Positions 1 through 64,000 of a stretch of 64,000 nt of DNA are shown one piece after another. The stretch lies in IMG/VR virus record IMGVR_UViG_3300028591_000005, positions 81,978 through 145,977 of that record. The stretch is one strand, 5' to 3'. Origin of the DNA: a virus. Its lineage: Duplodnaviria; Caudoviricetes. Every line of letters starts with the position of its first letter. Position 1 is the first letter of the stretch. The notes under the pieces were generated by a model, which ran no database searches, was not told the DNA's origin, and was given only the letters and a program-made list of their open reading frames with translations. The translations under genes and the position numbers were made by a program.

Positions 1-96
1 AGTTTTTTGAAAAATTTTTAATTATGAAAAATGAGGGAACTATCATATTATATGATTAAACCTCATTATCATTTTACTTCTTTTGCCCAAAGGCAA

Positions 97-205
97 CAAT
101 ACGGGTAAGGATTTGCACCTTACATGATTGGCTTTTATGTACATTTGCCCGAACCAACCTAATCGTTCCTCGGCTAACAGCGTCTACCTATTCCACCACC
201 GCATT
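97..205 (-). ncRNA. tRNA-like RNA with non-canonical central region
   Basis: Acceptor AATGCGG/CCGTATT, Leu-type D region TGGTGGAATAGGTAGACGC, T arm GTAAGG-TGCAAAT-CCTTAC; no 5-bp/7-nt anticodon arm between them. Confidence 0.55.
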
Positions 206-296
206 TTTTTAATAGGCTGTCTCTTAAATTCCACTTAGCTACAGCGTTATACGAACTCGCCACTATCACATTGGCTTCCACAGTCTGTCGTAGCAC

Positions 297-608
297 CTAT
301 TCTTTAATCTCTATCATATAATCCATACAGCTCCAACCACCATCAGCTTTTACTTTTGTAATTATTTTATCATAATATGAAATCAATTCATGATTTTCTT
401 CGTCCATTTTTCCATGATGATACCAAGCACATGCTTTTGGATTAAAATAATCTGTTCCGATAGAAATTCTGCCCCATTCAGTTTTATCAGATAATATAGC
501 ATTAACAAATTCTTCTACAGTAATATTATTATAATGTAATATTACTTCATAAGGGGCAGTACAATCTCCTCTTGTTCGACCACATTGTTCTAATTCAAAT
601 ATTTTCAT
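297..608 (-). CDS. hypothetical phage protein
   Basis: 103 aa ORF with GGAG RBS and sigma-A-type promoter directly upstream. Confidence 0.75.
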   Translation of the reverse strand: MKIFELEQCGRTRGDCTAPYEVILHYNNITVEEFVNAILSDKTEWGRISIGTDYFNPKACAWYHHGKMDEENHELISYYDKIITKVKADGGWSCMDYMIEIKE

Positions 609-625
609 ATGCTCTCCAATTTATT

Positions 626-662
626 CTATAAATATTATAACAAAAATTTTCTAAAAAATCAA
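626..662 (-). promoter_or_regulatory. sigma-A-type phage promoter (example of a motif repeated genome-wide)
   Basis: TTGATT-17 nt (ending TGT)-TATAAT-ATTTATAGAA; near-identical copies at about 2855-2891, 28750-28782, 39945-39978, 40230-40264, 43110-43146, 43277-43312, 43685-43719, 46945-46975 and others. Confidence 0.8.
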
Positions 663-673
663 CTTAAGATTTA

Positions 674-2614
674 TCAATATAGTCTATATAATTCTTCTTC
701 TGAAATAACAGGAATACCGAGTCTTTTTGCATCAGCGCTCTTTCCAGTAGTGCTATTCTTGTCATTACATATAAGATATGTAGTCTTAGAAGAAACTGAA
801 CCGGTTACCTTGCCACCATGAGCTTCGATTTCCGCTTTAATATCATCACGCTTTTTACTGAGCTTGCCTGTAATAACAAAGACTTTATCTTTAACACCTT
901 CAGACTGAGCAACCTCATTTGTCTCTACCGACTTAAAGTTAAGCATTTCCGCAATCTCGTCTGCCTCAGTATAATCAAAAGAGTTAATTGCTTTACTCAT
1001 TTCAGGACCGAATCCATCAAAAGCCGTCCAATCTCCACCAACCGCATCTCTGAAATCTTTCCATGTTGGATAATACTTTACGATTTCTTTGGATATAGTT
1101 GATCCAACAAGTGGGATACCCAATGCTGATATGAAAGCCTGTACTGATGTTCCAACTCTTGCGGCGTCAATAGCCGATAAGATTTTCCCGACAGAAGCTT
1201 CTCCAAAACCTGCTTTTGATACCCATTCAGCTTTATGTTCATTAAGTCTAAATATGTCTGCAAGTCCATTTATCCAGCCCCATTCAATTAACTTCTCTAT
1301 TGTTTTAAGAGAAATACCTTTAACGTCAAGACCTTTCTTACCAAAAAAATGGTCAATTCTATTTGCGAGTTTTCCTTCACATGCTGGATTACTACAAATA
1401 ATAGTAAGAACTCCGCTATCTGATTCAATAATATCTGTAGGTTTTCCGCATATAGGACATACATTACAAAATCCACTATTAAGAGTATGGTCATGAACTA
1501 TATCATTTCTTTCTGCTCTTGATATTTGAGGAATTATCTGATTTTGTTTAACAACCCAAATTTTCTGATGTTTCTCAGGAAACATACCAAGAGTTTCTCT
1601 CATTATCGAAAGATTATGCATAGACGCTCTTTCAATAATACTATCACCTGTATCAATAGGTTCAAATATTGCTACTGGTGTAAGAACTCCAGTTCTACCC
1701 ATAGTCCATTCTATATCAAGTAATTCAGTTTCATATTCTTCGTCATAAAATTTATAAGCAAGTCCACCGCGGAAATGATGTTCCGTATTTCCTAATGATT
1801 GATAATACTTACAATCATTATATTTAATTACTAATCCATCAATAGGATAATGTAAATCTTTTGCAATTTCTTTTAAAGTATAAAAATCATCTTCAGTGGT
1901 GTAGAATTCATCTTTATCTTGAAATAAAAACGGTACATTTTTAAACCCTAAATTGCATAAAGCATAAAGTTTATCAGAAAGAGTTTTTTCTGGCAATCCC
2001 TGGATACAATCCCATGCTATAAAAGATAAGCCACTATTACGATTTTCATTAGCATTAAGACGCCTGATAGCACCTGCCGCATAGTTTCTTGGATTGGCAA
2101 AATCATTTGAAAAATTCTTTTCAAAAGTTTCAGTATCACAAATAATTTCACCATCAACTATAAGAGTATCTTTAAATGGAATTTCTATAGGAACATTTTT
2201 TACAGTAATAATATTATGAGTAATATCTTCACCTACTGCTCCATTTCCTCTTGTTTCTGCGGAAACAAGTTTTCCATCTTCATATTTTAAAGAAGCGGTA
2301 AGACCATCCATTTTAAGCATTGTAATAACTTCATTAGCTTTTTTAAATTCATTCACTTCTGATATTTCTTTTGTCTTAGCTAATGAAAGCATAGGATGAT
2401 TATGTGCAACTTTATTTAATTTAGATACTTCTTCAAAATGAATTTTTTGAGTAGGGGAATCAGGATATATGATTCCTTCTTCCTCTTCCATTTTTACAAG
2501 TTTAAAATAAAGTTCATCCCACTCTTTATCAGAAATTGCGGGATGTCCTGCATCATATAACCTTGTATATTCATTAAGTTTATCTATAAGTTCTCTTATT
2601 GTATATTCAGGCAT
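674..2614 (-). CDS. ligA: NAD-dependent DNA ligase
   Basis: HPMLSL, KMDG adenylation motif, TRGNG, NPRN, DGLVIK, Zn finger, HhH repeats, C-terminal BRCT (VTGSVSSKTTYLI); start moved to MPEY. Confidence 0.97.
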   Translation of the reverse strand: MPEYTIRELIDKLNEYTRLYDAGHPAISDKEWDELYFKLVKMEEEEGIIYPDSPTQKIHFEEVSKLNKVAHNHPMLSLAKTKEISEVNEFKKANEVITMLKMDGLTASLKYEDGKLVSAETRGNGAVGEDITHNIITVKNVPIEIPFKDTLIVDGEIICDTETFEKNFSNDFANPRNYAAGAIRRLNANENRNSGLSFIAWDCIQGLPEKTLSDKLYALCNLGFKNVPFLFQDKDEFYTTEDDFYTLKEIAKDLHYPIDGLVIKYNDCKYYQSLGNTEHHFRGGLAYKFYDEEYETELLDIEWTMGRTGVLTPVAIFEPIDTGDSIIERASMHNLSIMRETLGMFPEKHQKIWVVKQNQIIPQISRAERNDIVHDHTLNSGFCNVCPICGKPTDIIESDSGVLTIICSNPACEGKLANRIDHFFGKKGLDVKGISLKTIEKLIEWGWINGLADIFRLNEHKAEWVSKAGFGEASVGKILSAIDAARVGTSVQAFISALGIPLVGSTISKEIVKYYPTWKDFRDAVGGDWTAFDGFGPEMSKAINSFDYTEADEIAEMLNFKSVETNEVAQSEGVKDKVFVITGKLSKKRDDIKAEIEAHGGKVTGSVSSKTTYLICNDKNSTTGKSADAKRLGIPVISEEELYRLY

Positions 2615-2834
2615 CTCGTTCTTCCTTTGCTCTTTCTTTTTCAATTATTTGAAAATGTTTTGCATATTCTTCGGGATATTCTTCTTTGAATTCCTTATAT
2701 AATTCTTCAAATTCTTCATTCATTTTCTGATAATGAAAAATCATTCCAGCATGAATTTCAACATTTCTAATACACTCGTCAATTGTATGTAAACCACATT
2801 CTTTTCCAAACTCAATACAATTTTTTAATGTCAT
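2607..2834 (-). CDS. hypothetical protein
   Basis: 75 aa ORF with RBS and own promoter, overlapping the ligase start. Confidence 0.7.
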   Translation of the reverse strand: MTLKNCIEFGKECGLHTIDECIRNVEIHAGMIFHYQKMNEEFEELYKEFKEEYPEEYAKHFQIIEKERAKEERDA

Positions 2835-2895
2835 ATTTTTCCCCTTTCATCTTATATAAATATTATATCAAAAATTTTATTAAAAATCAAAAAAT

Positions 2896-2919
2896 GGGGA
2901 TAGACCTAAGTCTATCCCC
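2896..2919 (-). terminator. intrinsic terminator
   Basis: GGGGATAGAC/GTCTATCCCC hairpin followed by a T-run on the minus strand. Confidence 0.7.
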
Positions 2920-2941
2920 TAATCGCCGCTTTTCAATTAAA

Positions 2942-3622
2942 TTATCTAGTTTCAAACCAATGATCTTCTATCTGAAGATGATTGTTTGCCCATTCAAATC
3001 TACCTCTCGCAAAATATACGTAATCATGTGGATTGCATCCAATGCCTTGTTCTTCCATATATTTTTCAAAAGCAGACTCAGGTGTATCTCTAACTATATA
3101 AAGTATAATTTTCATATTGTCAATTGATTCTTGAGATACAACATTTCTTGCTTCCCAGGTGGTAAACTGACCTTCTGCACTTAATACTCCATAAATTGTA
3201 TTTGGATAATATTCACTTATCAATCTATTAAGTATTACTTCAATAACTGCTCGTCTACCATCTTCACATTGATTTCCTGCTTCAAGAACTGCAATTCTAC
3301 ATATTAAATCAATATCTTCATCAGATAAAGAATTGATTATATCATAGTAATAAGTATTTAGTTCTTCTATAACTTTTTCTTCAACTATTTCAACAATTTC
3401 TACTTCTTCTATTTCTATAGAATTTAAAATAGCTGAAGCGCCTCCGTGTGGAAGCTTAATTGGCTCATCAATTACAGACTCTACTTCTGCAATTTCAGAT
3501 TGGCTAGTTTCATTTTGCGGTTGCCAGTCTATACGTTCTATTACTCTAGATACTCCGAATCCAAAAGCAAAGGAAGCTAAACAACAGCAAATGATGAAAA
3601 GCCGGGTCTTGACTTGCATCAT
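2942..3622 (-). CDS. cell wall hydrolase, SleB/Hydrolase_2 family, with N-terminal membrane anchor
   Basis: LICRIAVLEAGNQ..AVIEVILNR..YPNTIYGVL..GQF and C-terminal IEDHWF; hydrophobic N-terminus. Confidence 0.85.
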   Translation of the reverse strand: MMQVKTRLFIICCCLASFAFGFGVSRVIERIDWQPQNETSQSEIAEVESVIDEPIKLPHGGASAILNSIEIEEVEIVEIVEEKVIEELNTYYYDIINSLSDEDIDLICRIAVLEAGNQCEDGRRAVIEVILNRLISEYYPNTIYGVLSAEGQFTTWEARNVVSQESIDNMKIILYIVRDTPESAFEKYMEEQGIGCNPHDYVYFARGRFEWANNHLQIEDHWFETR

Positions 3623-3730
3623 TATTTTCCTCCTATATTGAGCGGCTAAATATATATGATTTTCAAATAAATAAAATTATAAAAATCATACCATATATTA
3701 TATATTATAACATAAATTTTTATAAAAGTA

Positions 3731-3753
3731 AAGAGGTGGCATCGCCACCTCTT
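3731..3753. terminator. hairpin terminator after gyrA
   Basis: AAGAGGTGGC/GCCACCTCTT inverted repeat. Confidence 0.6.
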
Positions 3754-3755
3754 GA

Positions 3756-6110
3756 TTAAATCTTTGTTATAGATATTACTTTATTATCTTTTATTAACAT
3801 ATTTCCAATGCCCGCCTTGGTCAAGAGAGGAATATCTTGTGCAGAAATGCATATGCTAGTTTTATTTCCGCATATAAGCACATTATCTTCATCAGATACC
3901 ATTGTTGCACCTATAAGAATACCATTTGCAGTAGAAGTCTTATAAATAATAGTACCTTTTCCGCCACGAGTTTGAGTTAAAAATTCTTTTAAAGCAACTT
4001 TCTTACCGATGCCAGTGCTTGTGAAGATTGCAACTTGATCAGTATCTTTATGAACAGACATCGCTGACACCACATAGTCGCCTTCCGCAAGTTTAATTGC
4101 TTTAACACCTGTAGCTACTCTACCGATAGGAGTAATTGCCGTAGTACCAAATCTGATATTCATTCCATCTTTTGTTACAAGAATAATATCTTCATCATCT
4201 TGGAAGAGAATCTTAACTACGCTATCTTCTTCTGCGACCTTAAGAGCTGCGATTCCAGCATTTTTATTTGTTTTAGTATATTCTTCAAGATAAGACTTTT
4301 TAATAATACCATTCTTCGTTAAGAAGAAAATGTATTTAGGAAGAGTCTTTCTGTGAAGAGAAGTGATTGCAATAATCTTTTCATCATTCTCCAATTTAAC
4401 AAGAGATGCAATAGGAACACCTTTCGAGGTATTAGTTCCATCGGGGATATTATCTACAATAGTACGATACATCTTACCCTTATTAGAGAAGAACATGATA
4501 TAATCAACTGTATTCGTTTTGACTACATCAAAAATTACATCATCTACAGATTTTACGCCCTTTCCGCCTTTCTTTTGTACCTTAAATGCGGAAACCGGTA
4601 CTTTCTTAATAAGACCAGATTCTGTAGTGATTACAACAACATCTACGGGAACTACTTCTGCAATCTCTTTTTCTTCTTTTGGAACTTCAATCTGAGCCAA
4701 CTGAGTACGTCTTGCATCACCATACTTCTTAACAATTGCTTCAAGACGCTCTCTTATCATTTTTAATTGCTCTTCTTTTGACTCAAGAAGTAAAATATAA
4801 TAATCAATCTGTTCACTTAAAGCCTGAGCTTCTTTTGTCAACTCAAGTTTATCAAGCTTTGTTAACGAACTTAATCTCATGGCTAAGATTGCTTTAGCCT
4901 GTCTTTCAGAGAAACCTAACTGAATTAATTTCTCTTTAGCTTCAGCACTATCCTGACTACCTTTGATCAATACAATAACGTCGTCTATATTCGCAAGAGC
5001 CTTAAGTAAACCAGAAACAACCTCAGCTCTATCCTTAGCTTTCTCAAGTCTTGTATTTGTTTCTTTAATAAGACAGTCTATATTATGATTAATATAAACT
5101 TCAATAGCCTGTTCAAGATTTAATTCAGTTGGTGTCTTATTGATAAGAGCAACCTGATTATAAGATATTGAAGTTTGAAGGTTTGTTTTAGAGAAAAGCT
5201 TTGCAGCAATAGCTTCAGGGTTAACGCCTTTTTTACATTCGATAACGATTCTTAAACCATTCTTATTACTTTCATCACGAACTTCATCTATACCTTCTAT
5301 TTCTTTTGCATCACAGACTTCGCCAATCTGAGCTAAAATTCCTTCAACAGTTTCGCCATATGGAATCTCATAAAATACAAGGTTATTCTTCTCAATTTTG
5401 TAACATCCTCTTACTTTTACAGAACCATGTCCTGTTCTCATAATAGCGGGAATGTCATTTTTATTTATAATAAGTCCACCTGTTGGAAAGTCAGGTCCAG
5501 GTAAAGTAACTGCTTTTCCATCCATGCTGTCATAAATAGCCTGAGCAACCTCTTTTAAATTATGAGGAAGCCAATTACAAGCCATTGCAACACCAATACC
5601 TGTGTTTGGATTACATAAAAGATTAGGGAAGATTGAAGGAAGCGTTTCAGGCTCTTCCATTGTTTCATCATAATTAGGAATAAAATCTACATTTCTTTCT
5701 TTTAATCCAACAAGAAGACCATCTTCCGCAATCTTACTAAGCCTTGCTTCAGTATAACGACCTGCAGCAGGACCATCACCCATCTGGTTTCCATTTGAAC
5801 CATGCCAATCAATAAGAGGATATCTCAAAACCCAAGGTTGAGATAATCTTACCATTGCACCGTATATTGCTGCATCTCCATGAGGATGATATTTACCCAT
5901 AACATCTCCATAGATTCTTGCACATTTTACATGGGGTTTATTAGAAGTTCTTCCTTCTTCAAACATAGACCAAAGAATTCTTTTTGCAACAGGCTTAAGA
6001 CCAGATCTTGCATCAGGTATCGCCCTGTCAGTATTACAAGCTACCGCGTATTCAATAAAATTTGTACCTAGTTCATTTTTTACATCATTTGTATCAAAAA
6101 TTTCACTCAA
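3756..6110 (-). CDS. gyrA: type IIA topoisomerase (gyrase) subunit A
   Basis: RAIPDARSGLKPV, KYHPHGD, AAGRYTEARL catalytic Tyr, GPDFPTGG, beta-pinwheel CTD with QKKGGKG/QTRGGKG GyrA-box-like motifs. Confidence 0.96.
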   Translation of the reverse strand: MSEIFDTNDVKNELGTNFIEYAVACNTDRAIPDARSGLKPVAKRILWSMFEEGRTSNKPHVKCARIYGDVMGKYHPHGDAAIYGAMVRLSQPWVLRYPLIDWHGSNGNQMGDGPAAGRYTEARLSKIAEDGLLVGLKERNVDFIPNYDETMEEPETLPSIFPNLLCNPNTGIGVAMACNWLPHNLKEVAQAIYDSMDGKAVTLPGPDFPTGGLIINKNDIPAIMRTGHGSVKVRGCYKIEKNNLVFYEIPYGETVEGILAQIGEVCDAKEIEGIDEVRDESNKNGLRIVIECKKGVNPEAIAAKLFSKTNLQTSISYNQVALINKTPTELNLEQAIEVYINHNIDCLIKETNTRLEKAKDRAEVVSGLLKALANIDDVIVLIKGSQDSAEAKEKLIQLGFSERQAKAILAMRLSSLTKLDKLELTKEAQALSEQIDYYILLLESKEEQLKMIRERLEAIVKKYGDARRTQLAQIEVPKEEKEIAEVVPVDVVVITTESGLIKKVPVSAFKVQKKGGKGVKSVDDVIFDVVKTNTVDYIMFFSNKGKMYRTIVDNIPDGTNTSKGVPIASLVKLENDEKIIAITSLHRKTLPKYIFFLTKNGIIKKSYLEEYTKTNKNAGIAALKVAEEDSVVKILFQDDEDIILVTKDGMNIRFGTTAITPIGRVATGVKAIKLAEGDYVVSAMSVHKDTDQVAIFTSTGIGKKVALKEFLTQTRGGKGTIIYKTSTANGILIGATMVSDEDNVLICGNKTSICISAQDIPLLTKAGIGNMLIKDNKVISITKI

Positions 6111-6990
6111 TTAAATACTCCTCTCCTAACAACATTTCCAATGTCATGTTATCTCTTTCCCAATAAGGAATTCTGACTAAAGGAATATTATTATCTTTTG
6201 CATATTTATTTTTTATTATATCATTATTTTTTGTTTCTGTCAAATTATGTGTAAAATATTCTTGTTCTTCAAAATGTTGAATTCCATCAAATTCAATCAA
6301 TCTAATTAAATTATCATTTTGATATATTCCAAAATCATATCTAAGTGGTTTTATATTTTTTAAATCATTAAAGGTAATTTGTTCTTGATACTGAATATTA
6401 TTTTCTTCAAGTATCTTTTTAATGTTCATTTCACCTATTGATGTTTTTATACAACCACAAGATTGAATTCCACCTCTTTTTAATTGATAACCAGCAACTT
6501 CTTTTTGATTACCACAATCGCATTGACAAACCCAATACATATGAGATCCATCTTTCATTGAAGTTGGATACATAGCAATTAGTTTACCAAATCTTTGTCC
6601 TTTTAAATTTTCATACGTTTTATGATAAGGACAATTTTGTTTACCGCAGCTATTAACTTGTCCACCATTTAAATTATTAGAAGTAACTTCATGTTCATTT
6701 CCACAATCACATTTGCATTTCCAAACGATACTTCGATGAAATCTTTTCCCAGTATCTTCTATTACTGTTAAATGACCAAATCTTTGTCCTACTAATCTGG
6801 TACTTAATGTAATTTCTTTTTCAGGTATTAAACTTTTATCTTCAATTACTTGATAATCTCCATCACACCAAGTACCAATTCTAGTAAGAATATAGCCTTT
6901 ATTTTTCATTGACTCAACAGTTCGATTAAAAGATCTGTGTACTGTATTAGGTGAATAATTATATTTTTCACAAAACTCTTTTAATGTCAT
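6103..6990 (-). CDS. free-standing homing endonuclease-like protein (Cys-rich repeats plus Vsr/DUF559-like nuclease)
   Basis: Repeated GQRFGxL..WxCxCDCG..SCGC modules; C-terminal LRYDF..IEFDGIQHF..LVRIPY. Confidence 0.8.
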   Translation of the reverse strand: MTLKEFCEKYNYSPNTVHRSFNRTVESMKNKGYILTRIGTWCDGDYQVIEDKSLIPEKEITLSTRLVGQRFGHLTVIEDTGKRFHRSIVWKCKCDCGNEHEVTSNNLNGGQVNSCGKQNCPYHKTYENLKGQRFGKLIAMYPTSMKDGSHMYWVCQCDCGNQKEVAGYQLKRGGIQSCGCIKTSIGEMNIKKILEENNIQYQEQITFNDLKNIKPLRYDFGIYQNDNLIRLIEFDGIQHFEEQEYFTHNLTETKNNDIIKNKYAKDNNIPLVRIPYWERDNMTLEMLLGEEYLIE

Positions 6991-7079
6991 AATATATTTT
7001 CCTCCTTATTTTCTCTGTTACAATAATTGAAAATATATTATGCAAAATTAATCACTGTTGACAAAAATTGCATAAAATT

Positions 7080-7376
7080 TTACTTATATTCATCTTTATG
7101 AAGTAAAAGATAGTTATAAAGTTTCTCAGTATATTCATCTAATGTATCGTTATTTAAATCATAGAAAGAAAAATTTAATTTTTCTTCTAAATAATTTAAA
7201 ATATCTTTACTTTTAATTTTATCAATATCAAATACTTCGCATATTTTATCATGTAGCTCTAATCTATGCTGTTCAAGTCCATACAATGCAAAGATACCAC
7301 CTTCGTTAAGTTGAACCATAGTAGCCGCTAAATGAATATATTCTTTAATTAATTCTTTTGGACTTCTTTCTATCAT
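7080..7376 (-). CDS. hypothetical protein
   Basis: 98 aa ORF following gyrB. Confidence 0.65.
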   Translation of the reverse strand: MIERSPKELIKEYIHLAATMVQLNEGGIFALYGLEQHRLELHDKICEVFDIDKIKSKDILNYLEEKLNFSFYDLNNDTLDEYTEKLYNYLLLHKDEYK

Positions 7377-7382
7377 ATCTTA

Positions 7383-9293
7383 TTACTCCTGATTGTATAC
7401 AGCCTCCTTTGAATGTTCTTTTATATAAGACTTACGTGCGGTGACGCCAGTTCCCATTAACTGTTCAAAAAGAACACTTGTTGACTGAGGATCCTCAACC
7501 GTAATCTGCTTAATAATTCTATTATTCGGATCGGTCAAAGTTTCTTCAGTCTCTTCTACGTCCATTTCACCTAAGCCCTTCATACGCTTTAACTCGTATT
7601 TCTTTCCACCTTTATAGTTAGCTCTCCATTCATCAAGTTCTTTATCATTCTTAATATACTTACTTTCTCCATTAGAGAAAATAATTCTATAAAGAGGTGG
7701 AACACCTGCATATATATAACCGTCTTTAATTAACTCAGGACAGAAATTCCAAATAAATGTATAGAAAAGATTCTTAATGTGAGCACCATCAACATCCGCA
7801 TCAGACATAATGATAATCTTTCCATAACGAAGATCTTCCTTATCGTAAGTAATCTTCATTGTCTTTGGATCAATTTTTAAACCAAAAGCATCAATCATTG
7901 TCATAATTTCTGCATTCTTTTGAATCTGTGCAAGAGTTGCTTTCTGAGTATTAAGAATCTTACCTCTTACGGGCATAACAGCCTGGAACTCATTATTTCT
8001 TGCCATCTTAAGGTTTCCGGAAGCCGAATCACCCTCTGTGATGTAGATTTCACATTTCATTCTATCTTTAGAGTAACAGTCAGCAAGTTTTGTATCGAAC
8101 TTGATTACTTTCTCTTTCTTTTTCTTTTCTGTTTCACGAGCCGCGTCTCTTGCTTTCTTAGCAGCTTCCCGCGCCTTTCTTGCACTGATTGCTTTATCAA
8201 AAATAACCTTTATATCTTTTTCATTTATTAAGAGCCAATTAGTTAATGAATCAGTTATAAAACTAATTTCAGGCTTTGTCTCAATCTTTGTGACACGTGA
8301 CTTTACTTGCGCATCATACGACACAGATGGAGCAGTATAGTTAAATACAATGTAGATACCTTCCTGGATATCATCGCCCGTAAGGTTTTCATCCTTCTCT
8401 TTAAGCCAACCACGCTCTCTGAAAAACTTGTTCATTTCTCTTGTAAGAGTAGTCTTAAGCTGAGTGATATGAGCACCCGTGTCTGTTAAACCTGTATTTA
8501 CATATGGAACAATAGTAGATGAATAATTTGCGGTATAGGTTAATACAAGATCAAGCTTGTACTTATCTTCCTGACCATTAACTACAAGTCTATTGTTGAT
8601 AATTTCTTTATCCTTAACCGCATCATCAACTAAATCATTAAGACCATTTTTTGATGTAAATGTTTCTTTTGTACCATTATAATCAAGATTAATAATAAGT
8701 CCAGGACATAAACAACTAATAGTCTTAAATAATGTGCGAATTTTATTTATTTCAACTTCAGTATGAGTGAAAAATTCTTCTGAAGGCTGCCATTGAACAA
8801 AAGTGCCAGAAGATGTTTTATCAGCCATTGCTTTTTCAACTCGACCTTCAAATACACCCTCTTTAAAGCTAATGGCTTCCATTTTCCCATCTCGCCATGT
8901 TCTAACTCTTAACCAGTGGCTAAGGAATGTAGTAATTTTACTGCCAATACCAAAAGAACCAAGAGAAGTTCCTTCATAACTACCATCTTCACGATACTTT
9001 CCAGAAGTATTAAGTACACTAAAAGCAGCTTCAAGAATTGTTTTACCGTCTTCACGAATACTATTAGGAATAAAACCTTGTCCATAATCTTGTACAGTTA
9101 CAATATCTTTATCAATGGTAACATCTATCTGATTACCATGACCTGCATTGAATTCATCCACAGCGTTAGAAAAAATTTCGACAAGCAACTGTGTTGAATA
9201 GGTAGTATCACCTGCATAAACTCCTGGACGTAATCTAGTAAATTGCAATGGATCTAGTGATTCAATTGAATTTTCATCATATAATTTACCCAT
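7383..9293 (-). CDS. gyrB: type IIA topoisomerase (gyrase) subunit B
   Basis: EIFSNAVDE, DYGQG, SGKY GHKL ATPase motifs; EGDSA, PVRGKILN, DADVDG TOPRIM; KGLGEM. Confidence 0.96.
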   Translation of the reverse strand: MGKLYDENSIESLDPLQFTRLRPGVYAGDTTYSTQLLVEIFSNAVDEFNAGHGNQIDVTIDKDIVTVQDYGQGFIPNSIREDGKTILEAAFSVLNTSGKYREDGSYEGTSLGSFGIGSKITTFLSHWLRVRTWRDGKMEAISFKEGVFEGRVEKAMADKTSSGTFVQWQPSEEFFTHTEVEINKIRTLFKTISCLCPGLIINLDYNGTKETFTSKNGLNDLVDDAVKDKEIINNRLVVNGQEDKYKLDLVLTYTANYSSTIVPYVNTGLTDTGAHITQLKTTLTREMNKFFRERGWLKEKDENLTGDDIQEGIYIVFNYTAPSVSYDAQVKSRVTKIETKPEISFITDSLTNWLLINEKDIKVIFDKAISARKAREAAKKARDAARETEKKKKEKVIKFDTKLADCYSKDRMKCEIYITEGDSASGNLKMARNNEFQAVMPVRGKILNTQKATLAQIQKNAEIMTMIDAFGLKIDPKTMKITYDKEDLRYGKIIIMSDADVDGAHIKNLFYTFIWNFCPELIKDGYIYAGVPPLYRIIFSNGESKYIKNDKELDEWRANYKGGKKYELKRMKGLGEMDVEETEETLTDPNNRIIKQITVEDPQSTSVLFEQLMGTGVTARKSYIKEHSKEAVYNQE

Positions 9294-9345
9294 AAATATT
9301 TATTTTTCTCCTATTTTTATTTATAAATATATTATAACATAATTT

Positions 9346-10101
9346 TTATTTATTTTCAACATCAATAACAAATTCCCAATATAATTTTTCACCTGTTATT
9401 GGATGTTTACCAGCACTTTTATGTTCATTTGATGAATTACATACTCGTCCAATAGAACAAGCAGTTGCAAGACCACACCATCTTGCAGCATCCATCATTG
9501 TTTCAAAAATTTCTCCTGTATTAATACATTTAACCTTTTTACCACCTTTACTTTTTCTATTTTCAGACATTTTTTCTAATGATTCTTTTGTATGATGTTT
9601 ACCATAAAAAGGATGCTCTTCACCAGCTCTTTTTCCTTTTCTATGTTCGGAAATTAACTGTTTTGATTCTTCAGTATGATGTTTGCCATAAAAAGGATTA
9701 TTTTCTCCTGAAAATAATTCAGACATAAGTTCTCGTTGTTTTTGAGACCAATGTTTACCCCTTTGAGAAATAGAATTAGATTCACCAATTTTCTTTTTTG
9801 TTTCTTCGGAATGTCGGAAATTTTTCCCTCCATCCGTAATATTATATCCAAAATTTTCATCTGTAGAATTATAAAATTTAATTAATTCTTGTTCTTTTTT
9901 ATTAGCTTCTTCTACAGTTAAATTAGTGTATAAAATAATATGTTCAAAATTATCCCAACCATATTTTAAAATTGCATTATAAAATCTTGGTGAAGTTTCA
10001 TATCCTCTACCATTATCCCATCTTTTTTCAGGTTTTTGACAAGTTTGTCCTATATAAACTTTTCCATTTATTTTATTTTTATGAATATAAATTGTATACA
10101 T
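9346..10101 (-). CDS. GIY-YIG homing endonuclease with NUMOD3 repeats
   Basis: YTIYIHKNKINGKVYIGQT, R and E catalytic positions, GYN; repeated PFYGKHHTEES. Confidence 0.9.
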   Translation of the reverse strand: MYTIYIHKNKINGKVYIGQTCQKPEKRWDNGRGYETSPRFYNAILKYGWDNFEHIILYTNLTVEEANKKEQELIKFYNSTDENFGYNITDGGKNFRHSEETKKKIGESNSISQRGKHWSQKQRELMSELFSGENNPFYGKHHTEESKQLISEHRKGKRAGEEHPFYGKHHTKESLEKMSENRKSKGGKKVKCINTGEIFETMMDAARWCGLATACSIGRVCNSSNEHKSAGKHPITGEKLYWEFVIDVENK

Positions 10102-10196
10102 AATTATTCCTCCTTATATATTATATATTAAAGGAAGATTTTCTATTGAAACACTTTGACCATTGATGTTATTTATATAATAAATTTTAATAAAAA

Positions 10197-10688
10197 TCAA
10201 GTAATAATATTATATGTTTTAATCAAACGTTTATATTTTAAATTATTGTCACTTGCAAGAGCATCTACTATTTCATTTCCAAGAACTCCCGCATGACCGC
10301 TACATTTTTTAATAATATACTTAATATTGATAAAATTAAGTAAATTATATAATTCTTTAACTAAATCAAGATTTTCAATAGGTTTATTCTTTGTTCTAAC
10401 CCATCCTGCGGCAGCCCATTTCCAAATCCAATCATTACACATATTAACTACATATGCAGAATCGGAATATATTTCAAATTCATCATCATTTTCTGTCGTT
10501 TTTAATATGTAATTAATAGCATTAATCATTGCTCTTAATTCCATCCTATTATTAGTTGTATTTGGATGTAAAGCTTTTTCATAATATTTAATACAAGGTA
10601 ATCCATCTTTTGTTTTTAATTCAAGTACAGCATAACCGCCTGGTCCAGGATTACCTGAACATGCACCGTCTGTATAGATTGTTCGCAT
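10197..10688 (-). CDS. rnhA: ribonuclease HI
   Basis: YTDGACSGNPGPGG, TNNRMEL, YSDSAYV, GHAGVLGNEIVDALA. Confidence 0.95.
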   Translation of the reverse strand: MRTIYTDGACSGNPGPGGYAVLELKTKDGLPCIKYYEKALHPNTTNNRMELRAMINAINYILKTTENDDEFEIYSDSAYVVNMCNDWIWKWAAAGWVRTKNKPIENLDLVKELYNLLNFINIKYIIKKCSGHAGVLGNEIVDALASDNNLKYKRLIKTYNIIT

Positions 10689-10850
10689 TAGTTTCTCCTT
10701 CTGTAAGAAGCTTCTCATTTATTCTACTATTATTATAACAAAATTTTTATAAAATGTCAAGTTGTTTGAACGTAGACTTCTCTAAAATTGAAAAGAAGAT
10801 TTTGACAATAAAAAAATGCTGCACAGATTTAACTCTGTGCAGCATATTAA

Positions 10851-11090
10851 TTATTCTTCGTCGCCTCTAACCGCATCGAATGTTTTTTCAATCATATCAT
10901 TATATTTCTTTTTAGATACAGAAACAAATGAAGTAAGAAGAGTTTCAATTGCAGCTAAGGTTGCAATTAATTGCTCACCATATGGAATATTCCAAATATT
11001 AATAATTGCTGTAATAAAAATTACAATAGGCCCAATGTAACGAGCAATAAACTTAAGTACATCATACACTTTACTATTTTCAAATATCAT
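10851..11090 (-). CDS. holin (Dp-1-like)
   Basis: 79 aa, two hydrophobic segments, KVYDVLK start, adjacent to the endolysin. Confidence 0.8.
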   Translation of the reverse strand: MIFENSKVYDVLKFIARYIGPIVIFITAIINIWNIPYGEQLIATLAAIETLLTSFVSVSKKKYNDMIEKTFDAVRGDEE

Positions 11091-12439
11091 TAGGGTGCTC
11101 CTTTCCGGCCTTCAGCCTTTCCAAACATTATATAATGTGCATAATACATTTCTCTATTATCACCAAAAGCAGCTACAATATCAGGATATGCATTGGAATA
11201 ATAAACAGGATCAAATTCAGCAGAACCTTGCCTAAATTCTTTCATTCCATTATTTTGAAAATGTAACCAAAGTGCATTAATATCATTTCCAAAAGCAGCT
11301 TTTAAATCTGCATAATGATCTGAATAAAATGCAGGATCAAAAACCGGACTATAATCATATCCATTAATAATGAAACCAGTAGGAGTTTCAAGCTGCTGAT
11401 TGACTGCAAGTGCAATATTAGGCATACACATCATCAGGAAGTTGCCAGGACATGCTTTAGATGCAAACCATCTATGAACAGCCATATTTTGAAGTGAAGC
11501 ATTTCCTACAAGTTTTGGATTATTAGACCATAAAAGTTTAGGTATTCCGTTTCTCTTACAGATATCCGCACAAAGATTAATAATAGAAGTCATTGCTTGA
11601 GAGGATACATACCAGTCAGGTCCGAGAGTTGTATTACTTACTTCTATTGTTATTGAGCGATGGTCATAATCTGAACCTGTCCAACCATTGCATGTTTTAT
11701 CTCCACCTGTTGTCCATGCTCTATATTTCTCAGGAACATACTGCCAAATTTCTCCATTAGAAGAAATTCCATAATGTGAAGATGCTCCGCGCTTAGGATT
11801 AGCAAAAAGTTGACCGCATCTTTTTGCATCATAAGTACCTGCCATACAATGAATAATAATTGTATCAATTTTGTATTTACGTTGTGCAGTGTAGTTAGGT
11901 GACCACATAACACCAGTTACTAATTTACTATCAGCTACCATTGTGCCTCCTTGATCATATTTTGTTAAATTCCATTTATCTATTACAGCCATTAAATTAT
12001 CTACATAATTAATAGAAGTTGCATAACCGCTATTTTTTAATGCTTGTAAGTATTCTCTCGGAGTTGTTGCAGTTTTTGCTGCATTATATTTACCACTATC
12101 AATAAATTGATAATATCCTTGAACTCCAGTGTGCATATCTAAAAATTGGAACCATTTTGTAGTTATTGTATAATAACTTCCATCAGGTCTTTGTTCTGCG
12201 GAAGTTTCTGTGAAAAAGCCTGAATTACAAGTTACTCTATTTTCTTTATATTTAAGTCCAAAATAATTATTTCTGTCATTATGAAGACCTTTATCAGAAG
12301 TAACTTTATTAGATGTGCCATACCCAGATTCAAGACAAGCTTGAGCAATAATTGCAGAAGCTACACCCCAACCTAAATAATCTCTCCACGCAACCACATG
12401 AGGAGCTATTGAGTTAATAAAATCTTCTTGTTTACTCAT
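11090..12439 (-). CDS. endolysin: glucosaminidase (GH73) + Amidase_2 + C-terminal binding repeats
   Basis: IAQACLESGYG, NYFGLK, GYATS; IIIHCMA..ASSHY..SITIE..HRWF..KACPG; FDPxxYSxxYxD repeats. Confidence 0.9.
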   Translation of the reverse strand: MSKQEDFINSIAPHVVAWRDYLGWGVASAIIAQACLESGYGTSNKVTSDKGLHNDRNNYFGLKYKENRVTCNSGFFTETSAEQRPDGSYYTITTKWFQFLDMHTGVQGYYQFIDSGKYNAAKTATTPREYLQALKNSGYATSINYVDNLMAVIDKWNLTKYDQGGTMVADSKLVTGVMWSPNYTAQRKYKIDTIIIHCMAGTYDAKRCGQLFANPKRGASSHYGISSNGEIWQYVPEKYRAWTTGGDKTCNGWTGSDYDHRSITIEVSNTTLGPDWYVSSQAMTSIINLCADICKRNGIPKLLWSNNPKLVGNASLQNMAVHRWFASKACPGNFLMMCMPNIALAVNQQLETPTGFIINGYDYSPVFDPAFYSDHYADLKAAFGNDINALWLHFQNNGMKEFRQGSAEFDPVYYSNAYPDIVAAFGDNREMYYAHYIMFGKAEGRKGAP

Positions 12440-12461
12440 TTTACCTCCTGTTCCACGACAA

Positions 12462-12486
12462 ATAGCCTTGCTTTCGCAAGGCTATA
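12462..12486. terminator. hairpin terminator
   Basis: ATAGCCTTGC/GCAAGGCTAT inverted repeat after the pilin-like gene. Confidence 0.6.
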
Positions 12487-12509
12487 AGTCAGTTTATTAT
12501 TAAATTTAT

Positions 12510-14909
12510 TTATTTCTTAATATAAATATAACCAGATGATAAACCATTAAGTTCTGTTAAATTATACCAACTATGTCTTACTGTACTACCGACAGTACCA
12601 CAATGTGAACCAACTTCTCCTTCATTTGTTACTTGAAGCTGATCAAAATATGTTTTAAAACAGATTCTATATAATTTACCACTTTCAAATCTACTACTTC
12701 CATGAAGAACAATTTTCTCAACTCTTACTCCTGGGTCAGGATAATTATTTTCATTATAGTTAGCAATAGTATAGGTTTTACCATCAGATAACCTAACTTG
12801 AGAGACTTCAGGATGCCAATCTCCAGTTACGCTAAATGCACTTTCTTCAAAAGCATCATATTGAACATCAAATTTAGTAGAGGCAGTCTCATTGGTATAT
12901 GATTCCCATGTATATCCACCATGACCATTAGGTGTTCCTATTTCATATGTAAGTCCAATTTTAACAGATTTTGGATCGAATCCTTCAAAATATGTATAAA
13001 ATACCATTTCAGAGCCATTAAAAATATAAGGACTTCCCATACTATAAGCACTATTTTCAAATATGTATGTATTTGAATTAATTCTTTCTTGTCTAAGATT
13101 AAGAATAGCGCCAGTTACTTCGGGAATATAGCCAGTTGAGCAAGTATTAATGCCTACATCAACGATTGCATTTAAATTTGAATCCCATACATCTAATTGA
13201 AGTTTTATATCATAGAACTTATCTAAGTCAAAAATGGAGGCTTCATCTTTAACCATTTTGACCATTTCATAATCACCAATATTACCAAAGTTAGGGCAAG
13301 TACCAACAACATATGAATGCCATGTACTTTCTCCTCTAGCTCTATAATAAAGAGTAGTCCAATATGATAACATAGGTTCTTGGTCTGCAGAATCTACATG
13401 ATAACCTTTATTTTCAAGAGCCGTTTTAAGTGCGGCGATGAACTCAGGAGTCATTTTACCAAGCCTAAATGCTTCAGTACCTCTACGAAAACCGCCACCG
13501 TCGATAATGAATGGAGGAGGTGATGGAGGTGCAGCAGTAATTTTTATAACATCCCAATTAATATCTTGTCCTTGATAATCATAATATGACCAATTTTCAA
13601 TTTCATAGGGATGATTTCTAAGTCTATTATTACCAACAGTAGGACAATGATAAGAAAGATTGTTATCTGATAAATCACCTTGGTGAGTACTTACCGTAAT
13701 AACATATAAATCTTGTGTAATATCTTGTGCTAAGGTTACTTGAACACTAGGTATACCAGTAGTTATTTCAAAAGCATTAACATATGCGGATGCATCTGTT
13801 CCATCTGCAAATCTATAGTAATATTTTACAGTAGAAGCATCTACAAAAAATGTATCATATGCTGCTCCTAATACTCTAGGATATGTATGATCTCCAAGGC
13901 TAACAAGAACAGATTGATATGCGGTTCCCGCACGACCTTGAGCACCACCATTTGAAATAAAACTAGAATCAAGTGTTGAAATACCAATACCTGATAATGT
14001 AGTAAATTTACATTCTAAAGCACGTCTAACATTAATAGTTAAAGTTTTTGTATCAACTAAATATGAAACAATACCAGTAGCAGGATCTGTTACAGATTTA
14101 ACAGCTTTAAATGTATATGTTTGATTAACTTTTGCCTTATCAAATGCTTCACAAGTAATAGGGAAGATATTTGTACCATTATCTATATATGTGCATTTTA
14201 CGTCTCCACCAGCAGGACCAGTCATTGAGAAGGTTGTATTAGATGGATCAAAGTTATAAACCGTAGCATTGAATGTAAATGAAGCTCCATTTGCATTATT
14301 TTGACCTGGCTCAAGAAATACCTCATAATTAGTACTTCCTCTTGTTGGAGGTATATCAAATACTATAATAGGTGCAGCACTATTAACACCTACAGCATCT
14401 GCTATAAAATTACGATTTCTTGAAGTAGCTGCGGTAACTGCATGATAAGTTCTTTCATTTACATCGAAATCAATAGATATGTCTACAGTTCGATTATTTT
14501 TAAAATTTGAATAAAATTTTACACCTGTAACATTAGATGCTAAAATTCCATTTCCTATTGTATCTCCCGTATTTGATTTTGCAAGATACATAAGGTTTCC
14601 ATCAAGTTTATACACATTTACAGTAATAATTCTACCATCTTCATAATGTGTAATCTCTAGAGTTTCAGATTCACCCTCATCAGGAGTTACTGCTTCTGCA
14701 TCTATTAACCAATCGCATATAAGGTTAGATGCAAGTTGTGCTTCCTCTTGTACATTTACTTCAGCGCTATTTCGAGTATAGCTTCTTGAAGTGACATACA
14801 TTGCACCGCTTATTGCTATTCCAACCGTAGCAAAAATAGCCATAGATACAATTAATTCAATAAGTGACATTCCTCTAATATTATGAATTAATCCTTTTAT
14901 CTTTTTCAT
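12510..14909 (-). CDS. large type IV prepilin-like protein
   Basis: Basic leader then G|MSLIELIVSMAIFATVGIAI class III signal peptide with E5; about 750 aa beta-rich extracellular-like remainder. Confidence 0.8.
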   Translation of the reverse strand: MKKIKGLIHNIRGMSLIELIVSMAIFATVGIAISGAMYVTSRSYTRNSAEVNVQEEAQLASNLICDWLIDAEAVTPDEGESETLEITHYEDGRIITVNVYKLDGNLMYLAKSNTGDTIGNGILASNVTGVKFYSNFKNNRTVDISIDFDVNERTYHAVTAATSRNRNFIADAVGVNSAAPIIVFDIPPTRGSTNYEVFLEPGQNNANGASFTFNATVYNFDPSNTTFSMTGPAGGDVKCTYIDNGTNIFPITCEAFDKAKVNQTYTFKAVKSVTDPATGIVSYLVDTKTLTINVRRALECKFTTLSGIGISTLDSSFISNGGAQGRAGTAYQSVLVSLGDHTYPRVLGAAYDTFFVDASTVKYYYRFADGTDASAYVNAFEITTGIPSVQVTLAQDITQDLYVITVSTHQGDLSDNNLSYHCPTVGNNRLRNHPYEIENWSYYDYQGQDINWDVIKITAAPPSPPPFIIDGGGFRRGTEAFRLGKMTPEFIAALKTALENKGYHVDSADQEPMLSYWTTLYYRARGESTWHSYVVGTCPNFGNIGDYEMVKMVKDEASIFDLDKFYDIKLQLDVWDSNLNAIVDVGINTCSTGYIPEVTGAILNLRQERINSNTYIFENSAYSMGSPYIFNGSEMVFYTYFEGFDPKSVKIGLTYEIGTPNGHGGYTWESYTNETASTKFDVQYDAFEESAFSVTGDWHPEVSQVRLSDGKTYTIANYNENNYPDPGVRVEKIVLHGSSRFESGKLYRICFKTYFDQLQVTNEGEVGSHCGTVGSTVRHSWYNLTELNGLSSGYIYIKK

Positions 14910-14928
14910 GTTCAACTCCTTTATTTAA

Positions 14929-16191
14929 TTATAATTTTTGTGCTAACTTTGCAATCTCCGATCTATAAATATTTTCAAGTCTTACTTCTCCATAGAAAGG
15001 AGCGCCTTTAAATATTTCACTAACTCGTTTCATACCATTATGAGAACCAGCATATAAAGCCATATCAACTTGTGCATCATCATCACCATCAATGATACAT
15101 ATACTGTCTTCTCCAATACGTTGAAGAGCTAATCTCATAAGTTCAACATCAAGATTTTGAGCTTCTGAGATATAAATTGCGGCATTCATTCCAGTAGTAT
15201 CATAACCACGGATATCGCTCATTGGAAGAAGAATTAACTTTCCATCAGCAATTAATCTTTCTACTTCAACTCTATCACCAAGTTTACTTTCAAGAAGATT
15301 TCCAATTTGAGAATCAAGAAGTTTCTCGGTGCGGGAGCCAGGATAGAAACCTAATTTAGCTGAACCTCTGGTAGCAACAGTATTACAGAAAATAATTATT
15401 TTGTCAATTTCACCATGTTCTAGAAGTGAGAACATATGGCCGAAAGCCAAGTAACTTTTACCGGTTCCCGCATGACCTTTAAGCATAGTAATCTGATTAC
15501 TATTTAAACTATCTAAAGCAAGTTGCTGATAAGGATCGCCATTCTTTGGTACTATTTTACCAAACATTTTTGATTCAGCCTTTTGGAAAGTTATAGGTTG
15601 ATATACTCCATTTTTCCATTTATATTTATCTACTACTTTACCATCAGGAGTTTTTATAATAATATATTGATTTTCTAATAATTCAAATTTATTTTCATTA
15701 TCAGCATAAGAAATATAAAAATCCGCTAAATCTTCTTCAGATAAAATTAATTCTTTAACTCCAGTGTACTCTTCTTTTGTTGAGGCCTGCGATGGACTAG
15801 TTTGAAGACCTAATGTTTTAGCAATTAGCCTACAAACAATATCATCACTAACAAAAAGAATTTCCATATTTAATGTTTTTTGGCAATTAAAAGCAGATAG
15901 TATGATTCTTGAATCATTATTTTTAATTAAATTATATTTATTTAAATCTTCTTCAATTTCATTATTATAAAGATAAATTTTAAATTTATCTTTATTTTCT
16001 TCAGCATTTAATAATTGACTAAGTTTTCTTGCCTTTACTTTAATTTCTTCATCTTTTGTATATGAATTTTTAATTTCTTCAAGTTCATTAATTGATATAC
16101 TTGAAATAACAAATTCATTTTCAAAAATAGCCTGTTGCAATTCCAACAGGCTACAGGTATCATAAAACTTTATCATATAAAAGTTATCCAC
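14929..16191 (-). CDS. phoH: PIN-domain PhoH-family ATPase
   Basis: N-terminal YDT..INELE..NDSRI..VSDD PIN residues; GHAGTGKS, LGFYPG, IRG, SEAQN, GDDDAQVD, RSEIA. Confidence 0.9.
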   Translation of the reverse strand: MDNFYMIKFYDTCSLLELQQAIFENEFVISSISINELEEIKNSYTKDEEIKVKARKLSQLLNAEENKDKFKIYLYNNEIEEDLNKYNLIKNNDSRIILSAFNCQKTLNMEILFVSDDIVCRLIAKTLGLQTSPSQASTKEEYTGVKELILSEEDLADFYISYADNENKFELLENQYIIIKTPDGKVVDKYKWKNGVYQPITFQKAESKMFGKIVPKNGDPYQQLALDSLNSNQITMLKGHAGTGKSYLAFGHMFSLLEHGEIDKIIIFCNTVATRGSAKLGFYPGSRTEKLLDSQIGNLLESKLGDRVEVERLIADGKLILLPMSDIRGYDTTGMNAAIYISEAQNLDVELMRLALQRIGEDSICIIDGDDDAQVDMALYAGSHNGMKRVSEIFKGAPFYGEVRLENIYRSEIAKLAQKL

Positions 16192-16243
16192 CTTTCATAG
16201 AAATATTTTAATTCAAGAATATTTCATTTTTATTTAGAATATA

Positions 16244-16657
16244 TTAACTTTTCTTGTCTTTTAAAATCTGATTTGTCTTCTCAAGAGCCTTGAGTCTTGC
16301 TTTAATAGTTTTCTTAACTATATTTATATCTTCTTCGATAGCTTTAAGATTCTTAAGCCTGCGATTAAGTTGACGATACATAGCCTTAGCAGTTCCATCT
16401 TCTTTATTGAAATTTTTATACTGTTCAACTATAGCAATAAACTTCTGTATTTCTTCAATTTTTCTTTTCTCTATTTTATATTCATATTTAAGAGCTTTAA
16501 GAGTTGCTCTCAGCTCTGCAAACTTACAACCGATATAATCAGACCAAGTATCATCAGAATGACAAACAGCAAATCCTGCAAATTCTTTTCCTTTATGCTC
16601 AATTATAACCTCAGACATTCGTATTTCTTTATATACACGACTATCAATAAATTTCAT
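16244..16657 (-). CDS. hypothetical coiled-coil phage protein
   Basis: 137 aa ORF in operon context. Confidence 0.7.
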   Translation of the reverse strand: MKFIDSRVYKEIRMSEVIIEHKGKEFAGFAVCHSDDTWSDYIGCKFAELRATLKALKYEYKIEKRKIEEIQKFIAIVEQYKNFNKEDGTAKAMYRQLNRRLKNLKAIEEDINIVKKTIKARLKALEKTNQILKDKKS

Positions 16658-16669
16658 ATTATTTCCTTT

Positions 16670-17557
16670 CTATATATCTTCTATTTTAGAAAAAATATAT
16701 TCTTCATTTATCTGTTCTTTTTCTAAATAAGAAAATCTTATTAAATGAATATTATTATTTTTACAATATTCATTTTTTATTTTATCTTTATTTTGACGAT
16801 TTTTTAAACCTATTTCTCCTCCCCAATAAGGTATCTCTTTAAAATGTTGTTCTCCATCATATTCAATGCAAATATTATAATCAGGAAGATAAAAATCAAA
16901 TCGTAAATTTTTATTATCTTTACAATCATTAAATATTTTTTCTTTAATATAAGAAATATTTAAATTTTGTAAAATTTTTTCAATTTTACTATTCATAATT
17001 GAATTTAAACATCCACATGATTGAACTCTATTATGAGTTAAAGCATAACTAGAAACAATTTTTGTTCCTCCACATTCACATTCACACAACCATAAAGTTC
17101 CTTCATGATTAGATTCGTTTAATTGTTTCAATACAGTTAATTTTCCAAATTTTTGATTTACTAAATTTTGTTTTGGTATAAATCTACTTTCTCTTTGTAA
17201 ACATCCACAAGATTTAGTATGTCCAGTTCTTAAATCATGAGATGATTTATAACAAATATTACCACAATCACACAAACATTTCCAAATAATTGAAGAACCA
17301 GATCTTTTTAATGTGGGTTCTAAAACAATAAGTCGTTCAAAACGTTGATTAGTTAAATCTATCATATTATTTTGTCTTCTACTACAAGATAAACATTTAG
17401 TAATTGTTCCATTTCTTAGTTCTTTTCCTTGAACAATTCTAAAATTACCACATGTACATTGACATTTCCACATGGCATGACCATCTTTTGAATTTTCTAC
17501 TCTTTCTAATACTGTTAAAGAACCAAAAGTTTGACCTGTTATATCTATAACTTTCAT
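16670..17557 (-). CDS. free-standing homing endonuclease-like protein
   Basis: Three GxxFGxL..WxCxCxCG repeats; LRFDFYLP..IEYDGEQHF. Confidence 0.8.
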   Translation of the reverse strand: MKVIDITGQTFGSLTVLERVENSKDGHAMWKCQCTCGNFRIVQGKELRNGTITKCLSCSRRQNNMIDLTNQRFERLIVLEPTLKRSGSSIIWKCLCDCGNICYKSSHDLRTGHTKSCGCLQRESRFIPKQNLVNQKFGKLTVLKQLNESNHEGTLWLCECECGGTKIVSSYALTHNRVQSCGCLNSIMNSKIEKILQNLNISYIKEKIFNDCKDNKNLRFDFYLPDYNICIEYDGEQHFKEIPYWGGEIGLKNRQNKDKIKNEYCKNNNIHLIRFSYLEKEQINEEYIFSKIEDI

Positions 17558-17623
17558 ATTAAATCTCCTTTAAAATATATTTTTCTATTAAATATTAATT
17601 TTAGAAGAGATAAATTAATGATG

Positions 17624-18184
17624 CTAAACCGGTTGACTATTATAATATTTTTTAATTTCATTAATAATATCATCTATTAACCAAAGATGCATATTATTTG
17701 TATCTAATTCGACATGAAATATTATTCCTTTATCCATATCACAAAATTTATTTTTATCATGTCGATGTCCACATAAATTAATTATTTTTGCTTTTAGAGG
17801 TTTATCGTCATCATAATTACTTGTTAAACAAGGATAATGAGATAAATAAAAATGATATTGATTATATTGAAAAAATTGACCTTCAGTTATTTCAACTATA
17901 TTATAACAAGTATTATATAAATTCATACGGACGTCGCTATCATGATTTCCTCTAACTACATGAATATTTCCTTTAAGCTGTTTAATAAGACGAATACCTT
18001 CTTCATTATTGTTAAGCATTAAATCTCCAAGACAATAAACATGGTCATCAGGTTCAACAACAGAATTCCAATTATAGAGAATTGCATTATTCATTTCATA
18101 AACAGAATTAAATCCACGAGGTTCATATATAAATGGTTTATTATGGAATAAATGGAGGTCGCTCGTAATCCATATATCAGACAT
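17624..18184 (-). CDS. calcineurin-like metallophosphoesterase
   Basis: SDLHLFH, LGDL, GNHD, SHYP, GHRH motifs. Confidence 0.9.
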   Translation of the reverse strand: MSDIWITSDLHLFHNKPFIYEPRGFNSVYEMNNAILYNWNSVVEPDDHVYCLGDLMLNNNEEGIRLIKQLKGNIHVVRGNHDSDVRMNLYNTCYNIVEITEGQFFQYNQYHFYLSHYPCLTSNYDDDKPLKAKIINLCGHRHDKNKFCDMDKGIIFHVELDTNNMHLWLIDDIINEIKKYYNSQPV

Positions 18185-18689
18185 TATTATTCTCCTTAAT
18201 TACAATTTCACCATTTGAATATATTACAATAATTTTATCAAAACCCTCATCAAAACTGGGATTTCTAAAATGTTCATACATATTTTCAATTACATCACGA
18301 GGAACGTATGAACGAGTATTTTTTCTTTTTTCATTCTGACGAATACAGGTATCTACTCCATTGCGGAGAACAACAGCAATAACTTCACAATCTTTCAAAC
18401 TATCCCCTAATTTGCGGAGAAGCTTGGTACGAGATCCTGAATTGATATGCGTAGCATCAGCAATGGTGGCTTCCGCATTTTTTAATCCATCTTTTATTTC
18501 ATCAATAAATTTATTAAATACTTCAGTTTCATGCGAGAAGTATTCTTCATCTTCTTTTACTATTGAGAAACGAATATCATCTCTAGATACATATTTCACA
18601 TCGTCGCCGAACATAGTAAGATGATTCTTGCAGAACGTGCTTTTGCCTGTTCCTGGCACTCCACAAATAACGTACAGTTTATTCTTCAT
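18177..18689 (-). CDS. P-loop kinase, polynucleotide kinase-like (AAA_33)
   Basis: GVPGTGKS Walker A, SRDDIR, DATH, RQNEKR lid. Confidence 0.85.
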   Translation of the reverse strand: MKNKLYVICGVPGTGKSTFCKNHLTMFGDDVKYVSRDDIRFSIVKEDEEYFSHETEVFNKFIDEIKDGLKNAEATIADATHINSGSRTKLLRKLGDSLKDCEVIAVVLRNGVDTCIRQNEKRKNTRSYVPRDVIENMYEHFRNPSFDEGFDKIIVIYSNGEIVIKENNNV

Positions 18690-18978
18690 AGATATCAACA
18701 CCTTCTCTCATAAGCTTATCTCTAAGTTGACCATAGGTCATTTTTCTTTGCTGATTTTCGTCAAAATTTCCATATTTAAATTCAATTTGGAAATCTTCTT
18801 TTGTATATTTTGAACCAACTATACATTCAGCATGATTAGTTTCCGCATTACATTTAAGACACCAAAGTTTTTTCAAGTGTCCTGCTCCACGTTCTTTACC
18901 TGTCTGACGAACAACAGGAATACCTTTGCATCCACATTTACAGCAATAAAATTCCTCACCTACAATCAATTTTCCCAT
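18679..18978 (-). CDS. Zn-ribbon hypothetical protein
   Basis: CCKCG and HLKKLWCLKC motifs. Confidence 0.7.
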   Translation of the reverse strand: MGKLIVGEEFYCCKCGCKGIPVVRQTGKERGAGHLKKLWCLKCNAETNHAECIVGSKYTKEDFQIEFKYGNFDENQQRKMTYGQLRDKLMREGVDIYEE

Positions 18979-19178
18979 TAATAAATATCTCCTAATTTAT
19001 TATAAATAGTTGCTCTTAAAGAATTAATATCATTAGAATTTATTCCAAGTGTTTCAGCAGCTTCATCAAGAATTGTTAATGCAAAAGCGAGTCTCATAAC
19101 AGGATTAAAACTCATTATTTTAGTATACATCGCTTCAAAATCATTGAAATATTTTTCTTCAAATTCTTCATAAGTCAT
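18978..19178 (-). CDS. hypothetical protein
   Basis: 66 aa, RBS and promoter upstream. Confidence 0.6.
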   Translation of the reverse strand: MTYEEFEEKYFNDFEAMYTKIMSFNPVMRLAFALTILDEAAETLGINSNDINSLRATIYNKLGDIY

Positions 19179-19299
19179 AATAATATACTCCTTTTTAAAT
19201 AAAATCTTTTTTACTATATATACATTATATAATATTTTTTAAAAAAAGTCAAAAAAGAGCGGCGGTCCAGTCCAAAGAGTCTTGAACCGAGGCCGCCGC

Positions 19300-19527
19300 T
19301 TACATATATTGCTGTATAAATTCTTTAAATTTAATAGCATCTTCGGGATATTCAACTGATATTCCTTGAGATACATCAATTGACATATTACCCATTAATG
19401 ATTTACCATCTACTTTATAAGCTCCTCTTGATACAATTACATCACCATCTACAAAAGAAGCCTGTTGAGTAAATTTGATAATATCATTAATTCCTTGTAA
19501 CGTAATAAAACTTTTAATCATTCCCAT
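19300..19527 (-). CDS. HPr-family phosphocarrier-like protein lacking His15
   Basis: VDGKSLMG matches the HPr Ser46 motif; no histidine in the protein. Confidence 0.75.
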   Translation of the reverse strand: MGMIKSFITLQGINDIIKFTQQASFVDGDVIVSRGAYKVDGKSLMGNMSIDVSQGISVEYPEDAIKFKEFIQQYM

Positions 19528-19552
19528 ATTCTCTTTCCTTTCTTTTGTTTAC

Positions 19553-20239
19553 TTATTCTAACAGCAAACCTCCCCATTGCTCGGCTATAGCTTTAGCAAT
19601 ACCAGGAAAAGTTTTACTTCTTAATTTACTTCTTTCTTCTTTTGATAATTTCCATGCATCAGCATACCATGCCGGCATAGTTTTACCTGAAGCAAACTCT
19701 TTTCTTGCAGGAGGTTCTACTTGATTGGTAGGAGTTAATTTGGGTAAATTCTTCATCCATAAGCAAGTTTTCTTTTCAAAAGGATCACCGAACATATAAG
19801 GCTGAATAATCTGATCAGGTTTGCGGTAATGAGAATTCATATAACCAATAGGATTCTCAATTGCAATTTTATCACAATCCGCATTAACAAAAGCCATAAA
19901 GAATTCTGCTGCTTCTTCTCTATCTTTAATTCTTTTAAGTGCTTTTTCACCATATTTTTCTACATTAAACCAGCGATTACCAGTTACTGTAAGATAGGTA
20001 CATGGCGGATGTGCTATAATTAAATCCCATTTTCCTTCAATTGAATGTTCAGTACCATCAGCAGTAGTAAAGGTACAGTCACCATTTAATAGCGGCAATA
20101 CATCAGACTTAATATGCCATTCAGGATGACCGCCTGAACAATCTATAATATCGCAACTGTATGCTTCCAAACCCAATGCCCGCATTTCAGTTGCTACTGC
20201 TTGTGATTCTTCACATGCTATTAATACATTTTTACCCAT
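19553..20239 (-). CDS. DNA cytosine methyltransferase-like protein (short form)
   Basis: VLIACEESQ SAM-binding variant, DLIIAHPPCTYL (motif IV PC), IAIENP (motif VI). Confidence 0.8.
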   Translation of the reverse strand: MGKNVLIACEESQAVATEMRALGLEAYSCDIIDCSGGHPEWHIKSDVLPLLNGDCTFTTADGTEHSIEGKWDLIIAHPPCTYLTVTGNRWFNVEKYGEKALKRIKDREEAAEFFMAFVNADCDKIAIENPIGYMNSHYRKPDQIIQPYMFGDPFEKKTCLWMKNLPKLTPTNQVEPPARKEFASGKTMPAWYADAWKLSKEERSKLRSKTFPGIAKAIAEQWGGLLLE

Positions 20240-20342
20240 ATAATCTCCTTTTGTTTCATATCACTAATAGGGATAGAAAATAATCTATCCCTATTAGAAT
20301 ATTTAAGTTTTATTTTGGAACATTTTATATCATTTGACCTTA

Positions 20343-21590
20343 TCATCCATGATACTTGATAAGGAATTCATTAGACACAGCCTTGAAGCTCTGAACTCCG
20401 TCTACAGATCTGAATACAAGACCTTCTCTCATACCACCATCTATAGCAGACTTATCAGTTGCTATCTCAAGAAGCTCTTCAACAGTATCGGGAAGTATGA
20501 AATGCTCATCTACTATTGGTACGCAAGGAACATCATATTGCACCATAAGGTCAGTCATCTCTCTAGGATTCAGTCTCTTTCTTCTACCATCCTTGTATCC
20601 AACAATTACATTGAATACAGCGAGGTCATGCTCCTTAAGAGAATAATCTCTCTTCTGAACACCTTCACCATAAGTCTCGCCCTGAACAGTAACAAAATCA
20701 ATATTTCCTTCGGTATTCTCGAAGTACTCCATAAGCATTGAAAGTACATCTTCCATATGATATTTTTCTGCCATTTCAACATATACATTAGTATCATAAT
20801 AGCACTGCTTGTCAGGTCTATCAAATACAACATTTCTTGAGCAAACGAAGAACTGTCTCTTTCTTCCCCAACCTCTCATAGTGAAAGTAGTTGAAGTTCC
20901 ATCTATCTTTTCAGTTGCAAACCACTCGGATTTGTCCTTGAGGATTTGAGGCATATTCTGGACTCTTTCCTCGTCAGTCTTTACAACCCATGAAGGCCAG
21001 GTTTTAACATCTTTCTTCTTGCCAAACAGAAGAAGGAATATCTTTCTTGCCCACTTATGTTTCTTTATAAATCTACCAAACTTTCTTGCTATCCAGGGAT
21101 GTCTAGTAAATGCAGCATTTATTCTAGCATCAGGATTGGGCTTACCCTTTCTCTTCTGATCTTCAGGCTCATAATAAGTTACACTAAGTTGCTGAGTAAG
21201 GAAAGCAGATTCAGTTCCAGGGCGATATTGATGACCTTCCTTATCATATATGTAATTAAACTCATCAGTATAAGCAACAAACCAACCAAAATCTGCGGCA
21301 GGCATAAGAAGCCCCTGAGACCAGAACTGTCCGTCAGGAGTCTTAAACTTCTGAGTCTTGATATGTCCCTTATATTTCTTACAAAATTCAAATATAGGGT
21401 TATCAAGCGGAACCTGGCTATCTATTTCAAAATATATTCCAGGGTCGCCTGCCTTAAATGCGCCCTTTGGAACCATACAAGTCCATCCACCAACCCTTGC
21501 ACATTCAACTCTATCCTTACCTGCTATAGGCTCTACTGAATCAACAGTAACGACATAAGCAAGTTCTCTTATTCCATCCTTATTAAGCAT
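20343..21590 (-). CDS. ATP-dependent RNA ligase (Rnl2/DRB0094-like)
   Basis: N-terminal OB-like domain, KTDEERVQN, motif I EKIDG, CSRN, QGETYG, FNV, EGLV, FKAVS. Confidence 0.9.
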   Translation of the reverse strand: MLNKDGIRELAYVVTVDSVEPIAGKDRVECARVGGWTCMVPKGAFKAGDPGIYFEIDSQVPLDNPIFEFCKKYKGHIKTQKFKTPDGQFWSQGLLMPAADFGWFVAYTDEFNYIYDKEGHQYRPGTESAFLTQQLSVTYYEPEDQKRKGKPNPDARINAAFTRHPWIARKFGRFIKKHKWARKIFLLLFGKKKDVKTWPSWVVKTDEERVQNMPQILKDKSEWFATEKIDGTSTTFTMRGWGRKRQFFVCSRNVVFDRPDKQCYYDTNVYVEMAEKYHMEDVLSMLMEYFENTEGNIDFVTVQGETYGEGVQKRDYSLKEHDLAVFNVIVGYKDGRRKRLNPREMTDLMVQYDVPCVPIVDEHFILPDTVEELLEIATDKSAIDGGMREGLVFRSVDGVQSFKAVSNEFLIKYHG

Positions 21591-24500
21591 TATCTATATC
21601 CTCCTCAATATAACATTCATTTTCAAGGTCAACTTTTCTGATAGTGGTTTCACCATAGGCTTCACCGCCTGCTCCATCTTCCATAAGGTTATACAAATAT
21701 TCTCGTCTATCCTTATCAGTAATGGGTTCAGAATATCCTGCTTCTATCATCTCTTCATCATCAAATTCAATAGTTCTATAAATAACGTGTTCGATTTCAT
21801 AAGTATTAAACATATTATACACCCCTTCCAGTCATATCATTCATTACTTTACAAACTCTATCAACAAGTTCTGTTACTTGTTCTTCTGGCAATTTCTTCC
21901 ATTTATTGCACCAGTCAATCTTATCACAAATCCAATAAATATCATGTTCATGCCAGGGTTTGCCTTCTTCATACGATTTAAGACTTCTATTTATTTCAGC
22001 ATAAAAATCTTTCATAAAAATAACACCCCTTTCATTTTTCTATAATTATTATATAATAATTTTTTAAAAAAGTCAAAAAAGATGCGGGAGACAGGCTCTC
22101 GCATCTTTAATCTAAATTATTCATCTTCTTTGCTAGCCTTATCTATTAACCAAAATAAAAAAAGCCAATAAGGAATTTCTATAAATATTATAAAAATACT
22201 TGCTTTTATATCATAATTAAAAAAATTTTTAATTGAATCACACATTGGTATATACAATCCAATAGCTAAAGCAAGAAAAACTTTCCCAATATATCTAAGT
22301 ATTTTATTCATAAAGTACCTCCTTAAATTATATGCTCAAAAATAAAAATTAAAATAATAGTAGTAATTATCCAAATACCTAAAGCAAGGAAAAATGCTTG
22401 AGAAATCCAATGCCATTTTTCAAATTTCCTATCTTCTATAGCGTTTATTAGATTTATTGAAGAATAAATACCCCATATTACTAATAAAGAAGTCATAAAA
22501 TATTCCATATAATACCTCGCAGGAATTAGTTTGAAGATTCTTCAGGCTGGTCCGCCGCAATCCATTTATTATAACATTCAATGAAAGCTTCTTTACTTAT
22601 TACCAATTCATCTTTTATTCCAATACATCCTTCATCCGTCCATTTTTGTGTTGTAAGATAAAGGTTATCATCTTCAAATGTAAAATAATATTTACAGTAT
22701 CTCATAATTTATCACTCTCCTTTTGTGTAAAGAGAGCAGAGCCAACTTCATTTTTATTTATATCTATTGGTTGTTGCATATTAATTACACATTTAAACCA
22801 ATTAAGCCATTTTAACGATAATTCATCTCCATTGGCTTCACAGGCATATTCAATATTTTCTATCAATTTATCTGCATCAATTGCTCTCATTCTGTTTCCT
22901 CACTTTCTGTCATGTAACATTCTATGAAATTTGCAAGTTTTTTATAACAGTTAGGGCATAAATCAAAACATTCATCACGTTTGCATGAATATTGCCATTT
23001 TTTTCTGATTTCAAGTATGTAATCATATGTGTGGTCTTTAATGGGATTAAGATTTTTGTCATAACTCTCGTATAGTTTTCCACACCTATCACATTTATAT
23101 GCACTTGCCATTTATTTATCCTCATTTTTTTAATCTGCTTCAATTATAGTTGGACACTCTTCGTCAATCATTTTGTAAACATCACTTGAAGTAAAAGTTT
23201 CTTCGATTGTTTGCATATCTGTATACAGACCACGCATTAAATTTGTTACATCTTTTAGTACACCATGTCCTTTTGGAAGTGGTGTGCCGTTTATTACTGC
23301 ATGTTTTACATACGAATCACAGATAGATTGCTGATCTGGGGATAACTGAATATTATTTATTAGTGCAAGTCGAATTTCCTCCGGTATCCTAATTACTAAC
23401 TCTATATTTGTCATTTACTTTTCCTCACTTTTTGCCTTGTATAGCATCCTGAATTTTCAATTCGTCAGCACAACTCTTGCAGAAAACTCCCTCTTTACCC
23501 TCAACCTTGTAAAGAAAACACATCCACTGAACATTCCACTTGCCACGTTTCTTACATAAAGTACACTGTCCCTGTCCGTTTCCTCGCGCTTGTGTTATTT
23601 TCATGCTTCCTCACTTTCTGCCTTGTATGGTGAATTTTACTTACTTCATCTGCTCTAATTACAAAGATTTATTATTCCGTCAAGTGCTTCTTTCTTATTT
23701 GGATTATTGTTTGTGATTTTATTTATCGCTCTTATTGTAGATTTGCACCTTGTCAATTTAACGATATTCTGTTGACGATCAAGTATCATCCACTCCGATA
23801 AAGCCTTGTATATTTCAATCTCGACATTCTCATTATGAATTTCATTTAAAATATCTGATACTGTCATTCCTTATCCTCACTTTCTGCGATAATATAATAT
23901 CCTTCTGTGGAAGTTTCCACTTCAAGCACTAATACAAATCCTGCCTTTTCAAGTGCTTTTATTATCTTGCCATAATAGTCTGCTGATTTATCTATAGTTA
24001 AATTTGCTAACTTCTTATTCATTTTCTTCTTCACCTTTTTTATTGTCATTTCTAAAACTTATACAAGCAGGAATAAGCAAAAACCACAAACACCTCATAT
24101 CATGTGTGTAATATATTGCTATTCCTATTGCTATTGCCGTTGAACTCCATATAGCTAATATTGATTTCCACATGTTCATTCCTCACCTTTTAGTATACCA
24201 ATGGCACAACCTATCGTAAAACCAATTAGAAATGATACAAATATCCCAACAACAAGTAGGTCTGTTATATTCATTTCTTATTCTCCATTTCTGTCTTACT
24301 TGTATTATTGTCAAGAATATCCAAGACCTCGTTCAATGAAAAATGGCGATATGCTCCGCCTAATTCTGGTCCACCTATATAATTTCTAGGGTATGAATTT
24401 ACAAACTCTGCTTTTATATTATCAAGTGGAATGCCATTTGCTACTGCAGATAAGATATGTTCTGCATCTAACCAATTAACTCCTGTAGTATTTAATAACT

Positions 24501-25986
24501 CAAATGTTTCTATAGGAATATTGATAATCAGTTTCATTTTTCTTCACCTCTCATATCTGCTCCACAATTAGGACAAAAACTCCAACCTCTCGCATTTCTT
24601 GAAAAAGTCATACCGCAATTAGAACATATCGGAACATCAAAAAATGTTTCACCTTCCCAATGCTCCCATGTTCCGTGTATATTCTCTCTCACGTCTGCGG
24701 GCGGAATAAACTTTAATTGATTATATATATCTATACTGGCATCTTCTGCTCCCTGGTCACAGCAACTTCTTCCATATATTCCTTTTGCACATATTAATGC
24801 ATCTTCTCTGCTTATATAGTCACTCATGCTCTATTGCTCCATTTTCACCATGATAGGGTTCATTTTTTAATCTCTTATTCATCATATATCTTTGAACACC
24901 ACTCAAATATAATCTGAATTTCTCACAATAATATTGTTCATACCCTTCATTGAATCCGTCATCTTCTTTGGTATTCATTTTGCTTATATAATCACTCATT
25001 CACTCACCAGCTTTCATCCTTGCTCCGCAATTAGGACAATAGTTAAATCTATATTTTCCTCTTCCAAAAGTGCTGCCAAACTCGCATTTATTACACCTGT
25101 AATCTATAATTTCATCACCTTGATATATAGGTCTCCACTCTCCCTTTGATATATCAAGTGCTTCAAAATGCTGTTCATTATCATCAATCACATCAGTAAG
25201 TGCTTCAGTAAATTCTTTGTTCCACGGTGTATATATTACCCCGTTATTTAAGTCTGCTCTTAATCGACACAGCCAATCAATTTGTTCTTCTCTTGTCATT
25301 CTTCACTGTCACCACCTTTCTGATAAGGTGCATTCCACCAATCGGAAGTAAATTCCGTATAACCGTCAATGGTTGTGATAAACCAACCATCACTGTCAAT
25401 TCTTACTGTACATTTTGGGAATAATGTTTGCATTACTTCTCCATTAGTGGGCTCTTCACCGATTTCTATTTTATCAACAATTAATTCAGCAATTGCTTTT
25501 ACTAGTTCTGCTCTATTCATTTACCTCTCTCCTTACATTTTATAGAAACAGCCATATCCATTTTCTATTTCATTTGTTTCTAAATTTACCCAAGTCCAGA
25601 AATTAGATACTCCTCCAAATGTTCCATAGAACTTACCATCAAGTATTTTTACTGGAGTATATTCTTCTTTATTTTTTCTGATATATACGGTACTTCCAAT
25701 TTCTGGTGATATTATTCTATTTTTAAATTCGTGTTCAAATATAACGCTTTCTATTATTGCTTTATTCATTTTCTTTTTCTTCAAATTCGCACACGCCGCA
25801 ATTATCACAACAAGCGTACCATTTACCATTTTCTTGCCATTCTACATTATGAATACATTTAGGACAATGTTTTTCATACCATCTATCTGAATGCGGTTCA
25901 GGTGGATCTGAAGCAAGTATTTTAGGATTCCAATTTCTCATATTATTTTTCCTCCGCATCAAAATAAATAGTTTCAAAAGTATCAA
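21583..25986 (-). other. run of about 15 small hypothetical phage ORFs (several Zn-ribbon or membrane proteins)
   Basis: Tightly packed 60-100 aa minus-strand ORFs with RBSs, e.g. 24534-24827 and 25000-25299 ending in F/YCPNCGAxM; 23130-23414 and 24271-24537 share (I/V)RIPEE-like starts and NG(T/I)PL. Confidence 0.7.
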
Positions 25987-26737
25987 GATCTAATAATGCA
26001 ATTCTATCACTTGAAATAGTACACATATCAATGTCAAATTTATGTCCTTCACAATATCTAATTACTTCAGGCTTTGGACAATATTCTGCTACATCACAGT
26101 CTTGGAAAAATGCTCTTTTTGCTTTTATAAAAGCTTCATCTATTGTGATATTCTTTCCATTGTAATTATAGTCATATGTTAAATATTGAACAGGAGTATG
26201 ACCATGTACAAGATAAGTAATATTAGGGTCTAAATCAAGATAAGTTCTTTCACCAAACCATTTATCATCAAAATGCTCTCTATCCCAGAGGGGATTACGT
26301 TCATGAGTTTGAACATTAAAAGGTGAAAATCCAGCATGTTCAAGTATTATATCATGACCTTTAGGTGAATGATAAATAATTTCAGTAGGCATATCATTTA
26401 TTTTATTAACATACCACATTTTACTTTCATCAGACATATGTATCATAGAATCCCAGGTATGAGTTCCGCCATTTCCAAACCATTGTACTTCAAAAAAAGT
26501 AGAATATGAGTGATCTACTAAATCAACAATAGCGTTAGCCATCATTTCATCATGATTACCTTTAATATAAACTATGCGGGGATCAAGTAATAATTTATTC
26601 ATTAATTTGATTCCGTAATCACCACGATCTTGAGCATCTCCAAGAAAATATAAAGTATCATCAGGTTGTAAATAATCTAATACTTTAAATCCTAATTCAG
26701 AACCATGCCAATCAGACGAACATAATGTTCTTCCCAT
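25943..26737 (-). CDS. metallophosphoesterase (Ser/Thr phosphatase-like)
   Basis: SDWHG, LGDAQDRG, KGNHD, HAG, HGHTP. Confidence 0.9.
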   Translation of the reverse strand: MGRTLCSSDWHGSELGFKVLDYLQPDDTLYFLGDAQDRGDYGIKLMNKLLLDPRIVYIKGNHDEMMANAIVDLVDHSYSTFFEVQWFGNGGTHTWDSMIHMSDESKMWYVNKINDMPTEIIYHSPKGHDIILEHAGFSPFNVQTHERNPLWDREHFDDKWFGERTYLDLDPNITYLVHGHTPVQYLTYDYNYNGKNITIDEAFIKAKRAFFQDCDVAEYCPKPEVIRYCEGHKFDIDMCTISSDRIALLDLDTFETIYFDAEEK

Positions 26738-26839
26738 AATTAATAACACTTCCTTTCCTATTATTCTATAATTATTATATAATATTTTTTAAAAAAAGTC
26801 AAAAAAAAATAAGCGTACCTATTTTAGGTACGCTTATAA

Positions 26840-27301
26840 TTAATATTCAGTCACATATTCAAGTGTAAATTTTATATCTGCGGGAACTCTTACTTCAGTA
26901 ACTATTACATCTGAAGTTTTTATAGTTGAATTTTCTTCATTTATATTTTTCCATTCTTCTGGTTGAAATTCATACATACATTCTTTCCCAAGTTTAATTT
27001 GTTCATATTGATTATTAATTTTTAAAATTATTGGATATATAATCCCATTAGGAGAACAACAGTAACCAAGTTTAATAATATTCATTCCAGATATTGCAAT
27101 TTTATATGGAACTATTTCATCTACAAAATGTATATCATATGGCGGATTTGGATTTCGTTCTGGAACTGAAATTGTATAATTTTCTATAATTGGTTTCTCT
27201 TGTATATCATAATTAGTAACTTGTCTTACATTATAATTTTTAGAAGCCATATTATTTACCTCCATATAGCTAAAAAGATGCGGTTTCCGCATCTTCTTCA
27301 T
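26840..27301 (-). CDS. hypothetical protein
   Basis: ORF with GGAGG RBS before MASKN (true start probably about 27250). Confidence 0.65.
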   Translation of the reverse strand: MKKMRKPHLFSYMEVNNMASKNYNVRQVTNYDIQEKPIIENYTISVPERNPNPPYDIHFVDEIVPYKIAISGMNIIKLGYCCSPNGIIYPIILKINNQYEQIKLGKECMYEFQPEEWKNINEENSTIKTSDVIVTEVRVPADIKFTLEYVTEY

Positions 27302-27473
27302 ACTCTTTTAATTTATCTTTTATTTTATTTTCTTCTCTTGTTTTTGAAATTAAGCGATTTGCTTTACACCAATCACAGGTACCATGATTTCTACATGAGC
27401 AATCAATAGCTTTACTTCCATAATAAGGTTTTCTATGTTCTTTATTATGTTCAATAGCTTTTTCTAATCCCAT
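27270..27473 (-). CDS. small basic Cys/His protein
   Basis: MGLEKAIEHNKEHRKPYYGSKAIDCSCRNHGTCDWC; AGGAGG RBS. Confidence 0.7.
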   Translation of the reverse strand: MGLEKAIEHNKEHRKPYYGSKAIDCSCRNHGTCDWCKANRLISKTREENKIKDKLKEYEEDAETASF

Positions 27474-27489
27474 AGTATACCTCCTTAAA

Positions 27490-27563
27490 AGCAGATTGGA
27501 GGATTCGAACCTCCTCATGTCGGGGTTTCCGCATTTTACCACGTCCGCGCGCAAGACATCCGC
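27490..27563 (-). ncRNA. tRNA-like element lacking a normal anticodon arm
   Basis: Perfect T arm GGAGG-TTCGAAT-CCTCC and acceptor GCGGAT/ATCTGC; D and anticodon arms not canonical. Confidence 0.45.
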
Positions 27564-27566
27564 AAG

Positions 27567-27649
27567 AGACTTTGGTGGGATTTGAACCCACGCCCTTTCG
27601 GGGAAACGATGTTGCAGACCGCCGGTTTAAACCACTTACCTACAAAGTC
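27567..27649 (-). tRNA. tRNA-Cys(GCA) with long variable arm
   Basis: GACTTTG/CAAAGTC, anticodon loop CT-GCA-AC, U73, variable arm CCCCGAAAGGG. Confidence 0.85.
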
Positions 27650-27652
27650 TAA

Positions 27653-27737
27653 GGTGACCGACGGGACTTGAACCCGCATTGAGAATTTCTTCTCGCGGAA
27701 CCACAATCCGCTGCATAACCAATTCTGCCACAGCCAC
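27653..27737 (-). tRNA. tRNA-His(GTG) with long variable arm
   Basis: GTGGCTG/CGGTCAC, C73, GCGGA-TT-GTG-GT-TCCGC, variable arm GAGAAGAAATTCTC. Confidence 0.85.
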
Positions 27738-27739
27738 AG

Positions 27740-27811
27740 TACAGGTACTAGGAATCGAACCTAGATCAAAGCATTAGAAGTGCCCTATTCTCTCCATTAG
27801 ACTATACCTGC
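27740..27811 (-). tRNA. tRNA-Arg(TCT)
   Basis: Cloverleaf, loop CT-TCT-AA, T loop TTCGATT. Confidence 0.9.
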
Positions 27812-27816
27812 ATAAG

Positions 27817-27888
27817 TACTTCCTAAGGGATTCGAACCCCTATCTTCTGGTTCGTAGCCAGATATTCTCTCCACTAAACTAAGGAAGT
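27817..27888 (-). tRNA. tRNA-Arg(ACG)
   Basis: TCTGG-CT-ACG-AA-CCAGA, T loop TTCGAAT. Confidence 0.92.
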
Positions 27889-27979
27889 ATACATGATAGG
27901 ACTTAAACCCATTTCCGCTTTTGGCGTCATGTTCGCCTCAACAACTGTTTCATGGGATACAAAGTTGTCAACCCAAAGA

Positions 27980-28051
27980 CACGCTCTCTAGGATTCGAAC
28001 CCAGACCTCTGATTTTGGAGATCAGCATGCTACCATTAACACTAAGAACAT
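27980..28051 (-). tRNA. tRNA-Trp(CCA)
   Basis: CTGAT-CT-CCA-AA-ATCAG, G73. Confidence 0.88.
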
Positions 28052-28155
28052 ATGCTGCCACCTCAGCCATTCCTGAGACAGCCTGGGGCTTCTGTTTATA
28101 TACCGCCCAACACCCGGGATCAATCGGGATAAAATGGCGCCCGCTCGGCGGTGAA

Positions 28156-28229
28156 CAGGGGTGGCAGGATTCGAACCTGCGTATGACAGCTTCAAAGGCT
28201 GCTAGCTTAAGCCACTTGCTGACACCCCT
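28156..28229 (-). tRNA. tRNA-Gln(TTG)
   Basis: AGGGGTG/CACCCCT, GCAGC-CT-TTG-AA-GCTGT. Confidence 0.92.
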
Positions 28230-28238
28230 ATAAATAAA

Positions 28239-28311
28239 AGCCGTCGAAGGGAGTTGAACCCATAACCCTCTCATTACAAGTGAGATGCGCTGCCAATTGC
28301 GCCACGACGGC
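28239..28311 (-). tRNA. tRNA-Thr(TGT)
   Basis: GCCGTCG/CGACGGC, TCTCA-CT-TGT-AA-TGAGA. Confidence 0.92.
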
Positions 28312-28455
28312 AGATATAGGCTTGGTGTGCTGCTACTACTCGCCAGCTCTTCTGTCATGCTAGCCTCACATGACCTCACAGGACTTTTCGTCTCGTTTCC
28401 TGCCATCACCACATTTAATATAGTCTACTAAATCCATAATAACTATAACCTATAG

Positions 28456-28529
28456 TTGGGGTACAGGGATTCGAACCCTGGACCTCTTGGACCCAAACCA
28501 AGCACTCTACCAAACTGAGCCACACCCCA
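28456..28529 (-). tRNA. tRNA-Pro(TGG)
   Basis: CTTGG-TT-TGG-GT-CCAAG, canonical D and T arms. Confidence 0.93.
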
Positions 28530-28793
28530 AGATGCACTCCCCATCAAAAGTTTATTAAAGCGACTTATTTTTTAGCCTGATACCGCAGACCATAAACTCT
28601 AATAGGAAGTGGCAGATATATTTTCTCGCTATCCTAAACATTACTGTGGAAAAAAGAATTAACTCGGTATCATTTAATTCTCCTCTAAAGAAAGGCATTA
28701 ATTATACTTTTGTATTTTAAGAGCGTTAATGCCTTTCTTTATCTTACATAAATATTATAACAAAAAATTTTAAAAAAGTCAATTAAGAATTAT

Positions 28794-31700
28794 TTAATTA
28801 ACTATTTCAACTCTAAAACTAGTTGCTTCAGTTAAAGCTTCAAATGAAAGAATAACTTTTCCTGAAGATACTGCAATATTAGTAATACTGATCACATTAC
28901 CGCTACTATTTGAAGAAAATGGAGTAATAATTGAACTTGTAGTAATAGCTGAATCAGATATTGTACAAGTTGTAGCACCAATAGCACAGCTAACTCCAGA
29001 AGTATATTTCTTTGAAACACCATTAACTTTAGTAACTGTAAGATTACCTGTAGAAGGATTAAACTTAAGATTACTATTCTTTCTAGCACCTTCTGTTCTA
29101 GTTGTATTGTCAGCAGTTACTGAAAATAAAACTTCATAATCGGCAGATGTAGATGTAGCAGTTTGAGTTACTGCATTATTAGTATTAGTATCAGGTGGTG
29201 TCGTGAAAATATATGAACTTCCACCCGCAGTAATCTTATACTTAGTATTAGCAGCCATTGTAAGTTGGTTAGTACCACTGTCAGTTGTTATACTAATTCC
29301 ATGAGTATGATTACCTGCTGCTGCGGTTGTACTTGTAGTACCAATAGTAAGATTACTCTTATTATTCCAAGTGTATTTTTCTCCAGTAGTAACTAAGGAT
29401 ACATCAGTACCGCCAGATGCTGCAGCTTTGGAAGAATATGTAGTATCTGTGAACTTAGCATCACTAGGCACTGACTTAGCTATTGTATAGCTACAATTTT
29501 GTGTGTGACCATTAGCATCAATATAAATAGGAGTGGTTGTTCCTCCTTGTCCTGTTTGAGGAGTTACCACTAAATGTTCCCATGGAGCTGCCCAAGCAGT
29601 ACCATTAGTAATAGCACTTCCACCTCTTGAACGAACCCACCATTGATTTGTGCCTGCTTTATTGCATATCTGAGTAACCCAAGAATTTGAACCATTTGGA
29701 TCATCACTATAACTAGTATCCCAATAATAATGCCAACTGGTTGATTTAGTTGTTCCACTCATTGGATTATCATAATTATTTCCTGGGTCTGTTAAATTCG
29801 TCATTCCAGAAGAAGGCCACAATCTACCAATATCGTTCATATTACTTTTTCCAGCATTGCCTCTATGAGCGACTATTAAATCACCAGCAGTGGCGGTACC
29901 GGCATTTAAATATACATTCTGTCTAGATGAACCTACATTAGAAGAACCAAGTTTATTAGCAGCGCCTGCATTGCTCACATAACCTATGTCTACACTTGTA
30001 GCTGTAGCTGTTGGTGCTGTGCTTTCTTTTGTAGTACTATTATTTAATGTATAACTTGCCTGTTTGCCACTTGTTGAACTTTCCTCAATAACAGTCCAAG
30101 TGTCTCTATAAAATTGAGTTCTTATAATATTCTGATAAATTGCCCAGTTATTACCATTAGTATTTACAATAAAATCCCCAAGTGAATAACCTTGTCTAAT
30201 AAGCCAATTAAACTTCTTAACAGTTAATGATGTACCATTATCACATCTTAAATCAAATACTAAAATACCAGATTCATAACCTGAAGTATTATGTATTGCA
30301 AACATAAGCGATACATTAGAATATCCTGTTAATGTGCCACTTACAACTTTATACCAACCAGCACTTGATGCTGCATCTGAACCAACTTGAGATACTTGAG
30401 AAGTTATCCTTGAAGTTGTAGCATATGGTATTGTTAAATCCGTATTAGTACCATTGAGATTTTTTCGTAAATAATTACCATTTATTGTAATATCACGAAT
30501 ACCAGAATTATAAAATGTTGTACCATTTAAACCAACACCATTATTTGCAGAGTATGTGGTATTTGTTGCGGCAATAGTAACAGTACCGCTACTATTACTT
30601 AAAGTGATATTAGAACCCGCTTTAAGATTAAGAGCAGTTGTGTTATTACCTAATACTTCAGTTCCATTAACCTGAATTGGTCTATGTGTATTGGTATCTG
30701 CGGTAGGCGGTGTGTATCCAAGAGCTCCTGTAACATTAGCCTTGGTTAAACTAAATGTCGTTCCAGTTAAAGTGATATTAGAACCGGCACTATAAGTTGT
30801 GTTATTATCAGTAAGCTTATCTTCTGTCCAACTGTCCCATGTACCATTACTACAGTATCGTCTATATGATTTTGATGTGGCAGGATTATATAATATCTGA
30901 GTGTAATATGATCCTCCTGCATCATGAATAACTTCCATTCCAAAGTTGTCAACTCCAGAAGGTTTATTCGTTACTGTATTTCCGCCTCCGGAAGAATAGA
31001 ATCCAACCGCGGTAACATTATTAAGGTTCTGATTTGTAAGGACATTATCTACAGCTTGTCTAGCATTAGAAAGCCTTGAATCGTTTCCCTGGCAAGCTGT
31101 TCCAGAAGCTGTTCCATACTTTACACTAAGAGTTCCTGAAGTAGTAATGTCACCACCGTCAAGTCCAGTACCTCCAGTTATTTTAGTGACAGTACCAGTA
31201 TTAGTAGTATACCCTTTATCATTAGTTAATTCACTAACTTTAGTTGGAACTGTAATATTTGCTGTAGCATTAGTGCTTTGGTTAGCTGTGAATGTTTGTA
31301 CATTCGTTCCATTCTTCTGAATTGTTAAAGTAGCATTATTTACAGTAGGAATAGTAGGTTTATTAGTAAGATCATTATAAGAACCACTAAAATTACTAGT
31401 TCCTGCACCAATGTTTGCCCTAGCATTGCTTTTCTCAGTATCACTTAATCCCTGAGAAGCAACTGTAGATACTGCTTTAAAGTTTCCTACATTTCCTAAT
31501 CCAACATCAGATTTTGTAGTTCCATGAGGATTAGTGCCAGATCCTGGATGTGTATATACTGTAGTTTCTGTACCATTAATTTTAATATTACCATTAGTAC
31601 TACTTGCCGCTACAGCAGTGGCATCAGTTCTAGCATGTGCAGATTGCGAATGATCATATGCAATTTTTCCACGGTCTCCACGATATGCGGTAGAGCTTGT

Positions 31701-39372: not shown

Positions 39373-39514
39373 TAAGTTTCATGATGTCTCTACCAAGGGG
39401 AAACTTACAAAAACCTCCGACCTCTTTGCGATTTTTAAAAACAAAGATAAGTTTTATGATGTCTGTACCAAGGAAAAACTTATAAAAACCTCCGACGCTC
39501 CGAGGATTTTAAAA
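39373..39514 (-). repeat. tandem pair of ~67-nt two-hairpin elements (probable ncRNA)
   Basis: Copies at 39373-39440 and 39448-39514 share GTCGGAGGTTTTT, TAAGTTT/AAACTTA stem and CCTTGGTASAGACATCAT. Confidence 0.7.
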
Positions 39515-39688
39515 TATGGATTTACTCAACCTGTTTATATTATACTCGTCTCTGCTTTCAGAAATCCACAAACCCTGTTTTGACGAGTCCTCGATAGTCT
39601 GCTCATGTTGGCTGCCCTTTTCCAACACCTCTTGTTCTCTATAACAAGCGAGATACTTTCTCCAATGAGTTATCTACCCTTGAGGAAA

Positions 39689-39760
39689 TGACTCTGCCAG
39701 GATTCGAACCTGGGTCCCGACCGTGAGAGGGTCGCGTCTTAACCTCTTGACTACAGAGCC
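39689..39760 (-). tRNA. tRNA-Glu(CTC)
   Basis: CGACC-CT-CTC-AC-GGTCG, canonical arms. Confidence 0.93.
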
Positions 39761-39974
39761 ATAAGGAGAAAGGAAGAGTTGTAGATGACTGTCTACCTCT
39801 TTCTGTAAGGATTTACGGCTCTTAACCGACCTAACTTTCCCCGCGGTTTGCTTTATTGTAGTACGTGTAATCAAACCCGTAATGGAAACACGGTTCTTTT
39901 TAGGTGGTTGTCTCCACCAAATTTATTTCTTTCTTAACTTTCTATAAATATTATAACAAATATTTTTTAAAAAA

Positions 39975-40208
39975 TCAAGTAAGATTTTTTACCTGCTTAT
40001 ACATTGTTTCTAATATACTTAATGATTTATTAATTTCAATACAGGCTTCTTCATCATCGAAACCTTTTTTCTTTTGCCAATCTGACCATTTTTTAGGTAT
40101 CTCAAGACCAAAAATAAAATGTCCTTGAACATCATTTAAAGCAACGATACCTTTATTTAAGGCATTAAGAACATCATCTTTATTATTATCATTGATTTCA
40201 ATAATCAT
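39975..40208 (-). CDS. hypothetical protein
   Basis: 77 aa cassette with own promoter and RBS. Confidence 0.65.
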   Translation of the reverse strand: MIIEINDNNKDDVLNALNKGIVALNDVQGHFIFGLEIPKKWSDWQKKKGFDDEEACIEINKSLSILETMYKQVKNLT

Positions 40209-40273
40209 TTTATTCTCCTTAACTTTTCTATAAATATTATAACAAAAATTTATAAAAAAATCAAAAAAGAATT

Positions 40274-40723
40274 TTAAATCCCGCCTTGTACATTATAATC
40301 TTTAGTACATTCAATTGTGTATGAAATTGCTGTTATAGTCTCTGGATTATCGCAAACAATTTCAAGTAATGTGTCATACTGATCAAAACTTGTATAAGCA
40401 TTAGCATGAGATTGTCTTGTAAGTACTACTGTAGCGCCCATGACATTAACATCAAATCCTTCAAATTTTGCACTCCGCACTATATCATTAAACATAATAG
40501 TAACAGTAGATGCTGTTGAAATATGAACAGCATTAGGATGAGTTGCATGAACTCTAAACTTAGCAATATTCTCATGTGCTATAACTTGTTCTTTTGTTAT
40601 ATTAATAGTCCAACATTCATCCTGTTTTTCTGTGTGATTATCAATAATATCACCACTTGCAGCATAAATACCTTCTGCTATATCCTCTAATTCAAGAACT
40701 AGAGGTTTAATGTATTCTCCCAT
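40274..40723 (-). CDS. hypothetical protein with YxKP..AEGIYAASG leader-like N-terminus
   Basis: AGGAGG RBS; N-terminal YIKPLVLELEDIAEGIYAASG followed by a beta-rich domain. Confidence 0.65.
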   Translation of the reverse strand: MGEYIKPLVLELEDIAEGIYAASGDIIDNHTEKQDECWTINITKEQVIAHENIAKFRVHATHPNAVHISTASTVTIMFNDIVRSAKFEGFDVNVMGATVVLTRQSHANAYTSFDQYDTLLEIVCDNPETITAISYTIECTKDYNVQGGI

Positions 40724-40754
40724 AAAAATCATACCTCCTTATAAAAAATAAAAA

Positions 40755-40827
40755 TGCTAATGAATGGACTTGAACCACTGACTTCCACCTTATCAGAGTG
40801 GCGTTCTTCCTACTGAACTACATTAGC
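40755..40827 (-). tRNA. tRNA-Ile(GAT)
   Basis: GCTAATG/CATTAGC, CCACT-CT-GAT-AA-GGTGG. Confidence 0.92.
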
Positions 40828-40926
40828 ATATGCCTGAGCTTTGTCGCCAGGGCATCAGGCACCCCCGAATTACGGTAATAGCTTATCAACCGTACATGTA
40901 GGCTTCGCCTAAGCCCTCATGCGGAG

Positions 40927-40998
40927 TGGAGCTTGGCGGTTATGCTCCGCCTACTCATCCTTGCAAGGGATGTGTGTTCCTGACTATACCAAAGCCCC
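40927..40998 (-). tRNA. tRNA-Ala(TGC), atypical T loop
   Basis: GGGGCTT/AAGCTCC with G3:U70, CATCC-CT-TGC-AA-GGATG, T loop AGCATAA. Confidence 0.8.
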
Positions 40999-41277
40999 AT
41001 ATTGGTTTTTATCCACATATGCCTGGAACCATAACCAAACATATATGAGGTTAAAGACTTTACCAAGCTTTATTCACTCTCATTCGTATATTTTAGCGAC
41101 GTCTTTAATTCAGGTTCTCGTCCATAGCAGTGAGGAGCTATAATACTCAACAATCTCTGCCTTACGCCCTTCTTCGTCATAGGGTGACCTATGGGATTCT
41201 CGTTCTCATAGCAACGCCTGCTCCAAAGAGCAGGAAAACGACTACTGCGGGGATCGAACCCGCGACCTCGGCAGTGA

Positions 41278-42125
41278 ATGCTCGAAACAAGTTACGACCT
41301 TATATTTTAGACCATTCTTCTTCAGAATATTTATTAATTTCTGTTTTTTTACGAGGTAATCCGAATTTATCACACCATTTTCGGATAGCATTATCAGAAA
41401 CTCCATATTTAGTTCCAATTGTTGTAAATGGAACAGTTCTGATAAGATTTTTTAATTCTTCTCTTGTAATAGGCATTTTATCTTCAGGAATAATTCTATT
41501 TTTAGCAGAACATTCTGCACATCTTGTTGATGTTCTAAAAATTTCTTTTCCACAATCTATACAATAAAATTTTTTTGCAAAAATTTTTCTTTGTGGATTC
41601 CTACTACCTGTTGTTTCTAATTGTTGATTACAATTAGGACATACCCATCTTAAATTTTCTAATCTGTCATCATTATTAATACCATTGATATGGTCAAGTA
41701 TAAGAGTCAATTCTTTACCTTGCCATATTGGCTCTTGTCCACAGATAGAACATTTATATTCAGAGCAAGAATTTTTTATATATAATTTTCGTAAAGTATG
41801 TTGACTTGCTGTAGAATCTTGTATAAAAGTATTCTCCGGAGTCCTAATTACTCCTGTTCTAATACTCTTTTGAAAATGAGAAGTATCATAATTACTTAAT
41901 TTTTCTTCTAACATTTTAAGAGTATCTCCAGATGGAGAATTACTATATCCAATTTTTCTAGCAAAATCTTTAAAAGAAACAGAAATTTTTACAATATTTT
42001 CTATTTCTGAAGATGAATAATTTTCAAAATATCCCATAAAGACTCCTTTCTTATAAGATATATGAAAATAAGTTCAACTTCTTGAACTCGACTCGTCCAA
42101 AGTTTTACATTTAAACTATTCGAAC
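41278..42125 (-). mobile_element. tRNA-shaped intron carrying an HNH endonuclease
   Basis: Ends fold as acceptor GTTCGAA/TTCGAGC, D arm GTTT-AAATGTA-AAAC, stem TTGGAC/GTCTAA, T arm ATAAG-GTCGTAA-CTTGT; ORF inside. Confidence 0.75.
41300..42037 (-). CDS. HNH homing endonuclease
   Basis: CSICG..LILDHINGINNDDRLENLRWVCPNCN; Zn ribbon and C-terminal HTH (YGVSDNAIRKW); AAGGAG RBS. Confidence 0.92.
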   Translation of the reverse strand: MGYFENYSSSEIENIVKISVSFKDFARKIGYSNSPSGDTLKMLEEKLSNYDTSHFQKSIRTGVIRTPENTFIQDSTASQHTLRKLYIKNSCSEYKCSICGQEPIWQGKELTLILDHINGINNDDRLENLRWVCPNCNQQLETTGSRNPQRKIFAKKFYCIDCGKEIFRTSTRCAECSAKNRIIPEDKMPITREELKNLIRTVPFTTIGTKYGVSDNAIRKWCDKFGLPRKKTEINKYSEEEWSKI

Positions 42126-42270
42126 CAGTGCCGTATTCTAACCAAACTGAACTAAGTAGCCAAAACAATAGCAATACCGAGTAAGATGTCAAATCTCCTT
42201 TTTATAGTGATTGGATCCACTTGTGTTCTTACTATATCGGCTTTATTCTCTTCTAAATTGCTATTGTAAA

Positions 42271-42342
42271 ATGGAATGACAGGACTCGAACCTATGCATA
42301 GCGATTTTTCCATCGCCGCTCTACCAACTGAGCTACATTCCG
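42271..42342 (-). pseudogene. tRNA-Phe-like with 6-nt anticodon loop
   Basis: Canonical D and T arms; GCGAT-GGAAAA-ATCGC lacks U33. Confidence 0.6.
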
Positions 42343-42700
42343 TAATCGGTTTAACGCTCTGTACGATTCCCCTATTTAACTTCGGGACAGCTCCACATCT
42401 GTTATTTAAACTCTCTAGTGGGGAGAGTATAGTTCATGAACCGGTTGAACTTGGGTCGCACGAGGTGTCAACCAAACCCCGCCGTTTGCAAACTAGTGAT
42501 TATTTTTTTAGTTCATCACCACCGAACACTTCTCACATAGCGAAGTAAATGGATAAGGATTTCATCGCCTTATACAGATATTGGTATGTTCTTTCTCGTA
42601 AAACTCCAACATCAAAACCGACCTGTTTTTTTTAAAATCTTATTGGATAACAGGTAACCTCACCGATACAGTCGTCGCTCACGAGACCTCGTTATACATA

Positions 42701-42770
42701 GCATCGGAGCAAGGGTTCTCACCTGCATTTTCTGCCAAGACAGAGGTTTGTATCTTAACCTATCCGGTGC
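42701..42770 (-). ncRNA. degenerate tRNA-like cloverleaf
   Basis: GCACCGGA/TCCGATGC, TA, GGTT/AACC, TCTG/CAGA with short loop, GCAGG-TGAGAAC-CCTTGC. Confidence 0.5.
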
Positions 42771-42837
42771 CTAACGAGCGCGGAGCCTCATCTCCGCCTG
42801 TCATATCCTGTCAATTCAGGCATTACTTCGGTTGAAA

Positions 42838-42968
42838 CGGGAATCCGAGGACTCGAACCTCGATACTACGCTTAATGGATAAATGAGTACTGCCCTCAAA
42901 TCCTTGACAGTGTTTTCTTTAAACTATTATCCCACAGGCGTATGTCCTAACCTTTGGACGAGAAACCC
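42838..42968 (-). tRNA. tRNA-Asn(GTT) split by a 59-nt tRNA-shaped insert
   Basis: Removing 42876-42934 gives TACGC-CT-GTT-AA-GCGTA; G73; acceptor has two mismatches. Confidence 0.78.
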
Positions 42969-43373
42969 AAATCACGGGAGCCCATCCCCGCATTCTCACA
43001 CAGAGCATTCTCTGGTCGGGCATATTGAAAGGGAGGTGTGATTTATATACAAAAGAAAGGGAAAACCTTAAAGGATAATGTAGGAACATTTCATATCCCT
43101 TTCTTTATTGTAAATATATTATAACAAAAATTTTTTTAAAAGTCAAATGGTTATTTTTTATTGTACAAAAAACAACCAAAAAACTAAACCCCGATGACGC
43201 TCACAGGTGGTAGCCGCAACTACTATGAATAGAAGAAAATGAAAATAAGATTTTTCTTTTTGTACTTTTCACTTTCTATAAATATTATAACAAAAATTTT
43301 GTTATAAATCAAATGATGATTTTGTATTTTATATAAAAAATACTTTTATTAGAATTTTATCGCTTGCCCAAGA

Positions 43374-43658
43374 TTATATATTTAATCTCGCCATCATTGC
43401 TTCGATAGTTTCCTTTTCTGCGGCAGTCACCTCAGTGGGCGCTGCGGCGACAGGTGTTTCCGCCTTAACCGAGGTCTCCGCATTTTCACCATGCTCTATA
43501 TTTTCCTTAGCACAGGTCAATGCAACTTTAATCTGGACCTCCGCACCATCCTCAATCATAGGAATTCTCAATTCCTTGCCATCTACAAAAAAGGCATTAG
43601 GATAAATTTCCTGTATCTTGCTTATAATTGCTTCCTTCGAGCTACTACCTTTTGCCAT
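43374..43658 (-). CDS. hypothetical protein
   Basis: 94 aa ORF with promoter and RBS. Confidence 0.75.
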   Translation of the reverse strand: MAKGSSSKEAIISKIQEIYPNAFFVDGKELRIPMIEDGAEVQIKVALTCAKENIEHGENAETSVKAETPVAAAPTEVTAAEKETIEAMMARLNI

Positions 43659-43719
43659 ATCTTTATTTCCTTTCTTAACTTTCTATAAATATTATAACAA
43701 AAATTTTTTAAAAAATCAA

Positions 43720-44553
43720 TTAAGTATAATATTCATTAAAACATTTCTTACAGATTGTAATTCCATCTACTGTTGTAATCTTATTTTTTGTAGTTAATTT
43801 TCCATTACATATTGCACATTTATTGGTCATAAGAGGGAAAAAATCAAATCCAGCAGGATCTTTGATATATTTAAAAGCTTTATAACTATCAATATCTTCT
43901 AATATCTTACATACTTTTCCTATTGTTACTTCAAGCCAATCTGTATGCAGATGTTCTCCCAGGGAATGTTCATTTAAATAACCAACAGAAAGATTAACCG
44001 CAGCGATCTTAAAGCTAGGAGCAATTACCGATATGTCTGAAAAGCTACCTATATCAGTTACAAATCCATATCTATTGATAAACTTTTCAAACTTTTCATT
44101 TGCACAATTATAATAAACAGAGTCATTCTCACCTTGTCTATCCAATTCAATAATTGCCTTTAATTTATTAAAAGGGCTTTTCCCTTTTAAATCCTGGACT
44201 AATTTTATAGCACCTTTACACCCAATTTCTTCATCGCAAGTGAAAATAATGTGTGGTCTATATCCTCTTTGAATAATATCAATAATCGCATATACACCGG
44301 CACGATCATCCGCACCAAGTAACTGCGGAGACCACATTACTTTTTCCTCTTGATCATAGTATATATCTGTTGGCGGGAACTGAGCTACTGTGTCAAGGTG
44401 TGCGACTAATGCAACCGGAATCTGGCCCTCCGCAATTACATAACTTTTAGTTGTTATAACTTTATTATATCTTTCACGTAAAAATTCAGTTAATACTTTT
44501 AATAATTGTGGTTGTGTTAATTCACATATTTTTTTAAATAATTCTAAATTCAT
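43720..44553 (-). CDS. zinc peptidase, M20/M28/M42 superfamily
   Basis: AHLDTV, LGADDRAG, DEEIG, ELDR, NLSVGYLNEH. Confidence 0.88.
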   Translation of the reverse strand: MNLELFKKICELTQPQLLKVLTEFLRERYNKVITTKSYVIAEGQIPVALVAHLDTVAQFPPTDIYYDQEEKVMWSPQLLGADDRAGVYAIIDIIQRGYRPHIIFTCDEEIGCKGAIKLVQDLKGKSPFNKLKAIIELDRQGENDSVYYNCANEKFEKFINRYGFVTDIGSFSDISVIAPSFKIAAVNLSVGYLNEHSLGEHLHTDWLEVTIGKVCKILEDIDSYKAFKYIKDPAGFDFFPLMTNKCAICNGKLTTKNKITTVDGITICKKCFNEYYT

Positions 44554-44555
44554 AC

Positions 44556-45338
44556 TTATTCCTTTTCAAAATGGATATCTTTTTTATTAAGTTCCCTAGC
44601 AATAGATTCCATATACTTACATACATCACATTTATTAAAGCAACAACGTTTCTTACAGTTTAATCTTATTTCACCAAATATTGGTATAATAGAATTATTG
44701 GGTATATCTTCATTAAAATTATAAATGATTTGACATAAATCCCCATCCCATCTACCATCTTTATAAATTTCATATAAAGTTGGTTGAATTTCTAATCTAT
44801 CAGTTAAAAATTCAATTACATCAATATAATCTTCATATAAGTATAAATCATCAGGTCTAATAAAAAATTTTGTAAAATCACTACTAATTGTATCTGAACT
44901 AGATTGAGCCACATTAGGAATAACTCTAACATTGATATGTTTATCTTTACATATTCTTGATATATCTGGCAAATAGAAGCCTAATTCATTAGTAATATAA
45001 ACATCAGATACTTTCATTCTAATCTGTCCAATTAATTCATCAAGAGTTCCACATTTTTCTATAAAGAAATAAGATAAACATTCTTCTTCTAACAAATGAA
45101 AGTCCTGCTCTTTTGAACATAAGAAGGCAATATTATGTAATTTTGCGATAGTCGTAAATAATTCAAGATTTTTTTCAATATCTTCTAATTCAGTTATATT
45201 TAAGATAATTCTTTGTTCAGGCTTCCATTTTTGAACAAATTTAAGAATTTCTCTATCTTTTTTATCATATTTTATAATTATTTCATCAGCGATATCAAGC
45301 ATAGAACATCCCTGATAAAACTTACAAGCATATTTCAA
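44556..45338 (-). CDS. hypothetical protein
   Basis: 260 aa ORF with Cys-rich C-terminus. Confidence 0.75.
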   Translation of the reverse strand: MKYACKFYQGCSMLDIADEIIIKYDKKDREILKFVQKWKPEQRIILNITELEDIEKNLELFTTIAKLHNIAFLCSKEQDFHLLEEECLSYFFIEKCGTLDELIGQIRMKVSDVYITNELGFYLPDISRICKDKHINVRVIPNVAQSSSDTISSDFTKFFIRPDDLYLYEDYIDVIEFLTDRLEIQPTLYEIYKDGRWDGDLCQIIYNFNEDIPNNSIIPIFGEIRLNCKKRCCFNKCDVCKYMESIARELNKKDIHFEKE

Positions 45339-45432
45339 AATTAAACCTCCTTCAAATTTATAATTTTTCTATTATATTTATATTATAACAAAAAAAATAA
45401 GAGTTGTCAAGTGACAACTCTTATCTCTGAAG

Positions 45433-46320
45433 TTAAATTTTAAAAGAACTAGTTTTAGGTAACAAATCTTCTATACATAATGTATCATATTTTGTATAAG
45501 GTATTCTTATTAAAATAATATCATTATCTTTACACCATTGATTCTTTATTTGGTCATGTTCTTGTGTAATTGCAAATTTTTTATCATTATCATAATATCC
45601 ATTACCTTTTTTAAAATGTTGAATACCATCATATTCAATAACAGTATTTAAAGAGGGGATATAAAAATCAAATCTTCCTTTAAAAGGTAACGTATTTGGA
45701 GTATATTCTTTAATATAATTTATATTAGCTTGTTCTAATAAGTTTTTAATTTTTTCTTCTCCTTTAGAAAAGTTTTTACAACCGCAAGATGACACATGTT
45801 CAAACATTAATGAGGATGTTTTTACATATACAATATTTCCACATTGACATTGACATTTTCTATAATATCCATCACCAGAAGAGTATCCTCCTTCTATTAC
45901 TGTTAAAAATCCAAAAGTTTGTCCTACTAGATTTTGTAAACGACTAGTTTCAGAGGTTCTTTCTTTCTGATAACATCCGCATGATTTTGTAATACCTCGA
46001 ATTAAAAGAGTAGCTGCAACATCACACTCATTTCCACAATCACATTTACAATGCCATATTGAATTCTGAAATTTATCACTACCAATTTTATTAATGGCAG
46101 TTAAATAACCAAAATGCTGATTAGATAAATCTTTAGAATGAATTATTGAATTTTGTTCTTTTTTATAACATCCACAAGATTTAGATTTTCCATTTCTAAG
46201 ATCAGTTCCGCAAACTTCTCGAATAGTTCCACATTCACATTGACATTTCCAATATTTTTTATTATGTCGAGAGGGAGCTTGCTCTAATACAGTCCAACGA
46301 TTAAATTTTTCTCCTATCAT
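45433..46320 (-). CDS. free-standing homing endonuclease-like protein
   Basis: Three WxCxCxCG..SCGC repeats; SKGEEKI..RFDFYIP..IEYDGIQHF. Confidence 0.8.
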   Translation of the reverse strand: MIGEKFNRWTVLEQAPSRHNKKYWKCQCECGTIREVCGTDLRNGKSKSCGCYKKEQNSIIHSKDLSNQHFGYLTAINKIGSDKFQNSIWHCKCDCGNECDVAATLLIRGITKSCGCYQKERTSETSRLQNLVGQTFGFLTVIEGGYSSGDGYYRKCQCQCGNIVYVKTSSLMFEHVSSCGCKNFSKGEEKIKNLLEQANINYIKEYTPNTLPFKGRFDFYIPSLNTVIEYDGIQHFKKGNGYYDNDKKFAITQEHDQIKNQWCKDNDIILIRIPYTKYDTLCIEDLLPKTSSFKI

Positions 46321-46427
46321 CTTTATTTCTCCTTTCTATATATATTTCATTTTCTTTCTCTTAGTATTTTCTTCGGTTGACCAATAAAAAAAAATGGGAT
46401 GCTTTAGCATCCCATTTAAGAAGTATA

Positions 46428-46817
46428 TTAGGCAAGTCTATAAGCAACCCTCTTACCCTTTTCAGTTTTTACTTCTTCCTTAATAACAGCTCCCTCACGG
46501 GCAAGAGCAGTTAACCTACTTACAGTTTTGCTCTTGGTGACTTCCTCGTCACCAATTGCCGCAACGATAGCATCTACAGTCTGAGGCTCCTCAGTGATAA
46601 CCTCAAAAACTCTGTCCTTGAGAGCATCGGTCTCAGCCTTCTTCTCGGCAGCCTTCTCCTTAGCCTTAGCAGCCTTGGCATCGATCTTAGCGACCTCATT
46701 GTCGATAAAAGCAAGAACCTCATCAGCGGTGTACTCACCAACAGACTCGATATTCTCTACAAGTGCTCTAACTGCTGCGAAATACTCTTTTCTAGTAACC
46801 TTCTTTACGTTTGACAT
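46428..46817 (-). CDS. winged-helix DNA-binding-like protein (paralogue family)
   Basis: KVTRKEYF N-terminus, Lys/Ala linker, C-terminal wHTH-like pattern; related to 59762-60121 and 62419-62775. Confidence 0.7.
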   Translation of the reverse strand: MSNVKKVTRKEYFAAVRALVENIESVGEYTADEVLAFIDNEVAKIDAKAAKAKEKAAEKKAETDALKDRVFEVITEEPQTVDAIVAAIGDEEVTKSKTVSRLTALAREGAVIKEEVKTEKGKRVAYRLA

Positions 46818-46971
46818 AATGTTTTCTCCTCTTTAATTAATTTACTTATTTGTTTTCTTTTGTTACATTTATTATATCATTATTTTTTGTAAAAGTCAAG
46901 AAGTTTTTTATTATTTTTTTATTTCCCTCTTTCATCTTACATATATATTATAACAAAAAATTTTAAAAAAA

Positions 46972-48804
46972 TCAAATTAAATCTTTCTCAATATTAGCAC
47001 ATTTTAAATTGGCTGTTCTATGTTTTTTAATATCTGGATCGTTTAAATCATAAGTACCCTTTAAAAAAGGTATGTTTAAAAAACGATCTACGCCGCCAAA
47101 AGTCCATCCATGTTTGACAGATCTATATTCAACTTTACCTTCATCAACAAGCCGCTGTCGACATTCATCACAACATTGATAAAGAACTGCAACCGGTAAA
47201 CCATCTTCCTGGAATTCAATATCTTTATCATCAATATCGGTAGAAGGATAAGGTAAATATTTCAAAAATATATTTTCAAGATGATGTCCTTTAATTTCTG
47301 CATAAATTGCTTCATCTCTGCTATCATAAGAGTTTCTGAAAAATGGTTTCCCGCAATCAGGACAAATTTTAAAATAACGTTTTATACAATCTGTACAAAT
47401 ATCTCGACCATCTTTAGTAGTTATAATTTTATATTTACCATAATCATTTCCGCATATTGAACAGGATCTTTCTCTAATACATTTACGACAAAGAATTTTA
47501 CTAGTATCCGAATACCTGTCATTATAGCTACCTTCATCATAAATGTAAGGATCATCAAATGTAAGAACATCATCCATACAACAAGCACAAGGAGCCTTAC
47601 CTGAATAATTAATTATTATTGAATGAGGAACTTTATTTCTAACACACCAATAATCAGTATTAGGATCATTAAACATATCATTATACATTCCGCGAGAATC
47701 AAAAATAATATTATGTTTAATAGAAGTCTTATTATGAATCCACCGTCTATTATTTTCCATACGATAATAAGACCCCATATGGATCATATCACGATAAGGC
47801 TCAATTCCATATTCATAATCCTGATTCCAATTATTCTTTGCCAAATTCCTTAAAGTTTCAAGGGCAAACTGAGTAAAAGGCTTACTCGTATAAGGGTAAG
47901 GCTTACCACTAACAATAATTTCTTTAGTACAATAGAATAATTGTCTCCATTTTTTATTATTCCAAGTATAATTTTCTGTATCTTTCTGTTCTTTATCAAA
48001 TACAAAAGGAGTAGAACTATTAAGATAAACACAAATAACATTATTTGAATTCATCATTTCTACTGTGCCAACATGATAACAACCCTGATCTACCCAGGAC
48101 ATACAAGAAGTCCAATGATTAGCATTATCACTCATAGTAAGATAATCAAGTGGATGAATAGAAAAACACATTTCACACTTAATTTTCTTTGTATTCAGAA
48201 TAACAGAATATTTATTCTGAAAATCTATAAAATCATCATACAATGAAGGAACTTCTTTATCTACATCAAAATAAAGAAGAATTGCCCTTATTGCTCTCAT
48301 AATCTTCATTTTTTCATCAATACGTAAAGTATTTCTTTTAGAAGGTCTTTTAAATTTAAAATCAAAACCCGCGGTATTATCAATAAAACGAAAAACATTC
48401 AAAGGAGCCTGTATCTGATAGCAAACACGACCAATTTCTTCATTAGAAAAATTATCTTTTCTCAATATCTGAAAGAGTTTAGCAGACTCCATGGGCTTAT
48501 CACTTTCTCCATAGCAAAATCTTCCAAAATTCTTTATAAAAGGATGATATTGCTTAAGTTCATTAAATTCCATCTTTATTTGATACGGTTCTATTTCATA
48601 TTCATATGGAACTTTATAGATAAGCTGTCCACCAAGAAGTTTAAAAAGTTTCTTATTATTTGCTGCCCAATAAGAAAGATACTTTTCATTACCAACATAA
48701 CCATCCTGGATACCAAAAGTAGTAATATAATTCTCAATCAATTTATTATCTTTTTCAGTTAAATAATCAAAAAGATTAAGCATTATGCTCCTCCCAATAC
48801 TCAT
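46972..48804 (-). CDS. large conserved phage protein with Zn-finger-rich C-terminus
   Basis: 610 aa; SIHPLDYLTMSD..WTSCM motif, KKWRQL, several CxxC. Confidence 0.75.
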   Translation of the reverse strand: MSIGRSIMLNLFDYLTEKDNKLIENYITTFGIQDGYVGNEKYLSYWAANNKKLFKLLGGQLIYKVPYEYEIEPYQIKMEFNELKQYHPFIKNFGRFCYGESDKPMESAKLFQILRKDNFSNEEIGRVCYQIQAPLNVFRFIDNTAGFDFKFKRPSKRNTLRIDEKMKIMRAIRAILLYFDVDKEVPSLYDDFIDFQNKYSVILNTKKIKCEMCFSIHPLDYLTMSDNANHWTSCMSWVDQGCYHVGTVEMMNSNNVICVYLNSSTPFVFDKEQKDTENYTWNNKKWRQLFYCTKEIIVSGKPYPYTSKPFTQFALETLRNLAKNNWNQDYEYGIEPYRDMIHMGSYYRMENNRRWIHNKTSIKHNIIFDSRGMYNDMFNDPNTDYWCVRNKVPHSIIINYSGKAPCACCMDDVLTFDDPYIYDEGSYNDRYSDTSKILCRKCIRERSCSICGNDYGKYKIITTKDGRDICTDCIKRYFKICPDCGKPFFRNSYDSRDEAIYAEIKGHHLENIFLKYLPYPSTDIDDKDIEFQEDGLPVAVLYQCCDECRQRLVDEGKVEYRSVKHGWTFGGVDRFLNIPFLKGTYDLNDPDIKKHRTANLKCANIEKDLI

Positions 48805-49975
48805 TTACTTCATCAAGAATTCTAATACGGTCTGAATGTATAATATCATCAGGATTAATACCAAGCTCCTGATATATCTCGGCTTCAACATCTTCAGGGT
48901 TTTTGCCTTCATCAATTACATCTTTAAAGGCATTAATAACCTTATCGGCTAGTTCAGATGAATTCATTATCATATTCTCAAGACCTTCTGGAAAACCAAA
49001 CATAATTTTACACCACCTTTCTTTAATGACTTGGTACGAAAATTATTTTCTTAATTTTTTCAGGATCTCTCTCCCAGATATCCTTAAAAACATAATGTGC
49101 AGCATATTCTGCATCTTCCTTAGAAAGACCAAACTCTGCGAGTTTCTCTTCTATAAAATCTCCACAAAAAGGATAATCAGCACATCCTCTATAACCGCAA
49201 ATGTCATCACCAAAAACATATTTCTTCTTAAAGAGATTATTATTATCATCATCTTTAATAAGAATTTCGATAGAATCACAACTAATGCCACTTATAAAAG
49301 TAACATAACTTTTCATAAAATTACCCCTTTCTGATTTTCTATAATAATTATATCAAAAATTTTATAAAAAATCAAGGCGGTATCTTATACCGCCTTTAAT
49401 TTTGCCCTTGTGAGGACTGTTACCTTCGCATTATCTTCATATTTATCAAGAATTCTATCCTTAATAGTTGCGGAAACGAGGACTGAGGATCCTATTTCTA
49501 AAGTGATGTTTACAGTAGTGAACCACTTCAGTATCTTATTGTCATTAGTAACAAGTCTTACAATAGAAGATACACCATATTTAGTATGATAATTGCGGAT
49601 ATCAGTAAGAGTTGCGGGGACATCGACTATTTTTACTTGGTTCTCGTCTATCCACTCTGAAAGGTTACCACCCTTGCATCTTGCAGCACGCATCGCCGCA
49701 TTCACCTTTTCTTTTGTTCCAATAACATAACTACCGGTTCCCCACGCAGCGAAATTTACGTTACCTTCCATCGGAAATTCTATAACTTTATCCTCATAAC
49801 CTTCAGGTATAGTAGGAGAATGCCAATATAAAGAACGAGAAAATATAAAACCAGCATCCTTAAGAGTTTCTTTTACATTATAACTATCTGAAGGGAAGTA
49901 AATATATGTAATTCCCTGTTCATTAAAACCATTTTCCGCAATCCACTGCTGTTTCTTTTGTTCGAATTCAGTCAT
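48776..49975 (-). other. three hypothetical ORFs (48776-49003, 49023-49316, 49385-49975)
   Basis: ORFs with RBSs; the last has an OB-fold-like C-terminus (TKYGVSS..KWFT). Confidence 0.65.
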
Positions 49976-50178
49976 AATCTACACTCCCTTTCCTTTAATT
50001 AATTCCAAAATCCGCCAAAGTATAAAATAACTACATTAACAATAGTTGCAAATAAGCTAATAAAGAAATTATCTTTACCTTCCCTTGGTTTACCATGATT
50101 TTGCATAACTATTCCAAGATTAAGACAATACATGACAATTATAATTATTTGAGGTACTCCCATACTACTTCTCCTTTA

Positions 50179-50694
50179 TTAATAATTCTGAACAACTCTT
50201 AAGCTACCACCACATTTACAAGTATAGTATCCAGGATACTGAACAACTTTACCAGCTCTGTGATATCTGCCCACCATTTTACCACAAGTATTGCAATATA
50301 CACAATATTTATAAACTGCGGTATCTTCAACAGTCCTTTCTACTTCAGTAGTTGTGCCGTCATTTTTAGTGCCAATTTTAGCACACATAGCTTTAAAAAC
50401 TGCATCATGACCATGTCTGACCCCTGTATCAATAGTAACAAGAGCATGAGCACACTCATGATAAATAACATCAATGATGCACTGATCAGTTGCAGTTTCA
50501 AGAAACTGTGCAGAAAATTCAATCCTATAGGGCCAGACATCTTCTCCGCATTTACGACACATACATCTTCCGAGAGTTTTTGTTAATCTCTTATTAATAC
50601 TAATTTCAATATTCTGTTTATCAAAATCATATCCGCCTTTTTCAAAAGCTTCAACAACATGAACCATAATATCCTTAAAAGTCATAAATAACAC
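50179..50694 (-). CDS. SprT-like zinc metalloprotease
   Basis: RLTKTLGRC, HECAH, HGHD..F, C-terminal CxxC..CxCG. Confidence 0.85.
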   Translation of the reverse strand: MLFMTFKDIMVHVVEAFEKGGYDFDKQNIEISINKRLTKTLGRCMCRKCGEDVWPYRIEFSAQFLETATDQCIIDVIYHECAHALVTIDTGVRHGHDAVFKAMCAKIGTKNDGTTTEVERTVEDTAVYKYCVYCNTCGKMVGRYHRAGKVVQYPGYYTCKCGGSLRVVQNY

Positions 50695-51023
50695 CCCTTT
50701 CTTTATCTTACATATATATTATAATATAAATTTTTTAAAAAATCAAATAAGAGATGCGGAGATCGACTTACGCATCTCTAGATTAGATTAGAGGTTCTTT
50801 AAGCGGATTCCCGCATTACAATCCTTCTCTTTTTACTTTTTCTTTCTTAATAATAGGGAAAAAATAATCACATTGTTTATTCTTTTCATTATAAAACAAT
50901 GCCACAGTATAAATTCCGGGTCCATGTTTCTGGCCTCTCCTACACAGATCTTTATTAGGACATTTATCAGCATTTCCGCATAAACAAATATCATATTCAA
51001 ACATAATTATAACACTTCCTTTC

Positions 51024-51740
51024 TTAATCTCTATAACCTGCCCAATCAATAACAATAGGGGCATTATTTTCATCAAAACCAAGATTTGCACGATGAAGGT
51101 CTCTGTGTATATGATGTTCCTGGATATACTCACAGAATTTTCTCATCATTTCCGCACCATAATATTCAATCGCTGCGAGAGCCCAGTTCTCAGGAAGGCA
51201 ATAAAAATCATCTGAATGTTCAGCATAATATTTAGAAGTATTATCAGATACTTTCTTAAAGTCATCTCTAAACATATCCGCACAGCACTTGCAAATTTTC
51301 TTCTGAATATAAATAGGATAAGAATGTTTCCAATTATAAAACTGAGTATCAGGGAAAAACTTACCAAAGCCATCTTCTACTGCTCTCTCATACTTGCAGA
51401 GTTCATTCTCGCAATAGTCCCAATTTTCTACGTAATCTTCGCCTAAATCATTGGCTTTATAGAAACCAATAAATTCGTCATCTTCATATTCATCAGTTTC
51501 ATTATTATATACTTCATACCACATTCCGTTGAAGGGGATCTTGATAACATAATCACTTTCTTCAGGAATGATAACTAACTTGGTACAACCAAAACGGATT
51601 TCCGCATTTATATCATTTCTTTTGAGAACATTATAAATGTCCTCTTCCTCACGAAGAAAGTCATCATATTCACAAACACCAAAATCATTAGGAATATCTA
51701 TTAATTCGATTATTTTATCAATTAATTCTTTGTTCATCAT
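51024..51740 (-). CDS. protein-kinase-like fold enzyme
   Basis: GCTKLV..VIKIP, ENE, HRDLHRANLG, VIDWAG. Confidence 0.75.
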   Translation of the reverse strand: MMNKELIDKIIELIDIPNDFGVCEYDDFLREEEDIYNVLKRNDINAEIRFGCTKLVIIPEESDYVIKIPFNGMWYEVYNNETDEYEDDEFIGFYKANDLGEDYVENWDYCENELCKYERAVEDGFGKFFPDTQFYNWKHSYPIYIQKKICKCCADMFRDDFKKVSDNTSKYYAEHSDDFYCLPENWALAAIEYYGAEMMRKFCEYIQEHHIHRDLHRANLGFDENNAPIVIDWAGYRD

Positions 51741-51811
51741 AATAAAACACTCCCTTTCCTTAACTTTCTATATACATTATATCAAAAATTTTTATAAAAA
51801 TAAAGGAGCAG

Positions 51812-52141
51812 TCATTTGACTGCCCCTTCAGGTGCTTGCTCTTCTATTGTTACTGTTCCTTCAAAGACTCCAAATACTGTATCTGCTCTGAACGTATGAG
51901 TTTCTGGAACTTCATCTTCCCGCATTGGACGAGTTAGATACCACAAATCATCATCTTTCCAAGTGATTTCTTCAAGCTTTTCACCAGGTGCAAGAATGAT
52001 TGTCATATCTCCACCCCAATTTCGTGCTGAGGTTTGCTGATTTACACAACTGTAAAATATTCCTACTACAAGTACGATTAAGACAATCGCGTAAAAGATA
52101 GCACCGCCATCTCCGCCACCTCGATTATCAAGTTTTCTCAT
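51812..52141 (-). CDS. membrane-anchored hypothetical protein
   Basis: One TM segment then ITWKDDDLWYLTRPM conserved-looking domain. Confidence 0.7.
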   Translation of the reverse strand: MRKLDNRGGGDGGAIFYAIVLIVLVVGIFYSCVNQQTSARNWGGDMTIILAPGEKLEEITWKDDDLWYLTRPMREDEVPETHTFRADTVFGVFEGTVTIEEQAPEGAVK

Positions 52142-52150
52142 TAATCCTCC

Positions 52151-52573
52151 TTAATAACTATCATAAAAAGTCACTTCAATATCAGTTTCTTCAAGGAAAC
52201 CATATTCTATATCTTCAACAAGTTCAGTAAGTTTGAATATTGCATCAACAATAGGTCTAATACCTACATGATAATCCCAAAGAGATTCTCTCTGCTCATA
52301 GATATGCTCATTAAGATTTTCTTTGAGTATCTGAAGAATATCTTCTATGTCTTTCATGGTAAGAACATAATCACCAGTTTCATAGCCTTCTTCATCTTTA
52401 GGGCAAGGCGGAAGAATTTCAACTATCTCACGTCTAAGACCCCAAAATTTTCTGAAATAACCAAAATCATAGCCTTTAAAATCTTCATCATAACTATCTT
52501 TCCACTTAGCTTTAAGGTATTTTTTACCGCGGCTAGTGAGACCTTTTACGATAAAACCATTCTCTAAGCCCAT
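52151..52573 (-). CDS. hypothetical phage protein
   Basis: MGL..YFRKFW..YDSY pattern, RBS. Confidence 0.7.
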   Translation of the reverse strand: MGLENGFIVKGLTSRGKKYLKAKWKDSYDEDFKGYDFGYFRKFWGLRREIVEILPPCPKDEEGYETGDYVLTMKDIEDILQILKENLNEHIYEQRESLWDYHVGIRPIVDAIFKLTELVEDIEYGFLEETDIEVTFYDSY

Positions 52574-52754
52574 ATTATACCTCCCCGATTATTTTAACAA
52601 TAGATGCACCAAAGTTCATCCAAATGTTTAAAGGCAGGGATGCCTTAGTGCAGAAGTTACCATACTTACCGTTAGTATCTACATAAATATATTTTCTCAT
52701 ATTTATTCCCTCCCTTACTTTCTATATATATTATAATATAAATTTTTTTAAAAA

Positions 52755-53339
52755 TCAAGTATCATTAAAATCCCATGCTACACAAAGCAAATCGTCACGT
52801 TTAAGAGTTACATCTTTAGTCCATTTTGCGAAAAGTTCACGAGTATCAAAACCACGGCTAGTAATCACCGCATATCCATGCGGAGTTGCCTTTACATGCA
52901 CATCAACTTCGGGGTCAATAGCAACAATATCTGCCGCAAATTCCCAAGCTTTGTCACCATCAGGAATATCAAAGTCAAACATCCAACGAGTTCCTGCATT
53001 ACATTCTTTTGTTGCGGCGATGCCGGCAAGCTTAGAACTTATGCTGCAAAGGTTAAAATCCGGTTCATCAATAAGGAAATGTAACAACTGTTTATGAATT
53101 TTGACGGGATCACGACGATTTACTGAGTAATACATACGACTCATTTCACCTGGTTTTCCATGATTTACAAAATCGTAAAATTCAGTCTGTAATTCCGCAA
53201 CAGTCTTATGCGTAATAAATGAGACCCTACGCTCCGTGAAACCTTCGATCTCCGCATTATCCTTATTTCTTGATACGAAAAGAACTACATATATAGGTTT
53301 GTCATTAAATGATTCAGTTCCCCATTTAAAATTTTTCAT
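52755..53339 (-). CDS. hypothetical protein with primase-polymerase-like motifs
   Basis: SRNKDN, RMYYSVN, WMFDFD, TPHGY; assignment tentative. Confidence 0.5.
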   Translation of the reverse strand: MKNFKWGTESFNDKPIYVVLFVSRNKDNAEIEGFTERRVSFITHKTVAELQTEFYDFVNHGKPGEMSRMYYSVNRRDPVKIHKQLLHFLIDEPDFNLCSISSKLAGIAATKECNAGTRWMFDFDIPDGDKAWEFAADIVAIDPEVDVHVKATPHGYAVITSRGFDTRELFAKWTKDVTLKRDDLLCVAWDFNDT

Positions 53340-53376
53340 TCTTTCTCACTTTCCAACAAACTTCTTTATATTTACC

Positions 53377-54099
53377 TTAATTTCTAAATCCAGCCCAATC
53401 AATTAAAACAGGTCTGTCGTTTACATATCCATAGTTTTCATTATGAAAATCTGACAAATTCTCTTTATCTACAAAAGCGAGAAAACGAACAAACAATTCC
53501 TTACCGTAATAATCAATAGCATTACAGCACCATTCACTATAGAATCCATTGTCTTTGTAATTCTCATAAAACTTTTGAGATTCATTAGAAGGTATAGATA
53601 ATCCTTTAAGTCGAGCATCCATTAAAGTCACCGCTTTTTCCTGGATATAATATCTAATAGAATTCAGGGTGATGATGTATTCTTCGTCTGCAAAGAAATC
53701 TTTGATGCCTGCTTTCATAGCATAATCGTATCTAAAAATTTCATTTTCGCAATAATCCCAGCGGCTTGCGTTCTTTATATCTTCAGAGTGAAGATTTAAA
53801 TTAGCATTGGTGAAATCTGTAAATTCTAATTCATAATCATCATCCTCTTCATGCCATACTTCTTCATACGCTCCAAAAAAAGGAATTTTAATTACAAAAT
53901 CTAATTTCGTGGGGATAATGACGGCTTTAGACGCGCCTGTTGCAACCCAAACCGGAATTCCGCATCTTTCACATTCATGTTCAATAGCTTCAGCCTGTTC
54001 AAAATAGCCATCTTCATCGGCGCCTAAGGCTGTCTCCCCGCCAAGAACATGGTCAATCGCATTAATTATATCATTTACTATCTTAAAATTATAATCCAT
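53377..54099 (-). CDS. protein-kinase-like fold enzyme (paralogue of 51024-51740)
   Basis: GASKAV..VIKIPF, WDYCENE, SDFHNENYG, LIDWAG. Confidence 0.75.
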   Translation of the reverse strand: MDYNFKIVNDIINAIDHVLGGETALGADEDGYFEQAEAIEHECERCGIPVWVATGASKAVIIPTKLDFVIKIPFFGAYEEVWHEEDDDYELEFTDFTNANLNLHSEDIKNASRWDYCENEIFRYDYAMKAGIKDFFADEEYIITLNSIRYYIQEKAVTLMDARLKGLSIPSNESQKFYENYKDNGFYSEWCCNAIDYYGKELFVRFLAFVDKENLSDFHNENYGYVNDRPVLIDWAGFRN

Positions 54100-54228
54100 A
54101 TTTTCCTCTTCCCTTAACTTTCTATAATTATTATATCAAAAATTTTATAAAAAATAAAGTCACCGCTATTAAACAACATAGCGGTGACTTAGGAAAGGGG
54201 GTATATAGAAATGATTAACGATATAGGC

Positions 54229-55881
54229 TTATTTAATACTGTTTATATCTTCCATAACGTAGATTTCGAAACACGGCACTTTTGCACCATGATTATCTTC
54301 ATAATAACCTACATTGAGGACTTCTTTTCCGTCTTTGATATCTTCTCCGTCAAAAAGATAATATTCAAGAATATACCACGGCATAGTAAGAACATCACCG
54401 CAATAGATTTCTTCTACTTCTGTTTTATTTATATAAGCATCTAATTGAAAAACACGAATTTCATTTAATGCACATAACATTTTTATTATATCTTTAACCT
54501 GCATCATCTATAACACTTCCTTTCTTTAGGAAAAATCAGGGTCTTTTTCATGTTTTTAGAAGATTTCCGAAAAGGCGGAAAATTACGACCTGGCGGGAAA
54601 TAAAAATCTCCCGCCGTGTTGTAAAAGTAATTAAATATCCTTAAAGTAATCTTCAAGCTCGGCAAGTTCTCTTAAAAGAGTTGACTTAATGGTATCAATA
54701 TCTTTCTGATTGAAGATGTCAGGAGAAAGAAGCTTAAAGTAATCTGCATAAGCATTTACTGCCTTTACTCTTGCATCGCAAATTTCTTTCTTCTTTTCAT
54801 CAATCTTCTTCTGTCTTTCTTCCTTTTCCTTCTTGCGGCGAGCGGCTGCGGAGAGTTCCTTTGAAATATCATCAGCATCCATTTCCGCAAAAATCATATC
54901 AAAAAGTTCCTCTATATTCTTAATCTTAGCCATTTTTTAAAAATTCCTTTCTTTTTATTCTATAAATATTATAGCAAAAATTTTGAAAAATGTCAACTCT
55001 TTTCCCAAAGTTGACGTTCTTTTTCATCAATTTCCGCAATGTACGGAGTGAAATCACGGTGTTCAAGACATCTATGACAAACCCACCAATAGCCATCTTC
55101 CAGACGCTCCCATCCGCATTGCTCGGGGGAGAATTTACATTCTTTTGAGCGGAGGGTATCCTTACAGATTTTACAGGTTGCTTTATAGGGTTTCCGCATC
55201 CATACTTTTTGAGTATAATCTTCATGCTTATTAAGAAGCCAACATTTTACATAGTCTATTGGGTTGTTGGATATTACAAAGTTCATAATGTTTCCTTTCT
55301 TATTTATTACTCTTTGTCGATATCAATATATCCATACCACATAGAGCCGAATAAGTTAATCGGAGTTCCTTCAAACTCAAATTTTCCCCACCAATCACCT
55401 TCCCAACTGGTAATATCAAGAAATTCTACACCAAAGTGATCACTGAATGCTGCGGCATTAATGTTTGAAATGTGAATAGAATCTGCCTTCTTCTCAATAA
55501 ATGCTCTTAACGCATCTTCAATGTCGTGAAAATCACATTTTCTATAATCAAGTTCAAGTTCCATCACTCTTCCTCCGCAATTTCTTCAAGTATATCTGTA
55601 GCATAGCACCAATGAGATATCTCACAATCAAGCCAAGAAGCATATTGTTCTCCGCAGGCTTCAGTATAAATATCATGATGATCAACTCTTATTATATCAT
55701 AATTAGGTCCATCATCATGGACGACAACTGATTCCTGGTAATCTCGTCTAATAACAATATAAAGATATGGAGCTATAGGAAGTACCTTATCGCCGAATGG
55801 ACTATAATCCCCAGCTATTCTTACGATAACATCTCTATTGGGTTCAGGCTTGCAAGTATTTGTTAATTTATGAAATTTCAT
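54229..55881 (-). other. cluster of small hypothetical ORFs
   Basis: 54229-54507, 54631-54933, 54993-55286, 55307-55567, 55564-55881. Confidence 0.6.
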
Positions 55882-56140
55882 AATATTCTCCTTATTTTAT
55901 ATAAATATTATATAATAAATTTTATTAAAAGTCAATAAAAATGGCGGAGGACTAGATTATGGCGGAATGAACCGGGTTCCCGCGTTAAAAATTTGGATAA
56001 GTAGGAAATGTGTTAAAAAAGGTTGTTAATTTTGTGGATAAGTAGATTTAGGATGAAGTTTCTTGGACAGATTTGATAAATTTAAATTGCATTAAAATAA
56101 TATAAAATGTAACAAAATGATGAACTTTAAGGAGGTTTTA

Positions 56141-56299
56141 ATGAAAGTAATTAGTGTTTCAGTTCCTGATGAATTAAAAAAAGAACTTGAGAATATTGCA
56201 GAGAAGGAAATGTGTTCTGTAGCGAGTGTTGCAAGACGCGCTATACAATACTATGTTGACTCGCGACAGCCGGTTTCCGCAGACAAAGAGGAAAAATGA
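56141..56299 (+). CDS. ribbon-helix-helix (CopG-like) regulator
   Basis: MKVISVSVPDELKKELENIAEKEMCSVASVARRAI; AAGGAGG RBS. Confidence 0.8.
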   Translation: MKVISVSVPDELKKELENIAEKEMCSVASVARRAIQYYVDSRQPVSADKEEK

Positions 56300-56300
56300 A

Positions 56301-56591
56301 ATGAAAATAATTATAACTATAGATTTAGAAAAATTAAATGGAGATATTCTTGCTCAATTAGCTTATGATTTAGGATGTCAGATAGAAGGTCCTAATATTC
56401 CTGTTAATAAATATACGGGTATAATATGGCTTAAAGAAAAAGATAAGTCAACTACTGATGAAGAATTAGAAGAATTATATATAAAATGGGAAGAAGAACA
56501 AGAAAGATTGAATGAGTTAATTGAAAAAGAGTATGATAAATATTATAGTGATATGCGGCAATGGTTAATTAACTATGCTTTAACACATTAA
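56301..56591 (+). CDS. hypothetical protein
   Basis: Coupled to the RHH gene. Confidence 0.6.
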   Translation: MKIIITIDLEKLNGDILAQLAYDLGCQIEGPNIPVNKYTGIIWLKEKDKSTTDEELEELYIKWEEEQERLNELIEKEYDKYYSDMRQWLINYALTH

Positions 56592-56600
56592 AGGAGTAAT

Positions 56601-56804
56601 ATGAATAAAGTCAAACAACCTAAAAATGAGGGGGATATATATGTAATTTATTCCCGTTGGTTGGCGGCCAAACTGAGGGATGCAGGATTCCCAATTATAA
56701 AAGTGAAGGCAAATCCGCGTAAGCCGGAGTTTGATTGCTACCTTTTTAAAAACTCATCTGAATTTCAAGAATCATTAACTGAAATTTCGAAGAGAAAAGA
56801 GTGA
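56601..56804 (+). CDS. DUF5659-like small protein
   Basis: IYSRWLAAKLRDAGF..ANPRKP..YLFKNS pattern; AAGGAG RBS. Confidence 0.65.
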   Translation: MNKVKQPKNEGDIYVIYSRWLAAKLRDAGFPIIKVKANPRKPEFDCYLFKNSSEFQESLTEISKRKE

Positions 56805-56820
56805 AGGGGAGGGTCAAACT

Positions 56821-57432
56821 ATGCCAAATTATGATCAAGCGCCAAAGATTAAATATAATGGAGTAAAAGATCGTAGAAGTGAAGATTTACCTGGATACTC
56901 TAATAGAAGTGCATTATTGGAAGAAAAGATAATGCAAGGTATTGATGGAAAACATGCTGTTGCATTAAGGGTTATGTTATTTTTGACTGGTAATGCGGAG
57001 GGCTTCGGTGTCGCGCTTAAGACTATCACCGAGCGTACCAATATCTCCCAATCCGCATATTATAAAGCAAGAGATTGGTTAGAAGAGAAGGGTTGGATTA
57101 CATGTACTGATACTGAAATTATAGTGAACTATGATGTAATATATGGGGTGAAGACTACTTCTGAAAAGACTACTTCTGAAGAGCAGTCATGCGTCATGAC
57201 TACTTCTGAAAAGATATCTTTTGAAGCTACATCAATGGCGAAGACTACTTCTGAGAAGATATCTTCTGAAGAGACTACTTCTGAGAATATATCATTGACT
57301 ACTTCTGAAGAGAATTTGAAGACTATTTCTCAAGCTACACATAATAATATAATAGGGGATAATATAAATAATAATATAAGCGAGCCGCCAGAAGATGCTA
57401 TGAGAAAATTCATGAACGATTGGGGCTTCTAA
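56821..57432 (+). CDS. putative replication initiator (N-terminal HTH, repeat-encoded linker)
   Basis: LKTITERTNISQSAYYKARDWLEEKGWI wHTH-like; TTSE repeats. Confidence 0.6.
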   Translation: MPNYDQAPKIKYNGVKDRRSEDLPGYSNRSALLEEKIMQGIDGKHAVALRVMLFLTGNAEGFGVALKTITERTNISQSAYYKARDWLEEKGWITCTDTEIIVNYDVIYGVKTTSEKTTSEEQSCVMTTSEKISFEATSMAKTTSEKISSEETTSENISLTTSEENLKTISQATHNNIIGDNINNNISEPPEDAMRKFMNDWGF

Positions 57433-57465
57433 AAGGAAGCCCTATGAAGCATGACTACTTCTGAA
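57151..57465 (+). repeat. iteron-like 15-bp repeats
   Basis: Seven exact GACTACTTCTGA copies (57153, 57168, 57198, 57243, 57273, 57297, 57453) plus degenerate ones. Confidence 0.85.
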
Positions 57466-57644
57466 AATATATCTTGGGAAGAGGGGAGATAGAAAAAAAA
57501 TGGAATGTGATGAGGATATGATATGATATGAGATAATATGATATGGTATGATATAATATGCTGAGATTGTGGTGCGACTGGACCAGTCTGTATATGCTAT
57601 AATCGCCGTCCCCGCATTCGTTTTCCTTTCTCTTTCTTCTTTTG

Positions 57645-57720
57645 TTGACATTTATAAAAATTTATGTTATAATATAATTGTAAAATGGAGGAGTGAACCC
57701 TATCGGGTCACTCCTCTTTT
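57645..57720 (+). promoter_or_regulatory. consensus promoter immediately followed by a terminator
   Basis: TTGACA-17-TATAAT then GAGGAGTGA/TCACTCCTC hairpin and TTTT. Confidence 0.7.
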
Positions 57721-58260
57721 CTGCTTTGCTTTTGTTGCAAATAAAATAGGGCAAACTATTTTTTTGTAGGGTGAGTGATTGCCCGCCACCTTTTTCTGCC
57801 GGATCCTCCGCATGTAAACTATACCAATTTTTATCCTCCTTTCTTATTTTCTAATTATATTATAATATAATTTTTTATAAAAGTCAAATGAGCCGGAAAA
57901 AGGCTCTCTCTGAAACTGCTTTTGTTTATCAATAGAAAGGTTGTAGTTAACTCTAGTAAAGAAATTTGTAGTGCGGCAAGTATTTTTTCGAGAGTTATTT
58001 TGAGCGAAGCAAATTTATCTTCTCTATTGTTGCGGGAAGCCGGTATATGCCACTTTAGACTGGCCATATGCGGTAGCAGTCGTAGACGCCTGCTGCCTTT
58101 TCGGGATTTATGGAGGAAATATATGGGGTCACTTTTGGTATCAAAAAATTCGCATATGGCGTGCAGGGGGTAGGTACGCCGCTGCCCGAAGGTCAGCGGC
58201 GCGACATTCTACCACATTGGAAGTATCTTGTCAAGGGTTTCCGCACAAAAAAGAGGACTT

Positions 58261-58479
58261 TTAGTCCTCTTTTGAAAATGCCTGTTCAATTATGTCTGCA
58301 TCTATGTAGGGCGCATTGCCCTCAAGTTGCTGTAAATAAATATCAGTTACATTAAATTCATCTTTCGCAAGTTGCTTGATAATAGTATTTACTGCCGCAC
58401 CATAACAACGCTCAATGACAATTCCCTCATAAAGTGCAGGGTCTGCAAAAATTTTAATACGATATTTGTAAAAATTCAT
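58261..58479 (-). CDS. hypothetical early protein
   Basis: GAGAGGT RBS. Confidence 0.65.
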   Translation of the reverse strand: MNFYKYRIKIFADPALYEGIVIERCYGAAVNTIIKQLAKDEFNVTDIYLQQLEGNAPYIDADIIEQAFSKED

Positions 58480-58503
58480 TTTATTTACCTCTCTTTCATA
58501 ACA

Positions 58504-58662
58504 TTAATTAAGGGGAAAGACCTTGTTATCAAGTAAAAACCATCCGCTGTCGATTTCCGCATCCATCCTTGCTTCCGCTTCTTCAAGGGCGTCAACCTCG
58601 GTAGAGTCATCATCAAGTTCGATAGTATATTTTTTATAAAATGTTACTTCATAAGTTTTCAT
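58504..58662 (-). CDS. 52 aa acidic protein (below ORF-track cutoff)
   Basis: MKTYEVTFYKKYTIELDDDSTEVDALEEAEARMDAEIDSGWFLLDNKVFPLN; RBS and promoter. Confidence 0.65.
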   Translation of the reverse strand: MKTYEVTFYKKYTIELDDDSTEVDALEEAEARMDAEIDSGWFLLDNKVFPLN

Positions 58663-58865
58663 TGTTTGTTTACCTCTCTTTCATGATTTAATTATATCAA
58701 ATTCCAGGAAAATCACAATAGGCAAAATAGATAAAATTCCGGATTAATTTTTGTTGAAATTAACTATTGACAAAAAATACGATGCGCGCCGCTCATGCGC
58801 GCATCGCCCACAAAGTCAAGACATTTCCGCAAAATAATAAGCGGTATTTCTACCGCTTATTACTC

Positions 58866-59081
58866 TTATTCATAATCACTTATATTAAGGCTACCTGTAT
58901 TGGCAATATCCTGTATAAAACCTGAAAGTAATTCTTCTTTATGATTTTGATAGTAAGGACTAACTGCCTTGTCTATAATTGCATCCATTGCAAGTTTGTA
59001 AATCTGCTCACAAAATGCTTTTTCTGCATTTTCGATATCAATAACATCATAGATAACTTTCTTTTCCTTTGTAACTACCAT
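58866..59081 (-). CDS. hypothetical early protein
   Basis: GAGGT RBS, promoter upstream. Confidence 0.6.
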   Translation of the reverse strand: MVVTKEKKVIYDVIDIENAEKAFCEQIYKLAMDAIIDKAVSPYYQNHKEELLSGFIQDIANTGSLNISDYE

Positions 59082-59185
59082 TATAATTACCTCACTTTCT
59101 ATAATTATTTTATCAAAAAATTGTCTTTTTGTCAAGTATTTTTTATTTTTTGGGCGATTTCTTGCGGAAACCGCCCTAAATCCGC

Positions 59186-59536
59186 TTACTTTTTAGGTTT
59201 TCTGCACTCAGAAATATTAATTTTGAAGGTTTTATCCCCGATTTTAACCTCAATTAACTTATTTTCGGTTAAAATGTGAATTCCCGCGGGTTCAACGCCC
59301 TCACAGCGGTCAAGATTGATAAGAATACTCTCAAAAAGTGCCTTTTTTTCATCAGAAACCTTGACTGTATGAGGTTTACTTTTACCCTTGACTTTTTCAG
59401 TGGCGGTATAGCCTATGACGTCTTTTGCCCCGATTTCCGCCTTTGCCATCTCGGTTGCCTCTTCCATAGATACGGGTTCGCCGTCTGCAAGACACTCGTT
59501 ATAAATTTCAGTAGCAAGTTTGGTTAAGTCTTTCAT
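59186..59536 (-). CDS. hypothetical early protein
   Basis: GAGAGGT RBS, promoter upstream. Confidence 0.7.
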   Translation of the reverse strand: MKDLTKLATEIYNECLADGEPVSMEEATEMAKAEIGAKDVIGYTATEKVKGKSKPHTVKVSDEKKALFESILINLDRCEGVEPAGIHILTENKLIEVKIGDKTFKINISECRKPKK

Positions 59537-59761
59537 TGTGATTACCTCTCTTTCTGTAATTATAATATCAAAATTCCAGGAGAATGTCAACAAAAATTTT
59601 GCACAAATTTCCGGAGAAAATTTTGTTGAAATTGCCTATTGACAAAAAATTCGGCCCACGCGCAGCGTGACCGGGCCGCAAAACAGGCGTTATGTAACAC
59701 CTGTTATTTTTTGAGCCAAAAAAATAACACCCCCTACGGATAGGGGGTGTTATGATTAGGC

Positions 59762-60121
59762 TCACGCCTTGACGGAGAAGAGGGCGACCTTCTTATCCAT
59801 AACACGTGCTACCTTCTCAGCCTTGACAAGCTTGGTAAGGTAAGCGGACACCTTCTGAGGAGCCATGTCCTTGACAGCGTTCTCGGCGGTCTTGACAAGT
59901 TCGGTAACAGTGATAGCCTTGTTAGCCTTAACAAGAGCCTCGAAAACAGCGTTCTCGTTAGCCTCAACCTCGGCTACACGCTTTGCGGAAACCTTTCCGC
60001 CCTTCTTATCAAGGAGTGCGATACGGGAGTTGCAGAACTCGACAAGGTCGGGTCTGTCATTCTCGGTTGCAAGAGCGATAATCTGATTGAAATAGTCCTT
60101 CTGAGTCATCTTAGTTGCCAT
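59762..60121 (-). CDS. winged-helix DNA-binding-like protein (paralogue family)
   Basis: KMTQKDYFNQII..RIALLDKK..TVTELV..QKVSAYLTKLV; strongly biased codons. Confidence 0.72.
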   Translation of the reverse strand: MATKMTQKDYFNQIIALATENDRPDLVEFCNSRIALLDKKGGKVSAKRVAEVEANENAVFEALVKANKAITVTELVKTAENAVKDMAPQKVSAYLTKLVKAEKVARVMDKKVALFSVKA

Positions 60122-60654
60122 AAAATACACCTCTTTCTTTAATTGAATTTAATTGGTTTCTTATCTTATGTATTTATTATATCATAAGATTTTTTAATTG
60201 TCAAGGGGGAATTTTTAAAATTTATTTTTTTATTTCCCTTACCTTGTAAATACATTATAATATATTTTTTAAGGAAAGTCAAGTACTTTTTTTATTTTTT
60301 ATTACTTGAACCGCTGTTCCTACGGCAAGTCAAGGGTCTACATGGACGCTCGAACTTTTTTCTTTCCTTATCTTGTAAATACATTATAATATAAATTTTT
60401 TTAAAAATCAAGTACAAAAGTAGAGGTTAAATTTGTGCAACATTACCAAATTCCGGCTGTCAATAGGCAAATTGTACAAATTTTGGGAAAATCCTGGGTA
60501 AAAATTTATGCAAATTTGCTATTGACAAAATGTGCGGCAGGTGGTATAATGGAAAATTTGGCGCGTCGGCGGACGCCGACGCGCCACTCAAATGTCAAGT
60601 GTTATTTTATTAAATTTTTGTAAAAATAACAGGGGTTTTGCAACCCCTGTTATC

Positions 60655-61161
60655 TTATTCCTCGGTTATGCCGTTCTCTTTGTAGAAAGTGCCTAATGCG
60701 GTGTTGAGAATTTTAGCCATTTTTGCTACTTTTCTCGGATGCTGTTTTATATAGTTGACAGCCCAAGCGGTAGCGATTATTTCATCGGGCAAGTTGAAAT
60801 ACTGCCACTCAAGAACCTTTGAATAGTCATCATCAGCGGTTTCCATTTCTCGGTCAATGCGTTCCTTTTCCGCAATACAGAAATCCTGAACGGTATCGCC
60901 TAAATCATCATCAGTCATGTGATGCCCGACCTCATGTAAAAGGGCGATAACCATAGGGCATATATCCTCAAGACCAAAACGCTCGTTAATAAATTCACAG
61001 AACCATTCATCCTCGATAGTATAGGTGATTTTATAGGACACTTTTTCCTCTTGCCAATAGTAGGCATAATCAGTGCTTAAAAAGGCATTAGTGATGCCAA
61101 AAGGTGCTAACTGTGTAGCAACCGCATTATTCAGTTTGTTTTTTCCCTTAAGTCTTGCCAT
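60655..61161 (-). CDS. HExxH metalloprotease-like protein
   Basis: LLHEVGH and downstream YFNLPDEIIA. Confidence 0.7.
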   Translation of the reverse strand: MARLKGKNKLNNAVATQLAPFGITNAFLSTDYAYYWQEEKVSYKITYTIEDEWFCEFINERFGLEDICPMVIALLHEVGHHMTDDDLGDTVQDFCIAEKERIDREMETADDDYSKVLEWQYFNLPDEIIATAWAVNYIKQHPRKVAKMAKILNTALGTFYKENGITEE

Positions 61162-61378
61162 TGTTCTTACCTCTCTTTCTGTAATAATAATATCAAAAAA
61201 TTTTTAAAAAATCAAGTAGGCAAATTATACAAAATTCCGGGAAAAACTTTGTGCAATTTTTGATCAAAAAATGCTTGACAAAATTGCCTGGAATGTGGTA
61301 TAATGGATTTTTCGGCACGTGGCGCTCCGCAACGTGCCGCCAGGTTTGTCAAGGGAAAATGCAAAAAAAGTGCTCGCC

Positions 61379-62098
61379 TTAGGCGAACACTTTTTTAAGT
61401 TCCATTTCCTTGCGTTTCCGCTGTGGGAGTTGCCAGCACATTTTATTTATCTCGGTGGTCATCTTCTTGTGTGTGCGGTAGCACTTGGCAAGTATCTCGA
61501 CCTCGATTTCTACATCCTCAAGCCCTGTGTGACACTCTTTAAAGTCGATATTTTTGGTGAGAAAGCGGTAGCAGGTTTCCGCACTTGTGTATATGTTGTT
61601 TGCAGGACTTACAAGACCATTCTTTTCGGCGAAGTCAACATATGTTTTGGTGTTCATGATAGTTTGACAAGCCATATTCCATATACAGAAGAATTGTGTT
61701 CCAAAGGGGAAAAACCAACGGATGAAGCTCTTTGTAACATATCTTGTCAAAAGGTTAAGTGCGTTCTTGTCGAAGCCCATATTATAAGCACCAACTTTCT
61801 TGACGTTATATTCTTTCATATCCTCATGTATCTGCTTGCGGATATTGTAGAAACTCTTTATGGTGCGTGTGCCGTTCTTTATATCATCCCAATAGTGAGG
61901 GATTTTCTCGGCATAGTATGCGGACTGCATAACGTCTTTCATATCAAGAAAAGTTTCAGCAACAATGAACGAACGCTTGAGGTAGATGGTTCCTCTTCTG
62001 TCGCATATAGCATAGCCTATATCATAGGGTAAAGGCTGTTCTACGCTGTTGCAAGTTTCGGTGTCGATTACTAAAAATTTTTCGGGCTTTCTGCTCAT
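61379..62098 (-). CDS. DEDDh 3'-5' exonuclease
   Basis: VIDTET (ExoI), AYNMGFD (ExoII), HTGLEDV (ExoIII). Confidence 0.88.
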   Translation of the reverse strand: MSRKPEKFLVIDTETCNSVEQPLPYDIGYAICDRRGTIYLKRSFIVAETFLDMKDVMQSAYYAEKIPHYWDDIKNGTRTIKSFYNIRKQIHEDMKEYNVKKVGAYNMGFDKNALNLLTRYVTKSFIRWFFPFGTQFFCIWNMACQTIMNTKTYVDFAEKNGLVSPANNIYTSAETCYRFLTKNIDFKECHTGLEDVEIEVEILAKCYRTHKKMTTEINKMCWQLPQRKRKEMELKKVFA

Positions 62099-62418
62099 TA
62101 GGTGCTACCTCTCTTTCATTTGATAAGTCTATTATAGCATCCGCACGTTACGCTGTCAAGCATTTTTTAAAATTTTTTTCGTGCCTTGCGGTGACTCATC
62201 TCTCTTGTTGATAAATCTATTATACCAAAATACGGGAAAAATGCAAGTAGTAAAATTGCACAAATTTCCGGATCAAAATTTGGTAGATTTGCCTATTGAC
62301 AGAAATCCTGGCCGCGGCGATTTGTCCGCGGCCAGATCACAGGTGTTATGTAACAGGTGTTATTTAAAAAGCAAAAAAAAACAGGTGGCATTTCTGCCAC
62401 CTGTTTACCGCGAACCGA

Positions 62419-62775
62419 TTACTCGGTTATAACCGCCTGAAATCTTGCGGTTTTCTTGTCAACCGTTCTGTTGACAGTTCCCGCATCTACCATCTGCTTG
62501 AGGAGTGCGGTTACTTTCTGAGCGGATACCTCGACATCAAGAGCCTTAACAACCTCGGTAACAGTAAGAGCCTTGTCAGCGACTACCTCGGCAATCTTAA
62601 CCTTAAGGTCTGCGTTCTCTTCCTGCTTCTTGGTAGGCTTCTTGTTATCGGACTTCTTGTCAAGCAGGGCAATTCTACCCTTGGCAAAGTCTGCGATATC
62701 CTCTCTGCCGTTGTCAAGTGCAAGGTCGATAATCTCGTTGAAATAATCTCTCTGTGTCATCTTCTTGTCTGCCAT
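62419..62775 (-). CDS. winged-helix DNA-binding-like protein (paralogue family)
   Basis: KKMTQRDYFNEII..RIALLDKK..TVTEVV..QKVTALLKQMV. Confidence 0.72.
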   Translation of the reverse strand: MADKKMTQRDYFNEIIDLALDNGREDIADFAKGRIALLDKKSDNKKPTKKQEENADLKVKIAEVVADKALTVTEVVKALDVEVSAQKVTALLKQMVDAGTVNRTVDKKTARFQAVITE

Positions 62776-63292
62776 AAAAAACACCTCTTTCTTTAAAATT
62801 GATTTATTGGTTTCTTAACCTTACATACACATTGTATCATAGGTTTATAAGGTTGTCAAGTAGTTTTTGAAAAAATTTGCAACTTTTTTCCGATTTTCCT
62901 CAAAAGTCTTTGGTGCCTGTTTCCCGCGGTGTTCCTGTTTCCCGTTGGCTTTGTTATTGGATCGAATAACCACTTGATTACCTTACAAACCTATTATACT
63001 ATCAAAGAACAACTTTGTCAAGGGATTTTTTAAAATCTTTTTTTGAATTTTTTTATTTCCCTTACCTTGTAAATACATTATACATAAATTTTTTTAAAAA
63101 ATCAAGTAGGCAATCTACACAGAATTCCGGGAATTTTTTTGTCTAAAATGCCTGGATCTTTTCGCTTGACAAACTACCTGGCGATGTGGTATACTGAAAT
63201 TTCGGTCCGCGGCAGTTCATCGCGGACCGCCAAATTTGTCAAGTATTAAAATAAAAAAGAGAGGGGTGCGTTTCCGCACCCCTCATCTTTAT

Positions 63293-63739
63293 TTAGTAGG
63301 TTTCTTCTTTTATTAATCTACTGAAATTATTTACAACACGTGTCCAAGTTTTAACATCTGAAGCAATTTCCAGAAAATCCTCTTCATTCGCGCAATCGGG
63401 GACACCAACAGCAAGCCAAGTATCTGTAACATCATCATCGCCAATAACTTCAAGAATGTAGTCATTCATAGCCTTAAGAAGTTTTTCTCTTGCATTAATC
63501 ACTTCTATTGGAATGTCAGGCTTTTCATAGTCATAGAGTTTAATAACCTCTTCTACAATACATTCTTTATCATCCTCACGGAGGAAGCGAAGTTTATAAT
63601 CCTCTTCAAGAGCTTCCATAACATACGCTCTAACATCAGTTTCATCACAACTTGAAATATCACAATCATTTTTAAATTTTTCAAAAAGTTCCTTAGTATC
63701 AACAACTACTGAATAAAACACATCAAATTTCTGTTTCAT
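63293..63739 (-). CDS. hypothetical early protein
   Basis: 148 aa, GAGAGGT RBS. Confidence 0.7.
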   Translation of the reverse strand: MKQKFDVFYSVVVDTKELFEKFKNDCDISSCDETDVRAYVMEALEEDYKLRFLREDDKECIVEEVIKLYDYEKPDIPIEVINAREKLLKAMNDYILEVIGDDDVTDTWLAVGVPDCANEEDFLEIASDVKTWTRVVNNFSRLIKEETY

Positions 63740-64000
63740 GCTTGTTACCTCTCTTTTGTGGTTTGTTTTTGTTTCTGTAATTATAATACTATAATTCCAG
63801 GATTATTGCAATAGTTAATTTTGCACAAAATTCCGGCTAAATATTTGTATAATCTGCCTATTGACAAAATCGCGTCGCGTGGCGATTGCCCACGCGACGC
63901 CAAAAGTCAAGTCTTGACAAAATAAAAAGGCGTTGCCCCACCACGAGCAACGCCAGGAAAGAGAGGAACGATTTTAAGTTGTAAAGTGTACCCGACGGGG

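Follow-up and report, generated by a model that had tools for sequence, protein, structure and literature searches.

A tRNA-shaped insert in the tRNA-Asp gene of a 146-kb phage: a candidate mobile intron without a ribozyme

The sole tRNA-Asp gene of a 146-kb phage is interrupted within its anticodon, on the minus strand, by an 848-nt insert whose ends fold into a second, tRNA-like cloverleaf and which carries a gene for an HNH endonuclease. We lean slightly towards reading this insert as a mobile, tRNA-shaped intron that is excised as if it were a tRNA, by RNase P and an RNase Z-type enzyme, after which the exons are religated. Bacterial and phage tRNA introns are regarded as self-splicing group I RNAs, and protein-dependent tRNA splicing is regarded as an archaeal and eukaryotic trait. 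The insert points to a ribozyme-free, unproven route of tRNA splicing in bacteria. Because it offers no room for a ribozyme, and because insert ends coincide with the ends of a tRNA look-alike in dozens of relatives, a concrete hypothesis involving RNase P, RNase Z and a ligase can be proposed. All coordinates below refer to the window, a stretch of 64,000 nucleotides (positions 81,978 to 145,977 of the virus record IMGVR_UViG_3300028591_000005).

The interrupted gene and the anatomy of its insert

The insert falls directly 3' of G34 of tRNA-Asp(GTC) (Table 1). With introns allowed, ARAGORN reports a tRNA-Asp containing an 848-nt intron, and the exons joined in silico are called as a perfect tRNA-Asp(gtc). 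Removal of the insert restores a normal tRNA, one of the two features (with the tRNA shape of the insert itself) that define phage tRNA-like introns. The gene was overlooked by both default ARAGORN and Rfam. An earlier note, made by reading this DNA, had described two tRNA-Asp(GTC) halves separated by 848 nt after G34, a cloverleaf formed by the insert ends (acceptor, TA, D arm, closing stem, 3-nt variable region and T arm), and an HNH open reading frame (ORF) with its ribosome-binding site in the 'anticodon loop' and its stop codon inside the T stem. We recovered the same coordinates for the two halves, in agreement with the ARAGORN calls, and verified every stem and coordinate of the cloverleaf on the minus strand; the ORF and its stop codon also lie as that note describes.

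The inner acceptor-like stem (GTTCGAA/TTCGAGC) has 7 bp including one G-U pair, the connector between its 5' strand and the inner D arm is TA, and the variable region is AAT. The minimum free energy fold of the whole 923-nt precursor includes the long-range closing stem. The part of the insert outside the ORF, put at about 110 nt in the earlier note, was counted as 88 + 22 = 110 nt. The 245-aa ORF product matches the phrog_10822 HNH endonuclease family (E=2.4e-39), and its Pfam HNH and HNH_3 scores (20.3 and 20.6 bits, respectively) are both slightly below the cut-off.

Given the insert alone, with introns allowed, ARAGORN makes no call, and the long 'loop' must first be replaced. When the ORF region is swapped for an artificial 7-nt loop, the inner element is called as a tRNA; three of six such loop-replaced inner elements were called with default settings and all six with relaxed settings. 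Judged by the features of the tRNA family (RF00005), the inner elements have all three of the acceptor, D and T arms. Their T stem ends in a G:C pair, of the G53:C61 type, in 24 of 24, and every T loop has C, the counterpart of C56, at its third position. The features of a decoding tRNA are absent from the tRNA-Asp intron: in place of a 7-nt anticodon loop it has a region of about 780 nt filled by the ORF, its D loop AAATGTA is without GG and its T loop, GTCGTAA, departs from the canonical TTC type. We count the two unusual loops against the mimic reading.

Table 1. Features of the interrupted tRNA-Asp gene, its insert and other loci of the phage (window coordinates)
Feature	Position	Strand	Remarks
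Phosphoesterase	17624-18184	-	Half of RNA end-healing pair
Polynucleotide-kinase-like P-loop protein	18177-18701	-	Other half of RNA end-healing pair (17624..18701)
RNA ligase (N-terminal OB fold + nucleotidyltransferase)	20343..21590	-	Candidate exon sealer; PF09414 E=2.5e-20, PF21189; phrog_968 RNA ligase E=1e-63
tRNA-Asp(GTC) 3' exon	41239..41277	-	Positions 35-73; CCA not encoded
tRNA-shaped intron, entire insert	41278..42125	-	848 nt; ARAGORN; no Rfam ribozyme/intron family at E<=10
2-nt tail AT	41278..41279	-	Discriminator-like A + 1 nt; precedes 3' splice site
Inner acceptor-like stem, 3' strand TTCGAGC	41280..41286	-	
Inner T arm ATAAG-GTCGTAA-CTTGT	41287..41303	-	5' strand includes ORF stop TAA (41302-41300); covaries: ATGAG/CTCAT, TTAAG/CTTAA, TTGAG/CTCAA
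HNH homing-endonuclease gene	41300..42037	-	245 aa; C-terminal zinc-ribbon + helix-turn-helix-like DNA-binding domain
Closing stem of ORF-bearing 'anticodon loop', 3' strand (G)TCTAA	41307..41312	-	Within ORF codons W-S-K
Ribosome-binding site AAGGAG	42043..42048	-	5 nt before ATG; read from sequence
Closing stem, 5' strand TTGGA(C)	42095..42100	-	
Inner D arm GTTT-AAATGTA-AAAC	42102..42116	-	D stem covaries across wider family: GTAT/ATAC, GTGT/ACAC, GCAT/ATGC
Inner acceptor-like stem, 5' strand GTTCGAA	42119..42125	-	First base = intron base 1; proposed RNase P site; covaries in L001, L002, L003, L004, L246
tRNA-Asp(GTC) 5' exon	42126..42161	-	Positions 1-34, 36 nt; last base wobble G34; canonical cloverleaf once joined to 3' exon
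Promoter-like site TTGACA-16-(TG)TATTGT	42165..42192	-	Immediately upstream of tRNA-Asp 5' end; consensus match only
ORF-less mini intron in tRNA-Asn(GTT)	42875..42933	-	59 nt; gene 42837-42969; same kind as Asp intron

Conservation and ends of related inserts

Related inserts were found in uncultured phages of 90-180 kb. The homologous HNH-bearing inserts split tRNA-Asp (L001, L246) or tRNA-Glu (L002, L003, L004) genes. The earlier note had suggested looking among homologous inserts for loss of the cloverleaf pairings; the pairings are kept, with compensatory changes in all stems. The acceptor-like stems differ yet pair (GTTCGAA/TTCGAGC, GTTTGAA/TTCAAGC, GTTCAAA/TTTGAGC, GTTGATT/AATCAGC, GGTAGAA/TTTTACC, GTTAATT/AATTAGC), and the T stems covary (ATAAG/CTTGT, ATGAG/CTCAT, TTAAG/CTTAA, TTGAG/CTCAA). 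The tRNA-mimic interpretation of that note is supported by the comparison. Terminal inverted repeats of a DNA transposon were considered and rejected, since the 7-bp ends vary among members yet stay complementary and accompany T arms, D arms and CCA.

We evaluated the insert ends in 42 distinct insert-bearing tRNA calls against 2100 shuffled inserts. The insert begins at base 1 of a 7-bp stem in 24 of the 42 tRNAs, and a perfect 7-bp stem from the first insert base with an adjoining T arm (5 bp, 7-nt loop) is present in 45% of the real inserts versus 0.2% of the shuffles. Fifteen of the 42 inserts end exactly at NCCA, compared with none of the 2100 shuffles. Removing the insert leaves a 7-nt loop with T33, and all outer exons still join as valid cloverleaves. 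Across the wider family, the first base of the insert is +1 of the mimic and its last base completes the mimic's CCA, precisely the limits that excision by tRNA end-processing enzymes would require. The insertion point in the outer tRNA ranges from 32/33 to 36/37, so the inner element, and no fixed distance along the outer tRNA, dictates the ends.

The 3' tails follow the outer genes. The tail is 4 nt long in all 14 inserts whose outer tRNA has an encoded CCA, and shorter tails, of 1-2 nt, are confined to genes without one. In the clade of the tRNA-Asp intron, the tail consists of the discriminator plus one nucleotide (AT, AA or TA), or of T alone (L002). Some tails are degenerate versions of CCA (GCAA, ACTA), and one insert (L205) is readable with a longer tail. 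ORF-less inserts of 44-75 nt, which are acceptor plus T-arm minihelices or small cloverleaves, are common and have exactly the same ends; one of them (L205, 2525-2592) scores 41.2 bits against the Rfam tRNA model unaided. The tRNA-Asn mini intron of this phage reads GGGATAA-TA-GTTT..AAAC ... TTGAG-GGCAGTA-CTCAT-TTATCCA-T and has TAGTTTAAA in common with the tRNA-Asp intron. Scanning viral contigs for the D-arm motif brought up, for the most part, ordinary AT-rich tRNAs and chance matches, L071 being the only new locus.

A separate 45-nt insert, consisting of a helix only, lies in the tRNA-Leu(TAA) gene at 38567-38696; the cuts that it implies would leave 2-nt 3' overhangs.

The nuclease gene and the intron classes considered

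Relatives of the HNH protein in viral contigs number 30 + 324, and many are free-standing, adjoining tRNA-Gln or other tRNA genes. One relative's insert carries a GIY-YIG gene instead of an HNH gene. Related phages carry intact tRNA-Asp genes with the loop CTGTCAC, a presence/absence pattern of the intron. The best full-length nuclease matches among cultured phages are in Enterococcus Schiekvirus, where the gene either is free-standing, with the tRNAs on the other strand, or lies outside the tRNA cluster, and a check of cultured relatives through their nuclease matches found no culturable example of the intron. Other nuclease relatives lie in split tRNAs where the only structure is a 7-9-bp closing stem, the T arm being absent (L174, L182, L184, L220), or where hardly any RNA flanks the gene (L009, L204). 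The tRNA shape cannot account for these shell-poor insertions.

Some of these observations would fit a dead tRNA-Asp gene, in which a selfish HNH cassette, together with the remnant of a (Gln-like) tRNA that it invaded earlier, now sits in the anticodon loop. No splicing would take place, host tRNA-Asp would be used, and the shell would serve the cassette, for example in the release or stability of the nuclease mRNA. We consider this unlikely. The inner 5' half is indeed like the 5' halves of real AT-rich phage tRNA-Gln(TTG) genes (L114), the nuclease relatives beside tRNA-Gln and other tRNA genes and the shell-less insertions within otherwise intact tRNA halves agree with it, the outer T loop of L001 is non-canonical (TCCGACT), and two complete relatives are without a ligase (see below). 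However, the inner stems covary and are thus selected as RNA, though the inner element cannot decode. A nuclease cassette also gives no explanation for the common ORF-less versions, and the 15 inserts ending at CCA, the +1 starts and the valid cloverleaf with a 7-nt loop from every outer exon pair argue against it as well. Moreover, the interrupted tRNA-Asp and tRNA-Asn genes are the phage's single genes for those two tRNAs.

The earlier note had also argued against a group I intron and had proposed group I and group II models as a negative control. A search of region 41100-42300 with 4227 Rfam families gave no match to any of them at E<=10, group I, group II and ribozyme families included, and 12 related loci gave tRNA matches only, with no group I, group II or ribozyme match at the gathering score. 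A group I intron was rejected: the Rfam covariance model detected no P3-P9 core, the last base of the 5' exon is G34 and not U, and the intron ends in ...GCAT without a terminal G; the related inserts terminate in A, T or CCA. Group II introns are marked by GUGYG...AY ends, six domains and a reverse-transcriptase ORF; here the ORF is an HNH gene without reverse transcriptase and only 110 nt are non-coding, in addition to the negative Rfam result. Small ribozymes were likewise rejected, with no Rfam match in region 41100-42300 and the 12 related loci. The bulge-helix-bulge of EndA/Sen introns, two 3-nt bulges 4 bp apart with a splice site in each, was drawn by hand at both sites and the geometry did not fit; the two splice sites lie on opposite sides of an internal loop (3 x 6 nt) that separates the anticodon stem from the closing stem.

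Rfam covers described families only and ribozyme cores may overlap ORFs, which leaves room for a self-splicing or self-cleaving RNA of unrecognised kind, for instance two small ribozymes, or a much-reduced group I-like core that shares its sequence with the ORF. We regard this as most improbable. Besides the lack of a match among the Rfam families, of a U at the 5' splice site and of a terminal G, the ORF-less relatives of 44-59 nt are too small for a splicing ribozyme, and the cloverleaf fully explains the conserved structure. Mobile group I introns are known from the anticodon loops of bacterial and phage tRNAs, such as cyanobacterial tRNA-Leu(UAA) and a tRNA-fMet with a homing endonuclease. 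The tRNA-Asp insert shares with them the anticodon-loop site, a homing-endonuclease ORF in a peripheral loop and a homing-type presence/absence pattern, but differs in having neither a ribozyme core nor the U.G 5' splice site. In place of self-splicing, its removal would have to rely on proteins or RNase P.

A proposed splicing route and its context

Splicing, the identity of the acting enzymes and homing by the nuclease are what we infer for the tRNA-shaped intron. The phage would transcribe tRNA-Asp as a precursor whose anticodon loop holds the 848-nt insert. Pairing of the insert ends, with the acceptor stem stacked on the T arm and the D arm added, would lead the cell's tRNA-maturation enzymes to handle the insert as a tRNA. 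Cleavage by RNase P at insert base 1 (between 42126 and 42125) would give a 5' exon ending in G34 with a 3'-OH, and cleavage by an RNase Z-type 3' endonuclease just beyond the mimic discriminator (at or beside the boundary 41278|41277) would give a 3' exon with a 5'-phosphate. With the two halves kept together by the tRNA body, the nick left in the anticodon loop would be closed by an ATP-dependent RNA ligase, probably the one encoded by the phage. The predicted junction of the spliced tRNA-Asp is CGGCACTG joined to TCACTGCCG. The HNH gene would confer mobility through cleavage of intron-less tRNA genes. Acceptor/T-arm minihelices are substrates for both RNase P and RNase Z, and the products of these enzymes carry 3'-OH and 5'-P ends that can be sealed by Rnl-type ligases.

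In the clade of the tRNA-Asp intron, the 3' cut is the weakest step because it falls 2 nt after the stem with no CCA. With a tail of discriminator plus one nucleotide, a cut right after the discriminator would leave one extra base in the loop. We rejected a compensating one-base shift of the 5' cut, as it would change the anticodon from GTC to TTC on a clearly Asp-type body.

The enzyme proposed as the ligase in the earlier note proved to be a genuine member of an RNA ligase family, with matches to PF09414, PF21189 and phrog_968. The same family was above the cut-off in 10 of 17 intron-bearing relatives, and an Rnl1-type ligase was present in 2 more. Two essentially complete, intron-bearing genomes (G007 and G012) had no recognisable RNA ligase of the three families searched. 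This co-occurrence of ligase and intron, counted without a background rate, is suggestive and not decisive. No EndA-like or RNase Z-like gene was found in the phage genome; the absence of PF01974 (the EndA family) from the complete genome applies to the phage only and not to its host. The intact exons could alternatively be due to recent insertion, and we also count the two ligase-less genomes, the degenerate tails and the shell-poor nuclease insertions against splicing.

The exons might also be spliced by proteins after cutting by other nucleases: a phage-encoded endonuclease, or host RNase III or RNase E at the point where the anticodon stem meets the closing stem. In that case the tRNA shape would have another use, such as luring anticodon nucleases away, stabilising a released RNA or having an RNA tagged with CCA. 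Tails of 1, 2 and 4 nt suit RNase Z imperfectly, the closing-stem-only inserts and the helix-only tRNA-Leu(TAA) insert suggest a route through helix junctions, and the phage's kinase/phosphoesterase healing pair would be needed only for 5'-OH or cyclic-phosphate ends. An RNase III-type staggered cut with a 2-nt 3' overhang does suit the tRNA-Asp intron, L001, L004 and the tRNA-Leu insert, but fails as a general rule with L002 (1 nt) and the NCCA tails (4 nt). We find such a route rather unlikely, as the inserts show the signature of tRNA end processing: across varied insertion positions, the 5' splice site is +1 of a 7-bp acceptor stem and the CCA end marks the 3' one; the lack of an EndA-like or RNase Z-like phage gene and of a drawable bulge-helix-bulge also argues against it.

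In mitochondrial tRNA punctuation and at the MALAT1/mascRNA 3' end, an embedded tRNA shape in a longer RNA directs cuts at both its ends, by RNase P and then RNase Z; the flanks are never rejoined there, whereas those of the tRNA-Asp insert are halves of another tRNA and would need ligation. Phage T4 Pnkp and Rnl1 repair tRNA-Lys cleaved in the anticodon loop by PrrC. The present phage similarly has a ligase and a kinase/phosphoesterase pair for a break in an anticodon loop whose halves are still paired, but the T4 break is host-inflicted damage sealed by Rnl1, while here intron removal is proposed and the ligase is of the PF09414 plus OB-fold type. Archaeal bulge-helix-bulge introns are also removed by proteins (EndA), occupy varied positions and in some cases carry endonuclease genes; the tRNA-Asp insert has neither their geometry nor a phage EndA homologue, and its promoter and ribosome-binding signals are bacterial. 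T4 SegB is a free-standing homing endonuclease in a phage tRNA cluster. The HNH family is likewise linked to tRNA clusters, with many relatives free-standing between tRNA genes, but the present gene is enclosed in a structured shell that itself interrupts a tRNA gene.

We are evenly divided over a broader proposal: a third, ribozyme-free route of intron removal in bacteria and phages, in which tRNA-shaped mobile introns are cut out of tRNA anticodon loops by RNase P and a tRNA 3' endonuclease and an RNA ligase seals the exons. Splicing would then be one role of the widespread phage RNA ligases, and the HNH-bearing form would be the mobile parent of the numerous small ORF-less inserts. If true, this would be a new class of mobile intron, phage RNA ligases would serve beyond the repair of anticodon-nuclease damage, many phage tRNA genes would have been overlooked by standard bacterial tRNA finders, and the 'enigmatic' introns of Lak and other large phages would be explained. 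The HNH-bearing form (or, in a relative, the GIY-YIG-bearing form) could show how the inserts spread.

This kind of intron is not wholly unreported. 'Enigmatic' introns were described in the tRNAs of Lak megaphages, including phage tRNA introns that 'may encode a tRNA' (Devoto et al., 2019; PMC6784885). Like the tRNA-Asp insert, these interrupt phage tRNA genes in the anticodon region, and at least one receives a tRNA prediction of its own. Their presence varies among related phages, and no splicing mechanism has been described for them. The Lak reports are observational, with no endonuclease-bearing form, +1-to-CCA end rule, covariation or pathway, and our literature search for a mechanistic description of tRNA-shaped introns found observational mentions only. 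The Lak phage also differs in having a recoded genome of 540 kb, whereas the 146-kb phage described here uses the standard code.

Split tRNA-Asp gene and its insert

Joining the two halves of the interrupted gene gave a canonical tRNA-Asp(GTC) with the anticodon loop CTG-TCAC, the dash marking the junction. ARAGORN called the joined exons as tRNA-Asp and, with introns allowed, the genomic stretch as tRNA-Asp with an 848-nt intron, which bears out the split gene and the insert length proposed in the earlier note; default ARAGORN and Rfam at the gathering score did not detect the gene. The phage record is a complete genome of 145,977 bp with terminal repeats and 23 tRNA genes, among which the split gene is the sole tRNA-Asp. 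The note had also described a cloverleaf (the mimic) formed by the insert ends, with an HNH ORF in its loop and the stop codon in its T stem, and every detail of this was correct. In the minimum-free-energy fold of the entire 923-nt precursor the arms of the outer, interrupted tRNA are present, and the closing stem, at a range of 840 nt, and the TTGGAC/GTCTAA stem also form. As a weak point of the tRNA likeness, the mimic is without a D-loop GG and its T loop is non-canonical.

Features of the split tRNA genes and RNA repair genes in the window
Feature	Position	Strand	Details
RNA repair set	17624-21590	minus	phosphoesterase, kinase-like protein, ligase
Calcineurin-type phosphoesterase and polynucleotide-kinase-like P-loop protein	17624-18701	minus	
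RNA ligase	20343-21590	minus	N-terminal OB fold (PF21189 + PF09414)
tRNA, Lys(CTT) by ARAGORN	38156-38272	minus	45-46-nt insert
tRNA-Leu(TAA)	38567-38696	minus	45-nt insert
tRNA-Asp(GTC) exons	42161-42126 + 41277-41239	minus	
Asp insert	42125-41278	minus	848 nt
Asp insert, first element			GTTCGAA, then connector TA
Asp insert, D arm			GTTT-AAATGTA-AAAC
Asp insert, after D arm			T, then TTGGAC
Asp insert, between TTGGAC and AAGGAG			46 nt; weak promoter-like stretch inside
Asp insert, ORF	42037-41300	minus	245 aa; AAGGAG ahead of ORF
Asp insert, last ORF codons			W-S-K-I-stop; encode GTCTAA, AAT and 5' strand of hairpin ATAAG-GTCGTAA-CTTGT
Asp insert, 3' end			TTCGAGC, paired with insert bases 1-7; then terminal AT
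Phe-like tRNA	42270-42343	minus	
tRNA-Asn(GTT), sole copy	42837-42969	minus	
Asn mini-insert	42875-42933	minus	tRNA-shaped, ORF-less, 59 nt

The ORF product is an HNH endonuclease (phrog_10822, E=2.4e-39), with Pfam HNH models slightly under their cut-offs. It has 30 close relatives on uncultured phage contigs of 90-190 kb, and its C-terminal DNA-binding domain has more than 324. Further relatives (loci L240-L262, the nearest among 'bacterial' assemblies) lie on 120-165-kb contigs in rumen and gut MAGs labeled Bacilli, Erysipelotrichaceae, Lachnospiraceae, Mollicutes, and Endomicrobiaceae. These contigs probably represent phages that ended up in bacterial bins, and the labels hint weakly at gut or rumen Bacillota as hosts. 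At another locus, L071 (reverse strand, 1425-2276), HNH is replaced by a GIY-YIG nuclease domain, within the same shell and alongside the same C-terminal domain; this insert lies within tRNA-Gly(TCC) and has the 3' end ACCA, and in-frame TAG codons indicate that the phage is TAG-recoded.

The earlier claim that the insert is not a group I intron held up. At the permissive threshold of E<=10, Rfam found no group I, group II, or small-ribozyme family in 41100-42300, the negative control that the note had suggested, and at 12 related loci tRNA families were the sole matches. The last 5' exon base is G, not U, the last insert base is T, not G, and only 110 nt lie outside the ORF. A bulge-helix-bulge cannot be drawn at the insert sites; the two splice sites are opposed across an internal loop, with the anticodon stem on one side and the closing stem on the other.

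Conservation of insert ends

Inserts of the same architecture were found in tRNA-Asp (L001, L246) and tRNA-Glu (L002, L003, L004). No two closing stems are identical, and every one is paired (GTTCGAA/TTCGAGC, GTTTGAA/TTCAAGC, GTTCAAA/TTTGAGC, GTTGATT/AATCAGC, GGTAGAA/TTTTACC, GTTAATT/AATTAGC); the T stems covary as well. We also parsed all 42 distinct insert-bearing tRNA calls among the loci examined, with a 7-nt loop after removal as the sole constraint. A perfect 7-bp stem from insert base 1, adjoining a 5-bp/7-nt T arm, occurred in 45% of the 42 versus 0.2% of 2100 shuffles, and an exact NCCA between the 7-bp stem and the 3' exon in 15 versus 0/2100. Because the insertion point varies from 32/33 to 36/37, it is the inner element that defines the insert ends. 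Each acceptor position of the mimics shows three to six standard pair kinds, and the D stems covary (GTTT/AAAC, GTAT/ATAC, GTGT/ACAC, GCAT/ATGC). The final T-stem pair G:C and the third T-loop base C are invariant, as in real tRNAs. Tail length, counted from the mimic acceptor stem to the 3' exon, tracks tRNA 3' ends: tails were 4 nt in 14/14 inserts whose outer tRNA encodes CCA, and 1-2-nt tails were restricted to outer tRNAs without encoded CCA, including the window tRNA-Asp.

Inserts of 44-75 nt that lack an ORF are acceptor and T-arm minihelices or small cloverleaves. The 71-nt insert at L205 (2525-2592, inside tRNA 2491-2636) scored 41.2 bits against Rfam tRNA by itself and represents a tRNA-like gene lodged within another tRNA gene; its own anticodon loop, TATGGAT, is without U33. 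The Asn mini-insert (GGGATAA-TA-GTTT..AAAC...TTGAG-GGCAGTA-CTCAT-TTATCCA-T) has TAGTTTAAA in common with the Asp insert; its split tRNA has two mismatches in the outer acceptor stem and was undetected by Rfam.

Devoto et al. (2019; PMC6784885) described 'enigmatic' introns in Lak megaphage tRNAs, one of which 'itself may encode a tRNA', and a 2026 survey (PMC13037316) repeated of these introns that they 'could encode another tRNA'. Neither paper offers a mechanism or a rule for the ends, or describes a form that carries an endonuclease, and our full-text literature searches found nothing further on such introns. Relative to these barely described tRNA-like introns, the endonuclease-bearing, putatively mobile variant appears to be new.

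Proposed excision and joining

Excision of the Asp insert by tRNA processing is the most likely route; it is supported by the comparative evidence but biochemically unproven. RNase P and a tRNA 3' endonuclease would release the tRNA-shaped insert from the precursor, the tRNA-Asp halves would remain paired, and the anticodon-loop nick would then be sealed by ligation. An insert spanning mimic +1 to the CCA end matches the product that these enzymes would release. Both accept acceptor/T-arm minihelices, and their products have the 3'-OH and 5'-P ends that are substrates of Rnl-type ligases. In the clade of the Asp insert the tail is the discriminator plus 1 nt (AT, AA, TA), so a cut right after the discriminator would leave one surplus base in the loop; the enzyme may cut one base further, or the site may be set otherwise.

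The phage ligase family scored above cut-off in 10/17 intron-bearing relatives, with an Rnl1-type ligase in 2 more; no RNA ligase was found in 2 essentially complete genomes among the 17. RtcB was in none of the relatives' records, and genes for EndA, RtcB, an RNase Z-like enzyme, or CCA addition are absent from the phage genome.

Inserts outside the tRNA-mimic model

Nuclease relatives also occur in split tRNAs whose inserts lack a T arm. In four (L174, L182, L184, L220) the nuclease stop codon is followed by a conserved AAGCAT, and the flanking RNA supplies only a closing stem of 7-9 bp; two (L009, L204) are nearly without flanking RNA. These form a second class of insert beyond the tRNA-mimic model. 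As that model leaves all six unexplained, they keep alive two other readings, that the split tRNAs are dead genes and that a different nuclease, of the helix-junction type, cuts the inserts.

Other tRNA irregularities were seen in the window. The tRNA-Leu(TAA) insert is not tRNA-shaped and lengthens the anticodon stem to a long helix. To give the loop CTTAAAA, the cuts would have to leave 3' overhangs of 2 nt, like those made by RNase III; we offer this RNase III-like route as an idea only. The insert in the putative tRNA-Lys(CTT), as ARAGORN calls it, has a GTATCA/TGATAC hairpin followed by ACAGCAA. For the Phe-like tRNA, ARAGORN gave a 4-base anticodon (gaaa) and RNAfold a 6-bp stem with a 6-nt loop, GGAAAA. 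Elsewhere, two tRNA-Leu(TAA) genes in Melioribacteraceae and Bacteroidetes MAGs (L269, L277) have 191-195-nt inserts after CT that resemble the classical group I introns of tRNA-Leu and have no relation to the tRNA-shaped inserts.

Follow-up and report, generated by a model that had tools for sequence, protein, structure and literature searches.

A tRNA-shaped insert in the anticodon loop of a phage tRNA-Asn gene as a candidate intron of a distinct kind

The sole tRNA-Asn gene in the complete 146-kb genome of a sheep-rumen phage is split within its anticodon by a 59-nt insert (42875–42933, minus strand) that is itself built like a miniature tRNA. It belongs to a group of 18 non-redundant inserts in the tRNA-Asp, tRNA-Glu and tRNA-Asn genes of related rumen and gut phages, and we are highly confident that this group is a real structural family of tRNA-shaped introns. 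From comparative evidence we propose, at a probability of about one half, that the insert is an intron of a distinct kind: a tRNA mimic that would be excised by the tRNA-end enzymes of the host, the exons being resealed by an RNA ligase.

Coordinates below refer to the window, that is, the whole 64-kb stretch of DNA analyzed, which is the right-hand part of the genome (direct terminal repeats are present) and carries a minus-strand tRNA array at ~27.5–43 kb. DNA of this phage also turns up in metagenomes from sheep and other ruminant guts; a blastn search of GenBank phages with the region gave no match, and a scan with ATAGTTTAAAGAAAACACTG found no identical copy. Without its intron option ARAGORN called no tRNA at 42838–42968; with introns allowed, it called a minus-strand tRNA-Asn(GTT) at 42837–42969 whose intron measures 59 nt and, elsewhere, tRNA-Asp(GTC) interrupted by an intron of 848 nt and two tRNAs that each have an insert of 45 nt. 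A preliminary description of this DNA had held that a 59-nt insert splits the anticodon and that its removal restores the tRNA, and both this call and the sequence bear it out: tRNA-Asn(GUU) is complete once 42875–42933 is removed. Exon 1 (42934–42968, minus strand; nucleotides 1–35) provides the acceptor 5' strand, the D arm, the anticodon stem 5' strand and C-U-G34-U35, ending in TACGC-CTGT, while exon 2 (42838–42874, minus strand) starts with TAA-GCGTA and provides U36-A37-A38, the anticodon stem 3' strand, the variable loop, the T arm, the acceptor 3' strand and G73, after which no CCA is encoded. These assignments come from ARAGORN (-i), the sequence and alignment with an intron-less relative on a related metagenome contig (L162:541-613), and for exon 2 also from a survey of encoded CCA ends. 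The predicted spliced junction reads ...TACGCCTGT/TAAGCGTAG, and because T flanks both junctions it can be slid by one base, the slid insert being 42876–42934. The tRNA-Asp gene is likewise single in the genome according to ARAGORN.

Judged by comparison with the intron-less relative, the tRNA-Asn exons form a sound tRNA that evolved under selection. The spliced form is ~82% identical to L162:541-613, and the differences include four fully compensatory pair changes (6-67, 7-66, 31-39 and 51-63) and none that disrupts a stem. Two acceptor mismatches had earlier raised the worry of a pseudogene; both (U4.U69 and U5.U68) also occur in the intact relative and are therefore a trait of this tRNA-Asn lineage, not decay, so that this worry falls away. 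The broader notion of a decayed pseudogene whose insert folds like a tRNA by chance could further appeal to the unremarkable folding energy of the insert (z = -1.06) and to its Rfam tRNA score (21.4 bits vs. a threshold of 29), yet it is contradicted by covariation in both exons and insert and by a homologous insert that another phage has at this site, and we judge it exceedingly improbable. That match was the only one to the Rfam tRNA model (RF00005), and it is a chimera joining the 5' half of the insert to the host T arm, which means that the insert begins like a tRNA. A search of viral contigs with the spliced-junction 17-mer returned only unrelated tRNA-Asn genes with the same anticodon arm, and no near-identical intron-less allele.

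The insert runs, in order, through G1, a closing stem GGATAA/TTATCC resembling an acceptor stem (5' strand 42927–42932, minus strand, pairing with 42877–42882), TA, a D-like arm (GTTT/AAAGA/AAAC; 42912–42924, minus strand), a 13-nt linker, a T-like arm (TGAG/GGCAGTA/CTCA; 42884–42898, minus strand) and an A-T tail. All stems given in the preliminary description are present, the linker being 13 nt where a 12-nt stub had been counted. G at 42933 faces A at 42876 in a G.A layer, the first T layer is U.U, and the 3' tail is T (or AT). Two further likenesses that had been pointed out hold as well: the D arm is almost the same as in the tRNA-Asp insert of 848 nt (TAGTTTAAATGTAAAAC), and the T arm resembles that of the phage tRNA-Gly (GGCAGAA loop, 38500–38519). 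Taken together with the preceding GGAT, the T arm is most like that of the phage's own tRNA-Gly. The unusual T loop GGCAGNA, instead of TTCRANT, occurs in tRNA or tRNA-like genes at 38491–38562 (minus strand), L013:2909-2979 and L165:3299-3373.

As a tRNA gene in its own right the insert fails, with the linker replacing the anticodon arm and the RF00005 score falling below threshold; as a tRNA mimic it interrupts the anticodon loop of a tRNA that is intact elsewhere, and it has the mini-tRNA layout, with the closing stem at the 5' junction followed by TA, the D arm and an abutting T stem. We discarded folding energy as evidence for this structure, since its z-score is not significant; the proposed fold has -7.8 kcal/mol vs. 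-10.2 kcal/mol for the minimum free energy structure, which favors a different inner hairpin. Unremarkable folding energy is common among AT-rich tRNA-like RNAs.

Most closely related to the insert is one of 65 nt, also ORF-less, which occupies the same position of a tRNA-Asn gene in another phage (L020:2529-2593). The two differ by six double-sided changes that keep all three stems, namely four of the six closing-stem pairs, one pair of the D arm (GTAT/ATAC in the relative) and one of the T arm (TAAG/CTTA), and the G1.A72 and U49.U65 layers are also kept. This relative was the best non-self match of a covariance model built from the tRNA-Asn insert (E = 0.003 over 97 kb), although a single-sequence model is too specific for a family search and found it only with filters off. 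An exact-motif scan of viral contigs with TAAGTGCAAGNCTTA gave mostly chance matches, and most of what a first, loose descriptor scan returned was ordinary tRNAs. The covariance-model search recovered L020, and a descriptor scan followed by hand filtering, in which C at the third T-loop base was among the scan criteria, brought the number of members inside Asp, Glu and Asn anticodon loops to 18. Among these, ARAGORN calls of "Ala(GGC)", "Gln(UUG)" and "SeC(UCA)" were reread as Asp(GUC) and Glu(UUC/CUC) because the 5' junction is placed before nucleotide 1; to the eye, the Glu-like D arms of the host tRNAs agree with the Glu rereading.

All 18 members follow a common plan: the host anticodon stem and 3–5 loop nucleotides, a 7-layer acceptor-like stem, TA, a 4-bp D arm (mostly GTTT/AAAC), then an HNH gene or, in its place, a short linker, a T stem of 5 layers closing a 7-nt loop, the 3' strand of the acceptor-like stem, a 1–4-nt tail, and the remaining host anticodon loop. 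In the T loop, every one of them has C as the third base and a purine as the fourth. Stem cells are paired in 98.6% of cases, a fraction that is partly circular because pairing was required for the selection of members. Less affected by this is the count of double-sided changes, which were found in 13 of the 16 stem pairs vs. 4.9 ± 1.2 in shuffled data (2000 shuffles, all below 13). These comparisons support the earlier claim of a selected tRNA-like structure, and by this covariation the insert is not a chance fold.

In most family members an HNH gene takes the place of the anticodon arm. The sister element in tRNA-Asp(GUC), 848 nt long (41278–42125, minus strand), has its ORF at 41300–42037, where the anticodon loop would be, and the product is a 245-aa HNH endonuclease. 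Genes for relatives of this protein lie in the tRNA arrays of IMG/VR phages (90–190 kb) and of contigs from rumen and gut metagenomes, many of them within an anticodon loop, and in several ORF-bearing members the gene is immediately preceded by a promoter-like sequence. Members without an ORF are those in tRNA-Asn (the phage copy and L020), in tRNA-Glu (L188:4145-4231) and in L176 and L216. Because these copies keep the scaffold, its role cannot be solely endonuclease expression. The tRNA-Asn copy had been read in the preliminary description as the minimal form left after endonuclease loss. From its sequence this fits the family, where ORF-less forms occur in at least three settings and L188:4145-4231 retains a recognizable ORF end; what did not hold is a trace of the gene in the copy itself. 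Its 13-nt linker looked suggestively like an HNH gene end, by eye and in a model alignment, but after comparison with shuffles this likeness was no better than random for the tRNA-Asn copy and L020, and clear for L188 only. Other ORF-bearing inserts in the anticodon loops of related phages, of 465–672 nt (L151:4972-5512, L151:6685-7426, L173:958-1700 and L179:1134-1881), have a plain closing helix, no tRNA-like scaffold, and too little sequence beside the ORF for a ribozyme.

The ends of the family members fall where tRNA-end enzymes would be expected to cut. In all 18, nucleotide 1 of the acceptor-like stem follows immediately on the 5' junction, and this nucleotide is G in 17; the place at which the host loop is interrupted varies (34/35, 35/36 or 36/37). 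The two inserts of this phage had been said to share one anticodon position, which is so only if the tRNA-Asn junction is slid by one; by mini-tRNA boundaries the Asp insert follows nucleotide 34 and the Asn insert nucleotide 35. On sequence grounds the 5' junction would correspond to the RNase P cleavage position on a tRNA. Bacterial RNase P requires a 12-layer acceptor/T helix with a T loop, and the family geometry would suit it, with a 7-layer acceptor plus 5-layer T stem, a 7-nt T loop with C3, and a G in the D loop. In the tRNA-Asn insert the predicted determinants for RNase P and RNase Z are present, namely the 12-layer helix, the T loop, G+1 and U-1.

At the 3' side, tail length goes with whether the tRNA genes of the phage itself carry CCA. 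The tail has 4 nt (ACCA in five, TCCA, ACAA and GCAA) at all eight loci with CCA-encoding tRNA genes, and 1–2 nt (T, AT, AA, TA or CT) in all eight genomes without them, a complete split for which a Fisher-type count gives ~1 in 13,000, relatedness not being corrected for. The split is seen even within one lineage, where L154 has ACCA vs. AA or AT in its near-identical sisters L001, L150 and the Asp intron of this phage. CCA is encoded in none of the 19 scored tRNA genes of the phage genome, and the tail of the tRNA-Asn insert matches this style. On precursors without CCA, RNase Z enzymes make their cut behind the discriminator, and on those with CCA, behind the CCA (PMC7479834; PMC1540738), so the tail-length pattern is that which would be expected of RNase Z. 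The fit is not exact: the 2-nt tails (AT, AA, TA and CT) of Asp and some Glu members are 1 nt longer than a post-discriminator cut predicts, and the tRNA-Asn copy fits such a cut only if its G1.A72 layer is counted as a pair.

We accordingly picture the following course only as a proposal. The ancestor would have been a mobile element made of the tRNA-shaped scaffold and an HNH homing endonuclease gene in the place of the anticodon loop; in the tRNA-Asn copy the gene would have been lost and the scaffold kept. Insert and host tRNA body would each fold on their own within the precursor. Host RNase P would cut before G1 of the insert, leaving a 3'-OH on exon 1, and host RNase Z would cut past its discriminator-like tail, leaving a 5'-phosphate on exon 2. 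The tRNA body would then hold the exon ends together for sealing by an ATP-dependent RNA ligase, most simply one encoded by the phage. Ligases of this kind join 3'-OH and 5'-phosphate ends without prior healing. Each enzymatic step we infer from what is observed, namely the architecture, the covariation, the end positions and a ligase gene.

Restoration of a gene when an insert is removed is expected of any DNA insertion and is no proof of RNA splicing. The insert might thus be selfish DNA that is never spliced out, with the tRNA halves lost and the phage relying on the tRNA-Asn of its host; host enzymes may even cut the scaffold, for example freeing an endonuclease mRNA or a decoy tRNA-like small RNA. 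Phage tRNAs are often dispensable. Contigs assembled from three sheep-rumen metatranscriptome runs and one DNA run, for window 38000–43100, contain no 42875/42933 joint, and none of them spans tRNA-Asn. Related endonuclease genes also occur beside tRNA genes or in truncated tRNA copies that have no scaffold (L005, L011 and L020/L022), and the phage has a Ro60-like gene and other tRNA-like RNAs, so that tRNA mimics may have roles of their own. We nonetheless consider selfish DNA unlikely: the tRNA-Asn exons keep every stem through the four compensatory changes noted above, tRNA-Asn and tRNA-Asp have no second copy in the genome, and ORF-less copies, which have no mRNA to free, still keep the scaffold.

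The Ro60-like gene (DUF2828/vWA; 36504–37970, minus strand) adjoins a tRNA-like gene at 38156–38272 (minus strand) with a 45–46-nt insert containing ACAGCAA in its anticodon arm. There is a weak match to the Rfam family YrlA (Y RNA-like) at 38217–38339 (E = 0.044), inserts of the ACAGCAA type are also found in tRNA-like genes of L226, L178, L186 and L219, and this is probably a phage Ro/Y-RNA module. An insert of another type lies in tRNA-Leu(UAA) (38568–38696, minus strand), whose anticodon loop contains a 45-nt hairpin with neither D nor T arm; a similar 41-nt insert is present at L162:5531-5657. The noncoding stretch between two tRNA-Glu genes at 39368–39709 had RNA contig coverage in all three RNA runs. 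At 42270–42343 (minus strand) lies a tRNA with an 8-nt anticodon loop, for which the ARAGORN reading is a four-base anticodon GAAA (Phe-like).

For the sealing step the phage offers a candidate enzyme, an RNA ligase (20343–21590, minus strand) with an N-terminal OB fold and an RNA_ligase nucleotidyltransferase domain (PF09414, 2.5e–20; PF21189, 1e–15; phrog_968, 1e–63), although, as a point against this role, its domain order resembles that of nick-sealing RNA ligases. Within the same minus-strand set (17624–21590) are two predicted RNA end-healing enzymes recognized by domain matches, a metallophosphoesterase (17624–18184) and a P-loop polynucleotide kinase (18177–18701). There was no match to RtcB in the phage, nor to a T4 Rnl1-type ligase in a search run without a positive control. 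A ligase-family match was found in five of the five intron-bearing relatives searched vs. two of four comparison phages (introns elsewhere in these four were unchecked); with two of the four matching and so small a sample, we dropped ligase presence as a discriminator.

This complete heal-and-seal set also suggests another course, in which a dedicated phage factor not yet recognized, either an endonuclease or a trans-acting RNA, would read the tRNA shape and leave 2',3'-cyclic phosphate and 5'-OH ends, to be healed by the kinase and phosphoesterase and sealed by the ligase in the manner of T4. The kinase and phosphoesterase would be needless after cuts by RNase P and RNase Z, the 2-nt tails misfit a strict RNase Z cut, and many nearby ORFs belong to no known family. 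On the other side, we found no candidate enzyme and no EndA-type domain, tail length goes with the encoding of CCA, which indicates the general machinery for tRNA 3' ends, and many phages have heal-and-seal sets for another purpose, to counter anticodon nucleases (PMC7824862). A neighboring RNA also fails as the factor, having no DNA-level counterpart in five related phage records. Such a dedicated factor seems to us improbable, slightly more so than unspliced selfish DNA, and excision by RNase P and RNase Z remains the reading that we prefer.

That neighboring RNA, of ~490 nt (42327–42820, minus strand), lies between tRNA-Asn and the next tRNA, and its stretch is covered exactly by whole contigs in three sheep-gut metatranscriptome runs (two samples from two studies), with the highest depths of the region. 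It matches no Rfam family, and variants exist in which 42688–42784 is replaced by 38 other letters. As a shared splicing factor it was rejected on the lack of counterparts just given.

Removal by an RNA catalyst was also considered. A group I intron is ruled out, because 59 nt compares with a usual core (P3–P9) of at least 200 nt and there is no terminal G; the group I end rule (a U-ending 5' exon and a G-ending intron) is broken by an intron that ends in T, or in A if slid, and RF00028 had no match in the window region, or in the whole genome at E ≤ 1. A tiny ribozyme that splices or cleaves itself would accord with the statement in one review that the bacterial tRNA introns characterized so far all self-splice (PMC3984707). 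We regard it as very improbable given the length of only 59 nt and the lack of an Rfam match to group I introns or any ribozyme family. T loops vary freely among members (GGCAGTA, TGCAAGA, GTCGTAA and TTCAAAT), and since unpaired nucleotides vary in this way there is no conserved catalytic core; moreover, the last intron nucleotide is not G, and that of the 5' exon may be U, G or C, depending on the member. A bulge-helix-bulge intron is ruled out as well, since, as read from the sequence, the junctions have no 3-4-3 arrangement and are instead surrounded by a 5-bp anticodon stem, a roughly symmetric internal loop with CUGU(G) opposite AUUAA, and a 6-bp closing stem. EndA (PF01974) had no match in the complete phage genome in a search where archaeal controls matched.

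If the proposed splicing by RNase P, RNase Z and ligase is true, a selfish element has been made harmless in a new way, by posing as a tRNA, and is removed by the universal tRNA-end enzymes, phage RNA ligases gain a role beyond the repair of nuclease damage, and functional phage tRNAs (here Asn, Asp and Leu) go unnoticed by the usual tRNA-finding programs. Among natural substrates for a test, the ORF-less copy of 59 nt is the smallest, within a 131-nt transcript. Because the element runs from nucleotide 1 to N73 or CCA, as a mature tRNA does, spread at the RNA level is conceivable: where a defense nuclease has broken an anticodon loop, a repair ligase could join a free mini-tRNA into the gap.

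To our knowledge, two kinds of tRNA intron have been described: group I introns that splice themselves (bacteria, organelles and phages) and bulge-helix-bulge introns cut by a dedicated endonuclease (archaea and eukaryotes). We tentatively suggest, with less assurance than for the tRNA-Asn intron itself, that the present family is a third class, the first in bacteria or phages to depend on outside enzymes, with excision by RNase P and RNase Z, rejoining by a ligase, and possibly spread at the RNA level. Like the group I introns of bacterial and phage tRNA anticodon loops, which are mobile and often have a losable homing endonuclease gene (PMC3984707), these elements share the anticodon-loop site, the mobility and the losable gene. 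Unlike them, the tRNA-Asn insert has no ribozyme core or terminal G, the 5' splice site does not always follow U, and the scaffold is a tRNA mimic; with such a scaffold in place of a ribozyme core, removal must rely on outside enzymes. Archaeal and eukaryotic tRNA introns, in which a bulge-helix-bulge is cut by the splicing endonuclease and the exons are sealed by a ligase (PMC4090602), are likewise short, without ribozyme activity, and in or next to the anticodon, and some archaeal ones contain homing endonuclease genes; the phage introns differ in having no bulge-helix-bulge, in their positions (34/35–36/37 and not 37/38), in the absence of EndA and in their bacterial setting.

The mimicry itself has parallels in mascRNA (MALAT1, Rfam RF01684) and the YrlA Y RNAs, which also combine acceptor, T and D arms without a decoding anticodon as a handle for tRNA-end enzymes, but these are 3'-end or stand-alone modules outside tRNAs, and their flanks are not rejoined. 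The sealing would be analogous to T4 repair, where phage ligase, kinase and phosphatase act on anticodon-loop breaks of tRNA (the PrrC break, Pnkp and Rnl1), except that the T4 break is made by a host defense nuclease and not by excision of an insert. T4 SegB (PMC13096335) likewise colonizes a phage tRNA array, as a free-standing homing endonuclease gene between tRNA genes and not inside one. We found no published description of a tRNA-shaped intron family or of its mechanism; the nearest are the 'enigmatic' tRNA introns of Lak megaphages, for which no mechanism was given (Devoto et al. 2019, PMC6784885; preprint 10.1101/356790). The Lak report has no family, covariation, endonuclease link or junction rule. 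By their description, its introns are like the tRNA-Asn intron in lying in phage tRNA genes, in having alleles with and without the intron, and in their animal and human gut setting, and the splicing proposed here, if true, would explain them.
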